From: Nitrososphaeraceae archaeon | GTDB lineage: Archaea > Thermoproteota > Nitrososphaeria > Nitrososphaerales > Nitrososphaeraceae | Direction: 5' to 3' | Length of the DNA stretch: 32,000 nucleotides | Assembly (NCBI GenBank): GCA_035643635.1 | Contig: DASQQB010000139.1 | Span: 54,865 to 86,864 of the forward strand | Part shown: one piece after another, positions 1-32,000 of the stretch | Numbering within the stretch: position 1 is the stretch's first letter | Layout of the letters: every line of letters begins with the position of its first letter | Translations under genes and position numbers: made by a program | The notes under the pieces: model-generated | Databases searched by the model: none | Seen by the model: only the letters and a program-made list of their open reading frames with translations | What the model was told of the DNA's origin: nothing

Positions 1-510
1 AAGAAAAGGAAAATAATTTTCTATCCTTTGCTAATATCGTATTGTGAAGCGACAACTAAATTTAAAGAATATTTTAAACAAAGAATGCGTGTAAGTGAAG
101 GTCATATCAGAGGATTAAAAAGAAACACTCTTAGAATACTAACCAGTAAAATATCTTATATCGACAAGATTGAGTTACTGTTCACTGGATTGCAGTATGC
201 AAAGTCTATAGGAATAATTGGCTTGATCATTATTGATTACATGTTACTGTCGACTAATGGAGTTGATTTTATTATGCACAATTATTTTTTAAAGATATTA
301 TTATTTGTACAGTTTGTAAGTTTCTTAATCATTATAGGCACGAATTTTATATCCATCTCATTATGCCGTAACATAAGAAACTATAGCATCAAGGATGCTT
401 TATACTCAATGTCTCTGGATGTATATTCGATGCCCGCATTTATACTTGGATCGATTCTTGGGCTATCTAGAAGAAAGGGAATATTTTATAAAACAGAGCG
501 AAATCCTTAA
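1..510 (+). CDS. Glycosyltransferase family 2, C-terminal part (5' end lies outside the window)
   Basis: Frame 1 is open from base 1 (KKRKIIFYPLLISY...), so track ORF 28..510 is the tail of a longer gene. 'EATTKFKEYFKQRMRVSEGHIRG' fits the Q(R/Q)xRW-motif region of processive GT2 enzymes (W replaced by V). Several hydrophobic helices follow. Confidence 0.6.
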   Translation, partial: KKRKIIFYPLLISYCEATTKFKEYFKQRMRVSEGHIRGLKRNTLRILTSKISYIDKIELLFTGLQYAKSIGIIGLIIIDYMLLSTNGVDFIMHNYFLKILLFVQFVSFLIIIGTNFISISLCRNIRNYSIKDALYSMSLDVYSMPAFILGSILGLSRRKGIFYKTERNP

Positions 511-1024
511 AAATACTATGATGCAAAGATTCAGTTGCTATAATATTACAGACTATGAGAAGGAAATCCAATATAAAATAGATGAAGTTGAACCTCATAA
601 TATTAGCATTAATCCTTTTACCTTTAAATTACAATGGCGTAACGCCTATTGAGCCATCTAAGTTTGTTCATACACAACTGGATTGATCCGAACAATTCGA
701 GGGAATACTGTTTTAACTGTTATACATTGACACTAGAGGATCCCTCAGATGGAAAGGTTACGAGGAGATAGACACAAGATTCTTTATTGACCCTAAAGAC
801 ACAAAGGAAATTAGAAAGCTCTTTAAAACTTACAAAGAAACACTCAAGAGCAGATTCAAACAGAAGATATCAAGATGACAATATTTTCTATAGAAGAGAT
901 TCGATCCAAGCAAGCATATTCTTAATCGAGAAAAATTGGCATCGACATTTTGAATAGCTCTCTGGAATATTTTTTGAAATAATACAAAATATTTTTTACC
1001 TCGATTCATGTTAATGAGCTCATC

Positions 1025-2002
1025 TTGGATTCGGGATCTGAACATTCAATTAACTTGCCACTAGTTAGTGAAAAAGAAGAAAATATTTGTTTACCCCTTG
1101 TAATAAATGTAATTTCAAAATATTGGGGATATGAAATTGACTTAGAAGAAACTTTACAAATCGCAAAAAAATATCATGGTATGAAAGGTTCTATAATGAT
1201 AGAAGGAATAGAGATAGCCGAAAGACATAACTTTGTTTCATATATTTATAAAGGTTCAGTAAATGATCTAAAAAAACGGATCGACCAAGGAGTACCTCCA
1301 ATAGTGATTCTTCCTGGAATTCACGATATGGTTCAACATGCTACGATAATATCTGGTTACAATCCCAAAGAGAATCGCATTCTTACTTATATTCCTCAAC
1401 CTGATACACTTGGTGCAATTCCTGAATCAAAATTTGAAGAAGAATGGGAGCAAGATGACAAGATTACTTTGATACTTATTCCAAAGGATATGGACGAGAT
1501 TTTTAAAAATGAAAAGAATTTGAAATTTATAAATTCAAATAGATATTGCTTCGAGGCGGAAAAATCACGTTTACAGGGAAACCTAAAAGACGCCTTATCA
1601 AAGTTACAAACAGCTGTAAACATTGATCCTGAAAATTCTCAAGCTTGGTCGCTTTTGGGCAGCATACACAATGAATTTAATTTAGATCACAATAATAAAA
1701 TTGAAGCTGATATTTTCTATGAAAAAGCAATTAAACTCAACCCAAAATATTATCTTGCTTTTCGCGGTTTAGGAAATTACCATTTGAAAAGGAAAAATTA
1801 TCATCTAGCAGATCGATATTATTCCAAGGCAATTGAAATTAACCCAAACAGATTTGGTCCAATATATAAAAACCGAGCTGCCGCAAGATTGGAGCTCAAG
1901 AATTACTCAGGCGCTAAAGAGGATCTTCTGCATTATTTGGAGCAAACACCCTCTGCAACGGATAAAAAAAATATTGAAGACGCAATACATCAACTTAACT
2001 AA
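1025..2002 (+). CDS. C39-like cysteine peptidase domain fused to C-terminal TPR repeats
   Basis: The N-terminal half has the C39-like layout: a Cys in 'EENICLPLVINVISKYWG' and a His in 'VQHATIISGYNPKENRILTYIPQP'. The C-terminal half has 3-4 TPR units (AWSLLGSIHNEF..., YEKAIKLNPKYYLAFRGLGNYH..., YSKAIEINPN...). The start is TTG at 1025, with no upstream ATG in frame. Confidence 0.7.
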   Translation: MDSGSEHSINLPLVSEKEENICLPLVINVISKYWGYEIDLEETLQIAKKYHGMKGSIMIEGIEIAERHNFVSYIYKGSVNDLKKRIDQGVPPIVILPGIHDMVQHATIISGYNPKENRILTYIPQPDTLGAIPESKFEEEWEQDDKITLILIPKDMDEIFKNEKNLKFINSNRYCFEAEKSRLQGNLKDALSKLQTAVNIDPENSQAWSLLGSIHNEFNLDHNNKIEADIFYEKAIKLNPKYYLAFRGLGNYHLKRKNYHLADRYYSKAIEINPNRFGPIYKNRAAARLELKNYSGAKEDLLHYLEQTPSATDKKNIEDAIHQLN

Positions 2003-2215
2003 CTGCCTATGTTTCCCAAATTCTGAAGACGATAAGCTCAAATCCTTAGGAAGGTTTACATAAATTATAACTTAATTCTACAGAACGCGTATATTACTGT
2101 CAATGATACCGCAATTTATTGAAATCATAGAATGATATATTGACTACGGAAATCTAAGATAGCAGAATTTAAGTGTGTTTGGAAGTGAAGATGGATCAAC
2201 AAAGTGATAGTTGAG

Positions 2216-2240
2216 TATTAGCTTATGGCATAAGCTAATA
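2216..2240. repeat. Perfect 25-nt palindrome (12-nt arms, 1-nt centre)
   Basis: tattagcttatg-g-cataagctaata. Arm 2 is the exact reverse complement of arm 1. It lies in non-coding DNA about 215 nt downstream of the TPR gene. Confidence 0.9.
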
Positions 2241-2490
2241 AAAATTATTACAGCTAAAGCAATGATCGTATTCAAGATAAGAATTAAAAATCGAAGAAGC
2301 TAGAATTTAGCTAGTGTACACCATTTAGTAAAAGATCCAATGTTAAGCTTATTTATATAACATCTTCAGGGTATTGCGACAGATATCCTTTTGAAAAAGC
2401 CTAACAACGAAATCAGATGATAAGTAAATGTGGGAGTGTACTTTATTTTTCCAAATAAATTTAGTATATTTCAAAGTTATTTCGCTATAA

Positions 2491-2784
2491 ATGATTTCCA
2501 TTGTTGCATTAATATTGATATATTCTCCAAGCTCTTGTATTCCAATGCAAAGAATTTTGATATATGCTCCAGCGGAAATTGTTGTTAAGCTACAGGAAAA
2601 ACTGAGGTATCAGTATGATGTCGAAGTTGAATTGTTATCCAATCAGGAGAGCATGTGTAAAATAGAGGCAAAGATACAAGGAAATTGGCATACTATCTGC
2701 AGGTTTGCACCTGATGAAAATATTAAAGACATATTAACAATGTTTAAAGTAAATTATGATTTAAAATTAAATAAAATAAAATAA
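2491..2784 (+). CDS. Hypothetical small protein (97 aa), hydrophobic N-terminus
   Basis: ATG-initiated ORF with a TATA-like 'tttagtatattt' about 21-32 nt upstream. The composition is protein-like, but I recognise no family. Confidence 0.4.
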   Translation: MISIVALILIYSPSSCIPMQRILIYAPAEIVVKLQEKLRYQYDVEVELLSNQESMCKIEAKIQGNWHTICRFAPDENIKDILTMFKVNYDLKLNKIK

Positions 2785-3050
2785 AACTAATCGTATATGG
2801 ATTCTAGTGGTAAATAATGAATAGTTTCTTTAGATGATTACACTCCTGCCTAAAGACGACGTCATCAACATGTCATAGATAACGTTTCCTAAATCTGTAC
2901 ATAATCGATTAATTGAGTCTCTGTTTTCTCAGTATTGCCTGACCATAGTGTCTTTGTATGTAATTCATTCGTATTATGGGAATATAGGAACACACACATA
3001 TTCAGTCATATTTAAGAATAATATTCTTGTTATTACCACAGTAATTAAAA

Positions 3051-3197
3051 ATGTGCATAAAAACATGCAAACATTGGGCTTGTAATGTATCAAATAATAC
3101 TTGTGTAGGTTGTGGTATAGTTATCTGCAGTTGCTGTTTACAAGAGCCACATAATTGTAAATGCGAGGGAAAAGAGAGTTGTTGTAGTTCTAAATAA
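3051..3197 (+). CDS. Candidate 48-aa Cys-rich mini-protein (zinc-finger-like or metallothionein-like); competes with an antisense reading
   Basis: ATG...TAA encodes MCIKTCKHWACNVSNNTCVGCGIVICSCCLQEPHNCKCEGKESCCSSK, with 12 Cys in 48 residues including CxxC, CxCC, CxC and CC motifs. An AT-rich TATA-like 'catatttaagaataatattc' lies 25-44 nt upstream. It is below the ORF-track cutoff. It is antisense to track ORF 3002..3211, which may be the tail of the adjacent pseudogene. Confidence 0.3.
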   Translation: MCIKTCKHWACNVSNNTCVGCGIVICSCCLQEPHNCKCEGKESCCSSK

Positions 3198-3403
3198 CCT
3201 TCTATATTCATATACGATAATATATATATCGATATATTTATTGCCTATCTTGTACCATCAAAAAGATCTCCCTATGAATTATTTGGAGCCCATTTCATCT
3301 GCATTTTCAGTGAATCTTTATCATTTTTTCTATTATTACAATAGTCTCTGCATGTTATCGTTGAACCATTCTTTTTGCATACTTTACCGGCATATTTGTT
3401 ATT

Positions 3404-3803
3404 TTACAAAGTTTCATTTAACGATATTCTACCAATGCCTTCAAAGTTAATCCGGTATTCTTTCTTGAGATCATCAAGCTTTGTTCTTATCTCATCTACT
3501 GGTCTTCCACCTTCAATTACATTATACCCATCTATCTCTTTGGATATACAAGAATAAATAATCGAACTACTAAATATCTTTTAGGAACTATTACCAGATT
3601 TTCTATAATAAAGGGTTTAAGTTAATAAATCCATATCTTGCCTTATTTTATTTTGCTAAGCCCGTGTCTTGGCAGAGCAAAGAACCACAGAGATACTTTG
3701 ATTTCTCAATTCATGTAATAATTCTCTGCTGCGTCCATATTCTCCTGTATAAATGCCATTAGAGTTCCATCCATGTCAGTGAAAGAATATTTTTTTGTAT
3801 CAT
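3404..3803 (-). pseudogene. Decayed HAD-IIB phosphatase gene (mannosyl-3-phosphoglycerate phosphatase / YedP-like)
   Basis: The minus strand reads MIQKNIL, a 1-nt slip, then FTDMDGTLMAFIQENMDAAENY, a second slip, then LHELRNQSISVVLCSAKTRA. A TAG follows exactly where the family has Glu (GAG). The same frame continues QNKIRQDMDLLT*TLYYRKSGNSS*KIFSSSIIYSCISKEIDGYNVIEGGRPVDEIRTKLDDLKKEYRINFEGIGRISLNETL*. HAD motif I (DxDGTL) and the S-x-KTRAE block sit at native spacing. There are at least 2 frameshifts and at least 4 in-frame stops. Confidence 0.6.
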
Positions 3804-4090
3804 TCTATATATATACAAAACGGGGTGTTGGTAGGCTATTGTCTAAGTTAAACATTGATTTATTTTACTAAAGTTATTAGTAGAATTAAGATTGGAACTA
3901 TTGGTAAGCGATTTATCATTAGATGTGTTCTTATCTACAATATATATTATTTTATATATATCATTTATATAACATGGATATATGTATATATAGTACCACT
4001 TAGGACCGTTGAATGTTATTTTTGTAAACTATAATTATGTACGATATTCTTATCAAGGATAATGTCATAATCAGACAGTGAATAAGCCAA

Positions 4091-4225
4091 ATGCATAAAG
4101 ACACTGTTAGTCCTAATCAATGCAAAATATGCGGAAAATTATTTTCTAGTCTAGGGGATATGGAGCTGCATCTCACTGTAGAACATATGCAAAAAGGAGA
4201 TATCGTATCAGATAATTCAATATAA
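4091..4225 (+). CDS. Candidate 44-aa single C2H2 zinc-finger mini-protein
   Basis: ATG...TAA encodes MHKDTVSPNQCKICGKLFSSLGDMELHLTVEHMQKGDIVSDNSI. This gives C-x2-C-x12-H-x4-H with Phe at the canonical +4 position after the second Cys. It is below the ORF-track cutoff. Confidence 0.45.
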   Translation: MHKDTVSPNQCKICGKLFSSLGDMELHLTVEHMQKGDIVSDNSI

Positions 4226-4694
4226 GAGACCTAAACTACTGTTAAAGAAATGTACACACGTTCTTAGGTTATCGAGATTATCTGAGCAGTTTGTTATTCT
4301 GAACTAGGGGAAATGCTCGCCTTTTGTGGTTCATTTTGTTTTATCGATTATTCATTCAACCCAGTACATTGAGGAGGATATCGTATGTTATTGTAGATAA
4401 GTGCATTCTTACATTATCTTAATTTCTGTTTTCTTTCTTTAATGTTAAGATGGATTATATTGTGGTTATCTCGGAGCTGGTTATGTGGTTATTCAGTACC
4501 AATATAAAAAAAATTCAAATGACAAGTCCATATATGAAAGACGAAAAATGAAATTATCTAAATGGTATTTGTGCTGCGACCAGTAAGTTATTGAGGCATT
4601 ATACATTCCTATATTTTCAAAACCTGCATGTTTGAATTGTGAAAATTTGTGTAATGAATCGACTAATAAATGCCATTGGCAATATATAGTATTA

Positions 4695-4710
4695 ATATAT
4701 ATATATATAT
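4695..4710. repeat. (AT)8 dinucleotide microsatellite
   Basis: Direct reading: atatatatatatatat, in non-coding DNA. Confidence 0.9.
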
Positions 4711-4791
4711 TCTATATGACACGAGATTTACAAAAATTGCACTAACTACAATGCTCTTGGAGTAAGTTATATATTCATTGTCTTCATCAAG

Positions 4792-4800
4792 TATAAAAAT
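4792..4800 (+). promoter_or_regulatory. TATA box for the 4825 gene (leaderless-type spacing)
   Basis: 'tataaaaat' is centred about 29 nt upstream of the ATG at 4825. Confidence 0.45.
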
Positions 4801-4824
4801 GACCTCCAATTCATTTGAAGATGA

Positions 4825-5235
4825 ATGAAACAAATTTTCAAAGACCTATGCAAAAGAGTGATTGGACTAGACTCTTCAATTCGATTTATTGGAATTGCTG
4901 ATGAACATGGTTCTTTGCTGTCTATAGCAGAACGTAAAGGTCTTAAACCATTGCTAAATGCTGAAGAAACAGCACAATATGCAATCACCGCTGCGACACG
5001 CCAGTATACCCGTCTAAGATGGGAATATCTATTGGGGACTGTTCATTATGCCTGCTCTCATTACGCCAAGCTTATTCGAGCAACCATTCCAATAACCGAC
5101 AATAACAATCATCTGGCGTATGTTGTATTGTTAACATTTGATGTAGGAACAGAAAATTTCCATAATATTATTATGAAAAAGATAATTCCGCTGATTCACG
5201 AGAACAACTCAAAGTTCCTTAGAAGAAATAATTAA
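4825..5235 (+). CDS. Hypothetical protein; possibly a Roadblock/LC7-like fold
   Basis: ATG ORF of 136 aa with a good TATA box. The pattern 'VIGLDSSIRFIGIADEHGSLLSIAE...AEETAQYAITAA...YVVLLTFDVGTENF' resembles Roadblock/MglB-type proteins. The fold call is tentative. Confidence 0.6.
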   Translation: MKQIFKDLCKRVIGLDSSIRFIGIADEHGSLLSIAERKGLKPLLNAEETAQYAITAATRQYTRLRWEYLLGTVHYACSHYAKLIRATIPITDNNNHLAYVVLLTFDVGTENFHNIIMKKIIPLIHENNSKFLRRNN

Positions 5236-5532
5236 TTTTTACCATAATTATCAAAATAATAATGGAACTAGAATTACAGGAATATTTGCATGAAACCTCT
5301 TAATTAGATGTAGAGTATATATATATAATACATATTCGATCTGCAACTATATTTCATATATAATTCGACACAAATTTCATTAAAAAGTATATAATTACTT
5401 GAATAAGGAATAGTGAGGAGCCATGATCAACAACAATTGTGGAAGGTTAAGAAGTTCGTAAGGTATTGATAGCCGTGTTTACCTTATAAACAACTATATT
5501 TTTAAAAGAAATATAAAAAGAGGTAATATAAA

Positions 5533-6504
5533 ATGGTGACAACAGCAGATGTCCAAGGAAACTTTGAAACAATAACCAATAATGGCTTAACTTGGATAGA
5601 TATACAAAATCCTACTCATAGCAAAATAGATATACTTGGACGGAAATATTTTTTTCATGAACTAAATCTAGAAGACTGTCTTTCAAAACGACAGATTCCT
5701 AAAATGGATAAATATGCTGATCATATCTTTGCTGTACTACATTTTCCTAGTATAGATAAGGAAAAAAGTACAACACTAAGGTTTAGCCAGTTGTCTATCT
5801 TCGCAGGAATGAATTATCTGGTTACAATACATCAAGGCGATCTTAAACCACTTGAAGAAATGTTTGAACTCTGTAAACACAGTGAGAAGTATAGGGCTGC
5901 ACAAATGGGAAAATCATCAGGATATCTTCTCCACAGCATAATAGATATGCTGGTAGATGATCTTCTTCACATATTGATGAAGGTGATTGGCAACCTAGAC
6001 GACATAGAAGACGCAGTGTTCGATGATAAGGTAGCAATTGTAAAAGAAATTTCGCTTCTTAGAAGAGAAATAACTGTGCTCAGGAGAATAGTCGTTCCTC
6101 TAAAAAGAATTGTAACAGAAATAACCAAGAATATACAGGGTTTTTCCGAAGAAGACCTCACACAATATTATGATGATGTAAAGGATCATATAGATAAAGT
6201 ATTAGAAGAATTAGATGTCGCTCACGAAACAATAGAGATCTATAAGGACACAGATTTTATGCTCAATACAGAAAAAACTAATCAGACTCTTTCTATTCTT
6301 ACAATACTTTTCACGCTTTCAATTCCCGCTACAGTAATAGGCGCTTTTTATGGGATGAATGTAAATTTGCCTGGAGGAATAATACGGCCTTGGACATTCC
6401 TTGGTCCATATACTACCTTAATAATTATACTTATAATTTCTACAGTCCCTGCATTGTTGATGATTTGGTACTTTCGTAGACTTAGATGGATGGGGGTTAC
6501 TTAA
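5533..6504 (+). CDS. corA: CorA-family Mg2+/Co2+ transporter
   Basis: The signature 'YGMNV' (GMN motif) lies between two C-terminal TM helices. The long N-terminal cytoplasmic domain has 'LTWIDIQNPT'. The length is 323 aa. Confidence 0.93.
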   Translation: MVTTADVQGNFETITNNGLTWIDIQNPTHSKIDILGRKYFFHELNLEDCLSKRQIPKMDKYADHIFAVLHFPSIDKEKSTTLRFSQLSIFAGMNYLVTIHQGDLKPLEEMFELCKHSEKYRAAQMGKSSGYLLHSIIDMLVDDLLHILMKVIGNLDDIEDAVFDDKVAIVKEISLLRREITVLRRIVVPLKRIVTEITKNIQGFSEEDLTQYYDDVKDHIDKVLEELDVAHETIEIYKDTDFMLNTEKTNQTLSILTILFTLSIPATVIGAFYGMNVNLPGGIIRPWTFLGPYTTLIIILIISTVPALLMIWYFRRLRWMGVT

Positions 6505-6595
6505 TAAGCTAATTAATAAGCTGGTAATGGTTATCTAATTCCTATCATCAAAAATTCCAAATATTAATTAAAGGTCAAAATAAAAAGCATATCTA

Positions 6596-6994
6596 ATGCA
6601 CAACCCAGAAATGGTTCCTAGATGGATAGTAGAATCTGATCCATCTTGGGAGAGATCAGTTGATTCTAATCTTGGTATGCTAAGATGGTGTAAAAAAGGT
6701 ACAAGTCTACGAGCGGTATGCTCTCCTACCAGTATGTTTTGTACCTTAATAGATGATAATCATGAAAATAGTAACGATGGTAATGATACTGGATTATATG
6801 ATCGCAGGACTCTGGGCATGAAGTCGTCATCATCAGAACAATTCGGAATAAATGTACCTCAAACAGTAGCATCAGAGATTACTAAATATCTATCGAGTAG
6901 GTACTTGAATCCGATGAATAGCAGTTTGATAGATCATTTGAATAATATGAACACACCATACCATAGTTTTCTATACCGTAAATTGATTAGGTAG
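6596..6994 (+). CDS. Hypothetical ORF (132 aa), doubtful
   Basis: It is the only long ORF in the CorA/SBP spacer. Its Ser/Asn-rich composition looks non-globular, and I recognise no motif. Confidence 0.25.
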   Translation: MHNPEMVPRWIVESDPSWERSVDSNLGMLRWCKKGTSLRAVCSPTSMFCTLIDDNHENSNDGNDTGLYDRRTLGMKSSSSEQFGINVPQTVASEITKYLSSRYLNPMNSSLIDHLNNMNTPYHSFLYRKLIR

Positions 6995-7016
6995 TTATTA
7001 AAATAGTTTAACTTCC

Positions 7017-9410
7017 TTGCAAAAAAATTTTTTTTTATTCTTATTACTAAGCTCTTTATTACTTATTCCACTGGTTTTTAGTACTTCTAGCGATGCCTAT
7101 CTTGGGATAGAACCAAAAGGGGCATATGTTGATAAAATACGATTTATTCAATATCTCGACGAGAATGTCGCATTGCAACAAGTAAAAGCAGGAAATCTTG
7201 ACACATACTTTTATAGAATTCCGTTGGAAGTGGTTTCTGATGTAAAGACTAATCCTAGTTTAAAGATTTACGAAAGAACAGCAGGATCGATTGGAATATT
7301 ATTAAATCCTGCTCCTACAAAAAATCCTAACACAATTAATCCTTTCCAATTCAGGCAAGTCCGGTATGCGTTGAACTATCTGATAAATCGCGATTTTATT
7401 GTTGATGAAGTTTTAAAGGGTTATGGGACCCCAATGATCGATCCCTTTGGCATTTATTCTCCAGAATATCTAAATGTTATAGATACTGTAGAATCCTTTA
7501 GTTTTAGATACAATCCACAACTTGCTGAAAAATTGATCTCAGATGCGTTGCTTCATGCAGGGGCCTCTAAAATTGCTGGAAAATGGATGTTCAAGGGGCA
7601 TACTATCACGGTTAAGGTACTGATCAGAAGTGACGATGCCCAAAGACAATCAGTTGGCGAATTGGTTTCGTCTGAACTAGAAAAAATAGGTATAACAATT
7701 GAAAAAAGCTTTGGAGATCTAAATAAAGCGAATTCTATTGTGTATGGATCTGATCCTCAGGACTTTCAGTGGCAGATTTACACTGAAGGCTATGCTGGCA
7801 CTTCTGCATTTGTAAAATATAATCCAATAATAATTTCACAGATGTATGCGCCTTATTTTGGTAATATGCCTGGCGGTCAAAATCCTTCTTTTTGGCATTA
7901 TCAAAACACAACATTAGATAATCTTGCACAGAGAATACAATTTTCAAACTTTACTTCTGAGGAAGCTAGAAATACTCTAGTAAGAGATGCAACAAAGTAT
8001 GGAATTCAACAGTCCGTCAGGATTTTTCTTGCCTCAAATACAGTTCCATATGTTGCATCATCTGCCTTAAGGGGGTTAATTAATGACTTTGGTGCAGGCA
8101 TTACAAGTAAATTATCCCTTATTAATGCGCAAGCTCCAAAAAATGTGTCCATGGATATTGGTGTAAAACAAATCTACCAAGGAGCATGGAATAATGTAGC
8201 TGGATGTAAGGACGAATACTGCACAAATATATACGGAGCCGTCTCGGATGGAGCAACATTCAGAAATCCCTACACTGGTGATGTGATTCCGATGAGAGAG
8301 CAATGGATTGACATTTCGACTAATGGTCCAAATGGCAGAATAAGAGTTCCAACTGATGTCAAAATCTGGGATTCTTCAACTCAGCAATGGAGATATGGTG
8401 GTGATAATACCACAGCAAAGAGCAAAGTGACTTATAAAATACTTTTTTCCAAATGGCATAATGGCATTCCGATGGATAAATCAGATTTAATTTATTCACA
8501 ATATTTCTTCTTTCAGTGGGGAACCAACAAAAGCCAAAGCGATCCGACATTTGATCCAGAGTTCACTTCACAAGCTGAAGTGGCGGTCCCACTGAATAAA
8601 GGATTTAAGTTTATTGCCAATGACGAAATAACATCTTATGTTGACTTTTGGCATTATGATAAAAAGGAAATAGCTGATTTTGCAGCAATATGGGCTGCTG
8701 AACCATGGGATATAACAGCAGCAACGGAAAGGCTAGTAACTGCAGGCAAACTTGCATATTCAAAAGGCCAAGCAACAGCCAAGAATGTTGATTGGCTGTC
8801 TTTATTAATAGCCGATCACGCCAATATGATAAGGACTGAACTACAAAAAATGAAAGACGAAAATTTTGTACCCCGTGCTCTAAAGAATATAGTTGGCATA
8901 GACGATGCAAAGAAACGGTATGATGCAAGCATAAACTGGATCTCTACTCACAAAAATGCTGTTATTGGCAACGGGCCATTTTATCTTGATAACTATAACC
9001 CATCAGGTGGAATAATTACACTTAAAGCATTCAGAGATCCTTCCTATCCGTTCAAACAGGGTCACTGGTCTGTATATGAGCATCCGAAATTAGCTAATAT
9101 AGATAAAATACAGGCTCCAAAATTTGTAAGACATGGTCAACCTATCAAAATACTAGTCAACGTTGACGTTAATGGACAGCCCAGTAATAACGTATCAATA
9201 AATTATTTTATATCCAATAAAGAAGGTAGGATCATAAGTCATGGAATAGCAGAGCCTGTTACGTCTGCTTTAGGAACGTTTGAAGTGAATCTTTTAGCAA
9301 ATGAAACGTCAAAGGTTTCTGTAGGTCCTAACGTTTTAAAATTATTTGCAAACAGCAAGGAGGCATTTAGACCAGATATCTCTACCAACACAATTTTGGG
9401 TATTCCATAA
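7017..9410 (+). CDS. ABC transporter substrate-binding protein, family 5 (peptide/nickel, OppA/DppA-like), with an extra C-terminal beta-rich domain
   Basis: TTG start, followed by the signal peptide MQKNFFLFLLLSSLLLIPLVFSTSS. Family-5 SBP blocks are present (YFYRIP..., FRQVRYALNYLINRDFIVDEVLKGYG, GNGPFYLDNYNP). It is followed by cognate permeases. Confidence 0.88.
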   Translation: MQKNFFLFLLLSSLLLIPLVFSTSSDAYLGIEPKGAYVDKIRFIQYLDENVALQQVKAGNLDTYFYRIPLEVVSDVKTNPSLKIYERTAGSIGILLNPAPTKNPNTINPFQFRQVRYALNYLINRDFIVDEVLKGYGTPMIDPFGIYSPEYLNVIDTVESFSFRYNPQLAEKLISDALLHAGASKIAGKWMFKGHTITVKVLIRSDDAQRQSVGELVSSELEKIGITIEKSFGDLNKANSIVYGSDPQDFQWQIYTEGYAGTSAFVKYNPIIISQMYAPYFGNMPGGQNPSFWHYQNTTLDNLAQRIQFSNFTSEEARNTLVRDATKYGIQQSVRIFLASNTVPYVASSALRGLINDFGAGITSKLSLINAQAPKNVSMDIGVKQIYQGAWNNVAGCKDEYCTNIYGAVSDGATFRNPYTGDVIPMREQWIDISTNGPNGRIRVPTDVKIWDSSTQQWRYGGDNTTAKSKVTYKILFSKWHNGIPMDKSDLIYSQYFFFQWGTNKSQSDPTFDPEFTSQAEVAVPLNKGFKFIANDEITSYVDFWHYDKKEIADFAAIWAAEPWDITAATERLVTAGKLAYSKGQATAKNVDWLSLLIADHANMIRTELQKMKDENFVPRALKNIVGIDDAKKRYDASINWISTHKNAVIGNGPFYLDNYNPSGGIITLKAFRDPSYPFKQGHWSVYEHPKLANIDKIQAPKFVRHGQPIKILVNVDVNGQPSNNVSINYFISNKEGRIISHGIAEPVTSALGTFEVNLLANETSKVSVGPNVLKLFANSKEAFRPDISTNTILGIP

Positions 9411-9593
9411 TCATCTACTATATACATTGTAAAAGCAGTGCAAATCGATCCATTTACCTCACTTCAGCATCCAATAAAAATAAACTTGTTAACAAGTGTA
9501 CTAACGCATCACAAAACCTTATCAACTATATACACAGACAGAGAAGACTATTAATACAATTTCTATTTTAAGATATTCCTGATATACTATAAC

Positions 9594-10643
9594 ATGCTGG
9601 GACTGTACCGCTTTGTAATTACTCGATCTATAAATATGTTTATAGTGATATTTTCTACTCTAATCCTTACTGTCGCCCTTCTTGGTTCTACTATGGATAA
9701 AATATTGATCGATGCCATTAGAGTTGATGTCGTGAATGCAGTAAACCAAGGAACAAAATATCAATTCCATAGTTCAGAGGAACGTCAAAAGTATCTTAAT
9801 TCCCAGATTAGTCTTCAAATCAAAACCTTCGGGCTAGACGAGCCCTGGTATTCGCCAAAGCGATTTTTCAATACTTTAATAAGGGTAATGACACTTGATC
9901 TCGGAAAATCTAATTTTTTTACTAGCGATTCTGGTTCCTCGAATGTACGTGAAATAATAATTGAGAAGATACCACGAACAGTTTTGTTGTTTACCACATC
10001 AACTATGATTATATCAATGATCGGATTATATGTAGGGGCCTTTGTGGCTGATAGTGCTGGATCGTTTTGGGACAAGATTAATTCAGCCCTTGCAGTTTTT
10101 AGTAACAGTTTTCCAACTTGGTGGATAGGAATGCTTATGATATTGGCATTTGCTTTTGTATATCCTATCTTTCCTGCTCGCTCTACTCCTTTGACTCCTC
10201 CGTCTGATCCTGGATATATCTTGGACCTTCTCTATCATATGATACTCCCTCTTATGACACTCGTTATAGTAGGCTTTGCTTCTTGGGCATATATAGTGAG
10301 ATATTATGTTGTTGGAATTTTAGGTGAGGATTATATAATAGCAAAAAGAGCTATGGGAATTCCTAAAAGAAAAATTGTTTATTCACATGCATTGAAAAAT
10401 GCCGCGCCACCAATTATTACTTCAATTGCTTTAAGCCTTGCGAGTTCCTTTGGAGGGGCAATATTGGTCGAATCTGTATTCGGATGGCCAGGAATGGGAA
10501 AATTGTATTATGATGCTATTGGATTAATGGACGTTCCTATAATTATAGGGCTTACTTATATTTTCACAGTAATTTTTGTTGTGACAATTTTTTTTACAGA
10601 CTTAGTTTATGCTTATTTTGATCCACGGATAAAAACGGGATGA
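9594..10643 (+). CDS. ABC transporter permease (OppB/DppB-like)
   Basis: Multiple TM helices and an EAA-loop region 'EDYIIAKRAMGIPKRKIVYSHALKNA'. The C-terminal 'AYFDPRIK' is typical of the family. Confidence 0.9.
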   Translation: MLGLYRFVITRSINMFIVIFSTLILTVALLGSTMDKILIDAIRVDVVNAVNQGTKYQFHSSEERQKYLNSQISLQIKTFGLDEPWYSPKRFFNTLIRVMTLDLGKSNFFTSDSGSSNVREIIIEKIPRTVLLFTTSTMIISMIGLYVGAFVADSAGSFWDKINSALAVFSNSFPTWWIGMLMILAFAFVYPIFPARSTPLTPPSDPGYILDLLYHMILPLMTLVIVGFASWAYIVRYYVVGILGEDYIIAKRAMGIPKRKIVYSHALKNAAPPIITSIALSLASSFGGAILVESVFGWPGMGKLYYDAIGLMDVPIIIGLTYIFTVIFVVTIFFTDLVYAYFDPRIKTG

Positions 10644-12070
10644 CAGCAGGAAAAGAAGAAAAATCAGAATATATAGTATCCTCACCTTTTATCATACTTA
10701 AGGAATTTAGACATTCTAAAGGTGGCATGGCAGGCATTATCATTTTGTTAGCATTAATCGTGATGTCTATCTATGCGATATTAGGCATTCCATTAGAGTC
10801 ACTCAAACAATGGAATAATCCTACTTATTGGATAAATTATCCAAAAGCGGCTGCTCCAATATGGATCAACAATATTGGTGGATTGCTTAATGAAAAACTA
10901 CCACCGCAGATTATCCTGCATCCAAATGATGCATCGATATCAAACGCAAATATTAGCGGAATACACACCATTACATTTTCTTATCCAGTTAATTTCAACT
11001 TTGATTCATATCCAACAGATTTCATGATTCCATATGCAGTCAGATATGGTGAGACTCCTCCTGTACTTCAGATTAATATATCTAGACCAGATGGTAACCA
11101 ATTTAGCATTTATTATTCGTCGTTACCCTCGTCATCTTCAGGTATAGTTGGCAATATAAGTGAGTTCTCATCAAGGGTTTTCTCTACAGATCATTCTATC
11201 AATGAAAATTTACGAAATTATGTCAATCTTTTCAGATATCCTCAAGACACATCTAAACCACAGACATTGGTATTTTCTGACAAGGATGTAAGAGGAGTTC
11301 TAAAGGGAAAATACGTGTTTCGAGAAACGTTTTATCTTTTCAATACTACAGACTCTGTTTTACTGTCAGGAGTAGTTCTTGGTGGACAGGTCTATGGTAT
11401 AATAGGTACCGACGATCTAAGAAGGGATTTGGCGGTAGGGTTACTATGGGGAGCACCAACGGCTCTGTTCATAGGGCTGACTGTCTCAACAGCTTCTGTC
11501 TTGATAGGATTGATTTACGGAGTGATTGCTGGATACAAAGGAAAACGAACGGACGAGGCAATGATGAGGATTAATGACTTGTTCTATTCTTTACCAGCAC
11601 TTCCTATACTTGTTATTTTATCAGTAGTAATTGGCAGAAGTATATTTTTAATTGCTGCAATGCTAGTTATATTTGGATGGGTAGGGACAGCAAAGATTAG
11701 CAGAAGCCTAGCTTTACAAATAAAGAATCTACAGTACGTAGAGGCAGCAAAACTAATGGGGCAGTCAGATATAAATATAATTTTCAAGCATGTTATACCC
11801 CAACTACTTCCTTTAACCTTTGCCAGTATTGCAATATCAGTTCCCGCTGCTATCCTTGGAGAGGCAGCCATCAGTTTCTTGGGTTTGGGTGACCCCACAA
11901 TCCCTACATGGGGCCAAATCTTAAACAATGCAAATTCTGCTGGTGCAGCTTTAAGAGGTCTGTGGTGGTGGATCATTCCTCCTGGAGTGATGATCGCCAT
12001 TACTGGTTTGGCATTTGTTCTAATAGGAAATGCTCTGGATCGCATAGTAAACCCAAGAAGGATGAAATAA
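10640..12070 (+). CDS. ABC transporter permease (OppC/DppC-like) with a large extracytoplasmic insert
   Basis: ATGA start/stop overlap with the upstream permease. The EAA region is 'YVEAAKLMGQSDINIIFKHVIPQ' and the C-terminus is 'LDRIVNPR'. About 180 aa of non-membrane sequence lies between TM1 and TM2. Confidence 0.9.
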   Translation: MTAGKEEKSEYIVSSPFIILKEFRHSKGGMAGIIILLALIVMSIYAILGIPLESLKQWNNPTYWINYPKAAAPIWINNIGGLLNEKLPPQIILHPNDASISNANISGIHTITFSYPVNFNFDSYPTDFMIPYAVRYGETPPVLQINISRPDGNQFSIYYSSLPSSSSGIVGNISEFSSRVFSTDHSINENLRNYVNLFRYPQDTSKPQTLVFSDKDVRGVLKGKYVFRETFYLFNTTDSVLLSGVVLGGQVYGIIGTDDLRRDLAVGLLWGAPTALFIGLTVSTASVLIGLIYGVIAGYKGKRTDEAMMRINDLFYSLPALPILVILSVVIGRSIFLIAAMLVIFGWVGTAKISRSLALQIKNLQYVEAAKLMGQSDINIIFKHVIPQLLPLTFASIAISVPAAILGEAAISFLGLGDPTIPTWGQILNNANSAGAALRGLWWWIIPPGVMIAITGLAFVLIGNALDRIVNPRRMK

Positions 12071-12398
12071 TTATAATATTTTGCTTAAGATGGCCCTAAG
12101 TTGATAAAGAAAATGGAATATAAGCTGAATTAAAACGTATATTCTAGTATATTATATCTCAAAGGATTCTAGCCTAGGTTTGTTTTTCAGACTTTCAAGA
12201 TAGAAACAAGGCAATGTTTGCTATGTTTTTGTTTATACAATGTATTTTTATATACATCTATTTTTCACATTATATTTCAGACATGTTTTCATCAATGCAA
12301 CTTACTAGTCCAATATGATATCTATCAACTAACGGGTATCTGAATACAAAAAGATAACATATGGCACAGTGAAATTACGAAATCCAAGAACCCCTGGA

Positions 12399-12845
12399 TT
12401 AAATTTTCTCATCAACAACATGGGATAAGATCTTTAAATCCATATTATTTCCATTTCTGTCAAAAGCACCTAGTGTTGTGTCTTGGTAGGGATAGCTGAT
12501 TATTACAGATACAAGGCCATAGTAGTTATTCAAATCTGCAAGTGAAGGCTTATTTGAACCTCCAGGATGTGAATGAGCAGTGCCTATATATGAAAGATCA
12601 AACGGAAGCTCATAAGTAGGGAATCCAGAATAATATGGACCATGTGAAGAAAATGGAGGTATGATCAATCCTTCAATAATGATTTGTTTTTTCTTGCTTT
12701 TTCCCTGTAAGATTAATATTCCTTCAGATGGGTGCCACATCTTTGCATATGATATTATACCATCTGCTGCTTGTCGGGTAATCACAACCTGTCTTTTGAG
12801 GACTTCCCCATCTTTTTCTGTATCTCTATTTCTGAAGAAGAGCAC
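12399..12845 (-). CDS. JAMM/MPN+ (JAB1/Mov34) metalloprotease
   Basis: Complete JAMM motif: Glu in 'HPSEGILIL' and 'HSHPGGSNKPSLAD' (H-x-H-x7-S-xx-D). GTG start; no in-frame ATG upstream of the domain. Confidence 0.85.
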   Translation of the reverse strand: MLFFRNRDTEKDGEVLKRQVVITRQAADGIISYAKMWHPSEGILILQGKSKKKQIIIEGLIIPPFSSHGPYYSGFPTYELPFDLSYIGTAHSHPGGSNKPSLADLNNYYGLVSVIISYPYQDTTLGAFDRNGNNMDLKILSHVVDEKI

Positions 12846-13372
12846 TATGGGAAATATTACTATTCTTTTATTTTAATATTCATTAATAAGCATTTAAAGT
12901 ATTATAATGAAAATATGCGGGAATGCTTTTAACCTGTCTTTAAAGTATTAGGCATTTATGTTATTATAATGCAATCACCAGCGAATACTTATAACGTGAC
13001 TTACCACGGCAGTTACACTAAGTAAAACCGTTGTCATGCCAGCATCAAAATCTTTAGACAAGTCTTTTTCTTCTTTATTTGAATACCTATATCACAGCCT
13101 CTTAGCTTTATGCATTTCCTTCGTAAATTATGCATTTTCACGCTTGATTGATCAATTGTGTGAGTATACTCCCCAGCATTAACAGAAGCTAAAATACAGT
13201 ATAATTTCATAGAGATACATGAATGACTAGAAGCAACAAATACTAGTAAAGCGTAAAGTCTAGAGACATTTATTATTCACTGCTAAACACTTCTAGAAAA
13301 AATAAAAATAGGTTTATGGACAGGTTATGCTATATATAATCCTCAACAACTCTTGCCACAACCGCTATTACG

Positions 13373-13591
13373 TCATTTTAGATCGCCTTGTTGTCCTTTA
13401 TAACGTTCAAATGCTGTAAGGCTTCTTGCTTTTACTTCGTCAATTGCCGGTATGACTACCAATCCTGCAACCAAATCGAGTTGTTTGTTAACATCTATCA
13501 TATATACGATACTTGGTTTATTCATTACACGACGAGAGAAATAGCCGATTGCTTGGTAAAGTTTATGAATACTATTTGAGATTCTTATCAT
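13373..13591 (-). CDS. Hypothetical small ORF (72 aa), doubtful start
   Basis: ATG ORF with no recognised family. Its ATG is only 9 nt from the divergent topoisomerase IB ATG, leaving no room for two promoters. If the ORF is real, it probably starts at an internal Met. Confidence 0.3.
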   Translation of the reverse strand: MIRISNSIHKLYQAIGYFSRRVMNKPSIVYMIDVNKQLDLVAGLVVIPAIDEVKARSLTAFERYKGQQGDLK

Positions 13592-13600
13592 ACCAACCTA

Positions 13601-15331
13601 ATGGTAGCTAGTGAAAAGTGGAATAGCCTTGAACATAAGGGCGTTGCATTTCCCCCAGAATATCAGCCCAGAGGTTTACATATAACCCTAGGGAAGGAGA
13701 GATTTGCTCTTAACCGAGACCAGGAAGAATTAGTATATGCATGGGCAAAGAAAAAAGATACACATTATATTCAGGACCCTATTTTTCAGGCGAACTTTCT
13801 AAACGACTTTAAAAAATTACTACCAATAAGGTTTCAAGATATTAGGGATATTAGAGATGTTGATTTTACTGAAGCTTTTCAACTAGTAAATGAGGAAAAG
13901 AAAATAAAAGAGGTAGAATTGGAAAGAATTCGTAATCTTCCGCGTGATGAAAAAAAGAAAATCTCCTTGGCAAAAAAGGCAGAACGTGAAAGGCTCAAAG
14001 ACACCTATGGTAAGGCTTTTGTAGATGGTATTGAGGTAGATATTGCAAATTGGTTGGTTGAACCACCTGGTCTATTTATGGGTAGAGGCCAACATCCTTT
14101 AAGAGGAAAATGGAAACCTCGAGTGAGGCCTATCGACATTACTCTAAACTTAGGAGAAAACGCCCCAGTTCCGGAAGGGACATGGCAAAATGTCGTTCAC
14201 GATCACTCCTCAACATGGCTAGCAACTTGGTTAGAGAAACTGACGGCAAAAAGAAAATATGTATGGCTGCACGATTCTGCGGCTCTTCGTCAAAATAGCG
14301 ATAAAGAAAAATACGATAAGGCGGATAAACTTGGCAAACATATCACTAAAGTTGAAAAAGAAATTATAAAAAGGATGCTTAACTCTAATGATATTAATCA
14401 AAAGAAAATTGCGACAGTTTGCTACCTGATATTCAAACTAGCGATGCGTGTAGGAGATGAAAAGGATCCGGAAGAGGCAGATACAGTAGGAGCTTCGACT
14501 TTACGCGTAGAACACATAAAATTTCCACGTATTAGCGATAAGCAGTTTATAGAGTTTAATTTTCTGGGAAAAGATAGCGTTCCATGGCAAAAGACGATAG
14601 AAGTTAATTCGGAAGATGTTATGGGACTCTGTAAGAATCTAGAGTTATTTATGAATGGAAAAGAAAAGTCAGACGAAGTTTTTGATGGCATTACATCTAA
14701 CAAAGTAAATGCTTTTTTGCGTAGCATCGACCGAAAAAATGTACCTGGATTAACAGCGAAAGTTTTTAGAACATACATTACTACTAATATAGTTAAAGAA
14801 TCTCTTATGAATCCGCCTATGAAAGTTAACAAGAGTTCTTCTGAGTCAAAAAAAATCTATGTGGCAAAAATGGCGAATCTGAAAGCTGCAATTACCTGTA
14901 ATCACAAAAAGGGTATTGATCCAAAAAACCCTGCAAGCAAGTTGTCATTGGAAAAATTTGAAGGTTCCATAACAAAAAAGAAAGAGATAATTAAGAACTT
15001 GAAGGAAGATATGAAGACAAAAAAATGGAAAACAGAATCTCAAAGAGTTAAATTATATCAAAGGCTGGAAAAAATTGAACTGCAACTCAAGTTACAGAAA
15101 GAAACACATGATTATAATCTTGGAACATCCCTTAAAAACTATATAGACCCGCGTATCATGATGGGCTGGCTGAACTATGTAAATTTGGATATTAAAAAGA
15201 TCTACACTTCAAACTTGCAACGTAAATTTAAATGGGTACAAGATTATTATAATTCTCAGGATTTAAGGAGGTTTTATTCCAGTTACGAAAAAGGTCGCCA
15301 AGCGGTGACAACTGTAGAGGAAGAAAGCTGA
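13601..15331 (+). CDS. DNA topoisomerase IB (eukaryote-type)
   Basis: Near-identical blocks to eukaryotic Top1: 'VEPPGLFMGRGQHPLRGKWKPRV', 'ADTVGASTLRVEHI', 'FLGKDSV', 'LTAKVFRTY', 'CNH', and the active-site Tyr context 'LGTSLKNYIDPRI'. Confidence 0.95.
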   Translation: MVASEKWNSLEHKGVAFPPEYQPRGLHITLGKERFALNRDQEELVYAWAKKKDTHYIQDPIFQANFLNDFKKLLPIRFQDIRDIRDVDFTEAFQLVNEEKKIKEVELERIRNLPRDEKKKISLAKKAERERLKDTYGKAFVDGIEVDIANWLVEPPGLFMGRGQHPLRGKWKPRVRPIDITLNLGENAPVPEGTWQNVVHDHSSTWLATWLEKLTAKRKYVWLHDSAALRQNSDKEKYDKADKLGKHITKVEKEIIKRMLNSNDINQKKIATVCYLIFKLAMRVGDEKDPEEADTVGASTLRVEHIKFPRISDKQFIEFNFLGKDSVPWQKTIEVNSEDVMGLCKNLELFMNGKEKSDEVFDGITSNKVNAFLRSIDRKNVPGLTAKVFRTYITTNIVKESLMNPPMKVNKSSSESKKIYVAKMANLKAAITCNHKKGIDPKNPASKLSLEKFEGSITKKKEIIKNLKEDMKTKKWKTESQRVKLYQRLEKIELQLKLQKETHDYNLGTSLKNYIDPRIMMGWLNYVNLDIKKIYTSNLQRKFKWVQDYYNSQDLRRFYSSYEKGRQAVTTVEEES

Positions 15332-15509
15332 ACTCATTTTGTCTCCTAATGCATATTCACAAATTCTCCAGATATGAATAGACATCAGTAAGTGTTGCAT
15401 TCAATTCCTGAGTAAATGTTATGATATGTCGAAAGAGTAAACAGAGGAATATTTTGAATAGAATATATTATGTTCAAAGAAGATTTTACTGCAGAACGCT
15501 GCTGAGCTT

Positions 15510-15584
15510 GCCGGGGTAGCTCAGCCTGGTTAGAGCGTTCGACTCATAATCGAAAGGTCGCGGGCTCAAATCCCGCCTCCGGCA
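15510..15584 (+). tRNA. tRNA with CAU anticodon (elongator Met, or Ile2 if C34 is modified)
   Basis: Manual cloverleaf: acceptor GCCGGGG/CTCCGGC, D arm GCTC-AGCCTGGTTA-GAGC, anticodon arm TTCGA-CTCATAA-TCGAA (CAT at 15545..15547), variable AGGTC, T arm GCGGG-CTCAAAT-CCCGC, discriminator A. No encoded CCA and no intron. The G1:C72 pair argues against an initiator. Confidence 0.9.
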
Positions 15585-15755
15585 CATAGATATTATTATA
15601 TTGGAACTTGATTCTTGGCATTATCCAAAAATGCGCTGTTGATACGAGTCCTATTTACCCAGCATATGACATTACACACGGGCATCTTCCTGATATCTTT
15701 GTCCTACAAGTCTAAGTATCGATTCATTTATTAACATTCTTTTAGTCGTAGCACT

Positions 15756-17174
15756 ATGTCTTATTTCCGGATTGATAAAGATTCCCTAGGAGAATTTAAA
15801 GTACCAGCTGATGCGTACTATGGCCCATTTACGGCTAGAGCTAACTCTCAATACAAAGTGACAGGACTAAGACCACATATAAATCTCATAAAGGCATATA
15901 TCATGATAAAAAAATCTGCTGCTCTTGCAAATAAAGACCTTGAAACTCTTGATCCAGCAAGAGCAGATGCAATAGTTAAAAGTTGTGATGAAATTTTATC
16001 TGGTAAGCTAATTGATCAATTTGTTGTTGACCCAATAAATTCCGGAGCAGGAACTGCGTTTAATATGAATGCGAATGAAGTGATCGCAAATAGGGCAATA
16101 GAAATTTTGGGAGGAAAAAAAGGAGAATACGAGTTCGTTAGTCCAAATGATCACGTAAACATGTCACAGTCTAGCAATGACACCTTTCCCACTGCTATGC
16201 ATGTATCTATTCTACTTAATTTGTCGGAAACAATAACTGTTCTTGATAAGTTAATTCGATCACTAAGAAAAAAAGCCGAAGATTTTCAAGATATCATTAA
16301 GATAGGTAGAACACATTTGATGGACGCCCTTCCTGTCACGTTAGGAACAGAGTTTGGCGAATATGCTTTTTCTTTGAAGAAGGCTCAGGAAAATATTTCC
16401 CATAATATGGAAAATCTTAGGTATGTGGCTTTAGGGGGAACTGCAGTAGGTAGCGGAGCAAATTCTCCAAATATGTATAAAGAGAGAGCTGTATCGTATT
16501 TATCAGATATTTCTGGTCTTAAATTAATATCTTCTGAAAATCTGTATTATTCTTTGCAGAGTAAATTTGATGTTGCCAATTGTTCATCTGCCATTCGAAA
16601 TATTGCGTTAGAGATGATTAAAATGTCTAATGACATCCGATTGATGGCTTCTGGCCCTGTATCCGGTCTGGCAGAAATATTTATTCCTGCCGTTCATGCT
16701 GGATCTTCAATTATGCCTGGAAAGGTCAATCCTTCTCTTGCTGAATGTCTCAATATGATTTGTTTTATCATTGTTGGGAATGATGTTTCTGTGGCAATGG
16801 CTGCACAGGCAGGTCAGTTTGAACTAAATGTTATGATGCCTGGAATGCTAAAGTGTATTTTAGACTCAACAGATATGTTGAATAATTTTCTACCAATTTT
16901 CACATCAAATTTGATCGATGGACTCAAAGAAAACCGTGACAAAATAGAATCCTCTATAGACAAAAGTCCTGTGTTGGTAACTCTTTTAAATCCATATATA
17001 GGCTATTTGAAGGCTGCCGAGATTTATAAAGAGTCTCTGAATACAAATAAAAGCGTAAGAGAATTAGTATTCGATAAAAAGTTAATGACAAAAGAAGACC
17101 TAGACAAGGCATTATCAAAGGATAATCTAGGCTTGGGAAAGAAAAAACATTATCAGAAAAATAAAAGAAAATGA
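15756..17174 (+). CDS. fumC: Class II fumarate hydratase / aspartate ammonia-lyase superfamily enzyme (FumC-like)
   Basis: Signature 'GSSIMPGKVNP', plus 'SQSSNDTFPTAMH' and 'LGGTAVGSG', which favour fumarase. 'VPADAYYG' and 'GAGTAFNMNANEVIANRA' resemble aspartases. The substrate call is therefore tentative. Confidence 0.8.
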   Translation: MSYFRIDKDSLGEFKVPADAYYGPFTARANSQYKVTGLRPHINLIKAYIMIKKSAALANKDLETLDPARADAIVKSCDEILSGKLIDQFVVDPINSGAGTAFNMNANEVIANRAIEILGGKKGEYEFVSPNDHVNMSQSSNDTFPTAMHVSILLNLSETITVLDKLIRSLRKKAEDFQDIIKIGRTHLMDALPVTLGTEFGEYAFSLKKAQENISHNMENLRYVALGGTAVGSGANSPNMYKERAVSYLSDISGLKLISSENLYYSLQSKFDVANCSSAIRNIALEMIKMSNDIRLMASGPVSGLAEIFIPAVHAGSSIMPGKVNPSLAECLNMICFIIVGNDVSVAMAAQAGQFELNVMMPGMLKCILDSTDMLNNFLPIFTSNLIDGLKENRDKIESSIDKSPVLVTLLNPYIGYLKAAEIYKESLNTNKSVRELVFDKKLMTKEDLDKALSKDNLGLGKKKHYQKNKRK

Positions 17175-17412
17175 CAAGGTAAAATAACTGATTACTAATA
17201 CCTATCTGTTCCTAATTTTGTATTGTGTATATTATAGGATTACAGATTATCATTAGAAGTAAGTAGGTTCGATCTTGTTGATATTCCATATATATCTGTA
17301 GCTTGCCAACTCCTCGTACCTGCTAGTCAAGCCTCAAAAATGATCTAAACAATATATATTTTACAATTGCATACTAGATACAGATAAAGAAAGAAAGTTT
17401 AATGATTATAAT

Positions 17413-18330
17413 ATGAAAAATAACACCCTACAGGACAACCGACTTGTTAAAAAGTTTTCTGAATTATATTCAAAGTCACAACTACCATCAGCAAAAAGAG
17501 CATCATCTAAGCCAACTAGATTAAATAAAGAACATTTACTAATTTCCTATGCTGTCGCAGGATATCCCGATATCAAAACGTCCAAAGAAATTGTATCAGC
17601 AATGATTAAGTCTGGTGCAGATATTATTGAAATAGGGATACCCTTTTCAGATCCGATAGCAGATGGTCCTATTATCCAAGAGGCTTCTTTCATTTCTCTT
17701 GCTCATGGGATAACGCCTGAAAAGGCTTTGAAAATTGTTAAAGAAATTAGAAAAGAGTTCCCAAAAATACCCATAATTATAATGAGTTACTCAAATATCT
17801 TAATTAAAGCAGGAATTAGCAAATTCATGAATGAAGCAAAGCAGTCAGGAATTGATGGTTTTATATTACCAGATATGCCTATTGAAGAATCTGAGAAATA
17901 TATTAAAGAAGCATCAAAACTTAATCTTGCAACAATCTTTTTAGTAACGCCTAATACAAATGAAAAAAGATTACGGTCTATAGCTTCTAAATCTAGTGGA
18001 TTTCTTTATTTAGTGTCAGTATATGGAACGACTGGTATTCGTCAATCATTTGAGAACTATACTGCAAAATATGTAAAGAATACAAAGCGAATTTTAGGCC
18101 CTTCAATTCCACTTGCGGTAGGATTTGGAATTAGTGATCCATCACATGTTAAATTCATGATTAGAGCAGGGGCAGATGCAATAATAATTGCAAGTGCAAT
18201 CATAAAGATAATTAAAAGTCATGCCACTATAGAAGATAGCAATAAGAACAAAAATAAAGAAATGCTGAAGAATGTAAGTAGTTTTGTATCAAGCATGAAA
18301 AAAGCATGCATGCAGAGTAATTCACATTGA
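17413..18330 (+). CDS. trpA: Tryptophan synthase alpha subunit
   Basis: 'LISYAVAGYPD', 'GADIIEIGIPFSDPIADGPIIQEA', 'GFILPDMPIEE', 'YLVSVYGTTG', 'VGFGIS'. No trpB is adjacent. Confidence 0.9.
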   Translation: MKNNTLQDNRLVKKFSELYSKSQLPSAKRASSKPTRLNKEHLLISYAVAGYPDIKTSKEIVSAMIKSGADIIEIGIPFSDPIADGPIIQEASFISLAHGITPEKALKIVKEIRKEFPKIPIIIMSYSNILIKAGISKFMNEAKQSGIDGFILPDMPIEESEKYIKEASKLNLATIFLVTPNTNEKRLRSIASKSSGFLYLVSVYGTTGIRQSFENYTAKYVKNTKRILGPSIPLAVGFGISDPSHVKFMIRAGADAIIIASAIIKIIKSHATIEDSNKNKNKEMLKNVSSFVSSMKKACMQSNSH

Positions 18331-18744
18331 ACCATAGAAAATCAATCGATAGGTTGCAAATTCTTTTCAAGAAAACATCATATTATTTATTTATTCCTTC
18401 CTTACAACTTTAGAAATCTTCAATCCCCTGTACAAGGAAGATCTCGACCTGACATATTTTTAGATGCTTACTTGTGTTTTTGAGTATGACTTTATTACTG
18501 TTGTTATACTTGGCTTTGCTACCATATCACCGATAGAGTCGAACTATAATAATTCTTTGGGAATAAGAGACTATTGTGATATCGAAAACCACTCAGCACG
18601 AAAAGGTTGTGGGTAATAAGTATTTCTACAATAGTAATAATTAGAGATCAATTAGTGATGTTAGATTTGACGCATGAAGATAATATGAAATTTTTCGCCT
18701 AAACTATAATTCTGGATATTTAGATATGAAGCATGTGTTTAACT

Positions 18745-19974
18745 TTAAGAATGATGCTCATTGTGCTTTTCTTGTTCTATTGGGATGTTGGAGATGGGAG
18801 AAGCCTTATTTTTTACATCAAAAAATCCCATCCATCCTAGGTCAGCAAATTCAGCTTTATGTGCATGAAACATGTACCTACCAGGATAGTCGAACTTGAA
18901 CTCTAATACACCTCTATCAGCTTCACTCATAGCTACAATATCATTTGTATAATCAGAAGTTTTTGATGTCCCAGATGGGAAATAGTGGAAAAGCGTTCCG
19001 TGAACATGAAATGTGTTTATCAAATCGAATTGAAGCATGTTCAATAGATATATACGATATGGTTTTCCAGACTCTAATGTGATTGGGTTATCCATATAAT
19101 CAAATGCCTTTCCATTGACTGTATATACTTCATTGGTATGATCCTTTTCTTCAGGTATCTTTCCGGATTTGGCCTCTTCTGGCGTTGGTATTTTACCTGA
19201 CCCTTCTCCTTCTTTTTCATAATCAAGATCATAGCCATTCATTAACATTGCCATTTCCTTCATATGCGGCCGAGGTATTTTTGGGTCTATTATCATCATA
19301 CCGTATAACCCATTATTGATATGTTGATCAACAGGCGACATATGACAATGATAAGGATAAACCCCGTAGGGCTGTGCAACAAATTTGTATGTATAACTAT
19401 GACCAGGAAGTATTGATCCACCAGTACCATCTACGCCATCCATCTCTGATGGATGGATAGAATGCATATGCAATGAATGTGGAAGCTCATTATCTGCACT
19501 ATTTATCACTGTGATCTTTACTAGATCTCCTTCAGTCATACGCATCGTTGGTCCTGGAACAGTCTCATTAAATGTCCACGCGTCAAACTTCAATCCATTA
19601 TTAGCGATCGATATAGGTTGATTCTCTTTGATTATCAAGGTGAATTCTCTTGATGTGACACCATTATTGTCATGGTATCTTCCACAATTAAAATATGTCA
19701 AGTATTCAATTGATGTAGCGCGTTTGCTAGTGTCCGGAGTGCAATTCTTTTCTCTATCATATTCTTGTGAGGAAATAGAAACATCTCTGTTAGTATTTTT
19801 AAGAGTAGCAACGGTATTGACTATTTTATTTGTAGACTTTGTACTATCTTGTTTCGCTTGAAAGTTTTCGGTTATTGATGTCTCGGCTCTAGAATACTGC
19901 CCTTGATAAAATATAAGGAAAATATAACCAAAGAGAATAATTCCTAAAACTAACGAAAAGTCAGTCCTTAACAT
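18745..19974 (-). CDS. Membrane-anchored two-domain multicopper oxidase (T1 site in the N-terminal cupredoxin domain; type-C-like)
   Basis: N-terminal TM helix (FSLVLGIILFGYIFLIFY). The copper motifs occur in the order H166-xx-H169-x-H171, H209-C210-H211-x6-H218-x4-L223, H323-x-H325-G, H370-x-H372. Confidence 0.85.
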   Translation of the reverse strand: MLRTDFSLVLGIILFGYIFLIFYQGQYSRAETSITENFQAKQDSTKSTNKIVNTVATLKNTNRDVSISSQEYDREKNCTPDTSKRATSIEYLTYFNCGRYHDNNGVTSREFTLIIKENQPISIANNGLKFDAWTFNETVPGPTMRMTEGDLVKITVINSADNELPHSLHMHSIHPSEMDGVDGTGGSILPGHSYTYKFVAQPYGVYPYHCHMSPVDQHINNGLYGMMIIDPKIPRPHMKEMAMLMNGYDLDYEKEGEGSGKIPTPEEAKSGKIPEEKDHTNEVYTVNGKAFDYMDNPITLESGKPYRIYLLNMLQFDLINTFHVHGTLFHYFPSGTSKTSDYTNDIVAMSEADRGVLEFKFDYPGRYMFHAHKAEFADLGWMGFFDVKNKASPISNIPIEQEKHNEHHS

Positions 19975-20000
19975 TCTTAGACTTTACTGCTAGATATTAT

Positions 20001-20013
20001 TATTATATAAAAA
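20001..20013 (-). promoter_or_regulatory. TATA box for the multicopper oxidase gene
   Basis: On the minus strand, 'tttttatataata' lies about 27-39 nt upstream of the ATG at 19974. Confidence 0.4.
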
Positions 20014-20353
20014 CGCATAGGTATGATCTAATGCTAAATTTTAGAGTGGCAGAATATTGTTACTATACAATCGAGAGAATCGAGGTACGAGAGGTATTAC
20101 TATGGAACATTCTAATCTAGAACTTTCATACCTATTTTTTTACGAAATCGTTTATAGGATTGTGCGGGGGAACATGCGACATGGCAACTACGACTTATTA
20201 CCTACAAATTAGAAGTCGAAGTACATAAAATTAAAAAAAATAGCATATGTGGTATTATAATATAATTTTCTTGTTATTAATATGTGTCTATATGTAGATT
20301 TATCTATATAATTAAAACAATTTATTTTACTATTATTACGTACAAAAATATAA

Positions 20354-20917
20354 ATGCGCAGATATATGATTCACCTAAAAAACAGATCCTATGCTCCGAG
20401 GGATGCCTCAGATCTGCTTAGAAAAGCAAGAAGTTTGATTTCGGATTCTAATATTATCATTCGAGATGCAAGAGTGTCAAATAAATACCTGGAATTTGAT
20501 GCAAGTATTTCTGAAAATGAGAAAATTGAAGATATAATTAGAAAATTAAGACATATAGGAGATCTATCGGAATATGATGAAGTTATTGATAGAAATATCG
20601 AAAAGGAAAAGGCCATTAAATATGCCATAACATTGTTTAATGACGAGAAATATTGGGGGGCACATGAAATCTTGGAATCGGTATGGAAGAAGGCTCATGG
20701 AGGAGAAAAGGATATCTTAAACGGGATTATATTAATTGCAGCTGCTTTTGTACATGATGAAAAGGATGAATCAAGCATTTGCTTATCTATCCTAAAGAGA
20801 GCAATGGACAAATTAAAATACTACAATGGTATGAATTTAGGGATAAACATAGATCAAGTAAAGTTGTACTTGAATGAGATGATAAAAAGTCAGAAGATAG
20901 ATCGTTTTGTTATTTAA
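20354..20917 (+). CDS. DUF309-domain protein with an unassigned ~85-aa N-terminal domain
   Basis: 'FNDEKYWGAHEILESVWKK...GIILIAAAFVH' matches the DUF309 core pattern (F..g.yweaHE.lE..W). The N-terminal part is not recognised. Confidence 0.65.
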   Translation: MRRYMIHLKNRSYAPRDASDLLRKARSLISDSNIIIRDARVSNKYLEFDASISENEKIEDIIRKLRHIGDLSEYDEVIDRNIEKEKAIKYAITLFNDEKYWGAHEILESVWKKAHGGEKDILNGIILIAAAFVHDEKDESSICLSILKRAMDKLKYYNGMNLGINIDQVKLYLNEMIKSQKIDRFVI

Positions 20918-20973
20918 GATCAAATATAAATGCAATTATATATATACTACAAATATTAAAGACTCTAGCCAAT

Positions 20974-22122
20974 TTATGAAATGCCTTTTAATAAAGTTTC
21001 AACAGCTACTTGAAACTCTACATTATTCATCGGTGGAATAGATGCTATTCTAAGGTTTTGTCTAACATGTTCCATTTTCTTTTGTCCTATTAGAGGTGCG
21101 ATTACAGAGGGACTTGACCTTATTATCTGTAATAGCTTAGCAACCTGATCGGTTATTCCCCCATAGTCTGGAACGGGTTTATCAAGTAACCGACTCTGGA
21201 ACAATGGAATACTTGTAAATACCCCGATATTCAACTTTGACGCCGCCTCAAGTATGGTTAAATTTTCTTCCGATCCAACAGTCTGATTTTTAAGGAACAT
21301 TGGTTCGCTATAGGCCAAGTTATAAGGAAGCTGAATAAATCGAAATCCATTCTCTTTTCCTCCAACTTCTTCTGCAAGCTTGACTATCTGTTCTAATGAA
21401 AGGTACTCCTTGTTATCTCTTTTTACTCTAAAACATGTCCATGTTGCCATTCCATAATAAGAAATTCTATGAGATGACCGATATTTTTCATAAACTTCAA
21501 AAACTTTATAAAGCATTTGCATAAACTCAGTTCTACTAACGTCTTTGTACCAACTCTCGAATGCGTTGTGAATATAGACTAGATCTAGCGTGTTAAGATG
21601 CATATTGCTAAGTGATTTATCTATACATCTTGCGATGTAATTTGGGTTTAGAACATTGTATCCGGAACTAATATCGTCAGGTTTTATAATTTCTGTTGAG
21701 ACAAACATTTTATACATATATTCCATTGTATCGATAGCCGGATAATCGCCATCGTTAGTAATGTACCCGTTTTTTGTACTAACAAAGAGCTCATCTCTTG
21801 AAATAATGCCTTTATCCATAAGACGAGCAATGGCCCTACCAATACTTTTTTCAGACTTCATTGCACGATAATTGATTGCAGTGTCTATTACATTAATACA
21901 TCCCGATTTTACAGACTCATATACTGCATCTTCAATAGCTTGATCATCTTGTATGTTGAGTTCGCCTAAATATGTGCCCATTCCTATACTCGATAAATAT
22001 AAGCCATCGAAAGAACGAAAATGACTTGCAGGTTTATCATTTTGAGTTGAATATTCCATATATTTTTTTGTTCCAGCTGGTGTTGCGAATCCATCCAGGT
22101 AATCATTGCATTTATTAGTCAA
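20974..22122 (-). CDS. Aldo/keto reductase family oxidoreductase
   Basis: 'SSIGMGTYLG', 'INVIDTAINYR...SEKSIGRAI', 'LFVSTKNG' and 'LDLVYIHN' fit the AKR layout. Confidence 0.85.
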   Translation of the reverse strand: MTNKCNDYLDGFATPAGTKKYMEYSTQNDKPASHFRSFDGLYLSSIGMGTYLGELNIQDDQAIEDAVYESVKSGCINVIDTAINYRAMKSEKSIGRAIARLMDKGIISRDELFVSTKNGYITNDGDYPAIDTMEYMYKMFVSTEIIKPDDISSGYNVLNPNYIARCIDKSLSNMHLNTLDLVYIHNAFESWYKDVSRTEFMQMLYKVFEVYEKYRSSHRISYYGMATWTCFRVKRDNKEYLSLEQIVKLAEEVGGKENGFRFIQLPYNLAYSEPMFLKNQTVGSEENLTILEAASKLNIGVFTSIPLFQSRLLDKPVPDYGGITDQVAKLLQIIRSSPSVIAPLIGQKKMEHVRQNLRIASIPPMNNVEFQVAVETLLKGIS

Positions 22123-22296
22123 TGCTATCAGTATGTTAATGAGCAGAAATTTATGTTTAAGGTTTAGTAATGATAATCGCCATCGCTATTTTATATTAGT
22201 GCATAGCGGATTAATACATAAATGTAGAATTCCCAATATATTAATGGCTAATAGGCAAAGAATAAATAATTGCAAGGTGAGGACTATTTGTAATTT

Positions 22297-22923
22297 TTGA
22301 TTAATCTTGCGATCCTCATTTCTGGAAGAGGTAGTAATATGGAATCTATTTTGTGTGCATTGAGCTCAGGCGAAATAAAAAATATTAGATCTTCAGTGGT
22401 TATTTCTAATAATCCAGATGCAGCAGGTTTGCTAATTGCATCCCAAGAATTTAGGATTCCGACAGAAGTTGTCCTTGCTCACGGATTAAAGGGTTGGGAT
22501 TATGATCAAAAGATTGCTGATGTTTTAAATCAATATTCTGTGATGCCTGATAATGGTTTAGTTTGTCTTGCTGGATACATGCGCATCGTAAGCGTAGAGT
22601 TTGTCAGACAATATAAAATGCGAATACTTAACATCCATCCGTCTCTACTTCCTTCGTTTCCTGGACTTCATGCGCACAGACAAGCTATAGAATATGGTGT
22701 CAAAATATCAGGGTGTACCATTCATTTTGTGGATGAAAATATTGATACAGGCCCCATAGTATTGCAAAAAGCGGTTCCTGTTTTTGACTCGGATACTGAG
22801 GAAACCCTTTCTGCAAGGATTCTAGAACAAGAACATCGAATGTATCCTGAGGCTATTAGACTTTTTGCTGAAGACAGGATACGAATCAATGGACGTAGAA
22901 TATCAGTTGAAGATCAGTATTGA
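22297..22923 (+). CDS. purN: Phosphoribosylglycinamide formyltransferase
   Basis: 'LAILISGRGSNMESIL', 'ILNIHPSLLPSFPGLHAHRQA', 'SGCTIHFVDENIDTGPIVLQ'. TTG start; the first in-frame ATG lies inside the conserved G-loop, so TTG is preferred. Confidence 0.9.
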   Translation: MINLAILISGRGSNMESILCALSSGEIKNIRSSVVISNNPDAAGLLIASQEFRIPTEVVLAHGLKGWDYDQKIADVLNQYSVMPDNGLVCLAGYMRIVSVEFVRQYKMRILNIHPSLLPSFPGLHAHRQAIEYGVKISGCTIHFVDENIDTGPIVLQKAVPVFDSDTEETLSARILEQEHRMYPEAIRLFAEDRIRINGRRISVEDQY

Positions 22924-23309
22924 ATTCATGGACAGACTCATATGCTAATCAATATGTAAGAAGGTTCATTAATTCTTTGATACATCTGGTAATAGACAGT
23001 ACTTTTATTTTATACAATTAAATAAAACACATACATATACATCTCGTATAATAACAGTGAAGTAAAATAACGTTTTCAAATATTAAAAATAATGTTCTTA
23101 ATTCATTATCAAATAAACAAGCCTGCAGGATTTGTAATAGGTCGTGAATGCGATAATAGGCTTGGTAAAGAGATTATGTAGATATGACTACTGACTATCA
23201 CAGTACGAGATTAAAATATATTCAAAAAAATCACTATTGTAAAGTATCGACTCTGCCTTTTGCCAATTGAGATACACACTGTATAATGAGAAGATCCTCC
23301 TTGACTCAA

Positions 23310-23705
23310 TTAAGAAAAACTGGTACGTTTGTAATCTAAAGACCCATTTTGTCTTCTTAGAGTCTCCAAACGTCTCTTCAATCTTTTAACAGTACCTGAA
23401 ATATCCAGGGTTATTATCGGTGGATCCATAAAAGCCATAGTTAATAGAATATTATCAAGGCTTTCCAATTTACAGCATAGTATCAAAATATTATTTTCAT
23501 TAGGTAGAAAAGATCGAATTGACTTCAGTGCAGAATTTTGGGACTCTATAGATCCGAAAAGTTCAGAATATCGCTTCAAAACTAGCTTGACGATATAGTT
23601 GTAATCTAAATGTTTATGATCATTATAACACAATATAGCTAAATATCGACGCTTATTTGATCTATTTAGAATATAAAAACACCTTTTTCTGGAACCTAGT
23701 TTCAA
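23310..23705 (-). CDS. rnp2: RNase P protein component 2 (Pop5/Rpp14 family)
   Basis: 'NKRRYLAILC' near the N-terminus and 'ISGTVKRLKR' near the C-terminus are the Pop5 hallmarks. It lies immediately downstream of Rpp30 in the conserved archaeal order and overlaps that gene by 44 nt. Confidence 0.75.
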   Translation of the reverse strand: MKLGSRKRCFYILNRSNKRRYLAILCYNDHKHLDYNYIVKLVLKRYSELFGSIESQNSALKSIRSFLPNENNILILCCKLESLDNILLTMAFMDPPIITLDISGTVKRLKRRLETLRRQNGSLDYKRTSFS

Positions 23706-24201
23706 TCCATTCTTGAAGATCCTGCCAGTACTGTTCAGGTACTATGCCTATGATTTTTAGGATAGCGTCAAATGAGCGACCAGAAACCATCTCAAACAAA
23801 GAATTTGCTCCACTAGAGAGGATAAATTGGCAGTTCGTTGATTTAGAAAACTTATACAGATCTTTTACTTGGCTAACCCACCATCCAATCTCATGACTAT
23901 TGGCCCTACGCACTTCGTCTATGGTAACTTCTAATCCCAGTCCTTTTTTTATACGGCTTTTCAAATTATTTCTTAGCATTCTAAAATTTTTTACTACCAA
24001 AATATCCGTATTTGCAGAGGAGAATTGACCGAGTTTCTCTGAAACAACAAGATAAAGAAATTCAGTTGCTTCAGATGGTTTCGTACTTAAACGATATATT
24101 ATATTTTTTTCAGGAGATTTTTTTTCAAGGGTATTGTCAAAACGATAATCTAATCCTAGCGTGTTAATACCCAGAGAATGTGCCATAGTAGTAATTTCCA
24201 C
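23662..24201 (-). CDS. rnp3: RNase P protein component 3 (Rpp30 family)
   Basis: 'ILSSGANSLFEMVSGRSFDAILKIIGI' matches the conserved Rpp30 C-terminal block. Synteny with DUF54 and Pop5 supports the call. GTG start (an ATG lies 5 codons in). At 179 aa it is short for the family. Confidence 0.72.
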   Translation of the reverse strand: MEITTMAHSLGINTLGLDYRFDNTLEKKSPEKNIIYRLSTKPSEATEFLYLVVSEKLGQFSSANTDILVVKNFRMLRNNLKSRIKKGLGLEVTIDEVRRANSHEIGWWVSQVKDLYKFSKSTNCQFILSSGANSLFEMVSGRSFDAILKIIGIVPEQYWQDLQEWIETRFQKKVFLYSK

Positions 24202-24230
24202 TAAATTGTCTTTAGCCCTTATACATAAAT

Positions 24231-24713
24231 CTATTCTATTGAAGATAATAAAAACCTCCTATAGTCATGAGACGTTTTACCCGGTCCGAATTTCCTTACT
24301 GGGCTAAACCGAATTCTAATAGCATCATTATCAGTGAGCGATATTTTACTCTTACAAATGTTCTGTTTATCTAACCGGAGGTATACATTATTCTTTTCAT
24401 CCACATGTTCATCAAGCGAGTTTAAAAGCAAAAGTCTGTCAAACTTATTTAATGAATGAATTATTCTAATGGCAAGAGCATTCGCTTCTTTTGTATTATC
24501 TATACTAGCTCTGACGAAATTTATTTCATTGCCCCAATGTCCTTCCAAACAATTATTCGAGAATTTATTATTAGATATTGCCAGTAAGTTCTCAATAGAT
24601 TGTAATATTTTATCTTTATCTTCAGTAGCATGAATAACAACATCAATTCTTGCGGCAGAAAACCCTTCAACGTCATGATAAGTAATATTATTATTTTTTG
24701 ATTGTATATTCAT
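24231..24713 (-). CDS. DUF54/COG1325 predicted RNA-binding protein (exosome-superoperon member)
   Basis: 'VVIHATEDKDKILQSIENLL' and 'YLRLDKQ' are the family hallmarks. Its position upstream of Rpp30/Pop5 matches the conserved archaeal gene order. Confidence 0.7.
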   Translation of the reverse strand: MNIQSKNNNITYHDVEGFSAARIDVVIHATEDKDKILQSIENLLAISNNKFSNNCLEGHWGNEINFVRASIDNTKEANALAIRIIHSLNKFDRLLLLNSLDEHVDEKNNVYLRLDKQNICKSKISLTDNDAIRIRFSPVRKFGPGKTSHDYRRFLLSSIE

Positions 24714-24778
24714 AAGTTGAACTTGTTAATCACGAAAAATCACAATAAGACTAAACTAAGAGGCGGTAATATACGTCG

Positions 24779-25447
24779 CTAAGCAAGTTCTTCTCCTTCT
24801 TGTTGTGTCTGCGGTATGCTTTCAACTGCTTTTACCTCCTGTACGGCTCTTAATTCAGGAGTTGTAATTAATTTCGTTTTCTTAATTCCTATGTGTCTTA
24901 CAGGTGCAATTTTTTTTACCTCTTCTAAAAGACTATCGTTAATCTTACCATTCGTTGCTTCTTGTACGAACACATCCACAGTTAGTCGTGGAATCCTTTC
25001 TTCTAATAGCCTATGAATAATGGTTCGAATATCATGTTTCCTAGAAGAATTGAGTCTTCTCTGACTAAAAGCAACTACACCAACTCTGAAAGTGTAACCA
25101 TCCATTGTTGTGTAATCATGAATATTATTTATCATTGAGCTTCCCCGTCTTATCAGACTCCTCAATAATTCCTTTGTGTATTCATGACCTTTGAATATAG
25201 TAGTACCAATCCCGTCGCTAATATTTTGAATTTGAATAAAGACCTTAATCTGATGCTGCGACGGATCTTGTTTCAAGATATCAAAAAGGGTATTTTCAAT
25301 GACTCGTCCTTTTGATTGAGTTATATCTGTAATGGGTAGGTAGTTTAATGGTTTTCTTTCAAATGCAGTTGGCGGATATACTACTATCCACTGTTTGTCC
25401 CGCCATTTATCTCTGACTCTTCCAGCTCTTTTAGACCCTTTGACCAT
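24779..25447 (-). CDS. rps3ae: 30S ribosomal protein S3Ae (eS1)
   Basis: The N-terminus 'VKGSKRAGRVRDKWRDKQWIVVYPPTAF' and the overall 222-aa layout are typical of eS1. Confidence 0.9.
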   Translation of the reverse strand: MVKGSKRAGRVRDKWRDKQWIVVYPPTAFERKPLNYLPITDITQSKGRVIENTLFDILKQDPSQHQIKVFIQIQNISDGIGTTIFKGHEYTKELLRSLIRRGSSMINNIHDYTTMDGYTFRVGVVAFSQRRLNSSRKHDIRTIIHRLLEERIPRLTVDVFVQEATNGKINDSLLEEVKKIAPVRHIGIKKTKLITTPELRAVQEVKAVESIPQTQQEGEELA

Positions 25448-25468
25448 AAAAACTCAAACTTTGTATCC

Positions 25469-25478
25469 AAAATATAAG
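25469..25478 (-). promoter_or_regulatory. TATA box for rps3ae
   Basis: On the minus strand, 'cttatatttt' lies 22-31 nt upstream of the ATG at 25447 (leaderless-type spacing). Confidence 0.4.
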
Positions 25479-25723
25479 TTGTACGTCCAATTAATTAACC
25501 TTGGTTCTACATTACTGTATCTATCACGTGGTTATAGTAGGTTAACTGTCCTAATATTCCACTAAACTTCTACAAATGAAGAGAATTAATAAAGAAATTC
25601 AAAGGATTTCTAACACAGCTCGTAGTATGGACCTTTATTATACATCTTGGTATTTACTTACCTATATATATACACACATATAGGATGATAACGTCTTAAT
25701 ATTTTTGTTTTATAATAGAGAGT

Positions 25724-26101
25724 GTGTTCAAGGTCATTGTAAAAATTAATGATATACATTGGGCAGTAGACTACCTTCTAGTTAACGTTGTTGCGAGAAA
25801 TAAATCAAAATCAAGAGTTCTCAATCAGAGCAATACTCCAAGTTCTCCAGTACTTCACAATAAAGAAGTGGAGTTTGAGTTTTCTGATGACGAAATACGG
25901 ATAAATGAACCATTCTATACCTGTGTAACAATACTGGGACACGGAGCAAGATGGTCAGTATGTAAGATAGGTAAGAATTCACATGAAAAGAGGCCAGAAA
26001 CTGTCATCATTCCGTTAAGAGATATTGCTGAGTATTGGCAATATGCTGAAAACAATGATGCAGATCCTATTGAAGATGTCGATGAGGATTGGATTTTCTG
26101 A
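25724..26101 (+). CDS. Hypothetical protein (125 aa) with an acidic C-terminus
   Basis: GTG-initiated ORF with protein-like composition. No family is recognised and the start is uncertain. Confidence 0.4.
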   Translation: MFKVIVKINDIHWAVDYLLVNVVARNKSKSRVLNQSNTPSSPVLHNKEVEFEFSDDEIRINEPFYTCVTILGHGARWSVCKIGKNSHEKRPETVIIPLRDIAEYWQYAENNDADPIEDVDEDWIF

Positions 26102-26624
26102 TTTATTGGAATTGGAGATAATATTCTAATTAGTTTGCAAATAAGAATGCATATCAAGTATCAACTTCGAGCTATAAGATGTTGATATTAAAACTAGCAA
26201 TATCAGCGTCAGTTCTACAATAGACCTAGTTGAATAATTCTCTCTTTTCAGTAGATTGTTCTCATGAGGAATTGATGAGAAGCAAATATTGTGACTTAGC
26301 AGGCTTTTTAATTTACGGTAAACTTTATGTGACCTGTGGAAATGTAGGATCAAGAAAGTAGACGTATGATTTCTGTACGTTGGTATATGATGAACATGTA
26401 CATCCCATGTTAAGTTGTAAAATTACAATATGTCTGGATAACGAGTAGTTTTCCAGTCAGGATTGCAAATTATAGGCTATGTACTTCGTAGTATTCATAA
26501 ACAGACGAGATTCTTAATAGTTTAATTTGGGAACATATACAACAAAGGGCAATTTATTTAGAACTCATTTTCATATAGATGTACAGACTTATTAACCACG
26601 GGAGATGGGTCATTAGATTAGACT

Positions 26625-28499
26625 TTGTTAAAGTATTATGTTGGTTGTGCTGATTGGCGGTATAGTGCATGGAAAGATGAATTCTATCCTAATATGATGG
26701 ATCAGAAAGATTATCTGACATATTATTCCAAAGTTTTTGATTTTGTAGAAATTAATTTGGATAGGAGCAATGGTCATAATAATAAAAATGGAAGCTATTC
26801 TGTTCCAAATAATGAAATAATACAAAAGTGGTCAAATGAAATACCAGATAATTTTCGCTTTACTATCGAGTTACCTGGTTCTATTATTGACCAAATAGAC
26901 AAGCTTGGAGATTATTTGGAAGAATTTGCTCCGTTAGAAGAAAAGATACTTGCTGTGGTGGTTCATCAGAAAAATTCGACCCTAGCCAACGGTAGGGAAT
27001 GGCTTAATGGTCTCTTGGATATATGCATGTATCATGGATATTCAGTAGCTTTGGAATTTGACCATTATTCTTGGTATCAAGATTTAACATACCATATCTT
27101 AAAAAAATACAAAGCCGCATTAATTTGGTCTAGTAAGAGTCGTCACGCTGTAGTTACTGGTGATTTTCTATATCTTAGAATACGTGAAAATGAAAGAAGA
27201 TGGATTAATAAGATCAAGCGTGAGGATGATTATAATAAAAGCAATATACAACAAGAAGGTATTAAATTTGCAATTATTGTAGTAGATAATCCTTCAACAG
27301 TCAATAGAGTTTTACGACTATTGGATTTGCCAGAAAGAAAATATGGTGATAATAAGTGGACAGGCAAGGTTATAATGTGTGTTGATCTGAATGCATTCTT
27401 TCCTTCTTGTGAAGAGCTTCGGGACACATCACTGGTAGGAAATCCACATGCAGTAATTATGACTGATCAAGAGAAAGGCAAGATAACTAAAGGTGCAGTA
27501 GCTTCATGTTCTTATGAAGCAAGAAAATATGGCGTCAGATCGGCTATGTCACTTCTAAAAGCAGAAGAATTATGTCCTAATCTTATCCTAAACCCAGTTG
27601 ACATACCATACTATAGACAGATTTCTGATAAAGTTATGAGAATTTTGGAAGAATATGCAGATGTTTTAGAGCAATCTAGCATAGATGAAGCATATCTAGA
27701 TTGCACTAATAAAATTAGATCTAATCCACTTATTACTATCGAAACATACACCGAACAGATCAAAAAATCAATTAAAGAACAATGTAGACTTTTAACTTCC
27801 ATAGGAGTAGCCAATACGAAATCTGCTGCAAAAATTGCATCTGACTATCAAAAACCTGACGGTCTTACGGTCGTTTATCCGCATAAATTACAAAGCTTTT
27901 TAGAGCCACTTGAGGTGGGAAGGATAGCAGGTGTTGGTGTCAAAACTCAACAGGTCTTGAAAGGGAACCTTGGAATTGAAACTATAGGTCAGCTTTCAAA
28001 ATGCGATGTTCAGAAATTGATAGATAAGTTTGGCAAAAGGAATGGTCTTTGGATGTGGCAAGTAGCAAATGGTCTAGATACGGATGATGCAGTCATTCCC
28101 AGAGAAGACAACATCTCCATAAGTTCTGAGCAAACATTGAACAGGCATACTAGAGATAGAGAGAAGATATTAAAATATGTAAATGAATTAGTAGACGAAG
28201 TCTATGATAGGGTCAGTGGGAAGGGTTATGAATTTAGAACCGTAGGATTGAAATTAGTCAAATCTGATTTTTCAGTTGAAACAAGGGAGACTTCCTATTC
28301 AAATTATCAGAGTGCAAAAGAAAGTATTGCAAGTGTTGTTGAAGGTTTATTAAGTAAATTTTCCTTTTTGTCTTCTGAATCTAACAACTACGGTGATACC
28401 ACATTGACTGTCCGAAAAGTAGGAGTAAAGTTGTCAAACTTAATTAGTATAGAAAAGAAAAAGCCGCCACAACAAAAGACATTAATGGATTATATTTAA
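26625..28499 (+). CDS. DUF72 (YecE/UPF0759) domain fused to a Y-family DNA polymerase IV (Dpo4/DinB)
   Basis: Residues 1 to ~235 carry the DUF72 blocks: 'GCADWRYSAWKDEFYP', 'FDFVEIN', 'FRFTIE', 'ALEFDHYSW', 'FLYLRI', 'AIIVVDN...RLLDL'. Residues 248-624 carry the polymerase blocks: 'VDLNAFFPSCEE', 'ASCSYEARKYGVRSAM', 'SIDEAYLD', 'GVANTKSAAKIASDYQKPDG'. It is one uninterrupted ORF with a TTG start directly after an in-frame TAG. Confidence 0.88.
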   Translation: MLKYYVGCADWRYSAWKDEFYPNMMDQKDYLTYYSKVFDFVEINLDRSNGHNNKNGSYSVPNNEIIQKWSNEIPDNFRFTIELPGSIIDQIDKLGDYLEEFAPLEEKILAVVVHQKNSTLANGREWLNGLLDICMYHGYSVALEFDHYSWYQDLTYHILKKYKAALIWSSKSRHAVVTGDFLYLRIRENERRWINKIKREDDYNKSNIQQEGIKFAIIVVDNPSTVNRVLRLLDLPERKYGDNKWTGKVIMCVDLNAFFPSCEELRDTSLVGNPHAVIMTDQEKGKITKGAVASCSYEARKYGVRSAMSLLKAEELCPNLILNPVDIPYYRQISDKVMRILEEYADVLEQSSIDEAYLDCTNKIRSNPLITIETYTEQIKKSIKEQCRLLTSIGVANTKSAAKIASDYQKPDGLTVVYPHKLQSFLEPLEVGRIAGVGVKTQQVLKGNLGIETIGQLSKCDVQKLIDKFGKRNGLWMWQVANGLDTDDAVIPREDNISISSEQTLNRHTRDREKILKYVNELVDEVYDRVSGKGYEFRTVGLKLVKSDFSVETRETSYSNYQSAKESIASVVEGLLSKFSFLSSESNNYGDTTLTVRKVGVKLSNLISIEKKKPPQQKTLMDYI

Positions 28500-28800
28500 T
28501 AAAAATTAAGTCTTCTTCATATCTTGGTTCAATCGATTGAAGTAAACTAATTCCTAATGTATTATTCGCAGTATTAGATGGATTGTAAGGCGCTCTAATG
28601 CACTATTATGATGCACAAATTTAATATTGCAAATATGTTCGGTTGATGTTTTAAATATAATTAATCTGAATCCTCGTAAAGCTATCCTCTCATATCTTCT
28701 CTTGATTTTTCACAATAGTCAAAATATGTAACTTTATTGATATCTATATAGCGGGCCTTTTTCTTTGCTATAATCCTTATTAGTGTTAAACACGTCTTAA

Positions 28801-29394
28801 TTGTTTACCATGAACAAGAAACAGAGAACAAGCTATTTACTGGGATTATCTAGCATTAGTTTGGCACTAGCATTTATGGTCTTGCCAAACAATAATGCAT
28901 TAGCCCAGAATAACAATGGAATAGGTAGAAACATGCCATCCATGACAACAACGGCTCTAGGTAGTAACAGCAAACAAACTCCTTGGAATCCGCTTTCTAT
29001 GAGCAGTTCTGAAAATTGGACAGGTTCTATATCACTGTTAAGCCCTATTATAGATGCATACAAGTCAAAGATCCATACCACGCTCAATGATGCTATTACA
29101 AGTGCAAAAAATGTTGTAGGAGGTTCAAATTCTTCAGCTGTTGCCGCATTTATACATCCACAAAGAGGGTTCTTGGTGTATAATGTATTCGTTCTTGACT
29201 CCAGTAACAATATTCATAGAGTAATTATAGATCCAGGAAATGGAAGGGTATTGTCTAACCTAGGACTATCTATGCCGGATATGATGAGTATGATGCATCC
29301 CTCTATGGGAATGGGTGGGATGATGGATAATGGCGGTGGGATGATGGATAATGGCGGTAGGATGATGGGTTCCTTTAATGGTCCGTGGCATTAA
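28801..29394 (+). CDS. Secreted PepSY-domain protein with a Met/Gly-rich C-terminal tail
   Basis: Signal peptide 'LLGLSSISLALAFMVLPNNNALAQ'. PepSY-like 'AAFIHPQRGFLVYNVFVLDSSNNIHRVIIDPGNGRVLS'. Tail 'PDMMSMMHPSMGMGGMMDNGGGMMDNGGRMMG'. The start is TTG 28801 or ATG 28810. Confidence 0.7.
   Translation: MFTMNKKQRTSYLLGLSSISLALAFMVLPNNNALAQNNNGIGRNMPSMTTTALGSNSKQTPWNPLSMSSSENWTGSISLLSPIIDAYKSKIHTTLNDAITSAKNVVGGSNSSAVAAFIHPQRGFLVYNVFVLDSSNNIHRVIIDPGNGRVLSNLGLSMPDMMSMMHPSMGMGGMMDNGGGMMDNGGRMMGSFNGPWH
29314..29370 (+). repeat. In-frame 21-nt tandem repeat (2 full copies plus 1 partial) encoding GGMMDNG units
   Basis: ggtgggatgatggataatggc occurs twice exactly (29314..29334 and 29335..29355), followed by ggtaggatgatgggt. 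Confidence 0.9.
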
Positions 29395-29772
29395 CAGCAA
29401 AATAGACTAGCGATTTATGTAATAAAGTTAATTATCCTTTTTTTTCTTATACAATTCTTATCCTGGTCAAATCATGTTTAACCTCTGTTGGCAGTGAATA
29501 AGAGATTATTATCATCCACAATATTTATGGATACTATCACTTTTAGTAAGAGCAGATGTTAACAAACTAACAAACTAATTCAGGATGACAATAAGGTCGC
29601 GGTTTTTAATGAAAATGTAAATAATATTAATGAACATGATATATCTATATGATAAACCTTGAAATTGCATATTCAGTAAGTCGCAGAAATATAATTCAAA
29701 TTTTAGCTTCAAAGTTAAAAATTATCTATGGATACAATCAATCTTGATCATAAAGTGTCCTGCTTATAATTG

Positions 29773-30345
29773 CTAAAATAAGACCTCGTAAAGCTTTCTA
29801 AGAATTTTCGCTGTAGCGCCCCATACAATATCATTTTTGTATGTGAATTTATAAACATCGTTAACTGATGAATCGTAGTGATCAAGGTCAAGAGTCATGG
29901 TATCCAAGAGTTCAAAGATAGGCGCATCGATTAATCTTTCTACCTCACATGAAAGAATTTTAAGGTGGGGAATTTTATGTTGCAATGTTATAAATGGTGT
30001 TATCATGAAATTCGATGTCAATGTACTTACAGTTGTCAAACTTCCGATTATGTCTTTATGCCTGAGCAAAAGACCAATTTCTTCCTTCGTTTCTCTTATT
30101 GCAGTATGACGTAATGATTTGTCCCTTAAGGAGTATTTTCCTCCGGGAAAAGATATTTCTGAGCTGTGAGACTGAAGACCAGAGCTTCGCTTTGTTAAAA
30201 GAACATGTGGTGTTTTGTAATTGTAATGAATTATAATCATAACTGCGGCACTACGAGACAACTTATTGTAATGTGACAAAAAAATGGATTGTGGTTTTGC
30301 AATTATTGGTTGAATTTTTGAGGCAACCTGCTCAGGGCTTAACAT
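29773..30345 (-). CDS. NUDIX hydrolase (CoA-pyrophosphatase-like subgroup)
   Basis: Nudix box 'GGKYSLRDKSLRHTAIRETKEEIGL' (G-x5-E-x7-REUxEExGU), preceded by 'ISFPGG'. Confidence 0.85.
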   Translation of the reverse strand: MLSPEQVASKIQPIIAKPQSIFLSHYNKLSRSAAVMIIIHYNYKTPHVLLTKRSSGLQSHSSEISFPGGKYSLRDKSLRHTAIRETKEEIGLLLRHKDIIGSLTTVSTLTSNFMITPFITLQHKIPHLKILSCEVERLIDAPIFELLDTMTLDLDHYDSSVNDVYKFTYKNDIVWGATAKILRKLYEVLF

Positions 30346-30554
30346 TTGTATTTGTATTTTATAACAAAACTATAAAATTAAAGTTACGGGATATGCATAT
30401 GAATAAATCATAGTATACGAGAACCACTATTGGTAATTCTAATTCTCTGATATAACTCCGTTCTCAGATAATTTAACCTCTTTCTATAATGTCTTAGTTT
30501 AATACTAATAAAAATAATAGTAATATATATAATCAATAGATATCTAAAGCCAAA

Positions 30555-31319
30555 ATGAGGATCACTTATGAATTAAACCCTCCAAAAATAGTGAAAGATG
30601 AGCGTTTAGATCTTTTGTCGATAAACCAAGAAATAGAGGTACTTTTAAGACGTGCTTCTTCATTAGTTGAATATGCAGATGGAATTCACCTAACTGATTC
30701 CGTTTTAGGAGTACCGCGTATGTCCAGTATTACCGCTGCACGATTCTTAAAATTGGCACATAATCCATTGAATATAAGTTGTAGTATAAGAACCAGAGAT
30801 AGAAACTTCACGGCCATATGTCAATTTGTATTAGATGCGATATTACTAGGTGTAGATAGCTTGCTCGTTTTAATGGGAGATGAGCCATCCTCTGGTCCGA
30901 AAGGTTTTGGACTTAAACCCAGCGATGTAATACATATGCTGAGATATGAAAAGTATGATATGGCTATTGACTTTAATCTGACAATTCCAAGTGAAATAAA
31001 AGAAATATCTTGTATTCAAAAGAAGCTAGCGGCCAAACCTAAAGCCTTTGTTTCACAATCAATCAAGTCCCTATCAGATCTAGGACGCATTGTAGATTGT
31101 ATAAAACCCTATGGCATTAAAGTTGTTGCATGTATTATGGCTCCTTCAGAAAAAAACAAGCTTTCTGCTGAGATGATAGGACTAGATTTCAAACAATACG
31201 AAAATAATCCAGTCGATTTTATAAAACAGGCAGCTGAGATTGCAGATGAGGTACTACTTACTTCTCCAAACAGTTTTAGGACAGGAATTGATCTGCTCTC
31301 ACTACTAAAAGGAAAATAA
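30555..31319 (+). CDS. Methylenetetrahydrofolate reductase-like protein (short archaeal MetF-like form)
   Basis: 'YELNPPK', 'ADGIHLTDSVLGVPRMSS', 'CSIRTRDRN' and 'GVDSLLVLMGDEP' follow the MTHFR-family TIM-barrel pattern. Confidence 0.65.
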   Translation: MRITYELNPPKIVKDERLDLLSINQEIEVLLRRASSLVEYADGIHLTDSVLGVPRMSSITAARFLKLAHNPLNISCSIRTRDRNFTAICQFVLDAILLGVDSLLVLMGDEPSSGPKGFGLKPSDVIHMLRYEKYDMAIDFNLTIPSEIKEISCIQKKLAAKPKAFVSQSIKSLSDLGRIVDCIKPYGIKVVACIMAPSEKNKLSAEMIGLDFKQYENNPVDFIKQAAEIADEVLLTSPNSFRTGIDLLSLLKGK

Positions 31320-31330
31320 TATATTTATAG

Positions 31331-32000
31331 TTACAAGTTATCTTCCATTCTTCTCGTTGTGATTATTTCTGTTTTAAGTTCATCTAATACTTTGCTTCTA
31401 TATGGATGCAAGTTATTGTCCTCGCTTAATCTTGGTCTCCTATAGTCTACTATAATCTCTTTTTTTACTCTTCCTGGTCTACTTGTAAATATTATAACCT
31501 TGTCTCCAAGGCAAACAGATTCAGTTATATTGTGAGTAACAAATACTATAGTCTTTCTTGTTTTAGCCCAAATTAATTGTAATTCTACTAAAAGTAAATC
31601 CCTAGTCTGTGAATCAAGTGCAGCGAAAGGCTCATCCATCAATAATACCTCTGGATCCATAACGAGTGCTCGTGCAATCGCAACTCTTTGCTTCATTCCT
31701 CCGGAGAGTTGATAAATATATGCTTCGGCAAATTTTGTTAATTGCATCATATTGAGATAATGCATCGCTATTTCATGTCTTTTGTCCTTTTGAACACCAG
31801 CCATCTTTAGGCCAAACTCTACATTATCTAGTACTTTAAGCCATGGAAACAAAGCGTTTTCTTGAAATACCATGATCCTATCTGGACCAGTCTCTACTGC
31901 TAACCTGCCATTAAGAACTACTTCACCTTCACTGGGTTTGTCTAATCCTGACAATATGCTAAGTAAAGTGGACTTTCCACAACCAGATGGACCGACGAAG
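31331..32000 (-). CDS. ABC transporter ATP-binding protein, NitT/TauT (nitrate/sulfonate/bicarbonate) type; 5' end outside the window
   Basis: The reading frame stays open to base 32000 and includes Walker A 'GPSGCGKST'. Also present are the Q-loop, signature 'LSGGMKQRVAIARAL', Walker B 'LLMDEPFAALD' and H-loop 'VTHN'. The track start at 31954 is an internal TTG. Confidence 0.9.
   Translation of the reverse strand, partial: FVGPSGCGKSTLLSILSGLDKPSEGEVVLNGRLAVETGPDRIMVFQENALFPWLKVLDNVEFGLKMAGVQKDKRHEIAMHYLNMMQLTKFAEAYIYQLSGGMKQRVAIARALVMDPEVLLMDEPFAALDSQTRDLLLVELQLIWAKTRKTIVFVTHNITESVCLGDKVIIFTSRPGRVKKEIIVDYRRPRLSEDNNLHPYRSKVLDELKTEIITTRRMEDNL

Follow-up and report, generated by a model that had tools for sequence, protein, structure and literature searches.

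Y-family polymerases are well understood as a class, and their N-terminus runs straight into the strand that bears the catalytic Asp. To our knowledge, no characterized Y-family polymerase carries a TIM-barrel domain. DUF72 proteins are represented by three crystal structures, and searches of the literature returned neither a description of a DUF72-polymerase fusion nor an experimentally established function for DUF72/YecE, in keeping with the statement in the original prediction that the family has none. DUF72 is a large and widely distributed family (PMC3828134), one member of which, Tm1631 of Thermotoga (1VPQ), has been predicted to bind DNA in the manner of endonuclease IV. Modeling sets damaged DNA in the groove of Tm1631, and the residues modeled as contacting DNA or phosphate include Y47/Y48, H79, Q114, and R145 (PMC3828134; PMC4939058); the original prediction had correctly pointed to this endonuclease-IV-like DNA binding. 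In addition, DUF72 genes were found in 2025 to be enriched beside the PolB2 translesion operons of both archaea and bacteria (PMC11791011).

Here, we describe a gene of a Nitrososphaeraceae archaeon that joins a diverged DUF72 barrel end to end with a Y-family polymerase. The gene lies in a 32,000-nucleotide stretch of contig DASQQB010000139.1, the whole of which is referred to as the window; its features are collected in Table 1.

Table 1. Features of the fusion gene and its surroundings in the window
Feature	Position	Strand	Residues	Remarks
In-frame TAG	26619..26621	+		Two codons 5' of the TTG start; fixes the N-terminus
Fusion gene	26625..28499	+	1-624	624 codons plus stop; TTG start; PF01904, PF00817, and PF11799 in 120/120 listed homologous clusters
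DUF72-like TIM barrel	26625..27329	+	1-235	Diverged paralogue of canonical DUF72
Variable low-confidence loop	26760..26804	+	46-60	Replaces canonical S-T-F-Y motif, including the Tyr47/Tyr48 pair of Tm1631
GAG codon	26868..26870	+	82	Glu; Lys in 98% of stand-alone and 97% of fused DUF72
Conserved linker PERKYGDNKWTGKVI	27330..27374	+	236-250	15 residues
In-frame ATG	27375..27377	+	251	Met; at the start position of stand-alone Dpo4/DinB; M 63, L 40, F 7 of 110 homologues
Y-family palm/fingers (IMS)	27381..27845	+	253-407	PF00817; D254, F259, D354-E355
Thumb / helix-hairpin-helix	27915..28076	+	431-484	PF21704, E 3.2e-08; PF21999, E 4.9e-06
Little finger (IMS_C)	28116..28472	+	498-616	PF11799, E 1.3e-16
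PIP-box-like motif QKTLMDYI	28473..28496	+	617-624	C-terminus; Qxx[LM]xx[FY]x

Results

A single gene encodes both halves

The fusion is encoded by a single open reading frame, the product of which would be a polypeptide of ~72 kDa if translated from the TTG at 26625. Because of the in-frame TAG immediately upstream, this TTG is the only start that retains the conserved N-terminal block of the barrel (K3, Y4, G7, C8, W11, F20, and P22). Just 5' of the start, the sequence reads GAC-TTT-G in the window and in two related loci (L001 and L083) and GAC-TTG in two others (L082 and L084), where the frame extends to an in-frame ATG 15 codons farther 5'. This difference in the length of a T-run (TTT vs TT) leaves the junction between the two halves unaffected.

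It is exceedingly improbable that the gene is an artifact in which two genes were merged through loss of a stop codon, a frameshift, or chimeric assembly. An independent, non-identical assembly (L001), whose neighboring genes are 95-99% identical, encodes an identical and uninterrupted fusion protein, and clusters from ENA, JGI, NCBI, and Logan, more than 120 in all, share a conserved, colinear junction. The check for a stop codon or frameshift at the junction that accompanied the original prediction therefore finds an open frame, both in this assembly and in relatives, and an artifactual origin can be set aside.

The C-terminal 374 residues constitute a complete, and presumably active, Y-family polymerase of the DinB/Dpo4 type. 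The IMS core (PF00817, E 1.9e-41, 141.8 bits vs a cutoff of 23.2), the helix-hairpin-helix thumb (PF21704, 34.1 bits vs a cutoff of 27), and the little finger (PF11799, 61.4 bits vs a cutoff of 20.7) all score above curated thresholds for this branch, and the NCBIfam DNA polymerase IV model PRK02406 matches with 259.6 bits against a cutoff of 256. Alignments with the PDB chains of Dbh and Dpo4 begin at residue 2 of those proteins (E 1e-45 to 4e-53), in agreement with the predicted colinearity of this half with the start of stand-alone Dpo4/DinB. The predicted catalytic Asp, Asp-Glu pair, and Phe steric gate are likewise in place: D254, D354, and E355 are invariant among 56 sequences and equivalent to D7, D105, and E106 of Dpo4, and F259 occupies the steric-gate position (Dpo4 Y12). 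The protein ends in a motif of the Qxx[LIM]xx[FY][FYLI] type, in which Q617 is invariant and T619 is kept in at least 90% of the 56 sequences, and L620 and Y623 in at least 90% of a 17-sequence set. This PIP-box-like tail suggests that the polymerase is tethered to PCNA.

Conservation extends into the linker. W245 and G247 are kept in at least 90% of 56 homologues, the conservation of P236 and Y240 is confined to the 17-sequence set, and a W-x-G-[KR] remnant of the linker is also found upstream of unfused polymerase genes.

The barrel is a diverged member of DUF72

The N-terminal half matches the DUF72 profile of Pfam (PF01904) at aa 21-206 (E 5.2e-24, 86 bits vs a cutoff of 25.3) and aligns with TM1631 at E 1.9e-10, which bears out its original assignment to this family. 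The AF2 model of the barrel (pLDDT 82, pTM 0.83) predicts eight beta/alpha units, and its best Foldseek matches are the DUF72 structures 1vpq (E 2.4e-11) and 1vpy (E 1.4e-10), with TM scores of 0.61-0.65, so that the predicted fold is a DUF72-type (beta/alpha)8 barrel. The original description of the domain as complete thus holds for the predicted fold, with all eight units present, but not for the sequence, where the alignment spans only profile positions 1-176 of 217 and the C-terminal motif of DUF72 (YFNN..A..NA) is not recognizable. The AF2 model of the full-length protein showed no confident inter-domain geometry (pTM 0.45) and was discarded as uninformative on the arrangement of the two halves.

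Stand-alone DUF72 proteins, such as TM1631/1VPQ, EF0366/1VPY-1ZTV, and YecE of E. coli, share with the fused barrel a fold, a Pfam family, and the motifs GxSGW, FYP, VE, W, FRF, E-F-x-H-x-SW, and Y-x-R. The fused barrel differs from them in lacking the STFY/Tyr-Tyr motif, T-H, the Q of QLPP, the R of EFRH, HG, and NN. It is also fused rather than free, less basic (median pI 6.65 vs 8.93), and two- to five-fold lower in Pfam score (38-97 bits vs 126-212 bits). With dN/dS values of 0.25-0.46, against 0.08-0.21 for the polymerase half, the barrel changes at roughly twice the rate of its partner; its values are well below 1, and the barrel is under purifying selection.

The putative active-site face is remodeled

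Across DUF72, a constellation of polar residues recurs (E42, N/D44, STFY, K82, T-H89, Q114, E144, R146, H147, R185, and NN221-222), which the fused barrel keeps only in part. H89 and Q114 are found in 0% and R146 in 3% of fused proteins, whereas all three are 94-97% conserved in 89-90 stand-alone proteins. The Phe/Tyr positions of STFY are retained in 0-6%; the loop that takes their place varies by roughly 5-60 aa in insert length among homologues and has a pLDDT below 50 at residues 48-57. G188 and N222 are mostly gone as well, the latter being retained in 36% of fused barrels. In the AF2 model, the remodeled positions fall where predicted strands beta2-beta5, beta7, and beta8 reach their C-terminal ends. 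Judged by conservation and strand position, the putative active-site face of the fused DUF72 is remodeled. Retention of polar and non-polar conserved columns does not differ significantly (Mann-Whitney p = 0.11), which limits the claim to concentrated remodeling rather than wholesale loss; a clean "pseudoenzyme" statistic was dropped on the same ground.

The original prediction had noted substitutions of basic residues in "FRFTIE" (K82E) and "EFDH" (R146D). Both are real, but they differ in nature: D or N at position 146 is family-wide in close fused relatives, and K82E is unique to the window protein (with which P0001 is identical), position 82 being K in 105, N in 2, and E in 1 of 108 fused proteins.

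Other members of the constellation persist. In the window's own subclade, E42 (100%), K82 (97%), E144 (96%), H147 (96%), and R185 (95%) rank with the most strongly conserved columns and are accompanied by conserved new acidic residues (D44, D/N146, and D221); the window protein itself retains E42, E144, H147, and R185. Such a pattern could mean that the site is not dead but re-specialized, for instance toward metal dependence. It is also what might be expected if the fusion were a bifunctional repair enzyme, as first suggested, in which an active barrel performs UVDE/EndoIV-like incision, or handles AP sites or dRP, and passes its product to the polymerase. The purifying selection on the barrel agrees with such an enzyme, and the Foldseek matches that follow DUF72 are xylose-isomerase-like TIM barrels (4xsl, E 9e-6), a fold group that also includes EndoIV. 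UVDE and EndoIV themselves are nevertheless absent from the top 50 Foldseek matches of the barrel, and no Pfam match to PF01261 (AP_endonuc_2) or UvdE was found at E up to 1. The damaged DNA modeled in the groove of Tm1631 (PMC3828134; PMC4939058) and the enrichment of DUF72 near PolB2 operons (PMC11791011) speak for a bifunctional enzyme too, but H89, Q114, R146, and the Tyr motif, several of which match the modeled DNA contacts, are lost in essentially all fused proteins. Moreover, deeper fused lineages show substitutions at Glu42 (A or H), Lys82 (R, S, Q, I, or T), Glu144, and Arg185, the window protein carries K82E, and the net positive charge of the barrel has been lost.

The fusion is conserved in Nitrososphaeraceae and the barrel is sometimes lost

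The fused architecture occurs in at least 120 protein clusters that are 56-88% identical (120/120 of the best clusters listed), and in GTDB genomes labeled Nitrososphaeraceae, Nitrososphaera, and Nitrosocosmicus with a locus GC of 26-56%, and deeper representatives at 50% identity (P0127, P0132, and P0145) combine DUF72 and IMS as well. The survey of recurrence proposed with the original prediction has thus found a conserved fusion. Canonical stand-alone DUF72 proteins are widespread in related ammonia-oxidizing archaea too, forming at least 120 clusters from Nitrososphaeraceae and Nitrosopolaris, and in one genome (L008/L085-87) only 2.7 kb separates the canonical gene from the fusion. Two apparent stand-alone barrels of the fused type (P0121 and P0126) were rejected, as both stop within the linker and resemble fragments cut off by a contig end.

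In a Nitrosocosmicus MAG (L012), the barrel has decayed to a remnant, interrupted by a frameshift and several stops, upstream of an intact polymerase, which then begins near the equivalent of Met251. In several other relatives, no DUF72 was found in the 1.8-4 kb that precede the polymerase gene, and unfused close orthologues (L011 and L013-L015) are interspersed with fused ones in a crude NJ tree that draws on incomplete MAGs. Given the quality of the tree and of these assemblies, the choice between loss and paralogy is settled, in favor of loss, for L012 alone.

That polymerase-keeping relatives have a decayed barrel, or none in this upstream interval, and that canonical DUF72 is kept separately, further weaken the case for a bifunctional enzyme, which we consider unlikely. 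We regard as similarly doubtful the broader proposal that the barrel is a re-specialized functional module for lesion recognition or processing, for example with an acidic metal-dependent site formed by E42, D44, E144, D146, H147, and D221. Since the barrel is remodeled, less basic, and sometimes lost, and a separate canonical DUF72 exists, the coupling of incision to bypass that had been put forward is not indicated by the sequence.

The DUF72 profile had no match in 50 loci beyond L031, nearly all of them bacterial dinB genes, and a general adjacency of dinB and DUF72 in bacteria was rejected on this basis. Conserved operon partners were also ruled out: when the ORFs around nine fused and eight unfused loci were all compared with one another, no neighbor gene recurred. 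The neighbors in the window are housekeeping genes (S3Ae, PF01877, RNase P p30-like, formyltransferase, NUDIX, Topo IB, CorA, Opp-type ABC, and fumarase), and the synteny of this neighborhood is common to close relatives only.

An internal start codon is not a conserved feature

The in-frame ATG at 27375 noted in the original prediction is real, and it raises another explanation, namely that a ~43-kDa polymerase made from Met251 is the functional product and the barrel a slowly eroding in-frame leftover. Several observations would fit: the faster evolution of the barrel, its variable low-complexity inserts, the restriction of K82E to this genome, the actual decay in L012 with a polymerase that begins near the equivalent Met, and the presence of Met251 here and in 57% of homologues. 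In the remaining 43% (47/110), however, Met251 is replaced by L or F, and the AT-rich stretch at 27334..27355 is ordinary, with 119/1854 same-size segments of the ORF at least as AT-rich in this 34% GC genome. A conserved internal start or promoter is ruled out on these grounds, and the suggested stand-alone polymerase isoform is not a conserved feature of the family. An eroding leftover is, in addition, difficult to reconcile with a dN/dS well below 1, with a barrel frame of 235 codons held open in more than 120 clusters and across genomes of 26-56% GC, and with many fold-core residues that, like W245 and G247 of the linker, are invariant or at least 90% conserved in 56 homologues. We therefore think it quite improbable that the barrel is such a relic.

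Discussion

The explanation that we favor, and consider reasonably probable, is that the barrel serves as a non-canonical accessory module in a bypass polymerase that is tethered to PCNA and specific to one lineage, the Nitrososphaeraceae (soil ammonia-oxidizing archaea, AOA). The gene would be translated from the TTG at 26625 as one two-module translesion polymerase. The fusion most likely arose early in Nitrososphaeraceae. Related AOA encode canonical stand-alone DUF72 as well, and from this form the barrel would since have diverged, keeping its fold core as near-invariant residues of the C-terminal, catalytic face were replaced or became variable and net positive charge was lost. It is this replacement and loss of charge that make an accessory role most likely. 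Perhaps the barrel binds a substrate or partner, or has a regulatory role, beside the polymerase N-terminus; the ancestral DUF72 chemistry has probably been given up, and the barrel may be non-catalytic altogether. It would also be dispensable enough to be lost or pseudogenized in some lineages.

What does the fusion reveal about DUF72 itself? It had been put forward as direct guilt-by-association evidence for a role of the family in DNA damage processing. The fusion is indeed genuine, end to end, and conserved, but the fused copy is remodeled and fast-evolving, so that the evidence is indirect for canonical DUF72, whose function cannot simply be read from it. As the attached domain is a diverged copy, the fusion says less about the function of the family than first appears. 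Even so, a conserved covalent link between DUF72 and a translesion polymerase is independent evidence that ties the DUF72 lineage to DNA-damage handling, and it adds to the published PolB2 neighborhood signal (PMC11791011). The locus also provides a natural experiment, with fused, unfused, and pseudogenized forms and a canonical paralogue in one archaeal family that has cultured members. Should the barrel prove to be a lesion-processing module after all, soil ammonia oxidizers would possess a self-contained "recognize or incise, then synthesize" repair polymerase, which, together with the PolB2 neighborhoods, would offer the first experimentally tractable handle on the role of DUF72 at damaged DNA.

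Among known systems, the accessory module that we propose finds a plausible analogy in the N-clasp of Pol kappa and the BRCT domain of Rev1, which are likewise extra N-terminal elements placed right before the strand of the catalytic Asp. Their folds are unrelated to that of the barrel, and the N-clasp consists of about 75 helical residues rather than a whole TIM barrel; encirclement of DNA as by the N-clasp finds no structural support in the full-length model of the fusion. Bacterial and archaeal PolX-PHP and LigD would be the closest parallels for a bifunctional enzyme, since both link a repair polymerase covalently to a hydrolase of barrel-like fold. Their nucleases keep metal-binding catalytic residues, however, whereas the fused DUF72 has exchanged part of the polar set that its parent family conserves.

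The PolB2-DUF72 neighborhoods (PMC11791011) resemble the fusion in providing an independent genomic tie of DUF72 to translesion synthesis, in archaea as well as bacteria, but they involve proximity, a B-family polymerase, and presumably canonical DUF72, whereas the present case is covalent and involves a Y-family polymerase and a diverged DUF72. Finally, the polymerase half shares with Dpo4, Dbh, and DinB the layout of palm-fingers, helix-hairpin-helix thumb, and little finger, the catalytic Asp and Asp-Glu, the aromatic gate, and a C-terminal PCNA-type motif. It differs from Dpo4 in having Asn in place of Asp9 (DLNAFF vs DFDYFY), and from characterized Y-family polymerases in its 250-residue N-terminal TIM-barrel module and conserved linker.

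The fusion gene and its start

The open reading frame that had been predicted to join a DUF72 barrel to a Y-family polymerase is borne out exactly, with 624 codons and a TTG start (see table). TTG 26625 is the sole start that includes residues 2-22, because an in-frame TAG lies upstream at 26619-26621, and within this N-terminal segment K3, Y4, G7, C8, W11, F20 and P22 are conserved in the homologue alignment. Several homologues have ATG (MKYY...) at the same start position, and for many the gene call begins at a codon other than ATG. The T-run directly ahead of the start varies in length (window 26579-26627; about 3001-3050 and 480-530 in the compared loci L082 and L084, respectively): GAC-TTT-G in the window, L001 and L083 places ATG 26579 out of frame and TAG 26619 in frame, and GAC-TTG in L082 and L084 leaves the frame open to an ATG 15 codons upstream, giving 639 aa by gene callers. 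As these 15 upstream 'codons' are almost identical at the DNA level, they probably represent a conserved, non-coding 5' region.

The protein passes the NCBIfam DNA polymerase IV model PRK02406 (259.6 bits; cutoff 256). Its polymerase half matches Dbh/Dpo4 chains of solved structure, starting at their residue 2 (E 1e-45 to 4e-53), with D254, F259 and D354-E355 all in place. The final eight residues, QKTLMDYI, form a PIP-box-like motif, in which Q617 is invariant among 56 homologues. The full-length structure model leaves the relative placement of the modules unfixed (pTM 0.45; linker pLDDT below 50).

Features of the window and of compared loci carrying a canonical DUF72 gene
Feature	Location	Strand	Remarks
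Fusion gene	26625..28499	+	624 codons, TTG start
DUF72	aa 21-206 of fusion		Pfam, E 5.2e-24
IMS	aa 253-407 of fusion		Pfam, E 1.9e-41
HhH thumb	fusion protein		Pfam
IMS_C	aa 498-616 of fusion		Pfam
Canonical stand-alone DUF72	L008 5764-6639; L085-L087 8001-8876 or 5771-6646		
Eukaryote-type topoisomerase IB	13601-15331	+	Topoisom_I_N, Topoisom_I, Topo_C_assoc
tRNA-Met	15510-15585		Downstream of topoisomerase IB
197-aa ORF	28801-29394	+	Conserved in L001

The window, at 34% GC, comes from Nitrososphaeraceae; it encodes archaeal S3Ae, and its eukaryote-type topoisomerase IB agrees with an origin in Nitrososphaeria. Its 197-aa ORF has no Pfam match; a hydrophobic segment lies in the N-terminal part, and the C-terminal tail, MMSMMHPSMGMGGMMDNGGGMMDNGGRMMG, is rich in Met and Gly and resembles Met-rich metal (Cu) binding motifs.

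Conservation of the fusion

The DUF72-polymerase fusion is genuine and conserved. Among the best 120 protein clusters (56-88% identity; coverage 81-100%, mostly 100%; 502-705 aa), PF01904 and PF00817 occur in all 120 and PF11799 in 119, the exception being a truncated 529-aa entry, and homologue alignments cross the junction colinearly. In a species-level survey, which scanned one genome per GTDB species, fused genes turned up in MAGs that carry the labels Nitrososphaeraceae, Nitrososphaera sp. and Ca. Nitrosocosmicus sp. (L002-L009, L018, L019), at locus GC contents from 26% to 56%, and deeper 50%-identity representatives (P0127, P0132, P0145, P0135) likewise combine DUF72 with IMS. A lost stop codon or frameshift had been raised as a concern, and here the non-identical assembly L001, whose neighbouring genes are 95-99% identical to their window counterparts, encodes the same uninterrupted protein without a single difference. 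S3Ae, NUDIX, Cu-oxidase and a 254-aa ORF are each split in two in L001 (ENA contig_26447), which suggests indel errors, and the fusion gene is intact and identical despite them. We therefore give an artefactual fusion practically no credence.

A remodelled barrel

The barrel sequence matches TM1631, the Thermotoga DUF72 protein of crystal structure 1VPQ, at E 1.9e-10. Its closest stand-alone relatives among 1.84 billion representatives searched are only 35-38% identical, and fused barrels score 38-97 bits on Pfam DUF72 versus 126-212 bits for stand-alone proteins. We aligned 89-90 stand-alone representatives with 108 close and 15 deep fused barrels. Fused barrels keep the fold core (G7, W11, W16, FYP, W69, F77, F79, P84, K107, F145, S149, W150, T178 and Y183) and lose Phe and Tyr of the STFY motif, H89, Q114, R146, G188 and N222, all of which are 80-97% conserved in the stand-alone set; a variable, low-confidence loop replaces the STFY residues, and R146 survives only in L008. 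Both substitutions flagged in the original prediction are real but not of the same sort: R146D/N characterises the close fused relatives, whereas K82E is private to the window organism, the only one of 108 with Glu there. The window's protein is also one of two with Asn44, and has Ala for Ser9.

All lost or variable positions map to the C-terminal ends of predicted strands. In TIM barrels this is usually the catalytic face, which the remodelling would then have affected. The changed positions overlap residues used in the Tm1631-DNA model, namely S7, E42, N44, Y47/Y48, K72, H79, Q114, E143-R145, R191 and N239 (PMC3828134). Taken globally, polar and non-polar positions did not differ significantly in retention (p = 0.11), and the alignment points to concentrated remodelling, not wholesale erosion.

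It is conceivable, if rather unlikely, that the barrel is a still-active, re-specialised lesion-processing module. In favour of this reading, the window's subclade strongly conserves E42, K82, E144, H147 and R185 (95-100%) together with new acidic residues. Over all fused proteins, retention of the five residues is 61-88%, and in deep fused lineages they give way to A/H, R/S/Q/I/T, D/Q/R or H/D/S/C. The basic character of the family is lost in fused barrels (median pI 6.65 versus 8.93 for stand-alone proteins; 5.9 in the window).

The fused barrel is a paralogue of canonical DUF72. In one Nitrososphaeraceae MAG lineage (L008, L085, L086, L087), recovered from several independent samples, a canonical gene (motifs DSIFY, ITHV, FQLAPS, EFRHPSW, RLHGRN and YFNNH) lies 2.7 kb downstream of the fusion, beyond a PNPOx-like gene and a gene of 438 aa that lacks annotation. 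The canonical type is represented by at least 120 clusters (61-69% identical) whose sources bear the names Nitrososphaeraceae or Ca. Nitrosopolaris; when checked, the adjacency proved not to be general.

Selection, decay and the internal ATG

Across four close relatives the barrel is under purifying selection, more relaxed than that on the polymerase (dN/dS 0.25-0.46 versus 0.08-0.21). The L083 gene (579-2435) is a mosaic relative to the window's, with a barrel half 57% identical (dS 0.79) and a polymerase half 91% identical (dS 0.29), a pattern that suggests inter-lineage recombination at or near the domain boundary.

In nine Nitrososphaerales loci (L010-L017, L027) the ORF of a closely related polymerase, scoring 491-575 bits against the polymerase profile of the fused family, lacks DUF72, nor was one found upstream where 1.8-4 kb of sequence was available. 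In a rough NJ tree L016, L017 and L027 branch below all fused genes, and the others are interspersed among them. The linker remnant W-x-G-[KR] is kept in unfused genes too. The Ca. Nitrosocosmicus MAG locus L012 (bin309) is direct evidence that the barrel decayed secondarily while the polymerase was retained: DNA directly upstream of its intact polymerase ORF (1-480) still aligns with the C-terminal part of fused barrels, and carries one frameshift and several in-frame stop codons. Bathyarchaeial and bacterial relatives have the polymerase without the barrel, and a further 50 loci at greater distance, almost all of them bacterial dinB genes, gave no DUF72 match within the fetched flanks.

Could the window's barrel itself be a decaying relic, with the polymerase initiated internally? 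We consider this improbable, more so than an active barrel. The proposed internal ATG 27375 does coincide with the start of stand-alone enzymes, but of 110 homologues 40 have Leu and 7 have Phe in its place, and the 'AT-rich' stretch upstream encodes the conserved linker, its AT content equalled or exceeded by 6% of same-size windows of the ORF. As a second initiation site ATG 27375 is not conserved; it seems to be left over from the ancestral start, and L012 suggests that such a start can be reused after barrel loss.

Interpretation and known systems

On balance, we favour a single polypeptide in which a Y-family polymerase, putatively PCNA-tethered, carries an accessory barrel that derives from DUF72, has diverged from it and has probably given up the ancestral chemistry. 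DUF72 is, as originally stated, still uncharacterised in the searchable literature. Two modelling papers treat Tm1631 (PMC3828134, PMC4939058), a 2025 paper places DUF72 genes near PolB2 operons and describes the fold as a close relative of UVDE (PMC11791011), and the papers in which E. coli yecE otherwise appears deal almost exclusively with Shiga-toxin-producing E. coli and their Stx phages. Genome papers on ammonia-oxidising archaea mention 'PolY' without comment on architecture. JGI and NCBI annotations do show the fusion, under the plain name 'DNA polymerase IV', yet we found no description of it in the searchable literature. For DUF72 biology it is a solid lead that can be tested, with the reservation that the fused copy is atypical of its family. 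In the polymerase motif of the window, D-L-N-A-F-F, Asn256 (27390-27392) occupies a position that reads [ND] in a 17-sequence alignment motif, whereas in Dpo4 and DinB it is taken by a second Asp (D-F-D / D-M-D).
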